Origin: Syntrophales bacterium | GTDB lineage: Bacteria; Desulfobacterota; Syntrophia; Syntrophales; PHBD01 | Reading direction: 5' to 3' | Length of the DNA stretch: 64,000 nucleotides | Assembly (NCBI GenBank): GCA_963668175.1 | Contig: OY764159.1 | Span: forward strand, 1,280,001 to 1,344,000 | Shown: piece after piece, positions 1-64,000 of the stretch | How positions within the stretch are numbered: position 1 is the stretch's first letter | Layout: every line of letters begins with the position of its first letter | Translations under genes and position numbers: made by a program | The notes under the pieces: generated by a model | The model's input: the letters and a program-made list of their open reading frames with translations, nothing else | The model's database searches: none | What the model was told of the DNA's origin: nothing

Positions 1-71
1 CGAACATGTTTTTCCTTCTTTATCCGTTAGAGACAGACCCCTTTTCGCGTATGGCCGTTCCTGCCTCCATT

Positions 72-659
72 TCATTTAAACCGAAAAGGTCCCTCGCAGA
101 CGATCGCTGCCATTTCTTTCCGTGGAGATGGAAATTCCCTCGCCTGGAGATGTTCGGGAAGGTCCGCTTTCTTCCCGGGCTTGCCGACGGCAATCATGGC
201 TTCTACCTGAAACGAATCGGGTACGTTGAGCGCCGCCCTGGCTCTATCGTAGTCGAAACCCTGCATGCCGTGGACGACGAGGCCTTTCAGAGATCCCTGA
301 AGGGCCAGGTTCTCCCAGGCCGCCCCTGCGTCGTACGCGTGCGTGCGGGAATATTTATCGTTGTGGTCGAAAGTCGTCTTGGAGACGACGACCGCCAGCA
401 CGGCCGCTTTTTCCGCCCAAACCTTGTTGGCATCGGTCAGGAGATCGAAAAAAAGGGGCCAATATTCGGAGTCCCTTGCTGCGTAAAGGAAGCGCCAGGG
501 CTGATTGTTGTTGGACGACGGCGCCCAGCGGGCGGCCTCGAAGAGGGTGAACAGCTCTTCCCTGGTCAATGCTTCGCCCGACATCGCCCGGGGTGACCAG
601 CGGTTGACAAAAAGCGGATCGCAATTGAATGAAGGTTTTCTGAATTCGCTTGTATCCAC
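72..659 (-). CDS. Nitroreductase family protein
   Basis: RWSPRAM, AARWAPSSNNNQPWRF and HGMQGFD motifs; GGAGG RBS upstream. Confidence 0.9.
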   Translation of the reverse strand: MDTSEFRKPSFNCDPLFVNRWSPRAMSGEALTREELFTLFEAARWAPSSNNNQPWRFLYAARDSEYWPLFFDLLTDANKVWAEKAAVLAVVVSKTTFDHNDKYSRTHAYDAGAAWENLALQGSLKGLVVHGMQGFDYDRARAALNVPDSFQVEAMIAVGKPGKKADLPEHLQAREFPSPRKEMAAIVCEGPFRFK

Positions 660-727
660 GAATACCTCCTTTGATAACCGTGTCCATCGTAGCCGTATTT
701 TAAAATTAGGTCAACCGCAGCTGATTG

Positions 728-1591
728 TCAATAATTTTCCGGATGTTGCGCTATGGTGTCCACAAGGGTATTGCTCAGATGACCGAATTCGACCGCGGAA
801 AGCGTTTCCGCCCGCCGGACGCCGTCGATACCCGCCCGGGAGAGGGCCGAAGAAAGGCCTGCATCGCCGCCCGGAACCCTTAGGCTTTTGAGGTTGTTGA
901 AAATGGTCTTTCTTCTCTGAGAAAAGGCCGTCTTCACGACGGTCGTGAAAAAGGTCTCGTCCGTCAGATGCGTGAGCGGTTCTTCACGGAAGTCAATCCT
1001 GATCACCCGGGACGTCACTTTCGGCTTGGGATAGAAGCAGGAAGGAGGAACGTCCGTCACGGGCGTGACGCGGGCGTACATGGCGACCGCCACGGTGGGG
1101 ATGCCGTAGTCCTTTGTCCCCGGCGATGCCCCCAGCCGCTCGGCCACTTCCTTCTGCAGCATGATGGTGATGGATCGGATCAGGCGGCGGAAATCCAATA
1201 AATGAAAGAGGATCGGCGTCGAGATGTTGTAGGGGATATTGCCGATGATATTCAATTTGCTGCCGGGCAATGCCGGCAGGGCGGAGGCCAGATCGAATGC
1301 AAGGATGTCGGCCCGCACGATGGTCAGGTTGTCGCGGGCCCGGAATGTCTGCTCCAGGATGTCGGCCATATAGGGGTCGATTTCGACGGCGATCACGGTC
1401 TTGGCTTTCTCGGCGATCAGCCCTGTCATGGTTCCCGGTCCCGGCCCGATTTCCACGACCGTATCGTCCGGCCGGATATCGGCCGCATCGACAATCCTGC
1501 CGATGATGTTGCGGTCCTGCAGAAAGGATTGGCCGTAACGTCTCAGCGGGCGGATGCCCCTGCTTTTCATGATCTTTTTCGGTGACGTCAT
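728..1591 (-). CDS. rsmA: 16S rRNA m6,2A dimethyltransferase KsgA/RsmA
   Basis: GQSFL, VEIGPGPG, GNIPYNISTP, MLQKEVAERL and FSQRRKT motifs. Confidence 0.97.
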   Translation of the reverse strand: MTSPKKIMKSRGIRPLRRYGQSFLQDRNIIGRIVDAADIRPDDTVVEIGPGPGTMTGLIAEKAKTVIAVEIDPYMADILEQTFRARDNLTIVRADILAFDLASALPALPGSKLNIIGNIPYNISTPILFHLLDFRRLIRSITIMLQKEVAERLGASPGTKDYGIPTVAVAMYARVTPVTDVPPSCFYPKPKVTSRVIRIDFREEPLTHLTDETFFTTVVKTAFSQRRKTIFNNLKSLRVPGGDAGLSSALSRAGIDGVRRAETLSAVEFGHLSNTLVDTIAQHPENY

Positions 1592-2037
1592 GATGTCTGC
1601 TTTCCCCTTATGATCCTGATGAAGCGGCGTGTCAGAAAATAGGCCGGTACGGCGAAGAACGGAGCCATGATCAGCCCGCCGATAAGCATGGGAACAAGGA
1701 TATGCGCGCCAAGTTCAAGAACGGAACCGATCGAATAATCGGCCAGGGCGAATGTGTCGTGTTCTATCCCGAGAAGATGCATGCCGAGCTCGTATTGCGA
1801 GTAATAGAGGATGGGGATTGTCACGGGGTTGGAAACGAGCCACGAACCGAGATAGGCGGCGCTCACATTTTGTCTGAAGGCGATACACGCGAAAATGATA
1901 AGGGCCGTATGGAACGGGATGGTCGGTGTAACGCCGATGAAGACGCCTATGGCAAGGCCCATGGCGATGGCCTTGGGTTCCCCCTGCAGACTGATGAAAC
2001 GGTCGTGAAATTGCCTGATCTTGTTTTTCAGGAGCAT
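1588..2037 (-). CDS. DUF2062-family membrane protein
   Basis: PKAIAMGLAIGVFIGVTP and WLVSNPVTIP; hydrophobic; overlaps rsmA start. Confidence 0.8.
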   Translation of the reverse strand: MLLKNKIRQFHDRFISLQGEPKAIAMGLAIGVFIGVTPTIPFHTALIIFACIAFRQNVSAAYLGSWLVSNPVTIPILYYSQYELGMHLLGIEHDTFALADYSIGSVLELGAHILVPMLIGGLIMAPFFAVPAYFLTRRFIRIIRGKQTS

Positions 2038-2077
2038 ACTTTATTCAAGGGAAGCGGATATGGCGCCCCAATGCGGC

Positions 2078-3085
2078 TCATCGGCCGCGTTCCACTTCCC
2101 AGCGCGAAACGGCATTGATGTCCAGAGTGTTACGTCTGCCCGCGGCCAGGAGATGATGCCCCATGACGGCGATCATGGCGGCATTGTCCGTGCAGAGGCT
2201 GATTGGCGGAATGAAAATATCGATCCCTCTTGCCGCCCCGTCGCTCCGGAACCGGTCCCGGAGGCGGCTGTTGGCGGCGACGCCGCCGCAGACGACAACC
2301 CGTGCGATGCCGGACGTCTCGGCCGCCCTCAGGGTCTTGTCGACGAGGACATCGACGATGGCCTCCTGGAAGCTGGCGACGACGTCATGACTTTCCGCAT
2401 CCGAGAGCGGGGCGGTCCGTTTCTTCATCATGGTCAAAAGAGATGTCTTGAGGCCGCTGAAACTGAAATCGAGGCTGTCCTTCATGGCCCGGGGGAAGTC
2501 GATGGCTTTGGGGTTACCCTTCTTGGCCATCCGGTCGATCACCACACCGCCGGGATATCCGATATCGAGGAGTTTAGCGGCTTTGTCGAAGGCTTCGCCC
2601 GCGGCGTCGTCCCGGGTCTGTCCTAAAAGCAGAAAGGATTCGAGGTTGTCCACACGGTAGATATTGGTATGCCCTCCCGAAACGACCAGGGCGATAAAGG
2701 GATATCCGGGGATATTCTCGGTGAGAAAGACGGAGGCGATATGCCCTTCCAGGTGATTGACGCCGACCAGGGGAAGGTTCCGGGCATAGGCATAGGCCTT
2801 CGCAAAGGAGAGTCCTACGAGCAGGGAGCCGACCAGCCCCGGTCCCCGGGTTACCGCGATTCCGCCGAGTTCCGCCCCGTCGACGCCTGCATCCTCCAAG
2901 GCCTGCGAAACGACCGGGACAATAGCCTCGATATGTTTCCGGGAGGCTATTTCCGGCACCACGCCGCCGTATTTCCTGTGGATGTCGATCTGCGACGCCA
3001 CGACGCTCGATAGCAGCGTTCGGCCGTCGCGTACGACGGAAGCCGCAGTTTCGTCGCAGGAAGATTCAATACCCAATATCAGCAT
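2078..3085 (-). CDS. tsaD: tRNA t6A threonylcarbamoyltransferase TsaD
   Basis: LGIESSCDET, GGVVPEIASRKH, HLEGH, SGGHT, DDAAGEAFDK and CTDNAAMI motifs. Confidence 0.98.
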   Translation of the reverse strand: MLILGIESSCDETAASVVRDGRTLLSSVVASQIDIHRKYGGVVPEIASRKHIEAIVPVVSQALEDAGVDGAELGGIAVTRGPGLVGSLLVGLSFAKAYAYARNLPLVGVNHLEGHIASVFLTENIPGYPFIALVVSGGHTNIYRVDNLESFLLLGQTRDDAAGEAFDKAAKLLDIGYPGGVVIDRMAKKGNPKAIDFPRAMKDSLDFSFSGLKTSLLTMMKKRTAPLSDAESHDVVASFQEAIVDVLVDKTLRAAETSGIARVVVCGGVAANSRLRDRFRSDGAARGIDIFIPPISLCTDNAAMIAVMGHHLLAAGRRNTLDINAVSRWEVERGR

Positions 3086-3191
3086 TCGTTCACCATCGAA
3101 AAACCCTTTTACACAAGGAGCAAATGTCTATATAGAAATACGGACGGATTGTAAATAACTTTTAGAAATGGGGCAAGCGGAGATAGAAGCC

Positions 3192-4823
3192 ATGGAGATT
3201 AAAACGGATTTTCTCGTGCTGGGCAGCGGCATTGCGGGATTGAGCTTTGCCATCAAGGCGTCGGCACTGGGATCGGTCGCCATCATCACGAAGAAGGAAA
3301 AATTCGAGTCGAACACGAATTACGCCCAGGGAGGGATTGCCGCTGTCCAGGCCGACGTCGACAGCTTCGAGTACCACATCCAGGACACGCTTAATTCAGG
3401 GGCCGGCCTCTGCAGGGAGGACGTGGTCAAATTCACCATAACCGAGGGTCCCGACCGGATTGACGAACTGGTGAAGTGGGGCGTCGAGTTTACCAAGGCC
3501 GAAGACCGCTTCTCGACCGTTTACGATTTGGGTAAGGAAGGCGGCCATTCCCGGAGGAGGGTCCTCCATGCCAAGGATCTGACCGGCCGGGAGATCGAAA
3601 GGGCCTTAAACGACCAGGCCGGCCGGAAGGGCAACATCACAATCTACGAAAATTTCATTGCCGTCGATCTGATCCTGGAGTCCGCCTGGTCGGGGGAAGG
3701 CAAGGACCCGGGCCGCTGCCTTGGCGCTTACGTCCTGGATATCGAAAACGATCAGGTCCATACCTTCCAGGCCAGGTTCACTATCCTCGCGACGGGCGGT
3801 GCCGGAAAAGTCTACCTCGTCACGACGAACCCCGATATCGCCACCGGGGACGGCATCGCTATGGCCTACCGGGCGGGGGCGAAAATTGCCAACATGGAGT
3901 TCATGCAGTTCCATCCGACCTGTCTTTACCATCCCGATGCCAAATCTTTTCTGATCAGCGAAGCGGTGCGAGGAGAAGGGGGCGTGCTGCGCCTGAAAAA
4001 CGGGGAGACCTTCATGGAAAAGTACCATACCATGAAGAGCCTCGCGCCCCGCGATGTCGTCGCCAAGGCGATCGACACCGAGTTGAAAAGGACGGGGGAC
4101 GAATATGTCCTTCTCGATATTACCCATAAGGACCGGGATTTCATCGTCAACCGGTTTCCGAACATCTATCGGAAATGTCAGGAGTTCGGAATCGATATGG
4201 CCACGGAGCCGATACCCGTAGTACCCGCGGCGCATTATCTGTGCGGCGGCGTCGCCGTCAATGCCTTCGGGGAAACCAGCATCGACCGCCTGTACGCCTG
4301 CGGCGAGGTCTCCTGCACGGGGCTGCACGGGGCCAACCGCCTCGCAAGCAACTCCCTGCTGGAAGCTGTGGTCTTCGCCCACCGCGCCTTCACGCGTATC
4401 GCCCGATTATATCCTGAAAACAAAGATACGTTTATAGCGGTCCCGTCCTGGGACCCGAAAGGGGCGAGGCAGAGCAACGAATCCGTCATCGTGTCGCACA
4501 ATTGGGACGAAATCAGGCGCTGTATGTCGGACTATGTGGGCATCGTGCGCACCGACAGGCGCCTGGAGCGTGCGGACATCAGGATTGACATGATCAGCCA
4601 CGAGATTGACGACTATTACCGGCGGTTCCTCGTGACAAAGGATCTGCTCGAACTGCGCAACATCGCCACGGTAGCCCAACTGATCATCCGCTGTGCAAGG
4701 TTGCGCGAAGAGAGCCGGGGGCTGCACTACAATATCGACCATCCCGAGACGGACGACGTCCATTACCGCAGGGACACGGTGATCAGCCGCCGGGATAGCA
4801 AAGCAGCCATCCGCCTGCCGTAA
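3192..4823 (+). CDS. nadB: L-aspartate oxidase
   Basis: GSGIAG FAD motif, NTNYAQGGIA, EGGHSRRR, QFHPT, GLHGANRLASNSLLE, ESRGLHY; start placed at ATG 3192 after GGAG. Confidence 0.96.
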   Translation: MEIKTDFLVLGSGIAGLSFAIKASALGSVAIITKKEKFESNTNYAQGGIAAVQADVDSFEYHIQDTLNSGAGLCREDVVKFTITEGPDRIDELVKWGVEFTKAEDRFSTVYDLGKEGGHSRRRVLHAKDLTGREIERALNDQAGRKGNITIYENFIAVDLILESAWSGEGKDPGRCLGAYVLDIENDQVHTFQARFTILATGGAGKVYLVTTNPDIATGDGIAMAYRAGAKIANMEFMQFHPTCLYHPDAKSFLISEAVRGEGGVLRLKNGETFMEKYHTMKSLAPRDVVAKAIDTELKRTGDEYVLLDITHKDRDFIVNRFPNIYRKCQEFGIDMATEPIPVVPAAHYLCGGVAVNAFGETSIDRLYACGEVSCTGLHGANRLASNSLLEAVVFAHRAFTRIARLYPENKDTFIAVPSWDPKGARQSNESVIVSHNWDEIRRCMSDYVGIVRTDRRLERADIRIDMISHEIDDYYRRFLVTKDLLELRNIATVAQLIIRCARLREESRGLHYNIDHPETDDVHYRRDTVISRRDSKAAIRLP

Positions 4824-4838
4824 ATCAGAACCGGCCGG

Positions 4839-6140
4839 TCAGGACGACGCGCCGAAGACCCGCTGGAAGATGAAGTCGACCTGTGTGAGGAAATTTTCCG
4901 TCCTGAAGACCTGGTCCAGTACGTCTTTTCCGATCAGGGCGCTTACCTTTGCGTCTTCCTCAAGAAGTTTTTTGAAGGGAATGCCCTCATGCCAGGATTT
5001 CATGGCGTTCTCCTGGACTGCGGCGTAGGCATCCTCCCTTGTCATGCCCTTGTCGATGAGCTTAAGCAGGACCATCTGGGAGAAGACGACGCCGTGGGTC
5101 ATTTCCAGGTTTCTCTTCATTTGGTCGGGGTAGACGACCAGTTTGTCGATCAGCCCCGTAAACCGGGACAGCATGAAATCCAGGAGTATCGTGGCGTCGG
5201 GACCGATGACCCTCTCGACCGAAGAGTGGCTGATGTCCCTCTCGTGCCAGAGTGCGACGTCTTCCAGGGCGGCAAGGGCGTAGGAGCGCATCAGGCGCGC
5301 GAGGCCCGAGAGATTCTCCGAGAGAACGGGGTTTCGCTTGTGGGGCATCGCCGACGATCCTTTCTGCCCCGGCGAGAAGTACTCTTCCGCTTCCCGGACC
5401 TCCGTGCGCTGCAGGAGGCGGATTTCCTGGGCAAATTTGTCGAGGGATGAGCCGATGATGGCGAGGGTGGCGAAGTACTCGGCATGGCGGTCCCGCTGGA
5501 CGATCTGGGAGGATACCGGGGCGGGTTTCAGCCCCAGCTTCCCGCAGACGTAGGTTTCGACGGCCGGGTCGATGAAGGAAAATGTGCCGACGGCCCCGGC
5601 GATCTTGCCGACGCTGATCGTTTCCCGGGCGCGGGCCAGCCGGTCGCGGTTCCGGGTCATTTCCTGGTGCCAGATGGCCATTTTGAGGCCGAAGGTAATC
5701 GGTTCGGCGTGAATTCCGTGGGAACGGCCGATCATCAGCGTTGTTTTATGTTGAAACGCTTTTTTCCTAAGGACGTCGATCAGGGCATCCAGGTCTTCAA
5801 GAAGGATATCTGCGGCCTCTTTCAAGAGGACCGCCAGCGACGTGTCGAGGATGTCGGAGGATGTGAGTCCCATATGGATGAAACGGCCGTCGGGGCCTAC
5901 TTTCTCGGTGACGGAGGTTAAAAAAGCGATGACATCGTGCTTCGTCTGGCGCTCGATCTCATCGATCCTGGCGATATCGAAGCCGGCCCGGGCCTTGATA
6001 GTGGCGAGGGCCTCGGCGGGGATGTCGCCCTTGGCGGCCATGGCCTCACAGGCCAGGATTTCGATGTCGAGCCACTTCTGATACCGGTTCTCCGGGCTCC
6101 AGACGGCGCTCATTTTCTCTCGTGAATAGCGGGGTATCAT
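4839..6140 (-). CDS. purB: Adenylosuccinate lyase
   Basis: MIPRYS start, [10 protein letters not shown] and signature [11 protein letters not shown]. Confidence 0.98.
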
Positions 6141-6369
6141 TTTCGTTCTCCTCGGGTGATATGGCTCACGTTTCTTAAGAAAAAATCACGCTACACCTTC
6201 TTCGATACCGCGTCAATACCTATCGTTCCCGCCGCCCGGGAAAGGCGCAGCGGTCATTTGTCCCGCGGTCATAGGGTGTTCAAAAGCCGGCCGGAGAATT
6301 GTCTTGATAAAATCCCGTCGCGGTTGTAGAAAAATCCATGGATTTATCCATAACGGAGGCTTAACAAAA

Positions 6370-7668
6370 ATGTATTGGGAAAAAGAGATTGAAACCATCG
6401 ACAGGCCGTCGCTTGAGGCCCTGCAACTGAAAAGGCTTAAAAGCACATTGAAACAGGCCCGGAAGTCCGTTCACTACAAAAGGGTATTTAAGGAGGCCGA
6501 TATTGATATCGAAAAGATAGAGTCGCTTGAAGACGTTGCCAAACTTCCCCTGACCATCAAGGACGATCTCCGGGAACAATGGCCGTACGGGTTCTTGGCC
6601 GTATCGAAGGATAAACTGGTCCGGATGCATTCCTCCTCGGGGACGACCGGGCGGGCGACGGTCATCTTCCATACGCAAAAGGACCTGAATGCCTGGACGA
6701 ACCTGGTCGCACGCTCGATGTATATGACCGGCGTCAGAAAAAGCGACGTCTTCCAGAACATGATGACCTATGGTCTTTTTACGGGGGGGCTTGGCTTCCA
6801 TTACGGAGCGGAGAAGATCGGCGCCCTCGTGGTTCCGGCAGGGGCAGGAAACAGCAAACGCCAGATCCAGTTGGCGAAGGATTTCGAGACGACGGCCGTC
6901 CACATCATTCCCAGTTACGCCATGCACCTGGCCACCGTCTTCGAAGAGATGGGAGTCGATCCGCGCCGCGACACCAAGATAAAGATGGCCTTCCTCGGTG
7001 CGGAACCCCATTCGGAGAAAATGAGAAACAGGATCGAGGAAATCTTCGGTTTCCAGGCGTTCAATTCCTACGGTCTGTCGGAAATGAATGGTCCCGGTGT
7101 GGCTTTTGAATGCCCCTATAAGAACGGACTTCATATCTGGGAAGACAATTTCCTGGTTGAAATTATCGATCCGAAGACGCTGAAACCTCTCCCCGACGGC
7201 GAAGAGGGCGAACTGGTCATGACGACGCTTCAGAGGGACGGGATGCCGATCCTCCGATACCGGACGAAGGACCTCACCCGGATCATCCCGGGAAAGTGCG
7301 CCTGCGGCAGGACCCACCGGCGGATCGAGCGGATCAAGGGCCGGACCGACGACATGATGATCCTGAAAGGGGTCAATATCTTCCCGATCCAGATTGAAAA
7401 GAAACTCATGGAAATCGAAGGCGTGGGCCGCAACTTCCAGATTATCCTGGAACAGGAAGGTTTCAACGATCACATGATCGTCAAGGTGGAAGTCGAAAAG
7501 GCGTTCTTCGCCGGCGATCTGAAGAAGCTGGAGGGGTTGAGAAAACGGATTGTCGAAGAATTGAAGAGCGACATCCTGATCACGCCCAAGGTCGATCTGG
7601 TGGAGCCCGACAGCCTGCCAAAGTCGGAAGGCAAGGCCGTACGGGTCATCGACAACAGGAAGGATTGA
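6370..7668 (+). CDS. paaK: Phenylacetate-CoA ligase family protein
   Basis: HSSSGTTG, YGLFTGGLGFHYG, YGLSEMNGPGV, RYRTKD, GRTDDM; ATG 6370 after GGAGG. Substrate unproven. Confidence 0.88.
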   Translation: MYWEKEIETIDRPSLEALQLKRLKSTLKQARKSVHYKRVFKEADIDIEKIESLEDVAKLPLTIKDDLREQWPYGFLAVSKDKLVRMHSSSGTTGRATVIFHTQKDLNAWTNLVARSMYMTGVRKSDVFQNMMTYGLFTGGLGFHYGAEKIGALVVPAGAGNSKRQIQLAKDFETTAVHIIPSYAMHLATVFEEMGVDPRRDTKIKMAFLGAEPHSEKMRNRIEEIFGFQAFNSYGLSEMNGPGVAFECPYKNGLHIWEDNFLVEIIDPKTLKPLPDGEEGELVMTTLQRDGMPILRYRTKDLTRIIPGKCACGRTHRRIERIKGRTDDMMILKGVNIFPIQIEKKLMEIEGVGRNFQIILEQEGFNDHMIVKVEVEKAFFAGDLKKLEGLRKRIVEELKSDILITPKVDLVEPDSLPKSEGKAVRVIDNRKD

Positions 7669-7728
7669 GAAGCGCCCCTCCCGGCGAGTACGAAAAACAT
7701 ATTTTACCCATCATGACAGGAGAGAACC

Positions 7729-8181
7729 ATGATTGCACAACAGCTTTCAATATTTGCCCAGAACCAGCCGGGACGGTTGGCGGCCGTGACCCAGATCCTG
7801 GCGGCGGAGAAGATCAACATCCGGGCGACGACGATATCCACGTCGGACACCTTCGGGGTGATCAATCTCATCGTCGATGATCCGGAGCGGGCCCGAACGG
7901 TGCTGACCAAGGCGGGACTGATGGTCCATTTGAGACAGGTCCTGGCCGTTCTTATCGAGGACCAGCCCGGCGGCCTGAGCAAGCTGACGCAGCTCCTTTC
8001 GAAGGAGAATGTCAATATCAACAACGCCTACGGTTTTGTTCTGGAAAGCAGGAAGAAGGCCGTCTTTGTCGTGGATGTCGACCAGATGGAGAGGGCTGAA
8101 AAGCTTGTGGAGGACATGGGTTTCAAGACTCTGGATTCGGCGGCCCTTTCGGCCGTGGAGCCTGTTTATTCACCTGCTTGA
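7729..8181 (+). CDS. Tandem ACT-domain protein (PaaK-associated)
   Basis: QLSIFAQNQPGRLA and EDQPGGL ACT signatures. Confidence 0.85.
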   Translation: MIAQQLSIFAQNQPGRLAAVTQILAAEKINIRATTISTSDTFGVINLIVDDPERARTVLTKAGLMVHLRQVLAVLIEDQPGGLSKLTQLLSKENVNINNAYGFVLESRKKAVFVVDVDQMERAEKLVEDMGFKTLDSAALSAVEPVYSPA

Positions 8182-8193
8182 AAAGGAGAAATT

Positions 8194-8628
8194 ATGTCCC
8201 ATCATGATGCGGGCAGGTATAAGTCGAAACATCCCTCCGCCGGCGAGGTCCGGAAGGATCTCGCCGAAGCCGTCGCCAAAGCGGCTTCGGACGGGACGAT
8301 TTCCTGTGCCCGGGCGGAGAAGATCGCCGCCGGGCTGCGGTTGTCCATGGGGGAGGTCGGCGTTGCCGTCGACCTTGCGGAAATCCGCATCGACAAGTGC
8401 CAGTTGGGGCTCTTCGGCTACGGGGCAGAGAAGCTGGCCGTCAAGCCGGCCGAATCAATAACCCCGGAGATGGAGCAAGCCGTTCTCGGTTCCCTGGAGA
8501 ACGGCCGCCTGCCATGCCTGGCGGCGTGGGAACTGGCCGTCCGGTTCGGCGTGAAACGGATGGACGTCTCCGCGGCGTGCGAGGCGCTCCGGATCAAGGT
8601 CAAACCTTGCCAGTTAGGGGCGTTCTGA
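8194..8628 (+). CDS. Hypothetical protein with two internal CxxA...CQLGxF repeats
   Basis: AGGAG RBS; ISCARA...CQLGLF and LPCLAA...CQLGAF duplication. Confidence 0.75.
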   Translation: MSHHDAGRYKSKHPSAGEVRKDLAEAVAKAASDGTISCARAEKIAAGLRLSMGEVGVAVDLAEIRIDKCQLGLFGYGAEKLAVKPAESITPEMEQAVLGSLENGRLPCLAAWELAVRFGVKRMDVSAACEALRIKVKPCQLGAF

Positions 8629-8634
8629 CGGGAC

Positions 8635-9150
8635 TTACCCGTTTTGCTCCTCAAACCGGGCCAGCGTAAAGAGCATATCGGCCAGCCGGTTCAGGTACTG
8701 GTGGATGTGGGGATTGTCGACGAGGCCTTCGTTCTTGAGCTTGGCGGCCTTTCTCTCCGCCCTCCGGACGGTGGTCCGCGCCACGTCGATCATGGCCGAA
8801 ACGACGGTCTCGCCCGGATAAATGAATTCGTTCTTCAGCCTGACGTGATGCTGGAGATCGTCGATGATGCCCTCGATACGCTCGGCATCCACCATGGCGA
8901 TCCTCCGCGACAGCTTGGGGAGGTCCTCCGGGAGCGTGGACAACTCGGCCCCCAGGACCAGGAGATCCTTCTGGACCTCAAGGATAATGTCCTTGATATG
9001 CGTGTTTCCGGTCGAAGCCCTGGCTACGCCCAGGAAGGAGCTGGCTTCGTCCAGTACGCCGTACGTTTCCGGACGGGGATCGAACTTGGGTACCCGCTGT
9101 CCGCCGAGAAGACTCGTTTCGCCGCCATCGCCTTTCTTGGAAAACTTCAT
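8635..9150 (-). CDS. PduO-type cob(I)alamin adenosyltransferase
   Basis: KKGDGGETSL, YGVLDEASS, ARTTVRRAER and YLNRLADMLF motifs. Confidence 0.93.
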   Translation of the reverse strand: MKFSKKGDGGETSLLGGQRVPKFDPRPETYGVLDEASSFLGVARASTGNTHIKDIILEVQKDLLVLGAELSTLPEDLPKLSRRIAMVDAERIEGIIDDLQHHVRLKNEFIYPGETVVSAMIDVARTTVRRAERKAAKLKNEGLVDNPHIHQYLNRLADMLFTLARFEEQNG

Positions 9151-9863
9151 ATCCCTCTCCTCTCCATGTATTGTCTGATCATGCCGACCATCGCTTCGGC
9201 GCTCTTTTTAGCGTTGACAACGATTTCGTCCATGTTCAGGCTCTTATCGCCCAGACCGTGGGCGTAATTGTCTATGGAGCAGATGGATGCGTAAGCCACG
9301 TCGAGTTCTTGCGCTATGACGGCTTCGCTTCCCATGGTCATGCCGACAAGATCGGCAAAATGCGACATCATGGCGATTTCCGCCTTCGTTTCGAATCTCG
9401 GTCCAGGCGTCTGCCAATAGATGCCGCCGTCGGTGACGGCAATGCCGCACTTTCGCGCCGCATCGAGAAGACGCGCCCTCAACCCGGCGTTGAGGGATGG
9501 TGTGATGTGGACCGGCCGGTTGCCGAAGACGGTCGGCGCCTGGCCCATCATGATATAATCGTTCGGAATGACGATGGTTCCGGGAATGAGGTCTTTTTTC
9601 AGCGAGCCGGTGGAGTTGATGCCGACGATTTCCGTGACGCCCAGGTCCTTCAGGGCTTGGATGTTCGCCTGGTGATTGATCAGGTGGGGCAGGACATACG
9701 CCTTGGGGTTTCGCCCGTGGCGGGGAATGAAGATCATGTCCTCCCGCATCAGGACCTCCGCCCGGCCGAACCGGTTTTCGACGGTCTTCTCCTCCGACGT
9801 CCCGAAGCTGGCCGTATCGATGAAGACCGTTCCCGATATGACACCCAGAGGCCCCATGATCAT
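9147..9863 (-). CDS. MTAP-family purine nucleoside phosphorylase (methylthioadenosine/inosine)
   Basis: PRHG, PHLINHQANI, GPRFETKAE, VGMTM and SIDNYA motifs. Confidence 0.9.
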   Translation of the reverse strand: MIMGPLGVISGTVFIDTASFGTSEEKTVENRFGRAEVLMREDMIFIPRHGRNPKAYVLPHLINHQANIQALKDLGVTEIVGINSTGSLKKDLIPGTIVIPNDYIMMGQAPTVFGNRPVHITPSLNAGLRARLLDAARKCGIAVTDGGIYWQTPGPRFETKAEIAMMSHFADLVGMTMGSEAVIAQELDVAYASICSIDNYAHGLGDKSLNMDEIVVNAKKSAEAMVGMIRQYMERRGI

Positions 9864-10061
9864 TCCTTGCCGGTATTTGAGAGATAGTTGGGCGAATGTG
9901 TACCAGAATATTGACCATGTGTCAAAGGCCTTGCTTGCGGCGGCATAAAAAGCGTTTGACAGCCTGGGGGATGTATCATATACGATGAAGTCTCACGATT
10001 GGCGGAAACAAAGGAAAATCGGCGTTTTTAACCATATCCAAGACTTGAGAAGGAGCGGTCA

Positions 10062-10853
10062 GTGTTTAAAAGAAGATGCGTCGTAGTGCTTATGGCGGTG
10101 GCGATGCTTTCCGGATGTGCCTGGTGGAGCGACCTCTGGAAACGCGAAATGGCGAAGAACACGCCCGAAGCACTCTATAAAACCGGTTACGACTATTATC
10201 AGGGCGGCCGTTATAAGAAAGCGGCGGAGTCGTTTCAGCGGCTGAAAGACCTCCATCCGCTCCATCCCCTGGCTCTTCTCGCGGAGATGGGCATCGCCGA
10301 TTCCCATTACAGCGACGGCTCCTACAGCGAGGCGGAGCTGGCCTACAACGATTTCATGAACCTGCATCCGACGAACGAGAATGTTCCTTACGTGATCTAT
10401 CAGATAGGCATGTGCCACTTCCAGCAGATCATGTCGGTGGATAGGGATCAGACGGAAACGCAGCGGGCGAAAAGGGAGTTCGAGCGGTTGATCGCCCGTT
10501 TCCCGGGCAGCAAATTTGCGTTCATGGGGGAGAAGAAGCTCAAGGAATGCAAACAGAAGCTTGCCGAGCATGAATTCTACGTGGGGGAATTCTATTTCAA
10601 CCGAAAGCAGTACAAGGCAGCACTGAGGCGCTTCGAGACAATCACGCGGGAATATCCGAACGTCGGGCTGGATTACAAGGCCCAGTACTACCTGGTGGAA
10701 ACAGCCAGGCTGATGACGGAAGAAGACATCGAAAAGGCGAAGGAAGAAGCGAAGATCAAGGCCAAAGAAAAAGAGAAAGCGGACAAACTTAAACAGAAGG
10801 AAGAGCAGGCCAGGAAAAAGCAGGAGGAAAAGGCCCAAAAACAGGATAAGTAA
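10062..10853 (+). CDS. bamD: Outer membrane assembly lipoprotein BamD
   Basis: Lipobox LSGC, TPR repeats, DRDQT, LAEHEFYVGEFY; AAGGAG RBS before GTG. Confidence 0.92.
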   Translation: MFKRRCVVVLMAVAMLSGCAWWSDLWKREMAKNTPEALYKTGYDYYQGGRYKKAAESFQRLKDLHPLHPLALLAEMGIADSHYSDGSYSEAELAYNDFMNLHPTNENVPYVIYQIGMCHFQQIMSVDRDQTETQRAKREFERLIARFPGSKFAFMGEKKLKECKQKLAEHEFYVGEFYFNRKQYKAALRRFETITREYPNVGLDYKAQYYLVETARLMTEEDIEKAKEEAKIKAKEKEKADKLKQKEEQARKKQEEKAQKQDK

Positions 10854-10880
10854 ACCTTGCCCTGGAGCGGGTCCGTATCT

Positions 10881-12491
10881 TCACAAACGAGGCGTTTCCT
10901 GCGGCGCGAGACGTCCGGCGAGACGTGATGTGATCGCAGTCAGGGCCTCGTTCATCGAATGTTCCCGCCTCTGGGACGTACGGATGACGATGTAGACATC
11001 GTCTCCCAACTCGGAAATCTTCTCGAAGCTTTGCTTCTGGTCCCGGTAAATCTCCCAACGGCCGTCGGAGGCCTCCCCCTTCTTCAGCATTCGGGCTTCA
11101 AGCCTGGCCTTGACTTCCTCGTCGGGGCAAGTGCATTCGATGACAAAGAAATCGACTCCTATCCGCCGTGCCAGTTCTGCGGCGTTTTTTCTCTCCTCCC
11201 TTCTTTTGAACGATGCGTCGACGATGACGGACCGGCCCTCTTTCAGCTTCTCTTCGGCGATCTCCAGGGCTTTTTTATAGGTTCGGGCGGACATGTCGTC
11301 GGCGTAGATACCTTTGCCGAATCCCTCGAAATGACGCTCTTCCGGCCGGATGTTGAGAAGTTCCTTGCGAAGCACGTCGGTCCGGATGATGTCGGCGCCC
11401 AGGCGGGGACCGATGTTCCTGGCCAGGAGGCTTTTTCCCGTACCGATGAGGCCGCAGGTCAGAATCAGCACCGGTTTTTCCGGCCTGGCGGCGCAGGTAT
11501 AGGCCAGATCGAAATAGCTGGCCGCTGTTTTCTGCGCGGCCTCGCGATCTTCCTGGGGAATGACTTTGTCGTCCATGCGAAAGCCGATCACCTTGCCCCG
11601 GACATAGGCGTAATAGCACTTATAAAAGTTCAACAGGGTGCGGATTTCCGGGTCGCCGGAATAACCGATATAGGCCTGGACGAAGGCCTCCCCCCACTCG
11701 GAATAGCCGTTGTAATCCAGGTCCATGGAGAGGAAGGAAACCTCCGCCGCCACATCCTCGTAACGGAACCGCTCGTTGAATTCGATGCAGTCGAAGATGA
11801 CGATGGTGTCTGCCATGTGGCAGATATGTTCCAGGTGGAGATCGCCGTGGCAGTCCCTGATCCGGTGCTCCGCGGTCCGCCGGCGGAACAGCTCTTCCCT
11901 GTCGGTAAGGAAACGGGTTACGTAGTTTTTGATGAATGCAAATTGGTAGCCCGGGATGCTGCGGTCGATATAGGGCTCCGTCTGGCTGAAATTCTCGTCG
12001 TGGTTCATCCGGATCGTCTCCAGGCTGCCGATCTGGTCGATCTGGCCTCCCGTCTCCGCCTGCCGATGAAAGTCGGCCAGCTTTCGGGCCACCTTGTCCA
12101 TGATGGAAACGTCAGTCTCTTTGAGAACGATCAGCCGTTTGAGCATTCCCTCTTCGGGAATCCGCTTCATCCGCACGGCATACTCGACGATGCGCGTACC
12201 TTGTCCCATGAAGAGCTTACCCGCGTCGTCTTCGCATATCTCGACGACATCGAGGTAGATTTCCGGGGCGAGTCTCCTGTTCAGCCGGAGTTCTTCGAGG
12301 CAGAAATGGCGGCGTTTCTCCAGGCTCGTGAAATCCAGAAATCCGAAATCGACGGATTTTTTTATCTTGTAGACCAAATCGTCCGCTATGAAGATAAAGG
12401 AGATGTGGGTCTGCAGAACCGTTACGCTCGCGGGCCTGTGGGGATAGAAATCGCTGCGGCCCATGGCGGCAATCAGGTTTTCATGTGTCAT
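10881..12491 (-). CDS. Aminoglycoside-phosphotransferase-like plus AAA_33 P-loop kinase fusion
   Basis: QTHIS, EELRLNRRLAP, HGDLHL, FDCIEFN; C-terminal GLIGTGKS and DVLRK. Confidence 0.88.
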   Translation of the reverse strand: MTHENLIAAMGRSDFYPHRPASVTVLQTHISFIFIADDLVYKIKKSVDFGFLDFTSLEKRRHFCLEELRLNRRLAPEIYLDVVEICEDDAGKLFMGQGTRIVEYAVRMKRIPEEGMLKRLIVLKETDVSIMDKVARKLADFHRQAETGGQIDQIGSLETIRMNHDENFSQTEPYIDRSIPGYQFAFIKNYVTRFLTDREELFRRRTAEHRIRDCHGDLHLEHICHMADTIVIFDCIEFNERFRYEDVAAEVSFLSMDLDYNGYSEWGEAFVQAYIGYSGDPEIRTLLNFYKCYYAYVRGKVIGFRMDDKVIPQEDREAAQKTAASYFDLAYTCAARPEKPVLILTCGLIGTGKSLLARNIGPRLGADIIRTDVLRKELLNIRPEERHFEGFGKGIYADDMSARTYKKALEIAEEKLKEGRSVIVDASFKRREERKNAAELARRIGVDFFVIECTCPDEEVKARLEARMLKKGEASDGRWEIYRDQKQSFEKISELGDDVYIVIRTSQRREHSMNEALTAITSRLAGRLAPQETPRL

Positions 12492-12542
12492 GACTTGTGT
12501 CCTTTTTTCGCTCTTGCGTGATTCGCCCCGGGTGCGATGTCG

Positions 12543-14249
12543 TCAGCGGCCCCGGAACTGGAGCGCGACATGCTCCAGTTCCTCATAGTGGTTGCCGGTG
12601 GTCATATAGAGATAACCGACAAGATTCGGTATATTCTTCAAGCCTTCAGCTCGTTTCCTGGCGGCATATGATGGGGCTTCGACGCAGACGGTTGCGATTT
12701 GGCTCAGCTTCTTGTCGGCGAACCATCTAAGGCTGTCGGTATATCTCGGCGTCTGGTTCCAGTTCACGATGACGGTATCCGGAGAGAGTCCTTCCCACGA
12801 ATCGGCAAGCGGTCCGTTGACAAGGTAATAATGGTCGACAGCATTCTGGAAGGGATCGAACATGTCCGACCAAGCAAGAATCTTCAATTGGGGATTCACT
12901 GTATGGACGGTCCGGATGGACCTGGCGACGTGGTCCGCGAGCATTCTGCCCGGGCTGAGGTTTCTGGCGCGGCAGCTTTCGCACCAGCCTGCCACCCTGA
13001 TATCGCTGTAACTCAGGAAGATGCCGGCAGGCTTCATCTTCTGTTCGATATCCTCGATGTCTTTCTTGATCAGTGTATGGACTTTTTCATCCGATAGACA
13101 AGCGGAAAGCTTTCCCTTGCCGACCGTCACGGCATGATAGTAACTGACCTTCAGAACCTGTCCTTCCCGGATTTTGGAGCCGGGGAGAATCTTGAAGGCA
13201 GGGGGTTGGTGGTAGGGCAAGAAGGTCCCGTTGATATTCAGCTTTTCATCGCGGACGACGTCGTAATCCTTGCCTTCCCTGTAAAGATAACCGTCTTCGC
13301 CTTTAACGGTCAGAGGGCACCCGGTGCGGCGCAGCACGTTGAGCAGGCCGACCTCCTCGAAGGTAACGTCGTCGATCCAGACCTTGCCGTCTTTGCCTGC
13401 GGTGATGCCGAAATCCAGTCGGATTTTCCGGCTGTTCTGGCTGTTGAAGATCGTGTGATACTGGACCCATTCCTGGTTTTTCTTCACTTCCCATTCCGAC
13501 AGGGCGAGGGATTGGCCCGATGAGGACAGGACCGTGTGGCGGATCTTATCGGGGGCGTCGAGGTTTTCCGTCTTGATCCAGGCGGAAAGGTGATATTGGC
13601 GATAGGGCGAAACGTCAACACTCTGGGAGAGAAGATCATAAACCGTTTTTGCCGCGTTTTTCCCTGCAACGTTCACGCGGAGCGATTGCAGTCCCCCGTG
13701 CTTGATGGAACGGTCAATTGCGGTTATCTGGCCCGGTTTGTCGCGGTTTTCCCATCCGGCCACCTTGTTGCCCTGGGACTGTTCGAAGTCCCCGCCCCGG
13801 AGATGAACGGCCTGATCGGCCAGGAGATCGGCCTGGCCTTTTCTGACTATAAACGGAGCGTTGCGGACCGGCATACCTTCGGCAAGGTTCGGGTCGTGAA
13901 ACAGGATGCCATGTGCCTGATTGACGGCACTGACCATGGGGAAAAGCTGAAGATGAAGCTGAATCGCCGCTTTTTTTACGACGGCGACGTTCTTGAGATA
14001 TTTCTCGGAGGCCTTATCCAGGGTTTGCAGATGCCAGTCGGCGAGGACGATACCATTGTACCCCGCGGCCTGGGCGCGCCGCATGACGTCGAGGAGATTC
14101 TGGACTTCCGTATCGACGGTAAGATTATGACTTGCGTAAACCAAGCGATACGGAAGCTCGGGACCGATGGTATCGGCCGATACCGATGCCGATAGGACGA
14201 AAAAGACAAGCAAAGAAAAAATTATATTTATGCGTGCAATTTTAATCAT
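12543..14249 (-). CDS. Secreted protein with a CBM-like jelly-roll domain inserted in a glycoside-hydrolase-like barrel
   Basis: Signal peptide; GGDFE...W...SLRV...YHLSAWIKT...VWIDDV CBM-like pattern; WSDMFDP and VIVNW in the C-terminal part. Confidence 0.6.
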   Translation of the reverse strand: MIKIARINIIFSLLVFFVLSASVSADTIGPELPYRLVYASHNLTVDTEVQNLLDVMRRAQAAGYNGIVLADWHLQTLDKASEKYLKNVAVVKKAAIQLHLQLFPMVSAVNQAHGILFHDPNLAEGMPVRNAPFIVRKGQADLLADQAVHLRGGDFEQSQGNKVAGWENRDKPGQITAIDRSIKHGGLQSLRVNVAGKNAAKTVYDLLSQSVDVSPYRQYHLSAWIKTENLDAPDKIRHTVLSSSGQSLALSEWEVKKNQEWVQYHTIFNSQNSRKIRLDFGITAGKDGKVWIDDVTFEEVGLLNVLRRTGCPLTVKGEDGYLYREGKDYDVVRDEKLNINGTFLPYHQPPAFKILPGSKIREGQVLKVSYYHAVTVGKGKLSACLSDEKVHTLIKKDIEDIEQKMKPAGIFLSYSDIRVAGWCESCRARNLSPGRMLADHVARSIRTVHTVNPQLKILAWSDMFDPFQNAVDHYYLVNGPLADSWEGLSPDTVIVNWNQTPRYTDSLRWFADKKLSQIATVCVEAPSYAARKRAEGLKNIPNLVGYLYMTTGNHYEELEHVALQFRGR

Positions 14250-14596
14250 TTATCATGCCACTAGCCGTTCATTCAAGCTTTCATAGCAGATTGGCGGCAA
14301 TTTTACCATAGCAATCATGGTGCAATGATGCGCCAGTATTGGATATAATCCCGAAAGAATCAACATGTCCGATTTGCCGTCGTTTTCCACAGTCTTCCCG
14401 ACCGCTTGCGGTTTCTGTTTGTATCGCTTTGTTTTTTGAAAAATAATCGCCGATGACAGGGTCGACGTCCGATTGTTTTCTGGGCGTCGGATGGGCTATA
14501 CAATCCCGGTGATGACAGATGTATATATTTGCATTATGTGTAAGTATGGAAAATCAAGACTCTTCGTGTAAAGACGCGCTCCTGTAAAAAATAATT

Positions 14597-14623
14597 TAAG
14601 TTTTTTTCCGTTTTTGTCGATAA
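14597..14623 (+). promoter_or_regulatory. Sigma-28 (FliA)-type promoter
   Basis: TAAG-N15-GTCGATAA versus consensus TAAA-N15-GCCGATAA, ~80 nt upstream of the 14702 ORF. Confidence 0.65.
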
Positions 14624-14701
14624 AAAGACGGGGGGAAGTATAAATGAACGATAATGCCTCGTAGAAAAGTGGTATTTCGTTCGTAAAATCGGTAATTTGG
14701 C

Positions 14702-15127
14702 ATGAGTATGCAGGCTATCAGCAACATGGCGGTCGGTACGCCGTACGTCAGTTCCGGCGCGGGAGATGCCGCCGGGAGTATAACGGCGGAGTCCGTAATG
14801 TCATCAGGCATGCCTGCAGCGTTTGCTCAGGGGCAGGCCGATTTTGTCGATATCCGGCAAGCCAGAGGAGAAGGAAAAGGGGCACGGGAGGCAACCGATG
14901 CAGGCGATGAAAGGCGGTCGCTAAACGGCAAATCTCCCGGCCGGGGGTCGGAAAATTCTGTAGTCATTACATATAATCAGCTGGCCCGCGAATCCGTCGT
15001 CAAGTATCTCGATGAGGAAGGCAACGTCGTTTCCCAGTCGCCTCCACAGATGTATTTGAAGACGATGGAATCGAGCAGCTCCAAAGCCGGTGAACAAACG
15101 GGGACGCTGCTGAACGAAGTGGCCTAG
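14702..15127 (+). CDS. Hypothetical protein with FlaG-like C-terminal domain
   Basis: VVKYLDEEGNVVSQSPPQMYL resembles the FlaG VVxVxDxxxxEVIRQIPPE motif; start codon uncertain. Confidence 0.55.
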   Translation: MSMQAISNMAVGTPYVSSGAGDAAGSITAESVMSSGMPAAFAQGQADFVDIRQARGEGKGAREATDAGDERRSLNGKSPGRGSENSVVITYNQLARESVVKYLDEEGNVVSQSPPQMYLKTMESSSSKAGEQTGTLLNEVA

Positions 15128-15158
15128 CATAGTTGGAGCATTAAGGAGGTTCAGGATC

Positions 15159-15479
15159 ATGGTCGAAGCGGTAGGTAACAATAACGGCGCCTATAGTGTC
15201 GATGCACAGGACAGGATCAGGGCCGGTGTGGCAACGGAAGGCCAGAACAACCGTCAGCCCTCGACGACGGCGGCGGAAGTTCAGAGTCCGAAGAAACAGG
15301 CCGATACAGTGACGATTTCCCAGGAGGCCGTTGCGGCTCAGCAGGGTGCCGTCCAGACCGCTCCTGAACAGGCGCGAATAGCATCGATGGAGGAAGCCCA
15401 GAGTACGGCAGCCCAGGGGACCGCCAAGAGCAGCAATCCCATGGAAGCCGTCGCCCAGGCTTACGGCGTATCGAAGTAA
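15159..15479 (+). CDS. Small low-complexity hypothetical protein with DxVxIS motif
   Basis: Strong AAGGAGG RBS; DTVTISQEA motif; Ala/Gln-rich. Confidence 0.7.
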   Translation: MVEAVGNNNGAYSVDAQDRIRAGVATEGQNNRQPSTTAAEVQSPKKQADTVTISQEAVAAQQGAVQTAPEQARIASMEEAQSTAAQGTAKSSNPMEAVAQAYGVSK

Positions 15480-15488
15480 GTGAAATTT

Positions 15489-15520
15489 CCCGGTCCGTTA
15501 CCGGGTTGTAATGGATCGGG
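15489..15520 (+). other. Stem-loop after the 15159 gene
   Basis: CCCGGTCCGTTAC / GTAATGGATCGGG, 13-bp stem with G-U pairs; no U tract. Confidence 0.55.
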
Positions 15521-15538
15521 CAGCGCTGTACGGATAGA

Positions 15539-15683
15539 ATCTGCGGTGCCCGTTACGAATCATGGAGCTGGAATCGAACACGAAAATCATCGCAGGGTCC
15601 TAAGTGGTGAAGATCACCCTCATGAAGGACCAAGATTTATCAAAAGTGATTCTCCAGTCTTCTGACAAACGGCATCCGCGGAT
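15539..15683 (+). ncRNA. Candidate 6S-like rod-shaped RNA with short apical arm
   Basis: Nested stems ATCTGCGGTGCCCGTT/AACGGCATCCGCGGAT, GAATC/GATTC, central A-rich bubble, GGTCCT/AGGACC and GGTGA/TCACC; followed by a terminator-like hairpin. Confidence 0.5.
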
Positions 15684-15692
15684 CCATTATTT

Positions 15693-15730
15693 GCCCCCCC
15701 ATAGGTTATCGGCCGTGGGGGGCGATTTTT
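15693..15730 (+). terminator. Putative intrinsic terminator
   Basis: GCCCCCC...GGGGGGC stem followed by GATTTTT. Confidence 0.55.
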
Positions 15731-15742
15731 AGGGGTTGAACG

Positions 15743-15931
15743 ATGGTGAGCTCGATATCCGGTACCGGGGCGGCGCAGGTTGCGATGGTGACCCAGGCCC
15801 AGCGGGAGATCATAGCCGCTCTTGCCATGCAGCAGGCGATGGAGCAGAAACTCGCCGTCGCGGCAATAGGGGGCGGCGGACAGGGAACCCGTTTGGCGGA
15901 AGCAGGCGCCCTGGTCGATGTCATGGCGTAG
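15743..15931 (+). CDS. Small YjfB-like (putative motility) protein
   Basis: 62 aa; MxSSIS start, Gln/Ala helix and C-terminal GALVDVMA resemble YjfB-type proteins; AGGGG RBS. Confidence 0.55.
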   Translation: MVSSISGTGAAQVAMVTQAQREIIAALAMQQAMEQKLAVAAIGGGGQGTRLAEAGALVDVMA

Positions 15932-15937
15932 AAAAGA

Positions 15938-15975
15938 AGACCCCTTCTTCCCCGTCAAGCGGAAAGAAGGGGTTT
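15938..15975. terminator. Bidirectional terminator between convergent genes
   Basis: AGACCCCTTCTT / AAGAAGGGGTTT stem with A-rich and T-rich flanks. Confidence 0.75.
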
Positions 15976-15997
15976 GTTCGTCAATATACCATCCTTA

Positions 15998-16579
15998 CTA
16001 AAATTTAACCTTCGGGGCCGCCTTGGCTTCCTGGGGCGCTTCGAAAAGCGGTTTCTGCGCGAAACCGAACATCCCGGCCAGGATGTTGGCCGGAAAACTG
16101 CGTATCGCCACATTGTAAGCCTGGACTGCGTCGTTGTATCTCTTCCTTTCGACGGATATCCGGTTTTCCGTTCCCGCCAGTTCGTCCTGCAATCTCAGGA
16201 AATTCTGATTGGCCTTGAGTTCCGGGTATCTTTCCACGACGACCAGAAGCCGGCTTAAGGCGCTGCCCAGTTCGTTCTGGGCCTTCATCTGGTCCGCCTG
16301 GCTGGCATTGGCCATGCCGCCGACCTTGGCCCTCGCGTTTGTCACCTGGATCAGCGTTTCCTGTTCGAACTTGGCGTAGCCTTTCACCGTCTCCACGAGA
16401 TTGGGGATAAGGTCGTACCGCCTCTGTAACTGGTTTTCCACCTGGGCCCATGACGTCTTGGCCGCTTCGTCCAGCGAGACGAAACGGTTGTAATTTCCCT
16501 TGAAGAATCCGTAGAGGGAAACCAGGATGAGCAAGACGACGCCCACGGCAACCAACAGCACCATTTTTCCTTTTGACAT
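15998..16579 (-). CDS. lemA: LemA family protein
   Basis: N-terminal TM, WAQVENQLQRRYDLIPNLVETVKGYA, YPELKANQNF, ENRISVER; GGAGG RBS. Confidence 0.95.
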   Translation of the reverse strand: MSKGKMVLLVAVGVVLLILVSLYGFFKGNYNRFVSLDEAAKTSWAQVENQLQRRYDLIPNLVETVKGYAKFEQETLIQVTNARAKVGGMANASQADQMKAQNELGSALSRLLVVVERYPELKANQNFLRLQDELAGTENRISVERKRYNDAVQAYNVAIRSFPANILAGMFGFAQKPLFEAPQEAKAAPKVKF

Positions 16580-16627
16580 TCCTAACCTCCTCCATTGAGA
16601 GATAATCATTGTAAAATAATAAATAGC

Positions 16628-17359
16628 TTATACGTCCATGGCATCCACATAGAGGCAAAGATCGCTTACGGCCTTCAGATAATCGTCGAAGATCGCCTGG
16701 ACCTCCGCCCGCGTGAAACGGTCCGTTTCTTCTTTGATATCGTTACACTTTAAGAACACGTCGGGATTCAGCTTCAGCAACTTGGCCGCCGCCTCGATGA
16801 CATCGCGGCGGGATCCGGGGACATCCTGACCCTTAAGATACAGGAGGGCTTTGAAGGAGGCAACAAAGGCGTTGATGGAAACGCCGATAAGACCGCGGAC
16901 CCGCTTCGGCATCCCCTCCGTTTCGAGGAAACCGCTTCGCAAATGCAGAAGTTTGCCCTTCAATTCCCGCTCGATCTGCAGCCGCAGGTATTTTGGATCG
17001 AACGCCAGTTCCGCCAGAACGTCTTCGCCGAAAATCGTCCTGTGGTTCTGCTTCATGTTAAGAAATTCCACCGGATAGGAATCGAGGGAAGCATCGAGAT
17101 ACGCCTTCGTCATGAAGAGAGGGGTCGCTACGTTGTGTTTGCGCCAGCGGCCGACCGGGTCGATGGCCTTGCGCAGTTGGCCGATACCGTGGTCGGTGAG
17201 GACGATGAGAAGATTGATGTCCGATTTGCCGGGGATGAAATCGGTGCCGGCCGCGCTGCCATAAAGGATGATGGCCGTCAAATCGTCGCCGAATGCCGCC
17301 TTGTAATCGCTCGTGATGCCCGCCAGGATGTCATCCGGATTGTCTGGTCGTTTTGCCAT
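16628..17359 (-). CDS. Nucleotidyltransferase-fold hypothetical protein
   Basis: ILYGSAAGTDFIPGKSDINLL (Pol-beta-type GS...SD), DSYPVEF; helical C-terminus. Confidence 0.7.
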   Translation of the reverse strand: MAKRPDNPDDILAGITSDYKAAFGDDLTAIILYGSAAGTDFIPGKSDINLLIVLTDHGIGQLRKAIDPVGRWRKHNVATPLFMTKAYLDASLDSYPVEFLNMKQNHRTIFGEDVLAELAFDPKYLRLQIERELKGKLLHLRSGFLETEGMPKRVRGLIGVSINAFVASFKALLYLKGQDVPGSRRDVIEAAAKLLKLNPDVFLKCNDIKEETDRFTRAEVQAIFDDYLKAVSDLCLYVDAMDV

Positions 17360-17375
17360 ATGCCCCAACCTTTCT

Positions 17376-18170
17376 TTAAAAATCGCGATCGGCGCCGCCT
17401 CCGCCGCTGTCGCCGCCGCCGAACCCTCCGAACCCGTCGCCGCCGAATCCTCCAAAACCGCCCCGGCCTCCGCCGCCTCGGCCGCTGAAAATCAGCAGGA
17501 GAAGCCAGGGCAGCATATCCCTCCCCTGGGGCGTCGCCATGAGGACGATGAAGGCAAGGACAATAAGGACGATGGTAACGATGTTGACCCTGCTTTTCTC
17601 TTTTTTTGTCCTCGGCAGCTCGACAGGGAAATTCCCCGTCAGCGTGACGTGCGCATCCTTCGCGATAACGGCGGCCACGGCGGCCTGCGTATTGTAAAGT
17701 CCCGCTGCGTAGTCACCGGTTCTGGCCGCCGGCATGAAGTTTTCGTCCAGAATCTCGCCGATGAGACCGTCGGGAAGGATGCCCTCGACCCCGTATCCTA
17801 TTTCAATCCGGACCTGCTTCTCCTTCATGGTCAGGAAGATCAGAACGCCCCTATCTTTTCCTTTCTCGCCGATGCCCCATTTCCGGAAAAGTTCGTTGGC
17901 ATAGCTTCGGGCATCGTTTTCACCGATGGAGGGCATGACGGCGACGACAATCGACGTTCCCGTTTTGTCGAGGACTTCACGGGAAAGACTCTCCATCTTG
18001 GTCTTTACGTCGGGGGTAATGATGTGTGCATAATCATTCACCGCCCCGCGGGGTGCGGGGAACTTTTCCGCAGCCGCGGCCGGGAAGATATAAAGAAAGG
18101 CGGCGATTCCCAGGAGGATTAGAATCAGGGCTGCCCGACCGCCTTTGCGCTTGTTTGCTGATCCGATCAT
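17376..18170 (-). CDS. TPM-domain membrane protein (YgcG-like)
   Basis: VNDYA, WGIGEKGKDRGVL, RIEIGYGVEGILPD; Gly-rich tail GGFGGGDSGGGGA; start approximate. Confidence 0.9.
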   Translation of the reverse strand: MIGSANKRKGGRAALILILLGIAAFLYIFPAAAAEKFPAPRGAVNDYAHIITPDVKTKMESLSREVLDKTGTSIVVAVMPSIGENDARSYANELFRKWGIGEKGKDRGVLIFLTMKEKQVRIEIGYGVEGILPDGLIGEILDENFMPAARTGDYAAGLYNTQAAVAAVIAKDAHVTLTGNFPVELPRTKKEKSRVNIVTIVLIVLAFIVLMATPQGRDMLPWLLLLIFSGRGGGGRGGFGGFGGDGFGGFGGGDSGGGGADRDF

Positions 18171-18421
18171 AGTCCGTTCCACACGAGCATTGCCCCTAAT
18201 CATATGCAATCGTGGGAAAAATCGCAATATGAATCTCAAGCATCTTCGGCATGTTGCCCGTCCACGGCCGGTGCTCATCCTCCCGCATCCGAGGCTGGAG
18301 GCGGAATTTGCAGAACAATACCGGTACCCGCTCGCCACGGGCGGGAACGTTGCGAGATGCGAGGTTGTGAAAGACCGGATTATATATTATTATGATACCT
18401 GACTGATGGAGGGAGGGGATT

Positions 18422-19969
18422 GTGGCGGGCGATTACCTGTTGGCTATCGACAACGGCACCCAGAGTGTCCGTGCGTTATTGTTCGATCTGAAAGGCAACC
18501 TGGAGGTCAAGTACCGGGTTCCGATCGAGCCCTATTTTTCGGAGCAACCCGGCTGGGCGGAACAGCATCCGCAATATTACTGGGACTCCCTTTGCCGGGC
18601 CTGCCAGGGCCTCTGGTCCATTACGGATATCCCCAAAAACAGGATCGCCGCCGTGGCCGTCACCACGCAGCGTTCGACGGTCATCAACCTCGACAAAAAA
18701 GGCAATGCCCTCAGGCCCGCTATCGTCTGGCTCGATCAGCGCCGTACGAACGGACTTAAACCCGTAGGCGGATTCTGGGGGCTCGGCTTCAGGCTGACCG
18801 GGATGACCGATACGGTGGCCTATCTCCAGGCGGAGGCGGAAGCCAACTGGCTCCGTGTTCACCAGCCCGACATCTGGAACAAAACGCATAAATATCTCCT
18901 GTTGTCGGGGTATCTGACCTATCGCCTGACGGGCCGCTACGTCGATTCCGTGAGCAGCCAGGTGGGCTACATTCCTTTTGATTACAAGGGACAGCGGTGG
19001 TCGTCGCCGCTGGACTGGAAGTGGCAGGCCGTCCCCGTGGACCCGTCGATGCTTCCCGAGCTGGTCCCCGCCGCTCAGCCCCTGGGGACGATCACCAGGG
19101 AGGCGGCGCGGATGACGGGCATACCCGAAGGAATGCCCCTGATCGCCGCCGCGGCGGACAAAGCCTGCGAGGTCATCGGCGCGGGCTGCCTGGAACCCCA
19201 TATCGGCTGCCTGAGTTACGGTACGACGGCCACGATCAATACAACGCACAGGAAGTATGTCGAGGCCATTCCGCTCATCCCGCCTTACCCGGCCGCCATC
19301 CCCGGGGCCTACAGCCTTGAGATCATGATTTATCGCGGTTACTGGATGGTCAGCTGGTTCAAGCAGGAATTCGCCGACCGGGAGCAGCGGATTGCCGAAG
19401 AGCAGGGCATAGAGCCGGAATTTCTCTTCGACGAACTGGTCCGCCAGGTCCCTCCCGGATCGCACGGGCTCATCCTGCAGCCCTACTGGTCGCCCGGCCT
19501 CAAATTGCCCGGTCCGGAGGCCAGGGGCGCCATCATCGGCTTCGGCGACGTCCACAACCGGGCGCATATCTATCGCGCCATCCTGGAAGGCCTCGCCTAT
19601 GCCCTGCGGGAAGGGAAAGAACGTTCCGAAAGAAGGAGCGGCGTGCCCATCACGGAACTCCGGGCGGCCGGCGGGGGATCGCAGAGCGATGCCGCCATGC
19701 AGATCACGGCGGACATTTTCGGCATGCCCGTGGCGCGGCCCCATGTTTACGAAACTTCCGGCCTCGGGGCAGCCATCGACGCCGCTGTGGGCGTGAAGCT
19801 CTTCCCCGATTTCGAGTCCGCCATCGGTGCCATGACGCACCGGGGCAAGGTATTCACGCCGGACGATAAGATGAAAGGTATCTACGACCGGCTGTATCGC
19901 AAGGTCTACCAGCAGATGTACCGGAAGCTGAAGCCGCTGTACGAGGAGATAAACCGGATCGTTTCCTGA
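18422..19969 (+). CDS. FGGY-family carbohydrate kinase
   Basis: [27 protein letters not shown] and GGGSQS motifs. Confidence 0.92.
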
Positions 19970-20064
19970 TGCCGCCGGGCACAAAGAGACGTCTGTCTTA
20001 AATAGTCCTTGTCTTTTGGCGGCAGTTGGATATAATCCAACACCTTGAAACAAAGGAGGAACCG

Positions 20065-20568
20065 GTGAATATCGGCGTCATTTCCGATACGCATCTCCAA
20101 GGATGCCACGAAAAACTTGAACGAATCGCCGCCTCGATCTTTCGTGACACGGACCTGATCCTTCATGCGGGAGACCTCGTTGACATCGCCGTTCTCGACG
20201 CCTTTGCGCCAAAGGAGGTCAAGGCCGTTTTCGGCAATATGGACCCTCAGGGCGTACGGGATGTCCTGCCGGAAAAACTGGTATGGGACATCGAAGGGCG
20301 ACGTTTTGCACTCGTTCACGGGTGGGGTGACCCCGCCGGGATCGAAAAAAGGCTTATCGATTACGTCGGTCCGGTGGATTGCCTCGTTTACGGGCATACG
20401 CACAGTCCGGTGAATGAACGGTGGGACGGCACGCTCTTCTTCAACCCCGGCTCGGCGTTCGACAGGCGTTTTGCCGCCCATAACACGGTGGGCCTTCTGG
20501 ATGTCGGCGAGGAGATGACGGGCAGCATCGTTATCCTGGATGAATTTTTTGACGGGAAGGGAAAGTGA
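20065..20568 (+). CDS. YfcE/MJ0936-family metallophosphoesterase
   Basis: SDTH, HAGD, GNMD, HG, GHTH and NPGS motifs; GTG start after AGGAGG. Confidence 0.92.
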   Translation: MNIGVISDTHLQGCHEKLERIAASIFRDTDLILHAGDLVDIAVLDAFAPKEVKAVFGNMDPQGVRDVLPEKLVWDIEGRRFALVHGWGDPAGIEKRLIDYVGPVDCLVYGHTHSPVNERWDGTLFFNPGSAFDRRFAAHNTVGLLDVGEEMTGSIVILDEFFDGKGK

Positions 20569-20571
20569 AAC

Positions 20572-21066
20572 ATGGATGTCAAATTCGCCCCGTGGCGGAT
20601 CGGGTATATCAAGGGGGAGAAGAATGCAGGCGGCTGTATCTTCTGCAGGAATTCGGCGAGAGACGAGGCGCTCATTCTCTGCGAGGGACGCCTTTCCTTC
20701 GTTACAATGAATCTTTATCCATACAACAACGGTCATCTGATGGTTGTGCCGAACCGGCATGTGAGCCAGTTTGAAGACCTGACCGGGGATGAAAAAACGG
20801 AGATGTTCGGGCTCACGGACATGGCGCTCATTGCCCTGAAGCGGGTCATGAACCCGGAGGGGTTCAACATCGGGATCAACCTGGGGAAGGCCGCCGGAGC
20901 GGGAGTGGATGAACACCTCCATGTCCATATCGTTCCCCGCTGGAACGGCGATACCAACTATATGAGTACCGTCGGCGCCGTGAGGGTGATACCGGAAGAC
21001 CTCCTTGAAACCAGAAGACAACTCCTGCCCCATTTCCGGAAAGAGAATGAAGGAGATTTAGAATGA
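20572..21066 (+). CDS. HIT-family hydrolase (Ap4A phosphorylase-like)
   Basis: APWR, CIFC, NLYPYNNGH and HLHVHIVPRW motifs. Confidence 0.93.
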   Translation: MDVKFAPWRIGYIKGEKNAGGCIFCRNSARDEALILCEGRLSFVTMNLYPYNNGHLMVVPNRHVSQFEDLTGDEKTEMFGLTDMALIALKRVMNPEGFNIGINLGKAAGAGVDEHLHVHIVPRWNGDTNYMSTVGAVRVIPEDLLETRRQLLPHFRKENEGDLE

Positions 21067-21380
21067 AAATTATCTATACGATTCTTATCGTGCTGCTTAT
21101 GATGTTCATGATCACATTCTCCCAGGAGAATACGGCGGTCGTCCAACTGCAATATTATGATTTCATGAAACGGTCCCTGCCCATCTATATGTTGATCTTC
21201 CTGTCCTTTCTCGCCGGGGTCATCTTCACGGGCTTGATGGGCATCGTCGAGCGATTCAGGATGAACAGGACGATTTCCAGGCTCAATAAAGCGGTTCGCG
21301 ATTTACGAAGGCAAATCAGGGAGAACGAACCCCCTCCGCTCATCGAAGAAGACAAAAACGGCGAAAAGACGAAGAAGTGA
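21063..21380 (+). CDS. LapA/DUF1049-family small membrane protein
   Basis: Two TM segments with FSQEN linker and a coiled-coil tail. Confidence 0.75.
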   Translation: MKIIYTILIVLLMMFMITFSQENTAVVQLQYYDFMKRSLPIYMLIFLSFLAGVIFTGLMGIVERFRMNRTISRLNKAVRDLRRQIRENEPPPLIEEDKNGEKTKK

Positions 21381-21450
21381 CGGCGGGAACCGGCAGCGGC
21401 TTCCGCAATTGAAGAAGCGGATGGCGTGCTGCGGCGGTGAAGGAAATGAA

Positions 21451-21486
21451 AAAAGAGGGTCGCTGAATCATCAGCGCCCCTCTTTT
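21451..21486. terminator. Bidirectional terminator
   Basis: AAAAGAGGGTCGCTGA / TCAGCGCCCCTCTTTT between convergent genes. Confidence 0.75.
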
Positions 21487-21515
21487 GCTTTCCAAGATAT
21501 GAAAGATGATCATGC

Positions 21516-21728
21516 TTACTTGGCCGGAGCCGCATCATCCTTATTCTCTTCAGCCTTCTTTTCCTTCTTGGCCTTCTTTGCCTTCTTGGCCTTCTTTGCC
21601 TTCTTTTCCTTGGCGGGAGCCTCTTTGGCAGCGGGATCCTCGGCCTTCTTCTCCTCGGCCGCATACGTTACACCGGCTACGGACAGAGCGAACAGCATTG
21701 CAAAAATAATCGACAGAAGCTTCTTCAT
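21516..21728 (-). CDS. Small secreted Lys/Ala-rich protein
   Basis: AAGGAGG RBS, signal peptide ending TYA, (KKA)n repeats encoded by 9-nt tandem units. Confidence 0.8.
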   Translation of the reverse strand: MKKLLSIIFAMLFALSVAGVTYAAEEKKAEDPAAKEAPAKEKKAKKAKKAKKAKKEKKAEENKDDAAPAK

Positions 21729-21768
21729 TGTGTTTCACCTCCTTTCTTCGGTCGTTGCGCATAGTATG

Positions 21769-21785
21769 TACAAGAAGCATGCCAA
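21769..21785 (-). promoter_or_regulatory. Putative sigma-54 promoter
   Basis: TTGGCATGCTTCTTGTA: GG-N10 spacing correct, but GT instead of GC at -12. Confidence 0.45.
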
Positions 21786-22035
21786 TATCGACAGTTCAGG
21801 AATTGACCAGTCATGTGATTGGGTTGCCTGTTATTCATTCAGGAACATTCCTTCTTTCGCAGTCGCAAATTGAGGAATTGTGCCCCGCCGGCAGGGGAGA
21901 AACTCCCCGGTCCGCAGGTGGGGCGGGTTTACAGGTGTCGCGCTCCCCGGGGGATGGCCCACCGTACTTTTTTCGTAGACAATCAACGGTCTTTATGACA
22001 GGATTTGGCATTAAATTCATCCGGGGAGGTCTGCT

Positions 22036-22686
22036 ATGAGAAAGGTGTGGGTGTTTGTTCTCGCGATGGCTTTGGCACTCTTTATATCGGGCTGCGGCAA
22101 GGATAACGGTAAGGCCGTTCAGGGCGAAAAGGCTAAAGAAGAGAAGGCCGCGGTCAAGATGCCCCAGGAGATGTCCGCAACGGTCGTGAATGTTTCCGGC
22201 GGAAAGACCATGACATCGAAATTCTATATGAAAGACGGCAAGGTTCGGATGGAGATGGAGGCTGCAGGCGGGATGTATACGATCGTCCGGAAAGACCTAA
22301 AGAAAGTATGGATGGTCATGCCGCAGGCCAAGTCCTATATGGAGATTGAAGAGGGTAAGGAGCAGCAGAAGCTTCCTGAGGAGAAGATGAAGGGGGAAGT
22401 GAGCAGGAAAGAAGTCGGTAAAGAGGTCATCGATGGTCATCCGACCACCAAGTATGAAATAACGACCAAGGTGGAAGAAAAGACCATGACATTCTTCCAG
22501 TGGCTGGCGACGGACATCAATTTCCCGGTTAAAACCGCCGCGACGGACGGCAGCTGGACTATGGAATACAGGGATATAAAGATCGGCGGCCAGCCCGACA
22601 GCCTGTTTGAATTACCTGAAGGGTACAAGAAAACGGCTATACCCTCCGCTGCGGGAAACATGAAGATTCCGGTCCCCGCCAAATGA
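22036..22686 (+). CDS. DUF4412-like lipoprotein
   Basis: Lipobox ISGC; KVRME, GKEVIDGHPTTKY and SLFELPEGY motifs. Confidence 0.8.
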   Translation: MRKVWVFVLAMALALFISGCGKDNGKAVQGEKAKEEKAAVKMPQEMSATVVNVSGGKTMTSKFYMKDGKVRMEMEAAGGMYTIVRKDLKKVWMVMPQAKSYMEIEEGKEQQKLPEEKMKGEVSRKEVGKEVIDGHPTTKYEITTKVEEKTMTFFQWLATDINFPVKTAATDGSWTMEYRDIKIGGQPDSLFELPEGYKKTAIPSAAGNMKIPVPAK

Positions 22687-22736
22687 GGGAAACAACAAGG
22701 GCGGTTAGCGGGCATAGAAAATCGGATTAAAGAAGG

Positions 22737-24023
22737 ATGGCTCATCGCACCGTTCGTTCCGGTTACATGTCCCTGGCGGAACGATTGAACAGATTTCCCC
22801 AGGGCGCGCCCCCTTCGGAGCTTTGGTACAGCATACTCAAGATGCTGTTCTCTGAGGAAGAGGCCGGCCTGGTCGCTAGATTGCCGATCAGGCCGTTTAC
22901 CGCCGCCAAAGCGGCCGGCATCTGGAAAACGACGGAGGGGAAGGCCAGGGCCGTTCTCGACAGGCTGGCCGACCGGGCCGTTTTGCTCGACTGCGAGAAC
23001 GAAGATGGTGTGCCGGAATACGTGCTCCCTCCACCCATGGCGGGATTCCTCGAATTCTCCCTGATGCGCGTCCGGGGCGATGTCGACCAGAAGGTGTTGA
23101 GCGAGCTTCTTTATCAATACCTGAACGTGGAAGACGATTTCATCAAGGCCCTCTTCACACAGGGTGAAACGCAGCTGGGAAGGGTATTCGTCAACGAAGA
23201 CGCCCTGGAGCCGGAAACAGCCCTCCATGTACTGGATTACGATCGGGCAAGCGCCGTCATCCGGTCTGCGAAGCATATAGGCATCGGCCTCTGCTACTGC
23301 CGTCACAAGATGTCCCATGTAGGCAGGGCATGCGACAGGCCTCTTGATATCTGTATGACTTTCGGCACGACGGCGAGCTCCCTGGTCAGTCACGGATTCG
23401 CGCGTGCGGCGGATGCCGCCGAAACGATCGACCTGCTCGATAAGGCGCGGGAGTTCCATCTCGTTCAATTCGGTGAGAATGTCCGGCAGGATGTCGCCTT
23501 TATATGCAATTGCTGCGGTTGCTGCTGCGAGGCGATGATCGCCGCCCGCCGATTCGGATTCATGCATCCGGTCCATACGACGGGCTTTCTGCCCCGGATA
23601 AAAGACGACCTTTGTACGGGCTGCGGAAAATGTGTCAAGGCCTGTCCGGTCGGGGCCATGGTCCTGGATCAGCGGGATTCGGAACGGCAGCCGGCATTTC
23701 GAAAAGCAAGGCTTGCGGCAGACGCCTGCCTCGGCTGCGGGGTTTGCGTTCGTGTCTGTCCCAAGGGTGCCGTCCATTTGTCGGCCCGTCCGGAGCGGAT
23801 TTTCACGCCGGTCAATTCGGTTCACCGCATCGTGATGATGGCCGTGGAGAGGGGCAAACTGCAAAATCTGATATTCGACAACAGGGCCATGTGGTCGCAC
23901 CGGATGATGGCCGCCGTTATGGCAGCCATCCTGAAACTGCCGCCGGTTCAACTGCTCATGGCCAAGCGCCAGTTGAAATCGCGGTACCTGGAGACGCTGG
24001 TCCTGTCCTGGTCGAAGCGTTAA
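22737..24023 (+). CDS. 4Fe-4S dicluster domain iron-sulfur protein
   Basis: CYCRH, ICNCCGCCC, CTGCGKCVKACP and CLGCGVCVRVCP motifs. Confidence 0.88.
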   Translation: MAHRTVRSGYMSLAERLNRFPQGAPPSELWYSILKMLFSEEEAGLVARLPIRPFTAAKAAGIWKTTEGKARAVLDRLADRAVLLDCENEDGVPEYVLPPPMAGFLEFSLMRVRGDVDQKVLSELLYQYLNVEDDFIKALFTQGETQLGRVFVNEDALEPETALHVLDYDRASAVIRSAKHIGIGLCYCRHKMSHVGRACDRPLDICMTFGTTASSLVSHGFARAADAAETIDLLDKAREFHLVQFGENVRQDVAFICNCCGCCCEAMIAARRFGFMHPVHTTGFLPRIKDDLCTGCGKCVKACPVGAMVLDQRDSERQPAFRKARLAADACLGCGVCVRVCPKGAVHLSARPERIFTPVNSVHRIVMMAVERGKLQNLIFDNRAMWSHRMMAAVMAAILKLPPVQLLMAKRQLKSRYLETLVLSWSKR

Positions 24024-24037
24024 ACAAGGAGGGGGAC

Positions 24038-24247
24038 GTGCAAGTAACGGATGGCAAGGAATTGTGCCAGATATGCGGGACGAGGGCCTCGGTCGTCTTC
24101 TGCGACGGCTGTTCGAAGCCGCTCTGCGAGGAATGCCGGAAATTCGATCTCTGGGGTTACGGCTGCGGCCATGTCGATCCCAAGGCCTTCTGTCGGACCT
24201 GCTTCGACGACGTCCGGGTTAATCCTTACAGCGGCAAGGTCGATTAA
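24038..24247 (+). CDS. Small Cys-rich putative zinc-finger protein (B-box-like)
   Basis: AAGGAGG RBS and GTG start; CQIC, CDGC, CEEC, CGH and CRTC in 69 aa. Confidence 0.75.
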   Translation: MQVTDGKELCQICGTRASVVFCDGCSKPLCEECRKFDLWGYGCGHVDPKAFCRTCFDDVRVNPYSGKVD

Positions 24248-24325
24248 CCGGCATGACAGGCCTTTGTACCGAACCCTGCCGCGGTTATCCCCCGGTTTTC
24301 AGAGTTCCTATCGACACGGCATATC

Positions 24326-25858
24326 ATGGGCAATGACAACCCTCCGGCCGACAAGGCCAAATCCGTATATCGGCGGATCCATCTTCGTCTGGCTTCGGCC
24401 TGGGACGTACTATGGGACACCGTCATCAATTACCAGAACAACGGCGACGTTAACCAGGCGGCAGCCATCGCCCTCTATGCCATCCTGTCCTTCATTCCCC
24501 TCTTCATCCTGACGTTTATCATGGTCGGCGAGTTCTTCGGCTCGAACCCGGCCATCCGGCAGGACCTGATCGACGGCATCCGCCGGTTCCACCCTTACTT
24601 TACCGGCGATATGCTCCGCCAGTTGGGCGAGATAGAGCATAAGAAGCAGCTCCTGGGGTGGGTGGGTATCATCAGCCTGATCTGGTTTTCGTCCCTGATC
24701 TTCGGGGCGATGGAAACGGCCTTCAACCTGATTTTCCGGTCCAAGACGATCCGGAATTATTTCTTCTCCAAACTGCTCGGCATAGCCATGATCCCGCTCG
24801 GCTGGGCCGTGGCGATGACCAGCATGGCCATTACCACCGTGGCGACGGTGATCATGCATCAGCCACTCATGGCCGAAGGGCTGTCCCTTCTGCCCTTCGT
24901 CAGGAGCTTCTTTTTCCGGACGGCCCTTCCCTATCTGGTCACAGTGGCTTTTTTCACCCTGGTCTACAAGATCATCCCCCCGGTGAAGGTGAGGATCGGC
25001 GCCGCCCTGGCGGGCTCAGCCGTTTTTGCCGCCCTCCTGGAGGCGGCCAAGCATTTCTTTGCCTGGTACCTGTCCAACTACACCCGGTATAACGTCATAT
25101 TCGGCGATCTTGAGGCCATTATCATCGTCCTTATCTGGATCTTCTATGTGGCTCTCATCTTTCTTTTCTGCGCCGAGCTGATCGCCTCCTATCAGCGACG
25201 GGACCTGCTTCTTCTGGAAAAGGCCTTTCTCAACCCGGGAAAAGCACGGGCCAGGCTCGACGATCGACTCTTCCGCCGGTTCGGCCGGATGTATCCGGCC
25301 GGGACCGTCCTGTTTGCGGAAGGCGACAGGGGCCGGAATCTCTATTATATTATCATGGGGCGCGTCCGGATGGAGAAGACCATGAACCAGGTGAAAAAAG
25401 TACTCGCCGAGCTCGGTCCCGGGGAATACTTCGGGGAGATGGCCGCCCTGAACGGCGCCCCGCGCTCGGCCGCGGCCCATGCCGTGGAAGACAGCGATAT
25501 CGCCGTGATTGATGAAGACACCTTTCACAGGCTCTTACGGGAAAGCGAGGGCGTCTCGCTTTATATGCTCAAGGAGTTCGCCAGCCGCATCAAGAACACC
25601 GACGAGGCCCTGAACGATCTGTCCCATTCCTGGATGAAGCTTGTGGTTATTCTGTATACTTTGATAAAATGGTCCTCGGCCGCCGCCTGCGACCCGTTGC
25701 AGGAACTGGCCGTATGTACAGGAAAGGAAGTGAATGAGATCCATCAAGTCTTGCTCGAATTAAATGCCGAGGGGATATTGACCTTCGAAAACGGTTATGT
25801 TACTGAATTCGCCAAGGAAAAGGCGTTGGAGCTCGTAAGCGGACAGAACTTCCTGTAA
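24326..25858 (+). CDS. YihY/BrkB membrane protein fused to a cyclic-nucleotide-binding domain
   Basis: AAAIALYAILSFIP and YNVIFG YihY motifs; LFAEGD, GEYFGEMAALNGAPRSA cNMP motif. Confidence 0.85.
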   Translation: MGNDNPPADKAKSVYRRIHLRLASAWDVLWDTVINYQNNGDVNQAAAIALYAILSFIPLFILTFIMVGEFFGSNPAIRQDLIDGIRRFHPYFTGDMLRQLGEIEHKKQLLGWVGIISLIWFSSLIFGAMETAFNLIFRSKTIRNYFFSKLLGIAMIPLGWAVAMTSMAITTVATVIMHQPLMAEGLSLLPFVRSFFFRTALPYLVTVAFFTLVYKIIPPVKVRIGAALAGSAVFAALLEAAKHFFAWYLSNYTRYNVIFGDLEAIIIVLIWIFYVALIFLFCAELIASYQRRDLLLLEKAFLNPGKARARLDDRLFRRFGRMYPAGTVLFAEGDRGRNLYYIIMGRVRMEKTMNQVKKVLAELGPGEYFGEMAALNGAPRSAAAHAVEDSDIAVIDEDTFHRLLRESEGVSLYMLKEFASRIKNTDEALNDLSHSWMKLVVILYTLIKWSSAAACDPLQELAVCTGKEVNEIHQVLLELNAEGILTFENGYVTEFAKEKALELVSGQNFL

Positions 25859-25872
25859 GGAGCTGGCTTAAG

Positions 25873-26733
25873 ATGGAACCGGGACCGGGAAAGGGGGAGT
25901 CCGTACCGGAAGGGAAATTCATCACGGTACGGGGGATGCGTTTTCACTATCTGGAGTGGGAGGGCGGCCGCAAGCGGACCATGGTTCTCCTGCACGGCAT
26001 CGGCGATAACGCCCATATCTGGGATGACTTTGCCCGTGAAGCCTCCGGGTTCTTCCGCATCGTTGCGATGGATCAGCGGGGGCACGGCTTGAGCAGCCGT
26101 GCCGTACCGCCGGCATACCGCCTGGAGGACTATTGCGCCGATCTTGAAGGCATGACCGAAGCCCTGGGTATAAACGGTGCAATCCTCATGGGGCATTCGA
26201 TGGGGGCGCTGCACGCCACGGCTTACGCAGCGTCGAAGCCGGACCGGGTGAGGGCCTTGATCCATGTGGATATCGAACCCTGTCCGCCCGGCTGGAACAA
26301 GAAATATCTGCTGAACCTCTACCGCGATCTGCCGGAATCTTACACGGCCGTTGAGGAATATATCGCCGAGCAGTGCCGGAACAGCCCTTTCGCCGATGCC
26401 GGGAGGCTCCTTCCCCAGGCCGCCTTCGCCCTGTCGCGGCAGGATGACGGGACGTATCGCCGGACGTACGACCGGGAAGTGCTGCGCCATTTCGACGCCT
26501 ACGACCTCCGTTCGGTCCTTGCCGCTGTCGACTGCCCGACGCTGGTCGTGCGGGGCCAGGAGAGTCCGGTGATGAACAGGGAAGTGGCGGAAGAGATGAG
26601 CCGGGCGATATCGGGGGGCAGGCTGGCCGAGATTCCGGAGGCGGCCCATCCGGTCATGACCGACAATCCCGCCGCTTTCCAGACGGCTGTCCTCCGGTTT
26701 CTGGAGGAGGCAGGGCTGCTCGACCGGGCCTGA
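25873..26733 (+). CDS. Alpha/beta hydrolase
   Basis: LLHG, DQRGHG, GHSMG nucleophile elbow and C-terminal His. Confidence 0.9.
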   Translation: MEPGPGKGESVPEGKFITVRGMRFHYLEWEGGRKRTMVLLHGIGDNAHIWDDFAREASGFFRIVAMDQRGHGLSSRAVPPAYRLEDYCADLEGMTEALGINGAILMGHSMGALHATAYAASKPDRVRALIHVDIEPCPPGWNKKYLLNLYRDLPESYTAVEEYIAEQCRNSPFADAGRLLPQAAFALSRQDDGTYRRTYDREVLRHFDAYDLRSVLAAVDCPTLVVRGQESPVMNREVAEEMSRAISGGRLAEIPEAAHPVMTDNPAAFQTAVLRFLEEAGLLDRA

Positions 26734-26780
26734 GAAATCTATGGAGAGAGCGGGGCTCTGATGCGAAGGGAGTCGACGAT

Positions 26781-27245
26781 TTGAGCTGGATCAGAAGGCA
26801 GTTTGCCGCCTACCGCCGCCAGGCTGCGATCGTTCTGCTTGCGGGGATCGCCCTTTACGCCGATCTCAATCTCGCGGCCGAAATGATCAAAGGGTATCGG
26901 AATACACGCAAGAGTGACGTCGTGACGGCCTGCGAGACACGAATGCTGCCGCTCAAGGACGCCCTTGCCGGAACACGGGAGGTCGGATACATCACGACCG
27001 TCGATAGCGACAAGATATTCAGCCGGGAAAAGACGTTCGAAGACGTGGAGGTTCTGGCCCATTACATCCTGACCCAATATATCCTGGCCCCCGTTGTTGT
27101 CCGGAACAGCCCCGATTATCCTCTGGTTGTCGGCAATTTCACCGAAGGAAAGCCCGACCCGGCTGTCATCCGGGAGAAGCGCCTTATCCCGGTCAGGGAT
27201 TACGGCGACGGCCTGGTCCTTTACAGGAAGGAGACGCCGAGATAA
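26781..27245 (+). CDS. Hypothetical membrane-anchored protein
   Basis: N-terminal hydrophobic segment; stop overlaps next start (TAATG); start uncertain. Confidence 0.6.
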   Translation: MSWIRRQFAAYRRQAAIVLLAGIALYADLNLAAEMIKGYRNTRKSDVVTACETRMLPLKDALAGTREVGYITTVDSDKIFSREKTFEDVEVLAHYILTQYILAPVVVRNSPDYPLVVGNFTEGKPDPAVIREKRLIPVRDYGDGLVLYRKETPR

Positions 27246-28786
27246 TGTTCCTTCTCCTTGTGTCCTTCTTCATCGCCATCGCCATCGGGACCCTGATTAC
27301 GCTGACTTTTCTTCCGGCGAAGGAACGGAGCATGAGGGGCCTCGTCTTCGGATTGTGCGCCGGCAGCGGCCTCGGCCTCGGTGTAACGTCGTGCCTCTAT
27401 TTCGTCGTGCTCCTTGTGGGCCAGAGGCGTTATTTCGTCCTGATCGAGATCATGGCCGCGGCCCTTCTGGTCCTGTTATGGCCGGCCCTGATCCGCAAGA
27501 AGATCCGTCCCGCCGCCTCGCCGGACGGTCCGCGCCAGGGAGCCGGCCGGGACATGCATAAGATCCTTTACGGGGTCTTCGGCGTCGCCGTCGTATCTTC
27601 TCTGATTTCGCTCGTCCTCTCTTTCCTGAAGGACCCTCACGGAAAGTGGGATGCCTGGCTGATCTGGAATACCCATGCCAGATTCATCTTCCGCGGCGGC
27701 GAAGCGTGGAGGGACCTCTTTACAAGCGGGCTCGACTGGACGCATCTGGACTATCCCCTGATGCTCCCCTTGTCCGTCGTCCGGGCCTGGCAATATGCCG
27801 GTTACGAGAGTTTATACGCCCCCATGGCCGTTTCTCTGGTTTTCGTCTGCGCCACCGTGGGGCTTCTCTATGCCTCCCTGGCCGTTCTGCGCAGCACCGG
27901 GCAGGGGCTCCTCGGCGGGCTTGCACTCATGGGCGGTCCTTTCTTTCTCATCCTCGGCGCCTATCAGGTAGCCGACATCCCTCTGGCCTTCTTCATCCTG
28001 ACGACGCTTGTCGTCTTTATCATTTACGACCGTTTTTCCGAACAAAACGGCCGGACCCTCGTTCTCGCCGGATTGGCCGCGGGGCTCGCGGCCTGGACCA
28101 AGAACGAAGGCCTGCTCTTTCTGCTGGTTGCGCCGGCGGTCCGCTTTGCCGTCGTTGCCCGTGCGCGAAATGCGGCTTCCGCGGGAAAGGAGATCCCCTG
28201 GTTTTTGGCCGGAGCGGTCCCCGTCGCGATCGTCCTTGCGATCTTCAAGATCGCGCTTGCTCCATCAAACGATATCTTTGCCGGACAATCCCTTCAGGAC
28301 ATGGCGAGCCGTCTTGCGGACCCGTCTCGCTATTTTGAAATTCTCAAGGCCTGGTTCCTGACCGGCTTCACCTTTACCCAGGGCATCCTGAACATCCAGA
28401 CGGGCCTGCGTTTCAATCCCGGCGCGGTAGGGCTCTTGCTGCTCACGGTCTACATGATATTTATGGGCGTTCATGTCAGGGCACAGGACCGCCCGGGCGT
28501 GTATACGGCGGCGGTAGCCCTTCTCGCCACGGCCGGCGGTTTTTTTGCGGTCTATCTCATTACGCCGCAGAACCTCCACTGGCATCTGACAACATCCCTG
28601 AACCGTCTGCTCATGCAGCTATGGCCGGGTTTCCTCTTCTGGTTCTTCATGGCGGCGAGGACACCTGAAGAAAAGGACGTCGGCCGGGTATTCTCGGCGG
28701 CGAAGACGGAGACGGGAGCGGCCGCGAGCCGTGGCAGAAAGAGAAAGGCCGCGAAACAAAAAGGGTCCAAGGAGACGGGTTTGTGA
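27245..28786 (+). CDS. Polytopic GT-C fold (PMT/ArnT-like) glycosyltransferase
   Basis: Many TM helices; WDAWLIW, HLDYP, ADIPLA and WTKNEG motifs. Confidence 0.75.
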   Translation: MFLLLVSFFIAIAIGTLITLTFLPAKERSMRGLVFGLCAGSGLGLGVTSCLYFVVLLVGQRRYFVLIEIMAAALLVLLWPALIRKKIRPAASPDGPRQGAGRDMHKILYGVFGVAVVSSLISLVLSFLKDPHGKWDAWLIWNTHARFIFRGGEAWRDLFTSGLDWTHLDYPLMLPLSVVRAWQYAGYESLYAPMAVSLVFVCATVGLLYASLAVLRSTGQGLLGGLALMGGPFFLILGAYQVADIPLAFFILTTLVVFIIYDRFSEQNGRTLVLAGLAAGLAAWTKNEGLLFLLVAPAVRFAVVARARNAASAGKEIPWFLAGAVPVAIVLAIFKIALAPSNDIFAGQSLQDMASRLADPSRYFEILKAWFLTGFTFTQGILNIQTGLRFNPGAVGLLLLTVYMIFMGVHVRAQDRPGVYTAAVALLATAGGFFAVYLITPQNLHWHLTTSLNRLLMQLWPGFLFWFFMAARTPEEKDVGRVFSAAKTETGAAASRGRKRKAAKQKGSKETGL

Positions 28787-28847
28787 GTGGTGTGACTCCC
28801 CATAAGTCCCGGCGGATGCCACCGGGGAAAGCGAGCAATGAAATCCT

Positions 28848-29537
28848 ATGAAACTGTCCATTATCATCCCCTGTTATAATGAACGAAATACCATCCGCGA
28901 CATCGTCCTGGCGGTCATCGGATCGCCCATCGCCGACAAGGAGATTATCGTCGTCGACGACTGCTCCACCGACGGGACTATCGATATCTTGAAGTCGGAA
29001 CTGGCGGCTCTCATCGACAAGACGGTTTTTCAAGAACCTAACCAAGGCAAGGGGGCGGCCATCCGGGCCGGCATCAGGGAGGCCACCGGAGACGTCGTCA
29101 TCATCCAGGATGCCGATCTGGAGTACGACCCCAACGAATATCCGGTGATCCTGGAGCCGATTCTCTCGGGCAAGGCGGATGTCGTCTTCGGTTCGCGGTT
29201 CATGGGCGGGCAGCCGCACCGGGTGCTCTATTACTGGCATTACGTCGGCAACACCCTGCTTACGCTTTTGTCCAATATGATGACCAACCTCAACCTGACA
29301 GACATGGAGACCTGCTATAAGGCTTTCCGGCGGGAAGTCATCCAGGGCATCGAGATCGAGGAGTCGCGCTTCGGTTTCGAACCGGAAATAACCGCCAAGG
29401 TTGCCAAGATGAATGTGCGCATCTACGAGGTAGGCATCTCCTATTACGGGCGCTCCTATGCCGAGGGCAAAAAAATCGGCTGGAAAGACGGCCTCCGGGC
29501 GTTTTACTGCATCGTCAAATACAATCTGTTCCGCTGA
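28848..29537 (+). CDS. GT2 polyprenol-phosphate glycosyltransferase (DPM1-like)
   Basis: IIPCYNE, VDDCSTD, NQGKG, QDADLEY, GSRF and DMETCYK motifs. Confidence 0.93.
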
Positions 29538-29596
29538 CCCGGAACAGCCCTCTGCTGAATTTGCGTTGCGCTTTTCCTGCTGCCGGCGGTTTTAAA

Positions 29597-30421
29597 ATGA
29601 AAGAACCCATTTCCTTTGTCCGCAAGGCTGTTGACTTGTCCTTGCCGGACGGGCGGTTGAGCGGCGAATTTATCGCGCCGTCTGGAGAACCGGCATCTCC
29701 GCCGGGAGCGCCGACGCTGGTCTTTCTCCATGAAGGCCTAGGCAGCATCGGCCAGTGGCGGGATTTCCCCGACGAATTATGCGCCGCCTCCGGCCTTTGC
29801 GGGTTCATCTACGAACGGCAGGGGCATGGCCGTTCCGATCCCTTGGTGGGAAAAAGGACTGTTGCGTATCTCCATAAAGAAGCCCTTCGGGTTTTGCCTG
29901 CGGTCCTCGAGCAAGCGAACATTTCCAACGTGGTCCTGATCGGACACAGCGACGGCGGCTCCATGGCCCTTCTCTTCGCCGCCGCTTATCCCGAAAGGGT
30001 GCTCGGTGTTGTGACGGAGGCGGCCCACGTCTTCGTGGAGGATGTGACCCTGGCCGGAATCCGGAAAGCCGTGGAGCTTTACGCAACATCGCCTATGAAG
30101 CAGCAGCTTGAGAAATATCACGGTGCAAACACCGAAGCCCTTTTCCATGCCTGGGCGGATACCTGGCTTGCACCCGACTTTCGGGACTGGAGCATCGAAT
30201 ATTGCCTCGACCGCATCCGGTGTCCCCTTCTCGCCATACAGGGGCGCGACGACGAGTACGGGACGCCTCTTCAGGTGGAAACGATCGTTGCGCTGGCCGG
30301 GCAAACGGCGCAGCCCCTGATTATCGACGGCTGCGGTCATATCCCCCACCACCAGGCAAAGCGGCAGGTCCTGGCGGCCGTCGTTCCCTTCCTGGCCGGC
30401 TGTATCTCAAAAAGCGTTTGA
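29597..30421 (+). CDS. Alpha/beta hydrolase
   Basis: FLHEGLGS, GHSDGG, QGRDDEYG and CGHIPH motifs. Confidence 0.9.
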   Translation: MKEPISFVRKAVDLSLPDGRLSGEFIAPSGEPASPPGAPTLVFLHEGLGSIGQWRDFPDELCAASGLCGFIYERQGHGRSDPLVGKRTVAYLHKEALRVLPAVLEQANISNVVLIGHSDGGSMALLFAAAYPERVLGVVTEAAHVFVEDVTLAGIRKAVELYATSPMKQQLEKYHGANTEALFHAWADTWLAPDFRDWSIEYCLDRIRCPLLAIQGRDDEYGTPLQVETIVALAGQTAQPLIIDGCGHIPHHQAKRQVLAAVVPFLAGCISKSV

Positions 30422-30578
30422 TTTTAAACGGAAGCGGTGCGAATATCTACGATATCGTTCCGGATGCTCGGCTTCACGGATCTCGCCGTGAGGGGGGACG
30501 AAAGCGGGAGGATGTCTTAAGGTTTGTACGGGGCAGTCCCGGTCTTTCGGGACGGAACCATAGGGCAAGGAGGTGAGT

Positions 30579-31025
30579 ATGTTCAAGGAATTCAAAGAAT
30601 TCGCCATGCGGGGAAATGTCGTGGACATGGCCGTCGGCATCATTATCGGCGCGGCATTCGGATCGATCGTGAAATCCTTGGTCGATGACGTGATTATGCC
30701 GCCCATTGGACTCCTCCTGGGGAACGTCGATTTTTCCAATCTCTACCTCGTTTTGAAGCAGGGGACCGTCGCCGGCCCGTATACGGCCCTGGTCGAGGCC
30801 AAGAAAGCCGGCGCCGTGACGATCAATTACGGGCTGTTTGCCAACACCGTTTTGAGCTTCCTGATCGTGGCCTTCGCGGTCTTTCTTCTCGTTCGGGCGA
30901 TCAACCGCCTGAAGCGCAAAGAAGAAACGGCCCCGGCCGTACCGACAACGAAAGAGTGTCCCCGCTGCCTGTCGGTTATCCATATCAAGGCAGCTCGATG
31001 TCCCTTCTGCACGTCGGACCTGTAA
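30579..31025 (+). CDS. mscL: Large-conductance mechanosensitive channel with C-terminal Cys4 motif
   Basis: [24 protein letters not shown]; tail CPRC...CPFC. Confidence 0.96.
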
Positions 31026-31105
31026 AGACGGAAACGGCGGCATGATCGGGTGAGTCGGCCAAGGACGGCGGCGCGGCCGTGTAGCCGGAAAGCGAGGAAA
31101 CATTC

Positions 31106-31588
31106 ATGAGGAAAAAAGACAGGGAGATTCGGGACAGGGCGGAGGTCGACCGGATCATCGGCACAGTTGCGGTCTGCCGCCTCGGCCTGTGCAGGGACAA
31201 CCGGCCCTATGTCGTTCCCGTCTCTTTCGGTTACGACGGCGCTTCCATCTATTTCCATACGCCGCCGGCGGGTATGATGATCGACTATATCGAGGCCAAC
31301 GATGCCGTCTGTTTCGAGATGGAGCACGATGTCCGTATGCTTCCCGCCGAAGACAGCGCCTGTCGCTGGTCCGTATCCTACGTCAGCGTGATCGGTTTCG
31401 GCCGGGTGCGGGAGGTGACTGCGCCGGAAGAGAAGATTGACGCCCTGGAATGGATCATGAGGCAATACAGCGGCAAGGCGTGGGACTTTGATGCGGCGGC
31501 GGCCGGAAAGACGCGTATCTGGCGTATCGCCGTCGAGTCATTGACGGGAAGACAATCGAAGGATAGAATAACGGTTCGATCTTCATAA
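31106..31588 (+). CDS. Pyridoxamine 5'-phosphate oxidase-like (NimA-type) flavin-binding protein
   Basis: MRKKDREI, PYVVP, IYFH and YVSVIGFG motifs. Confidence 0.87.
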   Translation: MRKKDREIRDRAEVDRIIGTVAVCRLGLCRDNRPYVVPVSFGYDGASIYFHTPPAGMMIDYIEANDAVCFEMEHDVRMLPAEDSACRWSVSYVSVIGFGRVREVTAPEEKIDALEWIMRQYSGKAWDFDAAAAGKTRIWRIAVESLTGRQSKDRITVRSS

Positions 31589-31608
31589 GCTGCAGGAAGG
31601 AGTACACG

Positions 31609-32493
31609 ATGCCAAGAAAAAGAATGTTGTGGCCGCTTTTGATCGCCGTGGCCCTGGTGGTTTCGGCATGCGCCGGAAAGGAGGTCCTTCCTCCTCCGAA
31701 ACCGGCCAAGGTGGCCATCGTCCTGGGCGCGGGCGCGTCGAAAGGGTTTGCCCATATCGGTGTCCTGAAGGTCCTGGAGAGCCAGAAAATCCCGATCCAC
31801 ATGGTCGTGGGAACCAGCGTCGGCAGTTTTGTCGGGAGCCTGTATGCTTACGGCTTCGATGCCATGACGCTTCACACCATCGCCCTGTCGCTCGAAAAGG
31901 ACGCCGTGGTCGATCTGACGTTTCCGGACAACGGATTTATCAAAGGGGAGAAGCTCCGGGACTATGTCAACAGGTCCCTCCGGAATACCCCGATCGAAAA
32001 GCTCAGGATGCCCTTCTATGCCGTGGCGACCAATATTCAAACCGGCGAGGAGGTCGTCTTCGGAACGGGCAATACGGGCATGGCCGTCCAGGCGAGCTGT
32101 TCCGTCCCCGGCATCTTCCAGCCGGCGCGATTCTCCGGCAGCACATACGTGGACGGCGGCGTGGTCAGCCCTGTGGCGGTCGATGTCGCCAGGCGGTACG
32201 GGGCCGATGTCGTCATCGCCGTGGATATCTCCGCCGGCATCGACCGCCTGATACCGACGACGACGGCGGAAACCCTTCTGAAATCGGTGGACATCATGTA
32301 CGAAAAGATGTCCCTGCCGCAGGTCGGCAGGGCCGACGTGGTCATCCGGCCGCGGGTGGCCGGTGTGGGTTCGGCCGATTTTTCGAAACGGCACGAAGCC
32401 ATCCTGGAAGGCGAAAGGGCGGCACTGGAAGCTCTCCCGCGACTGCAGGCGGTCGTCAACAAACTCCGGGACGAGGGGAGGCTCCCCCGCTGA
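31609..32493 (+). CDS. Patatin-like phospholipase lipoprotein
   Basis: Lipobox VSAC; GAGASKG, GTSVG and DGG motifs. Confidence 0.92.
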   Translation: MPRKRMLWPLLIAVALVVSACAGKEVLPPPKPAKVAIVLGAGASKGFAHIGVLKVLESQKIPIHMVVGTSVGSFVGSLYAYGFDAMTLHTIALSLEKDAVVDLTFPDNGFIKGEKLRDYVNRSLRNTPIEKLRMPFYAVATNIQTGEEVVFGTGNTGMAVQASCSVPGIFQPARFSGSTYVDGGVVSPVAVDVARRYGADVVIAVDISAGIDRLIPTTTAETLLKSVDIMYEKMSLPQVGRADVVIRPRVAGVGSADFSKRHEAILEGERAALEALPRLQAVVNKLRDEGRLPR

Positions 32494-32540
32494 GCCGGAA
32501 CGAAGCTAATAAATATTCGGCAATCCTGTGATATGGATCA

Positions 32541-32732
32541 CGGCAACAACCTTCAGGGTATGCGATCATCGCTGCCAGTGATCCTCCTGATCCGTCTACC
32601 GGACGGCATATATCTCACGGGGCAACAGGGACATGGCAGCTTGCTCGGGAAGCCGCCAAGCCGGCATCGGCCGGGATGCCGGCTTGCCCATGAGATATGA
32701 CCTTGCCGAGGTTGCCGGTAACGGATTGCCGG
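32541..32732 (+). promoter_or_regulatory. Candidate structured cis-regulatory RNA leader
   Basis: Closed multi-branch set of complementary segments in an ORF-free gap, ending next to the RBS. Confidence 0.4.
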
Positions 32733-32742
32733 GGAGCATGCC

Positions 32743-33060
32743 ATGGCAAAAAAGAGCAACACCACAATCATAAGAATTGTCCTCAAGGTCATCCTCGTCC
32801 TTATTCCCCTCGTTATCGTCGTCTTATGGGCCGGATGGGCCTATTACAACAGCGATGAGGCCGTCAAGAAAAGGGAAAAGACGGCCCGACGCGATGCCTG
32901 TTATGCCGACGTCAAGGAACGATACGAGAATCGTCTCCGCGATTATGCGCAGAAACAGAGTGACGGATCCTATCAAATCTCCGAACAGGTGAAGGAAAAG
33001 CTCGGCTATATCCGCAAGGAAGAGTTCCGGAGCTGCACGGAACTGTTTCCTGTGGACTGA
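32743..33060 (+). CDS. Hypothetical single-TM protein
   Basis: GGGGAG RBS; N-terminal TM; two Cys in the predicted periplasmic part. Confidence 0.7.
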   Translation: MAKKSNTTIIRIVLKVILVLIPLVIVVLWAGWAYYNSDEAVKKREKTARRDACYADVKERYENRLRDYAQKQSDGSYQISEQVKEKLGYIRKEEFRSCTELFPVD

Positions 33061-33087
33061 GCGGTTCCAAGGACGAAAATCGCTTCG

Positions 33088-34092
33088 TCAGGGGCTGTTC
33101 GCGGTGATGGCGGCCTTGAAGGCGTCGGCCTTCCCTTTGGGGATGCGCAGCCGGTGATGGCCCGGAGGGATGATGTCCTGTTTCAATTCCGGGTTCATCT
33201 CCCTGATGGCCTTGAAGGTCGTATCGCAGGCCTGAGCGACGGCCTTGATGGGGATGTCCTTGGCCGTGCTGAATTCCGCCGTGTCGTAGTCGAAGGGCGG
33301 GTAGCGTTGTTCGGGGGCTATCCTGTAGCCGTAGAACTCCGGGCGGGAAAGGATGGTCTTGATGGCCAGGAGGCGAAAGACGTAGAATTCCGTCTCCAGG
33401 GGGAGATCGAGGTCGTAGTAGTTCTTCACTTCCTGGCTGTTCAGACTGCGGACGACTTTGTTCTCGCCGCAGTTGTACGCCGCGACCGCCAGCGTCCAGC
33501 TTTTATACATGTTGTAAAGGTCCGTCAGATACTGGAGGGCGGCATCCGTGGAGCGTTCGAAATTCTGCCGCTGGTCGATCCATTTATCCACCCGAAGACC
33601 GTATCGTTTAGCCGTTCCGGCGACGAACTGCCAGGGTCCAACGGCCTTGGCCGATGAGACGGCGTAGGTTTTGAGGCTGCTTTCCGCCACGACGACATAC
33701 TTCAGGTCGTCCGGAAGGTTCTTTTCTTTCAGCTTCTTCTCGATGTAGGGGAAATACCGGTTGGCCCGCTTGATCCAGAGGATGACCTGGGGGTGGTTGT
33801 AGACGGACCCGATCATCGCCTGATCCATCAATTCCCGCACATCCTGCCTTTCGAGAGGGACACGCTCCCCGCAAAAATTCAAAGCCGATGGGATATCGAA
33901 GACCGGCACCGTCGGTGCCGGACCGGGTTGGGCCGCAGCGGCATAGGGTGAAAGAAACAGACAACCTACCGCCAGACAGAAGAGGAGGGAGCCGAACAGT
34001 ACCTGTAAAATCGCCGCGGGGAAGGGACGCGGCAACTGCCCTTCCCCGCGAATGTCATGACCGACGATGCTGCTTGTGTAATGAATCATCAT
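33088..34092 (-). CDS. MltD-like lytic transglycosylase
   Basis: AESS, SSAKAVGPWQF, AAYNCGE and LPLETEFYV SLT motifs; start uncertain. Confidence 0.9.
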   Translation of the reverse strand: MMIHYTSSIVGHDIRGEGQLPRPFPAAILQVLFGSLLFCLAVGCLFLSPYAAAAQPGPAPTVPVFDIPSALNFCGERVPLERQDVRELMDQAMIGSVYNHPQVILWIKRANRYFPYIEKKLKEKNLPDDLKYVVVAESSLKTYAVSSAKAVGPWQFVAGTAKRYGLRVDKWIDQRQNFERSTDAALQYLTDLYNMYKSWTLAVAAYNCGENKVVRSLNSQEVKNYYDLDLPLETEFYVFRLLAIKTILSRPEFYGYRIAPEQRYPPFDYDTAEFSTAKDIPIKAVAQACDTTFKAIREMNPELKQDIIPPGHHRLRIPKGKADAFKAAITANSP

Positions 34093-34109
34093 GGCGTTCC
34101 GTTTAACCG

Positions 34110-34694
34110 TCAGGCTTTCTTCCCGTAGAGCTGCTTCATGAGCCAGGCCATGTTCTTGCCGAGGTCTTTCATGGTCTGTACGCCTTCCGCATCGTTATTG
34201 ACCTCCCCGGGATCCCTGCCGATGCCCAGGCTCCAATAGCTCGAACCGGGCATGACCATCTGCATGTAGTGGAGAAAGAGGTTCATGGAGCTGAAGGCCG
34301 GTATCGCCCCGGCGCGCCGCACGGCAACGACGGACGCCCCGACCTTCCTCTTGAACATGTAGTCGTTGGCGCGGCCGACGAAACCGCACCGCTCGATGAA
34401 GGCCCTCATGTTCGACGAGACGTCGGAAAAATAGGTGGGCGAGCCGAGGAGAATGCCTTCGGCGCCTTCCATCTTCTCGATGATTTCGTTGAGTAGATCG
34501 TCCTTCATGATGCAGCGGCGGTCTTTGTTCTTGAAACATTTGTAGCAGGCCCTGCAGCCCGCAAGCTGTTTCCCCCCGAGCTGGATCATTTCCGTCTCGA
34601 TGCCTTCCTGCTTCAGTTCGTCCATGACCAAATTGAGCAAAATGGCCGTGTTGCCGTCCTTCCTCGCACTTGCGTTTAAAGCCACAACCTTCAT
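34110..34694 (-). CDS. Iron-sulfur flavoprotein / flavodoxin family protein
   Basis: SARKDGNT, CRACYKC...C, GSPTYF and RRAG motifs. Confidence 0.9.
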   Translation of the reverse strand: MKVVALNASARKDGNTAILLNLVMDELKQEGIETEMIQLGGKQLAGCRACYKCFKNKDRRCIMKDDLLNEIIEKMEGAEGILLGSPTYFSDVSSNMRAFIERCGFVGRANDYMFKRKVGASVVAVRRAGAIPAFSSMNLFLHYMQMVMPGSSYWSLGIGRDPGEVNNDAEGVQTMKDLGKNMAWLMKQLYGKKA

Positions 34695-34774
34695 GCGTCG
34701 TTTCCTCCTGTGATAGTAGTGACACGGTCATTCCGTGCCTGGATGATATGATGAACGCTCTCCGCTGCTATTAC

Positions 34775-35305
34775 TTACACCAGTTTCTTCAATTCCTGCA
34801 AGAAGACGTCGTATGTCTTTTGATCGAAGAGCACGAACCGGATGGTCTTGATGTCGCCGTGTTCCTTCAGGTAATCAACGGCCGTCTTCAGGGCGATGTG
34901 TGCCGCTTCGTCCAGTGGGTAGCCGTAGGCGCCGGTGCTGATAGAAGGGAAGGCGACACTTTTGAGCCCCCGGGCGGATGCCAGCTTCAGGCTTTCCCGG
35001 TAGGCGCTTTTCAGAAGTGTCGCTTCGCCGGCCGTGCCGCCGCGGTAGATCGGTCCGACCGTGTGGATGACGAAGCCGGCCTTGAGGTTGCCGCCGGTGG
35101 TAATGACGGCCTGCCCGGTGGGGCAATAGCCGATCTGCCGGCAGGCGGCCATGATGGCTGGTCCCCCGGCCCTGTGAATGGCGCCGTCCACGCCGCCGCC
35201 GCCGCGAAGGCCTTCATTGGCCGCGTTGACGATGGCGTCCGTCTCTTCCTGCGTGATATCCCCGACAACGAGGGAAAGGGTCCCTCCGGCAATTCCGATG
35301 TCCAT
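34775..35305 (-). CDS. Macro-domain O-acetyl-ADP-ribose deacetylase (YmdB-like)
   Basis: GDIT, NAAN, GGGGVDGAIH, HTVGP and SISTGAYGYP motifs. Confidence 0.93.
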   Translation of the reverse strand: MDIGIAGGTLSLVVGDITQEETDAIVNAANEGLRGGGGVDGAIHRAGGPAIMAACRQIGYCPTGQAVITTGGNLKAGFVIHTVGPIYRGGTAGEATLLKSAYRESLKLASARGLKSVAFPSISTGAYGYPLDEAAHIALKTAVDYLKEHGDIKTIRFVLFDQKTYDVFLQELKKLV

Positions 35306-35354
35306 CCTTATCTCTCCTTTCCGCCTGAAAGAAGGCGGCGGTCCTGCCGCACGG

Positions 35355-36938
35355 TTATGCGTCTTCCGCCACGGGGATGCCGTCCCCATAGACGAGCATG
35401 CGATACGTCTTTTCGATGCGGTCCCAGTTCTCTTCCCGGTCCATCGACCAGTACCGGCCGATCACCGAGACGACCCGGCCCAGTTTCATCTCGGCGCATT
35501 TCTTCTCGATCTCCCGGATATAAATGGCGCCGCTTTCCGGCTGCTCCCCCCTCCTGCCCAGCATGGCGTGAATGAAGAGTTCCTCGACGCCTTCCCGTTT
35601 CGCCATGTCCATCAGGGCGAAGAGATGGCGGATGGAACCGTGGGAGCTGAAGAAAGAGACGATGCCCATGAGATGGAGGGCTTTTCCCGATCTTTTGGCT
35701 TTGTTCATGGCGTAGAGGAAGGCCTCGTTCCGGAAAAAAGATCCGTCGGCGATGGCCCGGTCGATCTGTACCCGGTCCGAATAGATTCTCCTGCCGGCAC
35801 CGATGTGGAGGTGTCCGGCTTCCGAGTTGCCCACCGTTCCCGGAGGCAGGCCGACCGCTTCGCCCGATGCGGCAAGCTTGGCTGCCGGATGCGTTTGATA
35901 GAACCGGTCGAAATTCGGCGTCCCGGCCTCGGCGATGAGATTGCCCTCGGCCGCTTCGTTGATGCCCCATCCATCCAGGAGCAGGACAAGAATCCGGGGT
36001 GCGGTCAACTCCGCTGCCGTGCCTTCGATAAGGGATGTGCCCGTCATGGCGGCGGGTCTGGGAAGTCCGAGGAGATGCAGGACCGTAGGCGCGACGTCCG
36101 TCAGCTCCCCGTTGCCGCGGAGGGAAGCGGTGCAGTGCGGGTGGATGAGAATGAACGGCACGGGGCTGTCCGTATGGCCCGTATCGACCACCCCGTCGGG
36201 AAACAGCCAACGCTCGGCAGTGCCGTGGTCGGCCGTGACGATGGCCGTCAGGCCGGCCTCTTCCGCCTCCGCGACGATCCGTCCCGCCTGCCTGTCGACG
36301 GCCTCGACGGCCCGGATGACGGCTCCTTTGTTCTCAATGTGGCCTACGACGTCCACATTCGGGAGATTGGCGAAGATAAATCCGCATTCGGGATCGTGGA
36401 TCTTCGCAATGACGGCGTCGGCGATGGCCTCGACGGACATCTCCGGGGCCTCGTCGAAAAGGGCGACGTCCTTCCTGGTCGGAACGACAATCCGCTCTTC
36501 CCCCGGGAGGTTTTCCTGTTTCTTGCCGTTGAGAAAGAAACCGACATGGACCGCCTTTTCGGCTTCCGTTATCTTGACCTGCTTCATGCCATGCGCCGCC
36601 AGGACGTCGCAAAGGGTCTCCCCGATGACGTCTTCCTGGGGAAAGGCCACACGGACGTTCAAGCCCTTCCTGTATTCGATCATGGTGGCGAAGGCGCCCG
36701 GCAGGTCCTTATCGACGGGAAATTCATCGAAATCCGGGCCGGTAAGGCTCTCTGTCAGTTCGATCTCCCGTTCCCCGCGTATGTTGTAGAAGATGACGGA
36801 ATCGCCCCTGCTGATTCTGCCCGCCGGTGATCCCTCCCGCGTCGTCAGCACATGCGGTTCGAGGGTTTCGTCTTCCTTGCCGTTCAGATAGGCCGTTTTT
36901 ACGGCCCGGGACAAGGGGTAAGGATCTGAAGACGGCAT
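35355..36938 (-). CDS. gpmI: Cofactor-independent phosphoglycerate mutase homolog, circularly permuted
   Basis: Main GpmI motifs recognisable but in permuted order: NVDVVGH, TADHG and HT come before LLDGWG and GNSEAGH. Confidence 0.85.
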   Translation of the reverse strand: MPSSDPYPLSRAVKTAYLNGKEDETLEPHVLTTREGSPAGRISRGDSVIFYNIRGEREIELTESLTGPDFDEFPVDKDLPGAFATMIEYRKGLNVRVAFPQEDVIGETLCDVLAAHGMKQVKITEAEKAVHVGFFLNGKKQENLPGEERIVVPTRKDVALFDEAPEMSVEAIADAVIAKIHDPECGFIFANLPNVDVVGHIENKGAVIRAVEAVDRQAGRIVAEAEEAGLTAIVTADHGTAERWLFPDGVVDTGHTDSPVPFILIHPHCTASLRGNGELTDVAPTVLHLLGLPRPAAMTGTSLIEGTAAELTAPRILVLLLDGWGINEAAEGNLIAEAGTPNFDRFYQTHPAAKLAASGEAVGLPPGTVGNSEAGHLHIGAGRRIYSDRVQIDRAIADGSFFRNEAFLYAMNKAKRSGKALHLMGIVSFFSSHGSIRHLFALMDMAKREGVEELFIHAMLGRRGEQPESGAIYIREIEKKCAEMKLGRVVSVIGRYWSMDREENWDRIEKTYRMLVYGDGIPVAEDA

Positions 36939-37142
36939 GGGTATCTCCTTTGCTTCGTATGAGAGTATGTTCCCGATCTGTATGGCCGGGGACGTAAGAC
37001 CATTTTTCTAACCAAATTGGCGGTGGCTGTAAAGAGAAACTTTCAGCGCAGGGCGGCATTCGCTGGCTTTTCAGTTGAAAACACGGCCTTTACATGTTAG
37101 ACGGTAAGGTTAGAAATTGTTTCGCAAAGGCCTCCGGGAGCG

Positions 37143-37553
37143 ATGCCCGAGAGGCCGGAATGTCTGGACAAGAGCGTGACGCTGGAAGCTAAAAAGACGC
37201 CGGAAAACGTCCTGCAGGAGGAACTCCTCAAAGAGAGGGCGGAAGTCCTCTGCCGTGCCGGAGAACGTCTGGCCGAGGCCCTGGAGAAGGTCCATGCGGC
37301 GGGAAAACGGATTGAGGACCTGCTGAGGGATCTCGATCGGGCGGCTGAGGAACGGGGTTCTCGGGCGAAGAAGGATGCCCTGGATGCCGTGAACCGGGAG
37401 ATCAGGGCCTATAACACGGCCCGGGACCATGCCAAGCTCCGCTACTACTATATGATCGTGACCAGGGAGGCCCTCGGTATGCGCCGCCACCACTGGGTGG
37501 ACGAGTTTTACCGGATACCCCCCAAGAAAAAACTGCTGCGGGAAGAAAGATGA
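37143..37553 (+). CDS. Hypothetical helical protein
   Basis: GGGAG RBS; overlaps pcm start (ATGA). Confidence 0.7.
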
Positions 37554-38203
37554 CGAGATACCAGAAACAGCGCGCCAAGATGGTCGAATCCCAGTTGAAG
37601 GCCCGGGGGATCAAAGACAGCCGGGTCCTGAAGGCCATGGAGACCATCCCCAGGCATCTCTTCGTCGACGAGGCGCTCATGGACCAGGCTTACAACGACA
37701 GCCCTCTCCCCATCGACGAACGCCAGACCATCTCACAGCCCTATATCGTCGCCCTGATGACGGAGGCCCTGGGCCTTGGCGGCAGGGAAAAGGTGCTGGA
37801 AATCGGCACCGGTTCCGGTTATCAGACGGCGATCCTCGCCGCACTTGCCGACCGGGTTTTCTCCATCGAGCGCATCGCCTCCCTGGCCAACCGGGCCAGG
37901 AATATCCTGGACGCCCTCAATTTCTACAATGTGGCCATCCGGGTGGGCGATGGAACGTACGGCTGGAGGGAGGAGTCCCCGTTTGACGGCATCATTGTCA
38001 CAGCAGGTGCGCCGCGTATTCCCGAGACGTTTACGGCCCAATTGGCCGTCGGCGGCAGGCTCGTCATCCCGGTGGGCAGCCGCATATCCCAGGACCTGTT
38101 CCGGGTCACCCGCCTTTCGGAGGATGTCAACGATCTGAAGACGGAAAACCTGGGCGGGTGTCGTTTTGTGGATCTCATCGGCGAGCACGGATGGGAGAAT
38201 TGA
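37550..38203 (+). CDS. pcm: Protein-L-isoaspartate O-methyltransferase
   Basis: [33 protein letters not shown] and RFVDLIG motifs. Confidence 0.97.
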
Positions 38204-38241
38204 AGGATCATTCCTGCCTGCGTCGCCTGCAGGCGGACAAC

Positions 38242-39228
38242 TTGAGAATTGCCCCGGTCGGAAAAGGACTCTTGTTCCTCGCCGCCGTTCTTCTTTTCGT
38301 CGCCGCGATTCCGGCCTCTGCCTTCTGTGCCGCTCCGTCCAAAGCCTCCTCAGCAAAAGGCGTCTATCACCGGGTGAAGAACGGGGAAACGCTGACCGGC
38401 ATCGCCCGGGCTTACGGGATTCCGGTACAGACCATTGCCGAGGCCAACCGTATCAAAATAACGGCGCGTGTCGAAAAGGACAGCGTTATCTTCATCCCCG
38501 GGGCCAAGCGCGTCATCGAGAATACGACGCCGCTGGGCCTTGCAAAACGCGAAAAGGCGAAAGCGGCGGCTGAAAAAAGCGAGAAGAAGGGAAAAGACAA
38601 GGCCAGACCCCAGGCAAAGCGAACGGAACGGGACGAGAAGAAGGCAGCCGGGCGGGGAGTCGAGGACAGGAAGAAGGGGCCCGCCGTAACGAAAAAAGCG
38701 CCGCCGGAGGACGGAGACGACAAGCCGGTAGCCAAGGCAAAGGACAAGCAACCATCCGGCGACGAAAAGAGAATCGTTCGGAAGGATAAGAAGGACCCGC
38801 CGCAAAGAATCCGCCCCGCAGCCAAGCCGGACGATGTCCGGACCGCGCCGCCGGCGGGCGCGCGGTTCGTCTGGCCCGTGAAGGGACGGGTCGTTTCGAA
38901 ATTCGGCCTCCAGCCCGGCGGCATGTTCTATAACGGGATAAAGATTGCCGGCCGTCCGGACCGGTCCATCGTGGCCGTCGCCCCGGGCGTCGTGATCTAC
39001 TCGTCGGCCCTGAAGGATTACGGGGAAACGGTGATCGTCAAGCACGCCGGGCAGTTCGCCACGGTCTACACGAACCTGGGCGAAAGGTCTGTCGCCGTCG
39101 ACAGCCGGGTTAAACAGGGGGGCAAGATCGGGCTGATGGGCGTGATCGAAGGGAAGAACGAGGGATTCATGACTTTTGAGGTCCGCTACAAGAACAAGGC
39201 GGTGAATCCGCTCCGCTATCTGAAATAA
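38242..39228 (+). CDS. LysM plus degenerate M23 domain protein (NlpD-like)
   Basis: HRVKNGETL LysM, Lys-rich linker, WPVKG, YGETVIVKH, FEVR...VNP; directly after pcm; start approximate. Confidence 0.85.
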   Translation: MRIAPVGKGLLFLAAVLLFVAAIPASAFCAAPSKASSAKGVYHRVKNGETLTGIARAYGIPVQTIAEANRIKITARVEKDSVIFIPGAKRVIENTTPLGLAKREKAKAAAEKSEKKGKDKARPQAKRTERDEKKAAGRGVEDRKKGPAVTKKAPPEDGDDKPVAKAKDKQPSGDEKRIVRKDKKDPPQRIRPAAKPDDVRTAPPAGARFVWPVKGRVVSKFGLQPGGMFYNGIKIAGRPDRSIVAVAPGVVIYSSALKDYGETVIVKHAGQFATVYTNLGERSVAVDSRVKQGGKIGLMGVIEGKNEGFMTFEVRYKNKAVNPLRYLK

Positions 39229-39287
39229 ATGCGTTGCCCGGTCTGCGGACGGCGCCGGGCGGCGATCAATGAACGAGGAGAAAATGC

Positions 39288-40436
39288 ATGTCGTATTCGT
39301 ATGAACAGGGGCCCATCAGGCCGCCCAGCGAAGCCAAAAGTCTCCTGATCCGGGCCACCAGGAATTGTCCGTGGAACAAATGCGCCTTTTGCCATACCTA
39401 CCGGGGGACGAAATTCGAGCTGAGAAGCATCGAGGAAATCAAGAAGGACATCGACAAGGCCCGCGAGATCGCCGAGGCGATCAAAGCCCTGTCCTGGAAA
39501 ATAGGGGCCGGCGGCCGGGTGACGGATGCCGTGATTACCGCCATCTACGACGGGGACGACTTCTACGACGACGGCTACAAATCCGTCGGGGCCTGGCTCT
39601 ATTTCGGCGGCGAGTCGGTCTTCCTCCAGGACGCCAATACGATCATCATGAAGACGCCCGATCTGGTCGAGGTTCTCACGTATATTCGGGAACAGTTTCC
39701 GCAGGTCACGCGGATCACGTCCTACGGCCGGTCCCACACCGCCGCCAGGAAATCGGTAGAGGATTTCAAGGCCTTGAAGGCCGCCGGGCTCTCCCGCATC
39801 CATATCGGCATGGAGAGCGGATACGATCCCGTCCTCGAATTCATCCGGAAGGGTGTGACCGCCGCCGACCATATCGAGGGCGGCCGGAGGATCGTCGCCT
39901 CGGGTCTGTCCCTGAGCGAGTATATCATCCCCGGCCTCGGGGGCACACGCTGGACGAAGGAGCACGCCGTCGAAACGGCCCGCGTGATCAACGCCATCAA
40001 CCCCCGGTATGTCCGGCTGCGTTCCCTTCACGCCGTCCGGGGCTCGAAGCTGCACGAGATGATGGTGAACGGGGAATTCGAACCGCTTCCCGACGAGGAC
40101 GTGCTGCGCGAAATCAGGCTGTTCATCGAAAACCTCGACGGCATTACCACGACCATCGTCAGCGACCACATCCTGAACCTTCTGGAAGAACTGGAAGGGG
40201 AACTCCCCGGGGCCAAACCGCGCCTTCTCGCCACGATCGACCGCTTCTTCGCCATGCCGGATAAGGAACGGCTGATTTTCCGCCTGGGCAGGCGCAAGGG
40301 CATCTACCGCCGCCTCGACGACCTAAAAGACAGGTTCACGTACGGCCGGCTGGAGGCTGTCGTCGACCAGTATGCCGCCGGCGACGCCGGCCAGTTGGAC
40401 CGTGACCTGGCCCGGATCATGAACGGGTATATTTGA
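39288..40436 (+). CDS. Radical SAM protein
   Basis: RPPSEA and CPWNKCAFC motifs; GMESG. Confidence 0.9.
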   Translation: MSYSYEQGPIRPPSEAKSLLIRATRNCPWNKCAFCHTYRGTKFELRSIEEIKKDIDKAREIAEAIKALSWKIGAGGRVTDAVITAIYDGDDFYDDGYKSVGAWLYFGGESVFLQDANTIIMKTPDLVEVLTYIREQFPQVTRITSYGRSHTAARKSVEDFKALKAAGLSRIHIGMESGYDPVLEFIRKGVTAADHIEGGRRIVASGLSLSEYIIPGLGGTRWTKEHAVETARVINAINPRYVRLRSLHAVRGSKLHEMMVNGEFEPLPDEDVLREIRLFIENLDGITTTIVSDHILNLLEELEGELPGAKPRLLATIDRFFAMPDKERLIFRLGRRKGIYRRLDDLKDRFTYGRLEAVVDQYAAGDAGQLDRDLARIMNGYI

Positions 40437-40475
40437 GCCCTTTTTCCGCACGAGCGGCCGCAATATAAAGGTTCT

Positions 40476-41948
40476 ATGACCAGCATCATCACCCTGAATA
40501 AAGTGACGGTCCGCCTCGGCGACCGTTTTCTCCTGCCCGACACCGACTGGGAGATCCGGTCCGGGGAGAACTGGGCCGTCCTGGGTCCCAACGGTGCCGG
40601 CAAGTCCACGCTGGTCCGGGCCCTGACCGGCGATGTGCCCTGTGTCCGGGGCAGTTTGACCCGCCGCGGTCCCCTGGTCGACGGGGGGAGTATCGGTTAC
40701 GTCTCCTGGGAAGAGCAGGAAAGGCTTATCGCCCGTGAGCGGGCCAGGGACGATGCCCGCGATTTTTCGCAGGAGCCGGAAGGTTATGAAACGGCGCAGG
40801 CGGCCATCCTGTCAGGCGCCGGGGAAAACGGCTGCGATCGCCCGGACCTGGAAAAAGTCGCCATCATGACCGGCGCCAAGGAACTTCTCGACAGGCCCCT
40901 TCGCTATCTCTCCACCGGCGAGATGCGCAAGGTTCTCCTGGCGCGCGCCCTCCTGAAATCGCCGCAACTCCTCGTCCTCGACGAGCCGTTCGGCGGCATC
41001 GACGCCGAAACAAGGGCTTCGCTCATGGACACGATCCAGTCCCTTGCCGCCGCCGGGATGCCCATCGTGCTCGTCACCCATCGCCCGGAAGAGCTGCTGC
41101 CGGCCATTTCCCACGTCCTTCTCCTCAGGGAAGGCCGTGTCGTGAAGCAGGGAAAGCGGGATGACGTTTTAAAACCGGAGGTTTTGGACAATCTTTATGC
41201 AAGAGAGGCGAAACCGGAACCGGCCGGGGAGGCGCTTCCCGGAACGGCTGTGCCAAGGGCCAACGGCCGAGAAGTCCTGATCGAGCTTAAGGGCGTGACG
41301 GTCCGGTACGGCGAGGCCCTGATCCTGGACAGGCTGAACTGGACGGTTCGGCGGGGCGAGAACTGGGCCGTGGCCGGACCCAACGGCGCGGGCAAGACGA
41401 CGCTCCTTCGCCTGATCACCGGGGACCACCTCCAGGCCTATGCCAACGACATCCGGATATTCGGCAAGGCCAGGGGCTCCGGGGAAAGCATCTGGGAGAT
41501 CAGGGAGAAAATGGGCGTCGTCTCCTCGGAGGTGCAGCTCAAGTACCGCAAGGGGATCAAGGTCGAGGACGTCGTGGCCTCGGGACTGTTCGACTCCGTC
41601 GGCCTCTACCGGCTTCTGACGCCGGAACAGAAAGGACAGGTGGAGCATTGCCTCCATTCGCTGGGGCTCGCCGCCATGGCAGGGCGGCTCTTCACCCGGC
41701 TTTCGTATGGGGAGCGGCGGATGGCGCTCTTGGCCCGGGCGATGGTGAAATCGCCCCAGGTCCTCGTTCTGGACGAGCCGTGCCAGGGGCTCGACCGGGA
41801 CAACCGGCGGTTCATCCTCGGCATGATCGACGACATCGGAAGCCGTACGGCGACCCAGCTCTTGTATGTAACCCACTACCCGGAAGAACTCCCCGCCTGT
41901 ATCCATCAGGTCCTACGACTGGAGAAGGCGCAAGAGGAGAAAGCTTAA
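40476..41948 (+). CDS. ModF-like duplicated ABC ATPase
   Basis: Two Walker A motifs GPNGAGK(S/T), LSTGE/LSYGE and two LDEP motifs. Confidence 0.88.
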   Translation: MTSIITLNKVTVRLGDRFLLPDTDWEIRSGENWAVLGPNGAGKSTLVRALTGDVPCVRGSLTRRGPLVDGGSIGYVSWEEQERLIARERARDDARDFSQEPEGYETAQAAILSGAGENGCDRPDLEKVAIMTGAKELLDRPLRYLSTGEMRKVLLARALLKSPQLLVLDEPFGGIDAETRASLMDTIQSLAAAGMPIVLVTHRPEELLPAISHVLLLREGRVVKQGKRDDVLKPEVLDNLYAREAKPEPAGEALPGTAVPRANGREVLIELKGVTVRYGEALILDRLNWTVRRGENWAVAGPNGAGKTTLLRLITGDHLQAYANDIRIFGKARGSGESIWEIREKMGVVSSEVQLKYRKGIKVEDVVASGLFDSVGLYRLLTPEQKGQVEHCLHSLGLAAMAGRLFTRLSYGERRMALLARAMVKSPQVLVLDEPCQGLDRDNRRFILGMIDDIGSRTATQLLYVTHYPEELPACIHQVLRLEKAQEEKA

Positions 41949-42124
41949 AGACAAGCGAAGTAGGTACACGGGGGCACACGCAGTCAGGGACCGCGACACA
42001 GGAGCTTTCAGGGGACCGCAGGGTACATCGATGGGAAAATAGCCGTGGGAAGCATATAGGCGGAGAAACGTCTGGCGGCTCGTCGAAAAACGCCATTTTG
42101 AATAGGCCGTGCCCCCCGCATGGG

Positions 42125-42228
42125 GGGTGTTCAAAAATGTCCAGATGCAAGGCGTGCAGCGCAACATCACCTAAAGGTGATAAATCACCTGAAGGTGACA
42201 AGCAGCAGATGGGCATTTTTCAACAGCC
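42125..42228. mobile_element. MITE-like element with 24-bp imperfect terminal inverted repeats
   Basis: Left GGGTGTTCAAAAATGTCCAGATGC versus right (revcomp) GGCTGTTGAAAAATGCCCATCTGC, 19/24 match; no ORF. Confidence 0.6.
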
Positions 42229-42230
42229 TG

Positions 42231-42935
<705 letters not shown>

Positions 42936-43649
42936 ATTTCTGCCCAAAATAGGCCTCGATGACCTTTTCGTTGACGATGACTTCGGCCGGCGTCCCCTCG
43001 GCGATCTTCTCTCCCGAGTCGAGGACCACCACCCGGTTGGCGATCGGCATGATGCCTTCCATGACGTGTTCCACGAGAACAAGCGATATGCCCATGTCCC
43101 GGAGTTTCAGGACGAGTTCGACGGTCTCCCGCACTTCGTTGATGTTCAGACCGGCCATCATCTCGTCCAGGAGCATGATTTCCGGTTCCGTCGTGAAAAC
43201 CTTGGCGACCTCCAGCCGCTTCTGTTCCGAGATGGTGAGCGATACGGCGGGCAGGTCTAGCCTGTCCGCAAAGCCGAAAATCTCCGCGGCCTGGCGGGCC
43301 TTGGCCTCGGCCTTACGGCGCTGGGGATAGCGGAGGAACGCCCCGATCATGATATTCTCCAGGACGGTCATGTCCTTGAAGGTCCTGACGATCTGGAAGG
43401 TCCTGCCGATGCCGAGGCGGCAGATGGTTTCCGGGTCCTTCCTCGTAATGTCCGTGCCCTTGTAGGTGATCCTGCCTTCGTTGGCATTGTAATAACACGA
43501 AATGCAGTTGAACAGCGTCGATTTTCCCGCCCCGTTGGGACCGATGAGGCCGATGATCTCGCCTTTATTCATGGAAAAGGAGATATTCTGGTTGGCCGTC
43601 AGGCCTCCGAAACGCTTCGTCACATTTTCCACGATCAGGATGTCGCCGC

Positions 43650-44594
43650 TCATTTCGCCCTCCTTGCCAGCAGGGCCCAGAGTCCATGCGGACGCCAAAT
43701 GGCCAGGATGATGATGAGAAGTGCGTAGATGATCATATCGATCCCCTGGCCTTCGCTGCCGAGATAGACCCGGGTCAGTTCCGTCAGGGGGATGAAGACG
43801 AAGGCCCCCACGATGGGACCGAAGAGGGTGCCGATGCCGCCGATCAGACAGATGATGCAGAGGTGGATCGACATCATGAGGTCCATCGTGCTCGACGGGT
43901 GGATATACAGGACGTACTGGGCGTAAAACGTGCCGCAGATGGCCGTCAGGACGGCCGATATGGAGAAGGCGATCATCTTGTATTTTTGAATGTCGATGCC
44001 CAGGCTCCTGGCCCCGTCCGCATCGTCCTTGATCGCCCGCAGGTAATAGCCGATCCGGCTCTTTTCCACGGCGTAGGAGACGCCGAGGGCGACGATCATC
44101 ATGGCCATAATGATGTAGTAATAGGGTATTTTCGTCGTGTGGAATTCAAAGTTCTTCACCGATTCGTCCAGGATGGGGATGTAGATTCCCACCGCGGCGC
44201 CGACGTAATCCCAGTTGGTGAAGATGACCAGCATGATTTCGCCGACGGCGATTGTGGCAATGGCGAAATAGTGGCCCTGCAGGCGGAAACAGGGATAGCC
44301 TACGATGAGGGCGAGAAGGACGGAGAAGAAACAGCCTGCCAGCATGCCGATCCAGGGGTTCAGGCCGAAATTGACCAGCAGCACCGCCGTTGCATAGGCG
44401 CCGATGCCGAAGAATGCAGCGTTGCCAAAAGAGACCTGCCCGGTGTAGCCGCCGATGATGTTCCATCCGACGCTCATGGTGGCGTAAAGCATGATCATGA
44501 TCATGAGGTGACGGGGGAACGGATCCGTAAAGAAGACGGGAAATGCGGCCAGGATGAAGATGAAGGCGGCAAATATCAGGAATCCTTTTTTCAT
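43650..44594 (-). CDS. livM: ABC permease LivM-like
   Basis: GYTGQVSFG and RLQGHYFAIAT motifs. Confidence 0.9.
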   Translation of the reverse strand: MKKGFLIFAAFIFILAAFPVFFTDPFPRHLMIMIMLYATMSVGWNIIGGYTGQVSFGNAAFFGIGAYATAVLLVNFGLNPWIGMLAGCFFSVLLALIVGYPCFRLQGHYFAIATIAVGEIMLVIFTNWDYVGAAVGIYIPILDESVKNFEFHTTKIPYYYIIMAMMIVALGVSYAVEKSRIGYYLRAIKDDADGARSLGIDIQKYKMIAFSISAVLTAICGTFYAQYVLYIHPSSTMDLMMSIHLCIICLIGGIGTLFGPIVGAFVFIPLTELTRVYLGSEGQGIDMIIYALLIIILAIWRPHGLWALLARRAK

Positions 44595-44601
44595 ATCGCC
44601 C

Positions 44602-45465
44602 TCACTTGCTTCCCAGCAGGCCCTGGGGTCTGATAAAGACCACGGCCAGATAGAGCATCAATACGAACATGAACTTGAGGGAGGGGTCGATCAGGTAACC
44701 GCTGATGACCTCCACCATCCCCACGATGATGCCGGCGATAAAGGCACCGGCGACGCTGCCGAAACCGCCCAGGGCGACTACGACGAAGGTGATCACCCCG
44801 AAATTCGCGCCGACTTCCGGGAAGACGTAATAGAAGCTGGAAAGCAATGCCCCGGCCACGCCGACCGTGGCGATGCCGATGCCCCACGCCAGGGCGAACA
44901 TCCGGTCGCTGTTGATGCCCATCAGCCGGGCCGATTCCTTGTCTTCCGAGACGGCCTCAAGCGCCATGCCCAATTTCGTGGATTTGAGAAACCAGAAGAT
45001 CAGGCCGTTGCAGAGGATGGCTCCCCCGGCGGCAACCAGCTGCGGTACGCCGATGTAGACGTCCAATACGTTGATGTTGCCGGAGAGGATGGTTTGCGGG
45101 ATCATGCGGTAATCGACCTTCCACAGGAACTGGGCCAGGCCTCTCAGCAGGATCAGAACCCCGAAGGTCACGAAGATCTGGGACAGCATCGGGGCATTGA
45201 TGATGGGCTTGATCAGGATATAGTAGGTGACGATTCCCAGAATGAAAAGCGCAATCGTAACGACAGGGAGGGACTGGAGGGGGTCCCAGGCGAACAGGAT
45301 GAAGAACCAGTAGGCGAAATACATGGCCACCATGAGGTAATCGCCGTGGGCGAAATTCACGATTTCCATCATGCCGAAGATCATCGTCAGGCCGACGGCG
45401 ATCAGGGCGTAAACGAATCCGATCAACAGGCCACTGACCAGCGTTTGTACGAAGACCCCCTCCAT
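44602..45465 (-). CDS. livH: ABC permease LivH-like
   Basis: YALIAVGLTMIFG...NFAHG and LGGFGS motifs. Confidence 0.9.
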   Translation of the reverse strand: MEGVFVQTLVSGLLIGFVYALIAVGLTMIFGMMEIVNFAHGDYLMVAMYFAYWFFILFAWDPLQSLPVVTIALFILGIVTYYILIKPIINAPMLSQIFVTFGVLILLRGLAQFLWKVDYRMIPQTILSGNINVLDVYIGVPQLVAAGGAILCNGLIFWFLKSTKLGMALEAVSEDKESARLMGINSDRMFALAWGIGIATVGVAGALLSSFYYVFPEVGANFGVITFVVVALGGFGSVAGAFIAGIIVGMVEVISGYLIDPSLKFMFVLMLYLAVVFIRPQGLLGSK

Positions 45466-45477
45466 GCGTCAACCATC

Positions 45478-46737
45478 CTATCGTTTAACATTCCATTGCG
45501 GAAACGGCCACACAACGTCCTTGGTCGCCAGGTTGAAGGGCCATACGGTGTAGCGTTCCCCGTTGTAGATCTGAACGATGATGCCCTTGCCGAGGACGTT
45601 CTGGTGGGATTTCGGGTCGAAGCGGACGCCGTCCCAGGGCATAATCAACTGGTCGGGTTTGATGTTCGTTTCGAGAAGCGCCTTCTGGATCTTTGCCGGC
45701 TCCGTCGAGCCCGCCCGGTTGATGGCGTCCGCAAGCACGATCATGCCCGTGAAGGAGCGTGCGTAATCGCCCGACATCGGTTTTCCCGCCTGTTTCTCGA
45801 ACCGGTCAGCGATCGTCTTGATCATCGGCTTTTTGGCTCCCAGGTCCTTGGACCAGACTTCCCGGCTGAGGATGTAGTTGGCATCATTGCCGAGCGATTT
45901 GGTAAACTCCGGATCGTTGAAACCGGCGTTGTTGGCCAGGAGGGCCGTCGGCGCGAAGTTGAGCTCCTTGTAAGTTTTGACCGACAAAATGGCATCGGCC
46001 ACATAGGAGGTCTGCATGATGATGGCCGGGTTGTAGCTTCTCAGCTTCTGGATTTCCGACGTCAACTGGGTGCTCTTGGCGGGATAGAGAACGACGCCGC
46101 TGATGTTGTAGCCGTACTGCTTGGCGTACTTTTCCTGGAATTTCCTGGAGTCGACGCCGAAGAGCGTGTTTTCGTTGAAGAGGGCGATCGTCCCCATGGC
46201 GACCTTCTTTTTCTTCTTCACGTCGTTCAGGAAATGGAAGAAGTTTTCGCTCAGAAGGTCGTCGTTCGGCGTAGTCCGGAAGAACCACTTGAAACCCCTC
46301 TCGGTCAAGCTGGGGGATGTGGAGCTGTCATTCAAAAACGGGATTCCGTATCTTTCCGCCGCCTGGGAGGCCGTTGCCGTCACGGCGCTGTTGTAGCAGC
46401 CCATAATCGCAACGACTTTTTCCTGGGTGATCAGGCGTTCGGCTTCCGCCATGCCGACCTCGGGTTTACCTTGGTGGTCCCCCGGGATGATCTTGATCTT
46501 CGCGCCTTTGAGATTGGGCAGGCCCGCGCTTTTGGCCAGCGGCATATTCAGGTTGTTCTTATTGTTGATGATGTCGGCCGCCAGCTTGACGCCTTCGAGG
46601 AGTCCCTGGCCCGTGCTGGCCAACGGTCCCGTCAGCGGGAAGATGACGCCGATCCGGATCTCGTTCTCGGCAAAGCCTGTGGAAGTAAACGAAAGAATGA
46701 GAACCGATAAAAACAGAGCCATAAAAATTCTTTTCAT
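45478..46737 (-). CDS. LivJ/K-family periplasmic substrate-binding protein
   Basis: Signal peptide; IGVIFPLTGPLA, GCYNSAVT and LTERGFKWFFR motifs. Confidence 0.9.
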   Translation of the reverse strand: MKRIFMALFLSVLILSFTSTGFAENEIRIGVIFPLTGPLASTGQGLLEGVKLAADIINNKNNLNMPLAKSAGLPNLKGAKIKIIPGDHQGKPEVGMAEAERLITQEKVVAIMGCYNSAVTATASQAAERYGIPFLNDSSTSPSLTERGFKWFFRTTPNDDLLSENFFHFLNDVKKKKKVAMGTIALFNENTLFGVDSRKFQEKYAKQYGYNISGVVLYPAKSTQLTSEIQKLRSYNPAIIMQTSYVADAILSVKTYKELNFAPTALLANNAGFNDPEFTKSLGNDANYILSREVWSKDLGAKKPMIKTIADRFEKQAGKPMSGDYARSFTGMIVLADAINRAGSTEPAKIQKALLETNIKPDQLIMPWDGVRFDPKSHQNVLGKGIIVQIYNGERYTVWPFNLATKDVVWPFPQWNVKR

Positions 46738-47690
46738 GCCGACCTCCTTAGGTAATGATTTAGTTCCTCCATCTTGTCTGATTTTTCCTTCCAGAGGGCT
46801 TCCGCTTCCTCCAGACCGATCATCTCGAACCAGGCGTCGTCAGCCGGTTTCAGATGGGCCAGAGCGTCCTGATCCGCCCTGACCACGGTGGCTACCCTCG
46901 CGTAGCCGCCGATCGTACGCTCATACAGGATGACGATGGGCATACCGTCGCCGGGTATTTGAACCGTACCAGGCATGACGCCCTCGGATACAATGCTTTT
47001 ATCCCGGGAATCCTTGAAAATAAGCGGGTCGCCTTCGAGCCGGATTCCTGCCCGGTTCGAGTTGACCGATACGGTGTAGACGGTTTTTAATCTTTTTTCA
47101 ACAAATCTTTTCATCGAATCGTCGGTGAAAAAATCCGCTTCGGGGCCCGCAACCATTCTCAGCCGGTGGGGAGGGTGCATCCTCGGGATGAAGTGTTCCG
47201 GAACCATGCCAGGGTTTGCAACCGGGCTTCCCGCCGGCCGTAACTTGTCCCCGGCCTTCAATGCCCTGCCCTGATAGCCGCCGAACCGGCATTCCAGGTT
47301 GGTTGTCCGGCTGCCCATAATGGGTTCGATGTCGATACCGCCTGCGAAACCGACATAATAGCGGAACCCCTCCGTAATATTTGTTACCTTGAGGACGCTT
47401 CCCCGGGAGGCGTTGACGGCCGTCCAGGGACGGATATTCTGGTTATCCAGCGTTGCCGCTACTCTGGCCCCGGTGATGGCGAACGTCGTATCCACCTGAA
47501 ACCTGACGCTGAAATAGGCGCCGATGACTTCAACGACAGCGGCGGACTCGTCGCTTCCCGTCAGCCGGTTCAGGATTTTGTAAGCAAACTGGTCGAGGGC
47601 CGAAGAGACGGGGACGCCGATCGCGCTGTATCCGAACCGGCCCCTGTCGACGATAACGGCATGCATGCCCGGATTAACCACTTCGATCAT
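46734..47690 (-). CDS. pxpC: 5-oxoprolinase subunit C (KipA/AHS2)
   Basis: DRGRFG, GSRTT, SNRAGIRLEG, GTVQIPGDG and TIGGY motifs. Confidence 0.9.
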   Translation of the reverse strand: MIEVVNPGMHAVIVDRGRFGYSAIGVPVSSALDQFAYKILNRLTGSDESAAVVEVIGAYFSVRFQVDTTFAITGARVAATLDNQNIRPWTAVNASRGSVLKVTNITEGFRYYVGFAGGIDIEPIMGSRTTNLECRFGGYQGRALKAGDKLRPAGSPVANPGMVPEHFIPRMHPPHRLRMVAGPEADFFTDDSMKRFVEKRLKTVYTVSVNSNRAGIRLEGDPLIFKDSRDKSIVSEGVMPGTVQIPGDGMPIVILYERTIGGYARVATVVRADQDALAHLKPADDAWFEMIGLEEAEALWKEKSDKMEELNHYLRRSA

Positions 47691-48328
47691 AGGCCGACAA
47701 ACCTCACCGTATCTCCGATTTGCATGCGGCTGTAAGGCGCTGTTTCATGATTGAAAAGCCTGACGTCTGTTCTGCCTATGATCCTCCAGCCGCCGGGCGA
47801 GTCGAACGGGTAGATGCCGGTCTGCAGCTGGGTTATGCCGACGGACCCCTGGGGGACCCTGACTCGCGGCGTCTCCAGGCGCGGGACGTTCAGCCTCGCG
47901 TCCAGCACGCCGAGGTAGACGAATCCCGGGATGAACCCGACCGTGAAGACGCTGTAAAGAACCGATTGATGGACCGCGACGACCTCCGCCTCGCTGAGGC
48001 CTGTCTGCGTGCAGACTGCGGCCATGTCCGGCCCATCCGCACCCCCGTACCGGACGGGAATTTCATGGGTGGCCGGTTCGGGGATGGTCATCGACGCGAT
48101 GGCCCCGCTGCTCTCGGACAGGATGGCCGCAAGCGATTCAAAGCCGGTCTTGTTTCCGTCGAAATGGAGCAGGCAGGCATTGAAAGAAGGGGTGATGTCA
48201 ACAATCCCCTCGTGTCGAAGATTCTTGACAAAGTGATAGAATCGCAGAACTGCGGCATGGGATGTCATGTCGACAGCCGTTCCGAACTGCACCCGGAGTG
48301 CATTTTCACCGTATCGGGAGATGATCAT
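47687..48328 (-). CDS. pxpB: 5-oxoprolinase subunit B (KipI/AHS1)
   Basis: IPVRYG...GPD, GFIPGFVYLG and GIYPFDSPGGW motifs. Confidence 0.92.
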   Translation of the reverse strand: MIISRYGENALRVQFGTAVDMTSHAAVLRFYHFVKNLRHEGIVDITPSFNACLLHFDGNKTGFESLAAILSESSGAIASMTIPEPATHEIPVRYGGADGPDMAAVCTQTGLSEAEVVAVHQSVLYSVFTVGFIPGFVYLGVLDARLNVPRLETPRVRVPQGSVGITQLQTGIYPFDSPGGWRIIGRTDVRLFNHETAPYSRMQIGDTVRFVGL

Positions 48329-48487
48329 GGGGTCCTGATCGCGCTTGATCTTCAAAAAGACGGTCCATCCACCGTCTCGTTTCACACCGGGGCTTGACTC
48401 GCGATGAGCTGTATCCGGTCGCGGATCTCCCGACGCCAGGGAACATGTGAAGGCTTGCGGGAGTTTCCGTATTCATATGGCGACACC

Positions 48488-49270
48488 TCAGGCCGGCGCG
48501 GCCAGAGGCCTCGTCAGGATCTTTTCCTTTTTAAAAAGGCCGTGTATCTTTTTCGCCGCCGCAATGCTCTCCACATTGTCTCCGTGGAGGCACAAGGTGT
48601 CGATATCCATGTCGATCCAGCGGCCGCTGACGCTTTCGATACCCTGTTCCTTTACCATCGTGACGGCCCGTCGGGCGATGACGTCGGGGTCATGAAGGAC
48701 GGCCTGCCGATGCGACCGGGACAGGAGCTCCCCGTCGTCCGTATACATGCGGTCGGGAAAGGCCTCCAGGGCCAGGCGCAGTCCTTTCTTGCGGCAGGTC
48801 TTTTTCAAACTCGCGGTCCTGTGGGTGCCGAGGGCGAGCAGGACGGGATTGCCGAAGGCGTCTTTTATCGCTGCGGCGATTTCGATGAACCGCGCCTCCT
48901 GGTTCACCATAAAATTATAGAGCGCGCCGTGGAATTTCACATGCTGCAGCGTCAGCCCGTGCAGATGGAGAAAACCTGTGAGGGCGCCGACCTGGTAAAC
49001 GATATCGTTGATCAGGTCCTTCTGGTCCATCTCCATCTGCCTCCTGCCGAAGCCGACGATATCCCGGTATCCCGGATGGGCGCCGGGCATGACTTTATAT
49101 TGCCGGCAAAGCGAGACGGTTTCGGCCATGACGGTGGGATCGGAGGCGTGGAAGCCGCAGGCAATATTGGCTGATGTGATATAGCGAATGATTTCGCGGT
49201 CATTGCCGATCTGGTAGGCGCCGAAAGATTCACCCATATCACAGTTGAGATCGATAATGAATTCCTTCAT
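48488..49270 (-). CDS. pxpA: 5-oxoprolinase subunit A (LamB/YcsF)
   Basis: DLNCDMGESFG, ANIACGFHA, HVKFHGALYN and TLCLHGD motifs. Confidence 0.95.
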   Translation of the reverse strand: MKEFIIDLNCDMGESFGAYQIGNDREIIRYITSANIACGFHASDPTVMAETVSLCRQYKVMPGAHPGYRDIVGFGRRQMEMDQKDLINDIVYQVGALTGFLHLHGLTLQHVKFHGALYNFMVNQEARFIEIAAAIKDAFGNPVLLALGTHRTASLKKTCRKKGLRLALEAFPDRMYTDDGELLSRSHRQAVLHDPDVIARRAVTMVKEQGIESVSGRWIDMDIDTLCLHGDNVESIAAAKKIHGLFKKEKILTRPLAAPA

Positions 49271-49516
49271 GATATCGGCAATCTTTCACAGCACCCCCCG
49301 GCTGTCAAGCAGAAATTCGCCCGACAAAGGAAAAACGCAGTCATGGAGGATGGTTACGGATACGGGCCTGTCCGGAATTCCGGACTGTGCCCCGGAAAGG
49401 GTCTGCACCCTCGACATTTTTTACTTCGTGATGCCGGAACGGTATAAGGCTGCATCCGGGATTCCTCACGTTTTTCGCGAGAAATTCCTTGACAGGGCAG
49501 GGTGCATCTGCTAGGT

Positions 49517-49619
49517 GACGCCTAACCGCTTGGATCCGGCAGACGGACTGGGACGGGAGGAAAGGCAAGCTTCTATATGCGAACGCAATGCCCCCCGTCC
49601 GACAACGGGGGGCTTTTTT
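49517..49619 (+). promoter_or_regulatory. panC leader attenuator (pan RNA motif-like) with intrinsic terminator
   Basis: TTGACA at 49489; terminator GCCCCCCGT/ACGGGGGGC plus T6 at 49590-49619, before the panC start; GGACGGG (49551-57) can pair with CCCGTCC (49594-600). Confidence 0.65.
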
Positions 49620-49635
49620 GTTTGTGGGGGTGGCC

Positions 49636-50493
49636 GTGAAGATCATCGAAACAGTCAAAGAGATGCAGGCGTTTTCCGAAGCGCTCCGGAATCGGGGCAA
49701 AAAGATCGCCTTTGTCCCGACGATGGGTTTTTTCCATGAGGGGCATTTGAACCTCATGAGGGAGGGACGGAAACGCGGCGACTGTGTCGTCGTCAGTATC
49801 TACGTCAATCCCACCCAGTTCGGCCCGAACGAAGATTTTTCCCGCTACCCCCGGGATTTCGAACGGGACCGTAAGCTGGCCGAGGGCGTCGGCGTCGATG
49901 TCATCTTCTATCCGTCCAACGAGGAGATGTATCCCGAGCATTACCAGACTTACGTTACCGTGGAAGGCGTGACGGATAATCTCTGCGGCCTTTCGCGCCC
50001 GGGTCATTTTCGCGGCGTCGCCACGGTATGCGCCAAACTGTTCAACATGGTCAAACCCCATGTTGCCATTTTCGGCCAAAAGGATTTCCAGCAGCTAACC
50101 GTCATCAAGCGCATGGTCCAGGATCTTAATATGGACCTGGAAATCGTCGGCATGCCGACGACCAGGGAAACGGACGGGCTGGCCATGAGCTCCCGGAACA
50201 CCTATCTTTCGAGTGAGGAGCGGTCGTCCGCCCTCAGTCTCAGCCGTTCTCTGAAGATGGCGAAGGCGTCGTACGAAGGGGGCGAAAGGGACGCCTTGAA
50301 GATTGTCGCTTCGGCCTGTGCCTTCATTGAAGGGCATCCGCATGCCGCGATCGATTACGTCAAGATATGCGATATAAAAACGATGCAGGACATCAGCCGC
50401 ATGGAGGGTCCGTGCGTGATGGCCCTTGCCGTAAAGGTCGGAAAGACCAGACTGATTGATAATTATGTTTTCGGGGAGTCGTTGGACATCTGA
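49636..50493 (+). CDS. panC: Pantoate-beta-alanine ligase
   Basis: VPTMGFFHEGH, VNPTQF, RPGHFRGV, FGQKD, GLAMSSRN and RLIDN motifs. Confidence 0.98.
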   Translation: MKIIETVKEMQAFSEALRNRGKKIAFVPTMGFFHEGHLNLMREGRKRGDCVVVSIYVNPTQFGPNEDFSRYPRDFERDRKLAEGVGVDVIFYPSNEEMYPEHYQTYVTVEGVTDNLCGLSRPGHFRGVATVCAKLFNMVKPHVAIFGQKDFQQLTVIKRMVQDLNMDLEIVGMPTTRETDGLAMSSRNTYLSSEERSSALSLSRSLKMAKASYEGGERDALKIVASACAFIEGHPHAAIDYVKICDIKTMQDISRMEGPCVMALAVKVGKTRLIDNYVFGESLDI

Positions 50494-50522
50494 TCAGCCG
50501 TCGACCCCGGGGAGGTGAAAAC

Positions 50523-50873
50523 ATGCAGAGATATATGCTGAAATCGAAGCTTCATCGTGCCACGGTGACCGATGCCGACCTTCACTATGAGGGAAGCGTC
50601 ACGATCGACACGAAACTCATGGAGGCGGCCGATATCCTGCCTTACGAAAAGGTAGCAATCTATAACGTCTCCAACGGGGAGAGATTCACCACCTATGCCA
50701 TCGAGGGAAAGGGCGGCAGCGGAACGATATGCCTCAACGGCGCGGCAGCCCGCAAGGCATCCAAAGACGACGTGATCATCATCGCGACGTATGTCGCCGT
50801 CGACGAGAAGGACACCAGGGGATGGAAGCCCAAGTGCGTTCTCCTCGACAAGAACAATCGCATCAAAAAATAG
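50523..50873 (+). CDS. panD: Aspartate 1-decarboxylase
   Basis: KSKLHRATVT, YEGS self-cleavage site, NGERFTTY and NGAAAR motifs. Confidence 0.98.
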   Translation: MQRYMLKSKLHRATVTDADLHYEGSVTIDTKLMEAADILPYEKVAIYNVSNGERFTTYAIEGKGGSGTICLNGAAARKASKDDVIIIATYVAVDEKDTRGWKPKCVLLDKNNRIKK

Positions 50874-50952
50874 ATGGTGTCCCGGAAATTCGACCGATCG
50901 TTCGGGGTGCGGCTTGCCGTGCCCCTTTTGTGCTTTATGGAGGCCGATCCCT

Positions 50953-51612
50953 ATGATGACGTTTATTCTGCCCTGCCGGAACCGGGAGGACCTCGTTCGC
51001 AGGCAACTGGAAACAGTTACCGGCAGAGTCATTTCTCTCACATTGACCGACAACGCCACGTCCCTTATATCCGTCAAGCCGGCGGGGAGACGCCTGGATG
51101 TGCGCCTGCACAGAATGTTTCTCGGAGCAGGTCAGGACGTTCTGGAAGAGATTGGACGCTTTCTCTTGTACCGCAGGGGAAGGACGCCGCTGATCCGTGA
51201 TTATATCAGGAGCCATGCCCATGAACTGCCCGTCAAGAAACCTCGTCACGAACAGCTTCGGGCCGCCGGGCGGTATTTCGACCTGGAGGAGATCTTCGGC
51301 GAACTCAACCGGATCTATTTTCAGGGCTGTGTCACGGCGGCCGTCACATGGGGCAACAAGAGGAGAGGTGCCGTCAGGAAGAAGGTCCTGGGAAGTTACA
51401 GCAGCCAGACCAATATTATCCGCATCAGTCCCGAGCTGGACAGAAAGACAACCCCCCGCTACGTTGTCGAGCATGTCATCCACCATGAAATGCTGCATGC
51501 CCACCTGGGAGCGAGAATCATCAACGGGCGGAAATGCTACCATTTCAGGGAATTCCGTGAACAGGAGCGGTGCTTTAAGGATTACGAAAAGGCTATGGCC
51601 TGGTGCGGCTGA
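50953..51612 (+). CDS. SprT-like zinc metallopeptidase
   Basis: HHEMLH (HExxH), LNRIYF, LGSY; GGAGG RBS. Confidence 0.75.
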   Translation: MMTFILPCRNREDLVRRQLETVTGRVISLTLTDNATSLISVKPAGRRLDVRLHRMFLGAGQDVLEEIGRFLLYRRGRTPLIRDYIRSHAHELPVKKPRHEQLRAAGRYFDLEEIFGELNRIYFQGCVTAAVTWGNKRRGAVRKKVLGSYSSQTNIIRISPELDRKTTPRYVVEHVIHHEMLHAHLGARIINGRKCYHFREFREQERCFKDYEKAMAWCG

Positions 51613-51642
51613 CGATCCCATGCCCGCAGCATTGACCGGGGA

Positions 51643-52020
51643 CTAGGGGGCGTCAGGGGGACCCAGCAATTCCCGGACGGCCGACAGAAGCTGATTGAGG
51701 CTGAAGGGTTTGGCAAACGTCCTGGCCGCCCCGAGTTTGTCGGCCAGATCGAGATATTCCGCCGAATCGATGTGTCCGCCTCCGGAGATGGCGATGATTT
51801 TAGCCTGGGGATAGTTCTCCCTGAACGTGATGATCGTGTCGATGCCCTCCATCTCGGGCATGATGATGTCCGTGATAATGAGGTCGGCGGGGTTTTTCTC
51901 CTGCATGTTCAATGCTTCTCTGCCATTGGCGGCTTCGGTTGCCTCGTAACCCGCCTTGACGAGCAGGCGTATCAACATCGTCCGTGTGGGCTGGTCGTCA
52001 TCGATAATTAAAATACGCAA
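51643..52020 (-). CDS. Single-domain response regulator
   Basis: ILIIDDD, DLIITDIIMP, ISG and KPF receiver motifs. Confidence 0.93.
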   Translation of the reverse strand: MRILIIDDDQPTRTMLIRLLVKAGYEATEAANGREALNMQEKNPADLIITDIIMPEMEGIDTIITFRENYPQAKIIAISGGGHIDSAEYLDLADKLGAARTFAKPFSLNQLLSAVRELLGPPDAP

Positions 52021-52084
52021 GTTTTCGTAATTCTCCGCTTGAAGGTTGCGTGGGGCCGCCGTTTCATCCCTGTCCGGCCCGAAT

Positions 52085-52882
52085 TCAGAAGCGCCAATAT
52101 CTCCTGTTGTGCTGTCGCAGTTTTTCGAATATCGCTTCCATCTGACGGGGCGTCAGAATACGCTGTTCGACGAAATAGAGGCCGATGCGCGGCTGGAGCA
52201 ATCGTTGTCTTCCCAAAAGAAGAGTAAGCTGGTAGCGGTTAAGATAACCCCTGCGTAAGGCGCATTCGCCGAATTTTTCGCTGGGTCTCCTCTGCGAAAG
52301 GATCTTCAGGATATCGCCATGGTCGAGCCAGTACCATTGCACGGCGATCATACCCACGGCGGGGCGCTGCCTCTTCTGCCAGACGACCGCTTCGATGAGA
52401 GTCCTGCTCGAAATGATGCCGCTGTAATAGAGGAAACGTCCAATCGGCAGTTTTTTCTTGGGGACGTCGCATTGCCAGAAATGTTCCCGGAAGCCGCGAA
52501 ACGCGTCCTGCTGGCTGAATCCGCCGGCGTTCCCCGGCCTGGGACTTGCCGCCGGTTTTCTCTTCTTCCAGACCGGGGACGGCGAGGGCCTCCGCACAGG
52601 TTCGGGTTCTTCCAGGGAAAATCGCCAGGGGCTTTCGACGAACTCGATCAGTCGGGAGTAGGCAAGATTGACTTCCTTGAATCGCTCTTCCAGGCTTACC
52701 GGCTGCTCCGCCAGGGCTGCGGCCCTGTCCGGGTGCGTTTCGAAGGCCTTCTTCCTATAGGCCGCCTTCAGACCGGAAAGCTTGAGATACTTCAGGAAAT
52801 CGACGCCGATATTGACCTCACTGCCGAAGAGAACGGAGCAGGCGTTGATAAGCTCGTTTCTCGTGACAGTATTTTCTTGCAT
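52085..52882 (-). CDS. J-domain protein with C-terminal MshEN-like repeats
   Basis: LKAAYRKKAFETHPD J-domain; four xxGxxLxxxG...Q-type repeats. Confidence 0.75.
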   Translation of the reverse strand: MQENTVTRNELINACSVLFGSEVNIGVDFLKYLKLSGLKAAYRKKAFETHPDRAAALAEQPVSLEERFKEVNLAYSRLIEFVESPWRFSLEEPEPVRRPSPSPVWKKRKPAASPRPGNAGGFSQQDAFRGFREHFWQCDVPKKKLPIGRFLYYSGIISSRTLIEAVVWQKRQRPAVGMIAVQWYWLDHGDILKILSQRRPSEKFGECALRRGYLNRYQLTLLLGRQRLLQPRIGLYFVEQRILTPRQMEAIFEKLRQHNRRYWRF

Positions 52883-52923
52883 GGATGGCTCTCCTATTGC
52901 CGTCTTACGAATGAATGGATATT

Positions 52924-52939
52924 AGCAAGAAAAATGCCT
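52924..52939 (-). promoter_or_regulatory. Putative sigma-54 promoter
   Basis: AGGCATTTTTCTTGCT, exact GG-N10-GC with TTGC, ~40 nt upstream of the J-domain gene. Confidence 0.6.
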
Positions 52940-53498
52940 GTCCATGGAATCGTGAAGCAATTATTTTACGGGCATAAATGTCCCATAATGTATAACATGC
53001 AGGACCGGAAAAGAGCAAGAATCTAAATGGACAGCGATGCCTTGGTCGGCCGATGGGCATGTCCGGCGTCTCAATATACAAGTTATTGAATATGTTTTCT
53101 ATTTGTGTGGCCAAGGGGGGGAGACGGGAGAAGAAAACGCCGGGTGTCGCTTTCAATCGGGCGGACGGCATTGGGACCCGGCCGGCCGCGCCGGAATCGT
53201 ATCCGCCACGGCGTGAGGTACCGGGAACGTCAGGGAGCCGACACTTTGCATAATTTTCTGACGGTGCCGGCAACCGTTCCATCTTCGTGGTGAAATGTAT
53301 ACACGATGCCATCGGAAGGCATCGGACATTCCGGCATCGGCTTTCCGGAGAGGCCGAACCTACCGTCCGATCAAACCGGACAAAACTTGAGATAGAACAG
53401 TTAAATATGTAACGATTACAGCAAGTTTATTCGTCATGCGCGTGGGCATAACTCTTCGCCTATCGCATCTTGGAATGTGTTTGGACGGATTTCCCTCC

Positions 53499-53783
53499 TT
53501 AAATCATATCCCATTCCGTATCGGGTGAGGCGAAATCCCGAAGCTGATCCCGTCTTTTCTTGTGCTGGAGTTTCTTTAGGGCCTTGGCCTCTATCTGCCG
53601 GATTCTTTCCCGCGTTACGCCCATCATTTCACCCACTTCTTCCAGGGTGAAGGGGCCGTAATTGCAGGCCACCCATGTACAGTTTAGAAATGATTCATTA
53701 TTTAAACGCCACTCACAACTTGTCTCCAGGCAAACCTCGCTGATCAGGTTTCCCTTCTTCTTGCAGCGATATGTATTGATCAA
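53499..53783 (-). CDS. Stand-alone sigma-70 region-4 HTH protein with Cys-rich N-terminus
   Basis: [30 protein letters not shown] start 9 nt after AAGGAG (alternative start 53807). Confidence 0.85.
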
Positions 53784-53818
53784 GGGGTCGGTCTCCTTTT
53801 CCGTCAAATATTGTCATT

Positions 53819-53850
53819 AGACTAAACATTGACATCCCGTTTGTCAATGT
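53819..53850 (-). promoter_or_regulatory. Sigma-70 promoter overlapped by an inverted -35 palindrome
   Basis: Minus-strand TTGACA-N17-TAGTCT; ACATTGACA-N7-TGTCAATGT perfect inverted repeat at 53826-53850. Confidence 0.7.
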
Positions 53851-53861
53851 CAGGCACACGA

Positions 53862-55169
53862 TTATTTGAGGCGCGATAAACGTTCCTCCAGACGTCGTTT
53901 TCGATATTCGAGTCCATGCTTTTCGTCGTCGGTCAGCCGTCCGGGACGCTCAAGAATACCCTCGACCAGGGCGAGGGCGTTTTCCGCCTTCCGGCAGCGG
54001 TGCTCGTACCATTTGGCGAGTTCGACGGCGGCGAAGACGTCGCCCGGATTGTCCGCCAGCATCTTTTCCCAGACGGAGACGGCCTTATGCCATTCGCCGG
54101 CGCGTTTGTAAAGGATGGAAAGCATTTGGCCGGCCTCGGCGGCAACGCCGTAACGCTCCGATTCCATGAGATAAACAAGCAACTTTCTTGTGCCTTCCCC
54201 GTCGGCGCGGGCCGCCCGCAGTTTTGCGGCTGCCAGAAGATCCCGATGATCGGCCGCGGCCGGTCCCAAGGGGGCGGCAATCAGTTCCGTGAGATGGAGC
54301 GTGAGCCCGGCCATCGAAATGACGTCGAGACGGTTGTGTTCGAAGACGTCCTTCATGATCCTCGGGTCCCGTCTTCTGAGCCAGTCGAAATAGCGCTGGG
54401 GGATTTCGCTGCCCGGGATGTCGTTTTCCCGGTAGAGTCCGAGGATATGGGGCTCGATGGTGGCCAGGCGGCTGTTATCCAGGCGGTGACCCACGAGCCT
54501 GCGGGCGGGGTGGAGGAGATCCAAGTGGGGCAGGCCGGCGAGCGGGTCCCGCAGTCGGTTCATGATGAAACGGGTGGTCAGGAGGCCGACGTCGAATGCC
54601 TTGCCGTTGAACGTGACGAGAAAGCCTTTCGTCCCCGAGATATCGGCCAGGAATGAGAGACAGGCCTTCTCCTCGGAGAAGTCCCTGGCGAAAATCTGCC
54701 TGGTGACGAAGGTTTTTCCTTCAAACCACCCGAGCCCGATCAGGAAAGCCACCGTTCCCGTGCCGCCCGCGAGGCCGGTCGTTTCCGTATCGAGAAAGAG
54801 GGCGTCGCTCCAGGCAAAGCCGGCAAGTGCGCTTTCCCCCGAAAGGAACGCCGCAGCCGCCATATCGACGGCGGCGTATTCGCCTATCGACCGGTGGCCG
54901 TGCCGGTCATGCTCTTCATGAACATCGTGGGAGACGAAGAGTCTGCCGTGGGGCGAATCCATCTCCCGGCCGTTAACCAAGGCATCGAGGGGAGGGGTAT
55001 GCCTGCCGGCCGCAGGCCTTGTGCCGGCAGCCGGTTTCGAGGCGGGGCGGCGGTTCATGATTTCCTCGACCCGCCGGCGAAGCTCGCTCAGCTGATCCGA
55101 GCGGGCCGGCGGCTTTTTCGCTTCGGTCTCTTCCCCTGTCAGTCTTTTGAGGCGCTTGGTGACGCTCAT
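53862..55169 (-). CDS. YprB/MrfB-like RNase H-fold exonuclease with TPR tail
   Basis: FLDTETTGL, TFNGKAFD, HLDLLH, HNRLDV; C-terminal TPRs. Confidence 0.88.
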   Translation of the reverse strand: MSVTKRLKRLTGEETEAKKPPARSDQLSELRRRVEEIMNRRPASKPAAGTRPAAGRHTPPLDALVNGREMDSPHGRLFVSHDVHEEHDRHGHRSIGEYAAVDMAAAAFLSGESALAGFAWSDALFLDTETTGLAGGTGTVAFLIGLGWFEGKTFVTRQIFARDFSEEKACLSFLADISGTKGFLVTFNGKAFDVGLLTTRFIMNRLRDPLAGLPHLDLLHPARRLVGHRLDNSRLATIEPHILGLYRENDIPGSEIPQRYFDWLRRRDPRIMKDVFEHNRLDVISMAGLTLHLTELIAAPLGPAAADHRDLLAAAKLRAARADGEGTRKLLVYLMESERYGVAAEAGQMLSILYKRAGEWHKAVSVWEKMLADNPGDVFAAVELAKWYEHRCRKAENALALVEGILERPGRLTDDEKHGLEYRKRRLEERLSRLK

Positions 55170-55198
55170 AATCTGCTCGCGTGCTTTAACTCCCGCGT

Positions 55199-57565
55199 TT
55201 ATTCCCCGATCAGGTCGATCATGGCCAGGGCGACGTCCTTGGCCGCCGTTCCCACCTCCAGGGTGGGACCGACGCAACTCGGGCATCCGTGGCTGCAGGG
55301 GCAGGAGACGATAAGATTCCTGGCCGATTCGAGCAGCCTGTCGTGCTGCTGGTAAAGCAGTTCCGAAAAGCCGATGCCGCCCGGATAGGCATCGAACAGG
55401 AAGACCGTCGGATCGAAGGCGTCGACCTGCACCTGGTTCGTCTCGCCGTTTTTGCCCGGCGTCGCGGTGATTGTGCGGCCGCCGGCGCCGTGGCGGACGA
55501 ACCATTCGCCGCTCTTGTCGCCGATGCTCCGGTCGAGATCGCGGAGATCGGCCATCAGGATCATCGCCGCCAGGTGGTGCAGCCCGTAAGCAAGCCCCGA
55601 CAGGCCGTCGATGATCTCGGCGCGGGTGAAAGGCAGACTGTCCAGAAGGTCCTTCGGAATCGTGAACCAGTAGCTCGTCGTATGCATGTCCTTTTCGGGG
55701 AGATTGACCTCGCCGTAGCCCAGGTTTTCCGATGTGTAGAACTTGATTTTCTTATAACCCACCACCTTCCGGACGACCTGGACCTCGCCGTGCTCGACCA
55801 TGATCCGCCGCGCCTGCTTGCTCGCGAAGGAGTCGATGACCCGGACGTTCGTGTAGGTCATGGCGTCCGTGTAGTAGTCCACCTCGACCTTGCGGACATA
55901 GGCCTTGTTCGCGTTGAGATCGAGCCTGTCCACGTGATACGGCTGCGATTCCAGCATGTAAATGGCGTTTTCGTGGACGGTCGTGAAGGCGCTGTCCCAG
56001 TCGACCTCGGCGATGACCCTGGGGGTGCCCGTTTCCGTTGCATCCACGACCACGACGTTTTCCGGGTTGATGCTGCGGAGATTGACCTCGTCGGCGGGGT
56101 AGCTTTCCGCCGACCAGTGCCAGCGGGAGTCCACGCGGTGGAGGACGCCTTTGTCTTCCAGGTAAGTGAGCAGCTCTTCCAGGTCCTCGCCCCCGAAGCA
56201 TTCGCCGGCCTCGAAGGGAAGCTCGAAGGCGGCGCTTTTCAGGTGGTGGAGCAGGATGAGGAGATTGTCGGGGTTGATACGGCAGTGCTCCGGCGAGCGC
56301 GAGAAGAAGTAATCGGGATTGTCGACGATGAACTGGTCCATGGGGTTGCTGCGGGCGATGAGGACGGCGAGGCTTTGTCCCATGCGCCTTCCCGCCCGGC
56401 CAGACTGCTGCCATGTCGCGGCGATCGATCCCGGGTAGCCGCACATGATGCAGGCCTCCAGGTTTCCAATGTCGATGCCCAGCTCCAGGGCGTTGGTGCT
56501 GACGACGCCCATCACGTCGCGGTTGCGCAGGCCCCCTTCGATCTGGCGCCGCAGGTTGGGGAGGTAGCCTCCCCGGTAGCCGCTGACGAAACGATCGTCC
56601 ACCGGCTTCTTCCTGTCGAACTGGTCTTTCAGATACCGCGTCAGGACCTCGACGGTGAGGCGGCTCGTCGTGAAGACGATGGTCTGGATGTCGTTGGCGA
56701 TCAGTTGCCCGGCGAGCTTCCGGGCCGGCGTCAGGGCCGACTGGCGGATGCCCAGCTCGCGGTTGACGATGGGCGGGTTGTAGAGGATGAACGTCTTGGC
56801 CGCCGTCGGCGCCCCGCTTTCGGCGATCGGCGTGATCGGCCTCTCAACGATGCGCTCCGCGTGTTCCTGTGGGTTGGCCACGGTCGCGGAGCAGCAGATG
56901 AAGACCGGGTCCTGCCCGTAGAAGGCGGCGATCCTCTTCAGGCGGCGGATAACGTTGGCCAGGTGGGAGCCGAAAACGCCCCGATAGACGTGGAGTTCGT
57001 CGATCACGACATATTTCAGGTTGGCGAAGAGCTTTTGCCACTTCGTATGATGCGGGAGGATGCCCGCGTGGAGCATGTCGGGATTGGTGATCACCACGTG
57101 GCCCTGCTTGCGGATGGCCTGGCGGGCGTCGTCGGGCGTGTCGCCGTCGTAGGTGTATGTCTTGATGCCGGCCTTGAGCCTGTCGATCAGGCCTTGCATC
57201 TCGTGCATCTGGTCCTGGGCCAGGGCCTTGGTCGGGAACATATACAACGCCCTCGTCTCCGGTTCTTCCAGGATGCCCTGGAGGACCGGCAGGTTGTAGC
57301 AGAGGGTCTTGCCGCTGGCCGTCGGCGTCACGAGGACGATGTCCCGTCCCGCCCGCACGTGCCCGACCGCTTCGGCCTGGTGACTGTACAGCCGGTCGAT
57401 GCCTTCGTCCTTGAGGACGCCGCGGATGCGGGAATCGACCCAGTCGGGGTAGGGGACGAGGTGCCCGGCGGAGGCTGGAATGCGCTTCAGGGCCTTGACA
57501 TTCTCCATGAAACGGCGGTTGTTTTCCAGCCGCGAGAGCCATTCTTCAAGGGTGAGCTTGGGCAT
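55199..57565 (-). CDS. YprA/MrfA (SftH-like) DEAH helicase with DUF1998
   Basis: LYSHQ, TASGKT, PTKALAQDQ, DELH, SAT, QQSGRAGR; C-terminal CPCSHGCPSC. Confidence 0.93.
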   Translation of the reverse strand: MPKLTLEEWLSRLENNRRFMENVKALKRIPASAGHLVPYPDWVDSRIRGVLKDEGIDRLYSHQAEAVGHVRAGRDIVLVTPTASGKTLCYNLPVLQGILEEPETRALYMFPTKALAQDQMHEMQGLIDRLKAGIKTYTYDGDTPDDARQAIRKQGHVVITNPDMLHAGILPHHTKWQKLFANLKYVVIDELHVYRGVFGSHLANVIRRLKRIAAFYGQDPVFICCSATVANPQEHAERIVERPITPIAESGAPTAAKTFILYNPPIVNRELGIRQSALTPARKLAGQLIANDIQTIVFTTSRLTVEVLTRYLKDQFDRKKPVDDRFVSGYRGGYLPNLRRQIEGGLRNRDVMGVVSTNALELGIDIGNLEACIMCGYPGSIAATWQQSGRAGRRMGQSLAVLIARSNPMDQFIVDNPDYFFSRSPEHCRINPDNLLILLHHLKSAAFELPFEAGECFGGEDLEELLTYLEDKGVLHRVDSRWHWSAESYPADEVNLRSINPENVVVVDATETGTPRVIAEVDWDSAFTTVHENAIYMLESQPYHVDRLDLNANKAYVRKVEVDYYTDAMTYTNVRVIDSFASKQARRIMVEHGEVQVVRKVVGYKKIKFYTSENLGYGEVNLPEKDMHTTSYWFTIPKDLLDSLPFTRAEIIDGLSGLAYGLHHLAAMILMADLRDLDRSIGDKSGEWFVRHGAGGRTITATPGKNGETNQVQVDAFDPTVFLFDAYPGGIGFSELLYQQHDRLLESARNLIVSCPCSHGCPSCVGPTLEVGTAAKDVALAMIDLIGE

Positions 57566-57593
57566 GAAAAGGTATTCCTCGTTAAGTTGGCGA

Positions 57594-57622
57594 AGTATAG
57601 AAAGTCGCTTACGGCGTGTCAA
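57594..57622 (-). promoter_or_regulatory. Sigma-70 promoter of the helicase operon
   Basis: TTGACA-N17-TATACT on the minus strand. Confidence 0.75.
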
Positions 57623-57736
57623 GAGAGAAAAGCGGACGGCAATATCCGTTGACTTATAGCCGGCTTGTGCTATCTTGCGAACCGGCGGGGCGATGCGCCC
57701 TTTGGTCCCAATGAATTGAGAATCGGGGAGGATGCG

Positions 57737-59242
57737 ATGAAAATTACCGTCAGGAAGGAAAATCCGTCCGGGCTGGCCTGCGAGGCGGTCCTGGCGTTTC
57801 ATTTCGAAGACCGGAAGAAGCCGTTCGGTCTTGCCGCCATCCTTGACAGGCTGAGCGGCGGGGCGATCTCTGACCTTATTGCCGCCGGAGACTTTGAAGG
57901 CAAACTGAACCAGGTCGCGGTTGTCTATCCCTCCCGGCCCGTGCCGGCCAAGAGAATCGTCCTCGTCGGACTGGGGAAGAAGAAGGACTTGAACCTCGAT
58001 AAATTGAGGGGCGCCTTTGCTTACGGAGCCCGTCAGGTAAGGGGCCTCAAGGTCAAACGTTTCGCCGCGGCCGTCGAAAGCGGATTTTCCGGCGAGCCCT
58101 TGGCTGCGCTTACGGAGGCGGCCGTCGAAGGGGCGGTGCTCGGCCTCTACCAATTCACGCCTTACAAGACGATCGACCGCGACAAGATCAGGGCGGTCGA
58201 AGAAATGATCATCGCCGAGGATGATCCGGACAAGTATCGGACGATCCGTGACGCGGCAAAGACGGCGGAGGCCGTCGCGGCGGCGGTCTGTTTCGCCCGG
58301 GACATGGTTTCCGCCCCCGGCAACGAGATGACGCCGACCGTTATGGCCCAAAAGGCCAGGGAGGTAGCCGCCGACAAGGCGGTCAAGTGTAAAGTCCTCG
58401 ACAGGGAGGCCATGGCGAAACTGGGGATGAATGCCCTTCTGGGTGTGGCCCAGGGAAGCGGCCAGCCGCCCAAGCTCATCATCCTCGAATACATGGGCGG
58501 CAAGAGAGGCGAGGCCCCCGTCGTCCTCGTCGGCAAGGGCCTTACCTTCGACAGCGGCGGCATCTGCCTGAAGCCGGCCGAGAAGATGGACGAGATGAAG
58601 ACGGACATGTCCGGCGGGGCCGCCGTACTGGGCGCCGTGAAGGCCGTCTCGGCCCTCAAGCTGCCGCTGAACGTCGTCGGCCTGGTCCCGGCTTCGGAGA
58701 ACCTGCCGGACGGCATGGCCTACAAGCCCGGCGACATCCTGAAATCGCTGTCGGGGCAGACCATCGAAGTGATCAATACGGACGCCGAAGGCCGGCTGAT
58801 CCTGGCGGACGCCCTGACCTACTCGGCCCGCTACAAACCCGCGGCAATCGTCGACCTGGCCACGCTGACCGGTGCCTGCATCATCGCCCTCGGCGACTAC
58901 GTTACGGGCATGATGGGCACGTCGGACCGCCTGAAGGAAGACGTGCGGAAGGCTTCAGAGGCCACGGGGGAGCGCGTGTGGGAACTGCCCCTCTGGGAGG
59001 AGTACCACGAGCAGATCAAGAGCACGATAGCCGATTTTAAAAATACCGGCGGCAGGGCGGCCGGGACGATTACCGCGGCGGCCTTCCTGAGCAAGTTCGT
59101 CGGGGACTATCCCTGGGTGCATCTGGACATTGCCGGTCCGGCCTGGCTCGCGACGGACAAGCCCTACATCCCCAAAGGTGCCTCGGGCGTCGGGGTCCGG
59201 CTCCTGGTCCGGCTTCTTCGCAACCGCCTTAAGACGACATAG
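57737..59242 (+). CDS. pepA: M17 leucyl aminopeptidase
   Basis: [32 protein letters not shown] and HLDIAG motifs. Confidence 0.97.
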
Positions 59243-59272
59243 GCCGGCACTTCGCGGGCGATCCTGTTACGT

Positions 59273-60244
59273 ATGGCGCACATTCTGGAGATAAGAGGAT
59301 TAAGGACGCATTTCGAAACGGCGGCGGGCACGGTCCGGGCCGTGGACGGCGTCGATCTGACCGTCGGCAGGGGGGACACCCTGGGGATCGTCGGAGAATC
59401 GGGCAGCGGCAAGACGGTCCTGGCCCTGTCCATCATGCGCCTTGTCCCCAGCCCGCCGGGCAGGATCGTTTCGGGAAGCATCCTCTTCGAAGGCACCGAT
59501 CTTCTGGGACTGGACGAGAAGGCTATGCAGCGCGTCCGCGGCAAGGACATCTCCATGATATTCCAGGAGCCGATGACGTCCCTGAATCCCGTCTTCAAGA
59601 TCGGCGACCAGGTGGCGGAGGTGATCCGGCTCCATCAAGGCCTTTCCGGAAAGGATGCGCGTGAGCGGGCCGTGGAGATGTTCCGGCTGGTCGGCATGCC
59701 CGATCCCGGGCGACGTGTCGACGATTATCCCCACCAGATCAGCGGCGGCATGAGGCAGCGGGTGATGATCGCCATGGCCGTCAGCTGCAACCCCCGCCTG
59801 ATGCTGGCGGACGAGCCGACCACGGCGCTCGACGTCACGATCCAGGCCCAGATCCTCGAATTGATCGACCGGCTGAAGGAGGAAACCGGGACCTCGGTCG
59901 TCCTGATTACCCACGACCTGGGGCTCATCGCCGAAAGCGCCCGGTACGTAATCGTCATGTACGCAGGGACCGTCTTCGAATACGCTGCGGTTCAGTCCGT
60001 TTTTGCTTCGCCGTGCCATCCCTATACGATCGGCCTCATGGCCTCGATGCCCAGGCTGGACGGCAAGGCGAATAAGTCCGCACGCCTTTCGACCATCGCC
60101 GGCACCGTTCCGCCGCTCTATTCGCTGCCGGAGGGATGCCGCTTTCACGACCGCTGCCCCGTGGCCATGGATATCTGCCGCCGGGAGGAGCCGGCCCTCA
60201 GGGAAACGGCGCCCGGACATTACGCACGCTGCTGGAAATGCTGA
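59273..60244 (+). CDS. Oligopeptide/dipeptide ABC ATPase (OppD/DppD-like)
   Basis: [25 protein letters not shown]; Cys-containing oligo_HPY tail. Confidence 0.92.
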
Positions 60245-60292
60245 GGCCGTGATGCCTCGATCCGACCGTCCGGATTGCGACGGGCGGCGGAG

Positions 60293-61285
60293 ATGGGAAC
60301 GCATGTGAATAACGCACTGCTGAAAACAGAGGGTTTGAAAAAGTACTTCACCGTGACGGAGGGCTTCCTTTCGGGACGCCGCAGCCTGGTCAGGGCCGTG
60401 GACGGTGTCGACCTGGAAATCATGCCGGGTGAGACATTGGGACTCGTGGGCGAGAGCGGATGCGGCAAATCGACGCTGGGCCGTCTGATCCTGAGGCTGG
60501 AGGAGTCCACGGAAGGCCGGGTCTGGTTCGGCGGGGAAGACGTCCTGGCCTATGAAGGCAAGAATCTCAAGGAATACCGGAAGAAGGTGCAGATCATTTT
60601 CCAGGACCCTTATTCGTCCCTCAATCCGAGGATGTCCGTAGGCAACATCATCGGCGAGCCGCTTCTGATCCACGGTGATTCCGACGGCAAGCCGCGCGAC
60701 GCTCGCGTGACGGAGCTGATGGAGATCGTGGGCTTAAGCAGGGAACAGATGGGGCGGTATCCCCATGAATTCAGCGGCGGGCAGAGGCAGCGTATCGGCA
60801 TTGCCCGGGCCATCGCCCTGAAGCCGCAGTTGATCATCGCCGACGAACCGGTGTCGGCCCTGGATGTCTCCATCCAGGCCCAGATCCTCAATCTCCTGAA
60901 AGATCTCCAGCGGGATTTCGGCTTGACGTACCTTTTCATTACCCACGATCTGGCCGTCGTCCGCCACGTCAGCGACCGGATCGCCGTCATGTACCTCGGC
61001 AAGATCGTCGAGATCGCCGACAGCGCCGATCTGTACGATGCTCCCCTGCATCCCTATACCCAGGCCCTGTTGTCCGCCGTCCCTACGGCCGATCCGGACC
61101 GGAAAAAGGCGAGAATCCTGCTCGCCGGCGATATGCCGAGTCCCTATGCCGTTCCGCCGGGCTGTGCCTTTCATTCCCGTTGTCCATACCGCATGGATGT
61201 TTGCGAGAAGGTCATCCCGGTTCTGCTAACGTGCAAACCCCGCCATGACGCGGCCTGTCATCTCTTAAGTCAGAGGGCGTCCTGA
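60293..61285 (+). CDS. Oligopeptide/dipeptide ABC ATPase (OppF/DppF-like)
   Basis: [27 protein letters not shown] and HPYT motifs. Confidence 0.92.
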
Positions 61286-61607
61286 AAAGATGATTATTCA
61301 GAAGAGGTTGGGGCTACGCCCGTTCCGCTGGCAATATATGAAATCAATAGCAGGAAAAAAACAAAAAATACTTGCAATTGGAAAAAAGTAGTGATATGCG
61401 ATCTTATCCCGCCGGGATAGCGTTGCCGGCCGTTGCTGGTGCGTAGAATGCGAAGGGCGGCGGGAGGGGATCAGTTGGTAATCGTTATTCTGCTGTATGA
61501 CAAGTAGCCACTTGCGATCCAAGACGGGTATCTTGGGTCGAGGTGGTTTTTTTGTTTTTGCGGAAGACGGGCCAACGGTGAATTTTTTTCGAAAGGAGGG
61601 TACGATT

Positions 61608-61808
61608 TTGGCTGAAGGTAAAGTAAAATGGTTCAATGAAAAGAAGGGGTTTGGTTTTATCGAAAACGATGATGGTGGTGATGTGTTCGTTCATTTCAGT
61701 GCGATTCAGGGAACGGGATTCAGGACATTACATGAGGGGCAGAGGATTCGCTTTGATGTCGAGCAAGGCAAAAAAGGTCCCGCGGCAGTGAATGTGCAGC
61801 CATTATAA
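61608..61808 (+). CDS. Cold-shock protein (CspA family)
   Basis: [15 protein letters not shown] and [12 protein letters not shown] start after AAGGAGG. Confidence 0.97.
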
Positions 61809-61834
61809 TCAAACCAATTAACAATGTATAACGC

Positions 61835-61874
61835 GCCCCCGGCAAGAGGCCCAGTCTTTGCCGGGGGTTTTTTT
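61835..61874 (+). terminator. Intrinsic terminator of the csp gene
   Basis: GCCCCCGGCAA / TTGCCGGGGGT followed by a T run. Confidence 0.85.
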
Positions 61875-62050
61875 CGTGTCGTTCCCTCACTTTCCGGAGC
61901 TGTCATCTTCTTTTCAGCCATGAAAATATAACGGAAAGACCTCTCCCATAGAAACCGGCTTGGCCGTTCGCGCGCAGCTAAACCTGAAAACAGACACAAG
62001 CCGATGGACGTACATCGGCCGGGGAGGGGGGATTCTTATCGGCCGCGGCC

Positions 62051-62079
62051 TTGCCAAGCGAGGGCAAAGTTGCTAACAT
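62051..62079 (+). promoter_or_regulatory. Sigma-70 promoter of miaA
   Basis: TTGCCA-N17-TAACAT with extended TG. Confidence 0.6.
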
Positions 62080-62133
62080 GCCCGGCCGAAATACAGCATA
62101 TTATATCATGTTTCCTGTTTTGGAAGGGATTTG

Positions 62134-63051
62134 ATGGGCCATAATCTTGTCGTGATACTGGGGCCGACGGCCTCCGGAAAGACGGGGCTCGCCGTCCGTC
62201 TGGCCCGCGCCATGGGTTCGGAGGTGATCTCTGCCGATTCCCGCCAGGTCTACCGCGGCATGGATATCGGGACGGGAAAAGACCTGGACGAATACCGCCG
62301 GGGAGGCTCCCCCGTTCCCTATCATTTGATCGATATCGTCGATCCGCGGGAGGAATTCAATGTCTTCGAGTTTCAGCGGCGCTTTTACGGCTGCTTCTCC
62401 CGCCTGAGAGCACGGGGCATCGTTCCGGTCCTGGTCGGCGGTACGGGGCTCTATATCGAATCGGTGCTCAAGGAATACGAGATGCTTGAGGTTCCCGAAA
62501 ACGCGGCCCTGCGGGGGGAATTGGCGGACCAGGATGAGGATGCCCTGACGAAGCGTCTCATGACGGCCGGTCCCCGCCTCCATAATACGACGGACCTCTC
62601 GGACCGCAGACGCCTGATCCGGGCCATCGAGATTGCCGAATTTACGAAGGAGAACCGGGGCCGGAACGAAAGTCACGTCCGGCCGGATATCGCGCCGCTG
62701 GTTATCGGCGTCCGCTTCGAACGGGCGGAACTGCGACGGCGGATCACCCGCCGCCTGGAGGAGAGAATCGCTGCAGGACTGATCGAGGAGGTTGCAGGGC
62801 TCCATGCGGGGGGGATAAGCTGGGAGAGGATGGACGCCTTCGGCCTGGAATATCGTTATGTCGGCCTCCATCTCCGGGGGCTGCTCGATAAAAAGCAGAT
62901 GTTCGCGGAACTCAACACACGCATCCACCAGTTCGCCAAGCGTCAGGAGACATGGTTCCGGAAAATGGAGAGACAGGGCATTCCCATCCATTGGATTTCC
63001 GGTGGCGACTACGACGCTCTGCAACGACTGGCCGCGGAGCTTATATCATGA
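62134..63051 (+). CDS. miaA: tRNA dimethylallyltransferase
   Basis: GPTASGKT, SADSRQVYRGMDIGTGK, VGGTGLY and FAKRQETW motifs. Confidence 0.96.
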   Translation: MGHNLVVILGPTASGKTGLAVRLARAMGSEVISADSRQVYRGMDIGTGKDLDEYRRGGSPVPYHLIDIVDPREEFNVFEFQRRFYGCFSRLRARGIVPVLVGGTGLYIESVLKEYEMLEVPENAALRGELADQDEDALTKRLMTAGPRLHNTTDLSDRRRLIRAIEIAEFTKENRGRNESHVRPDIAPLVIGVRFERAELRRRITRRLEERIAAGLIEEVAGLHAGGISWERMDAFGLEYRYVGLHLRGLLDKKQMFAELNTRIHQFAKRQETWFRKMERQGIPIHWISGGDYDALQRLAAELIS

Positions 63052-64000
63052 CAGGTTCGGGAAAGAACGTCGCCGGATATCTCGCCCGCCATGCCGAACC
63101 CGATAATCGACCGTTTCATGCCGGGTCCCTGGAAGGCATAGAGCGTGCGGTCGTCATTCCGGCCCTCGCCGAGTTCGACTCGCTTTTTGACACGCTGGCC
63201 TCTCTCGCGCTAAATCCGTCGGAGGATCTTTCCCGGACGCTCGTTATCTGCGTCGTCAACAACAGGAGGCGGGAGGTGTGCGATCCCGCCGATTATCGGA
63301 ACAACCAGGCCACCCTGGCCCTGCTTTCCGCCCTGATTCGCGGAGAAGATGTGAGAAGTGCTGCGGACCCGACGGCGGATCTTCGCCTCATCCGGGAGAG
63401 CGGTCTGCGTCTGGCCTGTGTCGATGCGTCGTCGGAAGGGTGTGAGCTGCCCGACAAGGATGCCGGAGTAGGACTGGCCAGGAAAATCGGTATGGACAAG
63501 GCTTTGCGGCTCTTCGGCCCTGATGGCTGGGCGAAACTGGTCTGTTGCCTGGATGCCGATACAAAGGTGGCGGCCGATTATCTGCCTCAAGTCACAAGGG
63601 GCTTTGCTCGGGCGAACAGGCCGGCGGCCGCCGCCGTAGCCTATGCCCACGAAAGGCCCGCCGATCCTGAGTTTGCAGCGGCCATCCTGAATTATGAGAT
63701 ATATCTCCGTTATTACGTTTGCGGCCTTCAGTACGCAGGCTCGCCCTATGCCTTTCACTCGATCGGCTCGGCGATGGCCGTAACGGCCGGTGCTTACGCC
63801 TCCGTCAGGGGGATCAACAGACTGGAAGCCGCTGAGGATTTCTACTTTTTAAACAAGCTGGCCAAGGTCGGCCCCGTTGCGAGGATCGATACGACGCGAG
63901 TCTATCCCGCCGCCAGAGTGTCCGCGCGGGTCCCTTTCGGGACGGGGCGGCGCATGATCCGATCCCTCGCGGGCGACCATGACGGAAGCCGGCTTTATCA
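63048..64000 (+). CDS. GT2-like glycosyltransferase, partial (runs off the window)
   Basis: Manual translation from ATG 63048: VVIPALAE, GVGLARKIGMD, LDAD, EDFYFLNKLAK, SARVPFGTG; absent from the ORF track because it has no stop in the window. Confidence 0.75.
   Translation, partial: MTGSGKNVAGYLARHAEPDNRPFHAGSLEGIERAVVIPALAEFDSLFDTLASLALNPSEDLSRTLVICVVNNRRREVCDPADYRNNQATLALLSALIRGEDVRSAADPTADLRLIRESGLRLACVDASSEGCELPDKDAGVGLARKIGMDKALRLFGPDGWAKLVCCLDADTKVAADYLPQVTRGFARANRPAAAAVAYAHERPADPEFAAAILNYEIYLRYYVCGLQYAGSPYAFHSIGSAMAVTAGAYASVRGINRLEAAEDFYFLNKLAKVGPVARIDTTRVYPAARVSARVPFGTGRRMIRSLAGDHDGSRLY

Follow-up and report, generated by a model that had tools for sequence, protein, structure and literature searches.

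The question raised by this locus is whether a gene resembling that of a phosphoglycerate mutase encodes a bacterial GpmI whose two halves have exchanged places and, if so, whether such a protein still does the work of that enzyme. The gene lies on the minus strand of the window, by which we mean the whole 64,000-nucleotide stretch of Syntrophales bacterium DNA that was analysed, and its open reading frame runs from 36938 to 35355 and specifies 527 amino acids with no internal stops. The features to which we refer are as follows (window coordinates, strand, description and basis).

35355..36938, minus: circularly permuted GpmI-family gene, 527 aa (ORF, profile matches, alignment)
36945..36950, minus: Shine-Dalgarno sequence AAGGAG, 6 nt 5' of the ATG (sequence)
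36027..36905, minus: residues 12-304, canonical C-terminal half, 1EJJ 219-509 (alignment; invariance in homologs)
35994..36026, minus: residues 305-315, variable linker between the old C- and N-termini (alignment, model)
35376..35993, minus: residues 316-521, canonical N-terminal part, 1EJJ 6-211, with D322, S372, H433, R463, R495 and R501 (alignment)
35823..35825, minus: codon of Ser372, equivalent to catalytic Ser62 (alignment; invariant in 121/121)
35544..35558, minus: residues 461-465, GRRGE replacing canonical DGRD(T/V) (alignment, clade comparison)
34775..35305, minus: macro-domain gene (O-acetyl-ADP-ribose deacetylase family), 49 nt 3' of the permuted gene (context only)

Circular permutation of GpmI

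Against PDB 1EJJ (511 aa), the solved G. stearothermophilus iPGM that served as our reference for residue equivalences, the protein aligned in two blocks whose order is swapped: residues 12-304 matched 219-509 (E 1.4e-56) and residues 316-521 matched 6-211 (E 1.7e-61), so that the old termini are separated by the 11 residues between the aligned blocks. Two stretches were likewise matched in each of 11 PDB sequences. The cut corresponds to about residue 212-218 of canonical GpmI, and the Pfam profile of the transferase domain, iPGM_N, is broken at about position 129 of 217, its positions 1-129 falling at query residues 392-520. Residues 12-304 carry K128, the remainder of the transferase domain (R54, R57) and, from the phosphatase domain, the part that binds metal (D196, H200, D237, H238, H255). 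Summed over the two swapped stretches, neither of which passes alone, the TIGR01307 score is 473.4 bits against a cut-off of 330.65, and PF01676, the metalloenzyme domain of the alkaline phosphatase superfamily, scores 186 bits. The scores for ApgM TIGR00306 (32.7 bits, cut-off 320) and phosphopentomutase PRK12383 (37.1 bits, cut-off 254) fell far below their thresholds.

A natural circular permutation is expected to have swapped blocks that together approximate the whole parent, a single conserved frame under selection, and a short linker that the fold can accommodate. All of these were found here, the fold being a predicted one, and on sequence comparison we consider it confirmed that the product of 35355..36938 is a natural circular permutation of bacterial GpmI. 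The preliminary description, made from the letters of the window, had proposed the same rearrangement, and its particulars hold: the motifs that it quoted all occur in the translation in the order given, the linker EGTAAELTAP that it placed at about 35997-36026 comprises residues 305-314 (36026-35997), both new ends are located within the transferase domain, and the ribosome-binding site that it assigned to the gene is the AAGGAG at 36950-36945.

Canonical iPGM is described as a phosphatase domain and a transferase domain linked by two hinges (PMC5382265); in the permuted chain it is the transferase domain that is interrupted, the phosphatase domain having become continuous. The modelling and superposition called for in the preliminary description gave a confident result, with an AlphaFold2 model from a 116-sequence alignment having a pLDDT of 90.5 and a pTM of 0.86, and a pLDDT of 84-95 over residues 301-320, that is, across the linker. 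As sequential aligners follow one block only, the superposition (VIA-align) covers residues 7-306, which include parts of both domains and fit S. aureus iPGM 4NWJ with an rmsd of 2.3 Å over 292 residues (Z 22.2), while residues 316-521 were placed by sequence alignment. Z values against alkaline phosphatases and sulfatases were 8-10. The permuted protein is thus predicted by the model to have a GpmI-like two-domain, hinged fold. The distance from the TGxSL to the DGWG motif, which spans the junction of the old termini, is 15-27 residues in 225 of 241 proteins (those in which both motifs were found). Two permuted genes elsewhere (L100:3978-5702 and L104:3762-5765) have a linker that is longer by about 50 residues.

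Distribution, selection and gene neighbourhood

The possibility that such an order of blocks arose by misassembly, or that the gene is dead, has to be considered at the outset, and in its favor the only public contigs that cross the whole gene come from one sample, which is possibly the source of the window; contigs from two runs of that sample span the gene without difference, whereas those of X5 and X6 fail to cross the junction. However, the best 120 homologs listed, which include a protein of Syntrophus aciditrophicus SB, all align with the query collinearly and in a single piece over 97-100% of its length, at 64-92% identity. A second search, begun from a 48%-identical member, returned 120 more, of which two are named Anaerolineae and one Armatimonadetes, and all 241 near-length proteins examined (the query counted) are permuted at the same place. 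We retained 80 of 118 GTDB loci with the permuted gene; these are mostly from Syntrophales, Syntrophaceae, Smithellaceae or unclassified delta proteobacteria, and include Syntrophus buswellii DM-2 and one Anaerolineales record. The gene is found in cultured Syntrophus as well. Nor does the gene appear dead, since its median dN/dS is 0.164 (0.084-0.258) for 37 close, non-independent pairs among 76 genes, and it is therefore under purifying selection. We give an artefact practically no credence, in keeping with the preliminary description, which had argued against one and had suggested a search for the same permutation in other genomes.

Among genomes of the window's class the permuted gene is present in 79 of 151 (in five of the 79 it is broken at contig ends), and it is found at full length in 16 of 386 genomes from other orders of the same phylum and in 3 of 300 further genomes from the phylum of the Anaerolineales record. 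For each of the 25 plasmid records listed, of 46, the match is broken into two pieces (about 40% identity), so the listed records include none that is collinear with the query.

The surroundings of the gene are conserved within one lineage. Of 99 loci, the macro-domain gene lies 3' of the permuted gene in 72, and pcm and nlpD are divergent from it in 77 each, an arrangement of the Syntrophales-type loci. The macro-domain neighbor was found in none of 13 loci from other Desulfobacterota families and is absent from the Anaerolineales locus. In other lineages the neighbors vary (aroQ, PHP, histidine and HAD phosphatases, transporters), and a scan of 75 neighbor ORFs across 80 metagenome loci revealed no shared partner gene. 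As the neighbors differ between lineages they do not point to a substrate, and we rejected deduction of a function from them. Two other genes recur near the permuted gene: one upstream of pcm (window 37143-37553), present in 71/99 loci, encodes a conserved protein of 136 aa with no NCBIfam match, and another (window 39288-40436), near the permuted gene in 47/99 loci, encodes a radical-SAM protein of no named family.

Active site, co-occurring mutases and function

Nine residues are given as substrate contacts in the G. stearothermophilus enzyme, S62, H123, R153, D154, R185, R191, R261, R264 and K336 (PMC3886921). Based on the 1EJJ alignment, eight of the nine are kept in the permuted protein (as S372, H433, R463, R495, R501, R54, R57 and K128), each being invariant in the 50 clade members compared; the ninth, D154, is replaced by Gly464. 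The metal ligands and nucleophile of the canonical enzyme, which we take to be D12, S62, D403, H407, D444, H445 and H462, have counterparts in D322, S372, D196, H200, D237, H238 and H255, and these too are each present in 50/50 members. Asp154 is the proton shuttle in the canonical mechanism. It is Asp in all 27 canonical sequences and Gly in all 50 clade members, and in the same 50 the adjoining position is Glu (Glu465), so that the GRRGE segment, found in 240 of 241 near-length permuted proteins, combines the Gly with a new invariant Arg462 and Glu465. Further positions newly fixed in the clade lie in SFFSSHG, RGERE, EKA(V/I)H and DHGT. The three motif changes pointed out in the preliminary description (LDGRD to LGRRG, VHSH to SHGS and ETEKYAH to EAEKAVH) are all present. 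Its suggestion that specificity is altered has gained support from the clade-wide loss of Asp154 and from the finding, described below, that recognized mutases are not replaced; the altered specificity itself is still deduced.

The genome of the window has no other GpmI, a point which the preliminary description had asked to be checked, and no GpmA, but two ApgM-type genes in it, PRK04135 and a hom-linked PRK04200, score above their cut-offs. Across the 151 genomes of the class, which are kin and so give non-independent co-occurrence counts, canonical-order GpmI is found in at least 59 among the matches listed (57 over the cut-off, two partial), PRK04135 ApgM in 57 and GpmA in 33. With GpmI again counted among the matches listed, exactly one of the three is present in 131 of the 151, compared with 68 expected if they were independent, and GpmI and PRK04135 never occur together. 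On the same count, one of the three is held by 74 of 79 carriers of the permuted gene and 66 of 72 non-carriers or, by genus, by 30 of 32 carrier and 20 of 21 non-carrier genera. Carriers belonging to four further families and to a second phylum hold a recognized mutase in 19/20 cases. The occupant of the housekeeping slot would be expected to exclude other mutases, which the permuted gene does not do (74/79 and 19/20 carriers have another), and since its carriers nearly always hold another mutase it is likely not the housekeeping mutase.

None of the three mutases was found in five of the 79 carriers, one genus being represented among the five by both of its genomes (88 and 94% complete). The only ApgM type in these five is PRK04200, as it is in three of five non-carriers checked, and we therefore discounted the idea that another ApgM serves them as the mutase. 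PRK04200 is present in 144/151 class genomes, and genomes that have it still need one of the three mutases. That it takes no part in the exclusion seen among the true mutases agrees with its proposed non-mutase role. In one locus (L006:895-2112; G000:C1:2848660-2849853) a PRK04200/TIGR02535 ApgM-like gene overlaps the end of the homoserine dehydrogenase gene.

The loss of one substrate residue, together with the presence of an ordinary mutase in the same cells, makes a different job likely. Our leading explanation, which we put forward tentatively from the analysis as a whole, is that the permuted protein may be a specialized paralog, a two-metal mutase or transferase acting through phospho-Ser372, that would use some small phosphorylated acid instead of, or in addition to, 2-/3-phosphoglycerate, with Glu465 substituting for Asp154. 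By analogy with the canonical mechanism, two metal ions would activate Ser372, the transferase domain would capture the substrate, after which the domains would close, and phosphate would pass from the substrate to Ser372 and from there to an acceptor hydroxyl. With Gly464 the hydroxyl site would be roomier, and the part of Asp154 would fall to the invariant Glu465, in a shifted position.

Two other functions have to be weighed against this one. The protein could be an ordinary 2-PG/3-PG mutase isozyme in which the permutation is neutral and Glu465 fully replaces Asp154, kept as a second mutase for another metal, condition or direction. Several observations are consistent with this and speak against a changed job: the whole protein, at 473 bits, exceeds the equivalog cut-off of 331 bits for TIGR01307, all metal ligands and eight of nine substrate residues are retained, five carriers lack another recognized mutase, and genomes holding two mutases are known (PMC2964296). 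Canonical GpmI is also rarer in carriers (23/79) than in non-carriers (36/72) among the matches listed, a difference that is driven by three genera and is what partial redundancy would lead one to expect. Nevertheless, the three recognized mutases are mutually exclusive and the permuted gene is kept alongside each of them, none of the 27 canonical sequences departs from Asp154, and the clade has many newly fixed positions of its own in the pocket, so that we regard an isozyme as rather unlikely. Less probable again, in our estimation, is a phosphatase, in which the acceptor hydroxyl would, without Asp154, be neither held nor activated and water would hydrolyze phospho-Ser372; candidate substrates would be 2,3-bisphosphoglycerate, 2-phosphoglycolate or phosphoserine. 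iPGM is reported to be capable of phosphatase activity too (PMC3693508), PHP, histidine phosphatase, HAD and alkaline phosphatase genes adjoin the permuted gene in several unrelated loci, and the segment 461-465 has lost two Asp and gained one Arg, which would suit a more negative substrate. The conservation of the whole transferase cage argues the other way, a plain hydrolase having less need of it, and the invariant Glu465 could be a base. SerB was over its cut-off in none of the 151 class genomes, which would leave room for such an activity, but it is missing from carriers and non-carriers alike; there is thus no complementary pattern, and we rejected replacement of the phosphoserine phosphatase.

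We return to the specialized paralog as the preferred reading. Because its altered specificity is deduced from sequence and genome content, the name phosphoglycerate mutase should be taken, for the permuted protein, as a family label only. For the multi-phylum permuted branch of GpmI as a whole, we think it on balance probable that the alkaline phosphatase superfamily has gained in it a new enzyme, one with a substrate of its own, whose living relatives preserve the steps DGRD, DGRS and GRRGE. If so, the label would conceal a phosphotransfer reaction that has gone unrecognized in anaerobic bacteria, syntrophic ones among them. Hundreds of genomes of syntrophic bacteria carry the permuted gene labeled as phosphoglycerate mutase or alkaline phosphatase, and if it has another job, metabolic reconstructions of the carriers are wrong at this point and the reaction is still to be found. 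A cultured carrier exists in Syntrophus aciditrophicus SB.

Evolutionary history and known relatives

For phylogenetic analysis we aligned each half on its own and then concatenated the two in the canonical order of columns. The main-clade tree, the 50-member site comparison and the AU sets were made without near-duplicate rows, and a 71-row tree included 36 of 124 canonical representatives. The main permuted group forms one clade inside bacterial GpmI (SH-aLRT 99-100), and each half alone yields the same clade, so the permuted protein is not a chimera and we ruled out a chimeric origin. The clade has two branches, GRRGE, which includes the window protein, and DGRS (P0242, L130, L131, P0251 and others), with one cluster of the latter having a Candidatus Desulfofervidus auxilii member. 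In a library of 50% clusters, 16 of the 140 proteins with both halves are full permuted proteins; four of these (P0262, P0273, P0281 and P0351) retain the canonical DGRD, as does P0249.

The existence of permuted relatives with a canonical site suggests that permutation came before the change of the pocket. The simplest reading, which we infer from the sequences, is that the protein was permuted with its canonical site intact, that Asp154 was then lost, and that the GRRGE pocket would have come last. A single origin of all permuted proteins was not rejected (support 88; AU p 0.85 and 0.64, 38 rows); the 71-row tree, against a single origin, sets permuted proteins apart. A second, independent permutation is possible for the long proteins P0249 (986 aa) and P0351 (5027 aa), in which permuted iPGM domains with canonical motifs lie within very long chains. 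We found no tandem-duplicated intermediate among nine hits of 924-2635 aa, which is weak evidence. Two further long proteins were seen: P0242 (935 aa), in which a DGRS-grade permuted iPGM is followed in a single frame by a C-terminal ApgM domain, and P0246 (2349 aa, named Candidatus Omnitrophica), which has an embedded iPGM domain in canonical order.

As to the substrate of the DGRS grade, the best lead is a run of genes at L212:7868-14653 (G605:C1) consisting of two HAD genes, a DGRS-grade permuted iPGM, a uridine-kinase/PRK-like kinase, a PRK04135 ApgM, a second kinase, an RpiR regulator and an ABC transporter. A LacI cluster that includes UxaE, two Zn dehydrogenases, a creatininase-family protein and a TIM-barrel protein is divergent from this run, and the same gene order occurs in L131/G673. 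The run resembles an inositol or sugar-acid catabolic cluster.

Natural permutations in enzyme families of central metabolism are rare test cases for the evolution of fold topology, and the graded relatives make the order of events testable. We found no description of the permuted family in the open literature, subscription journals being mostly outside the scope of the search. A survey of bacterial mutases counts one bacterial iPGM and three archaeal ones in S. aciditrophicus, and the word stem "permut" does not occur in its main text (PMC2964296). The S. aciditrophicus SB protein (ABC77850.1 / Q2LUU2 / WP_202943548.1) is 68% identical to ours and has the same permuted order, and its entries, which are titled "phosphoglycerate mutase" or "alkaline phosphatase family protein", say nothing of that order.

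Among recognized enzymes, the archaeal-type ApgM (TIGR00306; PRK04135, PRK04200) is found in the same genomes and shares the metal site of the alkaline phosphatase superfamily, but it is unpermuted and has another transferase domain, and the permuted protein scores only 33 bits against its cut-off of 320. Within that group, the hom-linked PRK04200 (TIGR02535, "proposed homoserine kinase") offers a precedent for an iPGM relative with another proposed job. The closest known system is bacterial GpmI/GpmM (TIGR01307; PF06415 and PF01676; PDB 1EJJ, 1O98, 2IFY and 4NWJ), which is about 40% identical to both halves of the permuted protein. The two have in common the predicted two-domain fold, the metal ligands, the catalytic Ser and eight of nine substrate residues. 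Unlike GpmI, the permuted protein has its halves swapped, has lost Asp154, has remodeled SDGGVHS, RxDR, EKYAH and DHGN motifs, and stands outside the housekeeping mutase slot.

Follow-up and report, generated by a model that had tools for sequence, protein, structure and literature searches.

A stand-alone sigma region 4.2 protein as a probable subunit of a split housekeeping sigma factor in a Syntrophales bacterium

The window, a 64,000-nt stretch of a Syntrophales genome, carries on its minus strand a small gene whose features are collected in Table 1. The ORF starts with a TTG codon located 9 nt after the AGGAG motif. Pfam analysis of the encoded protein revealed Sigma70_r4 (PF04545) as its sole domain (residues 42–74; 50.3 bits, above the gathering cut-off of 24.1). 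The match covered profile positions 18–50, while positions 1–17, representing region 4.1, were unmatched in the small protein and were matched instead by residues 530–546 of RpoD. This bears out the first-pass annotation of the sequence, which had described a protein of about 94 aa with a near-RpoD region 4.2 helix-turn-helix and no regions 1–3; region 4.2 alone is present, without 4.1. The five N-terminal Cys noticed at that stage could also be located, at residues 7, 18, 23, 35, and 40. The NCBIfam matches were RpoD/SigA C-termini, and residues 44–86 were 55–70% identical to the C-termini of RpoD/SigA proteins. R58, E59, R62, Q63, L81, and F84 of the small protein align with R584, E585, R588, Q589, L607, and F610 of E. 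coli sigma70 (offset 526). Among these sigma70 residues, R584, E585, and Q589 are described as recognising the -35 box (PMC8407463), and the substitutions R541C and L607P together are described as disrupting the interaction of region 4 with the beta flap (10.1101/2022.01.24.477500).

Table 1. Coordinates of the small gene and its control elements in the window
Feature	Position	Strand	Remark
Stand-alone sigma 4.2 protein ORF, 94 aa	53499..53783	-	Putative reader of the -35 box in a split RpoD
Region 4.2 helix-turn-helix and RpoD-type C-terminal helix, residues 46–84	53532..53648	-	Alignment, conservation, Foldseek
N-terminal Cys module (C7, C18, C23, C35; C40 order-specific)	53664..53765	-	Predicted metal site
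Shine-Dalgarno AGGAG	53793..53797	-	Recurs in ortholog upstream regions
Sigma70-type promoter TTGACA-N17-TAGTCT of the small gene	53819..53847	-	Conserved among orthologs; TTGACA 53847–53842, 17-nt spacer, TAGTCT 53824–53819
Perfect 9-bp inverted repeat	53826..53850	.	Second arm unconserved, likely incidental; arms 53826–53834 and 53842–53850, 7 nt apart

The genes of a MrfA-like helicase and a MrfB-like exonuclease lie upstream (53862–57652, minus strand), with the mrfB end 12 nt before the palindrome. Pfam assigned RNase_H_2 and TPR to the MrfB-like protein, and DEAD and MZB (the MrfA Zn-binding domain) to the MrfA-like protein. The position of the small gene directly downstream of MrfAB-type repair genes, as noted earlier, is correct; a functional link with them was not supported, as mrfB lies upstream of the small gene in 13 of 41 loci and the small gene has its own promoter. 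An enoyl-CoA hydratase gene is convergent to the small gene in 20 of the 41 loci. Downstream, at 52085–52882 on the minus strand, a DnaJ-domain protein with MshE-related c-di-GMP-binding motifs is encoded, which adjoins the small gene in two of the 41 loci.

The overlap of the TTGACA-N17-TAGTCT promoter with a perfect palindrome was borne out as sequence, and the additional near-matches to the -35 box, ATGACA (53817–53812) and TTGACG (53807–53802), were both present. From this arrangement the first-pass annotation had derived the possibility of a sigma4-mimic repressor acting as a dimer on inverted -35 boxes of its own promoter, or alternatively of a decoy for RNAP or an anti-sigma factor. A perfect 9-bp palindrome lying over the gene's own promoter, and unique in the genome, invites such a reading; however, the comparison of orthologs argued against it. 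Exact TTGACA was found in 34 of the 41 orthologous upstream regions, in most cases followed after 17 nt by a TA-type -10 box, while the inverted second arm was found in only one, the query itself (0/40 others). Even the closest ortholog, with 96% identity, carried four mismatches in the position of the second arm. Thus, the proposed conservation of TTGACA-Nx-TGTCAA upstream of homologs was absent outside the query. The genome scan that had been suggested for the palindrome revealed TTGACA-N7-TGTCAA once in 4.57 Mb (0.18 expected per spacer length), that is, no second copy and no regulon of such sites, and 846 perfect 9-bp inverted repeats with gaps of 3–12 nt genome-wide. Because comparable repeats are this frequent and the second arm is unconserved, the palindrome, real as sequence, looks incidental. 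Since the inverted arm occurs in the query alone and TTGACA in 34 of the 41 regions, what has been conserved is a strong promoter of ordinary kind. The repressor or decoy reading also leaves unexplained that the small gene tracks the decay of RpoD region 4.2 described below. It is largely refuted by this non-conservation and is regarded here as very improbable.

Conservation of the small protein was evaluated among 39 orthologs of the order. All five Cys and the residues R58, E59, R62, Q63, L81, and F84 were present in 39 of 39, and residues 46–84 were 96% identical. A rough count gave a median pN of 0.085 and a median pS of 0.955. An ORF representing a decayed rpoD fragment with unconserved Cys residues had been considered at the outset, and these values speak against it. 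By these measures, the product is a genuine, conserved stand-alone sigma region 4.2 protein with a conserved Cys module. The RNAP/anti-sigma decoy became unlikely on the same grounds, because the DNA-reading residues are invariant in the small protein while the host RpoD has lost them. In a wider set of 134 bacterial and phage-type sequences, C18 and C23 were invariant, and C7 and C35 were conserved in at least 90%. The AlphaFold2 model was built on this 134-sequence alignment and reached a pLDDT of 73 with a pTM of 0.43 (an earlier shallow alignment gave a pLDDT of 51); helices were predicted at residues 36–42, 47–54, 58–72, and 75–84. Foldseek aligned about 42 residues to region 4 of SigA/RpoD (probability 0.99, E 0.02–0.2). 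The fold searches aligned residues 39–94 only, so that the N-terminal Cys module was hardly covered, and the best Z of the VIA fold search, 3.2, was uninformative. Atlas matches to the N-terminal part were all below 0.9 and serve as leads only, and a search for residues 3–45 within a longer fused protein found none, which is weak evidence. The four conserved Cys likely bind a metal, which would stabilise a helix-turn-helix that has no 4.1 helices of its own.

The meaning of the small gene was changed by a decayed RpoD, which is out of view in the window. The sole RpoD of this complete single-contig genome is a 591-aa protein encoded at G000:C1:146587-148362 (L031:433-2208), outside the window and unlinked to the small gene, at a distance of 1.19 Mb. 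Pfam identified r1.1, r1.2, r2, and r3 in it, and Sigma70_r4 at positions 2–18 only, below the cut-off. Region 4.1, with an invariant end, is followed by a low-complexity tail. Because RpoD matches the start of the profile and the small protein positions 18–50, the two proteins represent complementary halves of one Pfam profile. A search of the genome with the small protein revealed no RpoD region 4.2, nor was one found in the other frames at rpoD. A frameshift or an assembly error in rpoD could be rejected, as region 4.2 was absent from the other frames and the decay recurred in 61 genomes.

Comparison across the order revealed the same loss. The first helix motif was found in none of 57 order RpoD tails vs. 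all 49 outgroup tails, and the [RK]E...Q motif was kept in 5 of the 57. The order tails were 29 to 61 long, and the mean identity among order RpoDs was 0.24 in the tail vs. 0.89 in the preceding 45 residues (regions 3.2–4.1). Scores against a profile of outgroup tails were 91–101 bits for outgroup RpoDs, with a median of 9.6 (maximum 40) for the order. Four further order RpoDs were decayed too, giving 61 of 61 order-type RpoDs read, and region 4.2 was intact in 49 of 49 outgroup RpoDs. This count is of order-type RpoDs; outside it stand G017 (a 487-aa other sigma only), G020, G031, and G043 (no RpoD found), extra sigmas of 394–529 aa with intact 4.2, and G410. The only RpoD found in G410 is intact and is 67% identical to the RpoD of another family vs. 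52–54% to those of the order, and the contig is therefore likely a contaminant. This sequence (L486 / L492, G410:C89) is closer to family f82 than to its own order. The RpoD tails form a decay series, from those with a partly kept recognition helix and basic C-terminal helix (L042, L050, L048, L494, L495) to those ending about 30 residues past 4.1 (L325, L330, L334). An extra group 1/2-like sigma of 394–529 aa with intact 4.2 was seen beside a decayed RpoD in L046, L341, L342, L343, L493, L497, L498, and L114. In family f45 (L354-L363, L466), the RpoD residue corresponding to E. coli R584 is Lys, and region 4.2 is intact apart from this.

The small gene was distributed together with the decayed RpoD. 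It was present at full length in 59 of 61 relatives and in two contig-end pieces in one more. Within the class, 129 of 135 genomes carried it, and the six without it were all multi-contig assemblies (10–320 contigs). Named homologs of the protein were labelled Syntrophales, Syntrophaceae or Smithella. Among 401 genomes of the phylum, 16 carried the gene, comprising 14 of 14 order members, two members of the genus g43, and none of the 385 others; in a 301-genome phylum sample, it was present in 13 of 13 order members. The genus g43 belongs to another class, and its small protein is 50–55% identical; in both g43 carriers, RpoD was decayed too. As a check on the non-carriers, 254 of the 301 genomes lay above a score that the decayed RpoDs of the sample missed, although a decayed RpoD can be hidden by the presence of an extra sigma, which is the case in G096. 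Of the non-order genomes below this score, 31 were read and all had region 4.2 intact, a single sigma of 467–490 aa being the only one found in four of these 31; G293 was cut, and G116 was without a match. No decayed RpoD was seen among the non-carriers of the 301-genome sample. The RpoD tree separates g43 from the order; the AU test did not reject a joint clade of both (p 0.30), and the co-distribution therefore goes back to one evolutionary event or two, not to many. In 7 of the 135 class genomes, the small gene was present in a second copy; those read (L487, L488, L489, and L490 in G390, G392, G397, and G423) lie among ordinary chromosomal genes, and two of them have longer C-terminal tails.

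Whether promoters with a TTGACA box are still in use was evaluated by counting spacers. In this genome, TTGACA followed by TA...T was found at 161 sites with a spacer of 17 nt vs. 15–46 sites at each of the other spacers of 12–22 nt. TTGAC was located within 120 nt upstream of 24 of 40 first-in-cluster tRNA genes, with 7 in antisense (0.116 expected each). The counts for spacers 17/20 were 114/26, 72/21, and 71/8 in three other order genomes, 41/19 in G062, where the -35 signal was about twofold only, and 152/17 in a control with intact RpoD. Judging from these counts, TTGACA-N17 promoters remain strongly selected and the -35 box is still read. Compensation by an extended -10 element was also considered and rejected, as TG was present in 10 of the 161 promoters and genome-wide counts (591 vs. 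571 and 530) revealed no excess.

The genome was further searched in six frames for the recognition helix, and only two motifs were found, one in the small protein and the other in a second sigma, which we take to be RpoH-like from its motif. Against the profile of outgroup tails, the small protein scored 69 bits vs. 39 bits for the RpoH-like sigma, and the small protein carries the sole RpoD-type recognition helix in the genome. RpoD could conceivably act alone without 4.2, with TTGACA being read by another sigma (the RpoH-like or an extra one) or by a remnant in RpoD, and with the small protein regulating a subset of promoters. The related helix of the RpoH-like sigma would fit this, as would the part of the recognition helix kept in 5 of 57 order RpoDs and the assembly G014, which is without the small gene. 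However, no trace of the helix is left in the RpoD of this genome, which nevertheless has 161 TTGACA-N17-TA...T sites; most tRNA promoters are of sigma70 type, the extended -10 compensation is absent, and extra sigmas occur in 8 of 135 genomes only. Such an arrangement is also consistent with Thermus sigmaA, which is described as active on test promoters in vitro without region 4.2 (PMC3173786), so that RpoD need not be rescued. Taken with the points against it, we consider this account quite unlikely.

The small protein is probably the detached region 4.2 of a split housekeeping sigma, supplying -35 recognition to RpoD in trans. The starting points are the decay of RpoD region 4.2, its co-distribution with the small gene, the invariance of the DNA- and flap-contact positions, and the ongoing selection of TTGACA-N17 promoters. 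The -10 and -35 recognition modules are placed on separate polypeptides, with region 2 in an RpoD lacking 4.2 and region 4.2 alone in the small protein. RpoD would bind core and melt the -10 box in the usual way, and the small protein would dock, via its C-terminal helix, on the retained region 4.1 of RpoD and/or the tip of the beta flap. Docking would rebuild a sigma-4 domain that reads TTGACA, with a metal held by the four Cys steadying the helix-turn-helix in place of 4.1 helices of its own. From the near-consensus promoter, the small gene would be expected to be constitutively expressed, possibly self-sustaining, and essential. Prediction of a complex of the RpoD C-terminus, the small protein, and Zn gave a score of 0.55 vs. 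0.00 for the best control; the runs shared at least 75% of contacts and the partner had a pLDDT of at least 66. Of 157 solved pairs, 116 reached the mark for this score, as did 2 of 215 mismatched pairs; at scores of 0.60 or below, only 18 of the 157 solved pairs did so, along with both mismatches. A passing score may also reflect likeness to the intact sigma-4 fold. The predicted complex thus gives weak support to the split sigma. Several points run counter to it: the small gene is missing from 6 of 135 class assemblies, including G014; 8 of 135 class genomes have a long-frame match to another long sigma with intact 4.2; RpoD may need no rescue, given the activity of the shortened Thermus sigmaA; the co-distribution goes back to one or two events; and the -35 signal of G062 is about twofold only. 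In the G014 assembly, RpoD is decayed, TTGACA promoters are strong, and the small gene is missing, as is any close match to the gene that usually neighbours it; a genome of the same genus carries the small gene.

Alternatively, the small protein, singly or oligomerised, might first bind -35 boxes as a co-activator and then recruit the RpoD holoenzyme transiently and non-stoichiometrically. The co-distribution and the promoter data fit this equally, the small gene is unlinked to rpoD (1.19 Mb), the complex prediction is weak, and the Cys module could allow an independent fold. However, L81 and F84, both invariant, correspond to residues in the C-terminal helix with which sigma70 faces the flap, and a single sigma-4 helix-turn-helix binds DNA weakly by itself. 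Moreover, region 4.1 of RpoD is still 89% identical though its own 4.2 is gone, which suggests a retained protein interface. On balance, a co-activator appears unlikely.

The split-sigma reading has its closest likeness in SigO-RsoA (YvrI-YvrHa) of Bacillus subtilis, where the -10 and -35 determinants are described on separate chains (PMC8103513; 10.64898/2026.10.01.756105). SigO-RsoA is an alternative, ECF-like factor of three operons, split between sigma2 and sigma4, whereas here a full RpoD of group 1 (591 aa) is the partner, the split falls inside sigma4 (4.1/4.2), the genes are unlinked at 1.19 Mb, and a Cys module forms part of the small subunit. Two-subunit sigma factors are also described for Tn916 (Sig7-Sig8), T4 (gp55/gp33), and SPO1 (gp33/gp34); in Tn916, Sig7 is region-4-like and its own promoter is under positive feedback (10.64898/2026.10.01.756105). 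These factors belong to mobile elements or phages and serve private promoters, and none is reported as a substitute for part of a host housekeeping sigma. Likeness to primary sigma70 region 4 (PF04545) concerns both the fold and residues 44–86; the small protein differs in being free-standing and in having the four-Cys module in place of 4.1. PhyR also has a sigma-like domain outside a sigma factor, with DNA- and RNAP-contact regions described as degenerated and a role in titrating an anti-sigma (PMC8103513), whereas those positions are invariant here. The comparison suggests that the small protein likely works like a subunit of a split sigma, outside the SigO-RsoA type because of its group 1 partner, the break in domain 4, and the unlinked genes.

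To our knowledge, nearly all bacteria are assumed to have a single-chain primary sigma whose region 4.2 reads TTGACA. In the main texts of the openly accessible literature searched, neither a split primary sigma nor this small-protein family was found described. If true, the housekeeping sigma of an entire class would be naturally split inside domain 4, which would represent a new architecture of basal transcription and a natural experiment on the coupling of -10 and -35 recognition. Syntrophic anaerobes, which have a central role in methanogenic degradation, would thereby have a new point of global transcriptional control. In evolutionary terms, the split would be a clean example of how a module, once duplicated or captured, renders the original redundant and can then no longer be dispensed with.

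A possible origin is indicated by a phage family of Cys + sigma4 proteins (L103, P0122-P0225; an Atlas cluster consisting of 95% viruses), which has the architecture and the four Cys in common with the small protein and was its best BFVD fold match, over 70 columns. The phage family differs in its recognition helix (SFARIKQ/SFARVKQ vs. TRERIRQ) and its shorter tail; among the 134 aligned rows, 85 were of the SFARIKQ type and 49 of the TRERIRQ type. No full-length match to the small protein was found in annotated phages. The bacterial small protein may combine a module of phage type with an RpoD-type 4.2. More doubtful, though conceivable, is that the whole class, and possibly a second lineage independently, gave -35 recognition to a captured phage-type Cys/sigma4 gene with a recognition helix matching that of RpoD, after which region 4.2 of RpoD decayed and the two-chain housekeeping sigma became fixed, and that the small subunit could be a metal- or redox-sensitive global switch between -35-dependent and -35-independent transcription. 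A tblastn search found no sigma2-like gene near the phage-type Cys + sigma4 genes. An order-type copy with 73% identity was observed on an IMG/VR contig (L095:2989-3264), without TTGACA in the 140 nt upstream and beside an HU-like gene. In 23 of 23 loci (L103:2621-3201 and 22 other IMG/VR loci, e.g. L239, L270, and L249), a conserved partner gene lies upstream of the phage-type gene; it encodes about 105 aa of no Pfam family and, in L103, the two genes share a stop/start overlap.
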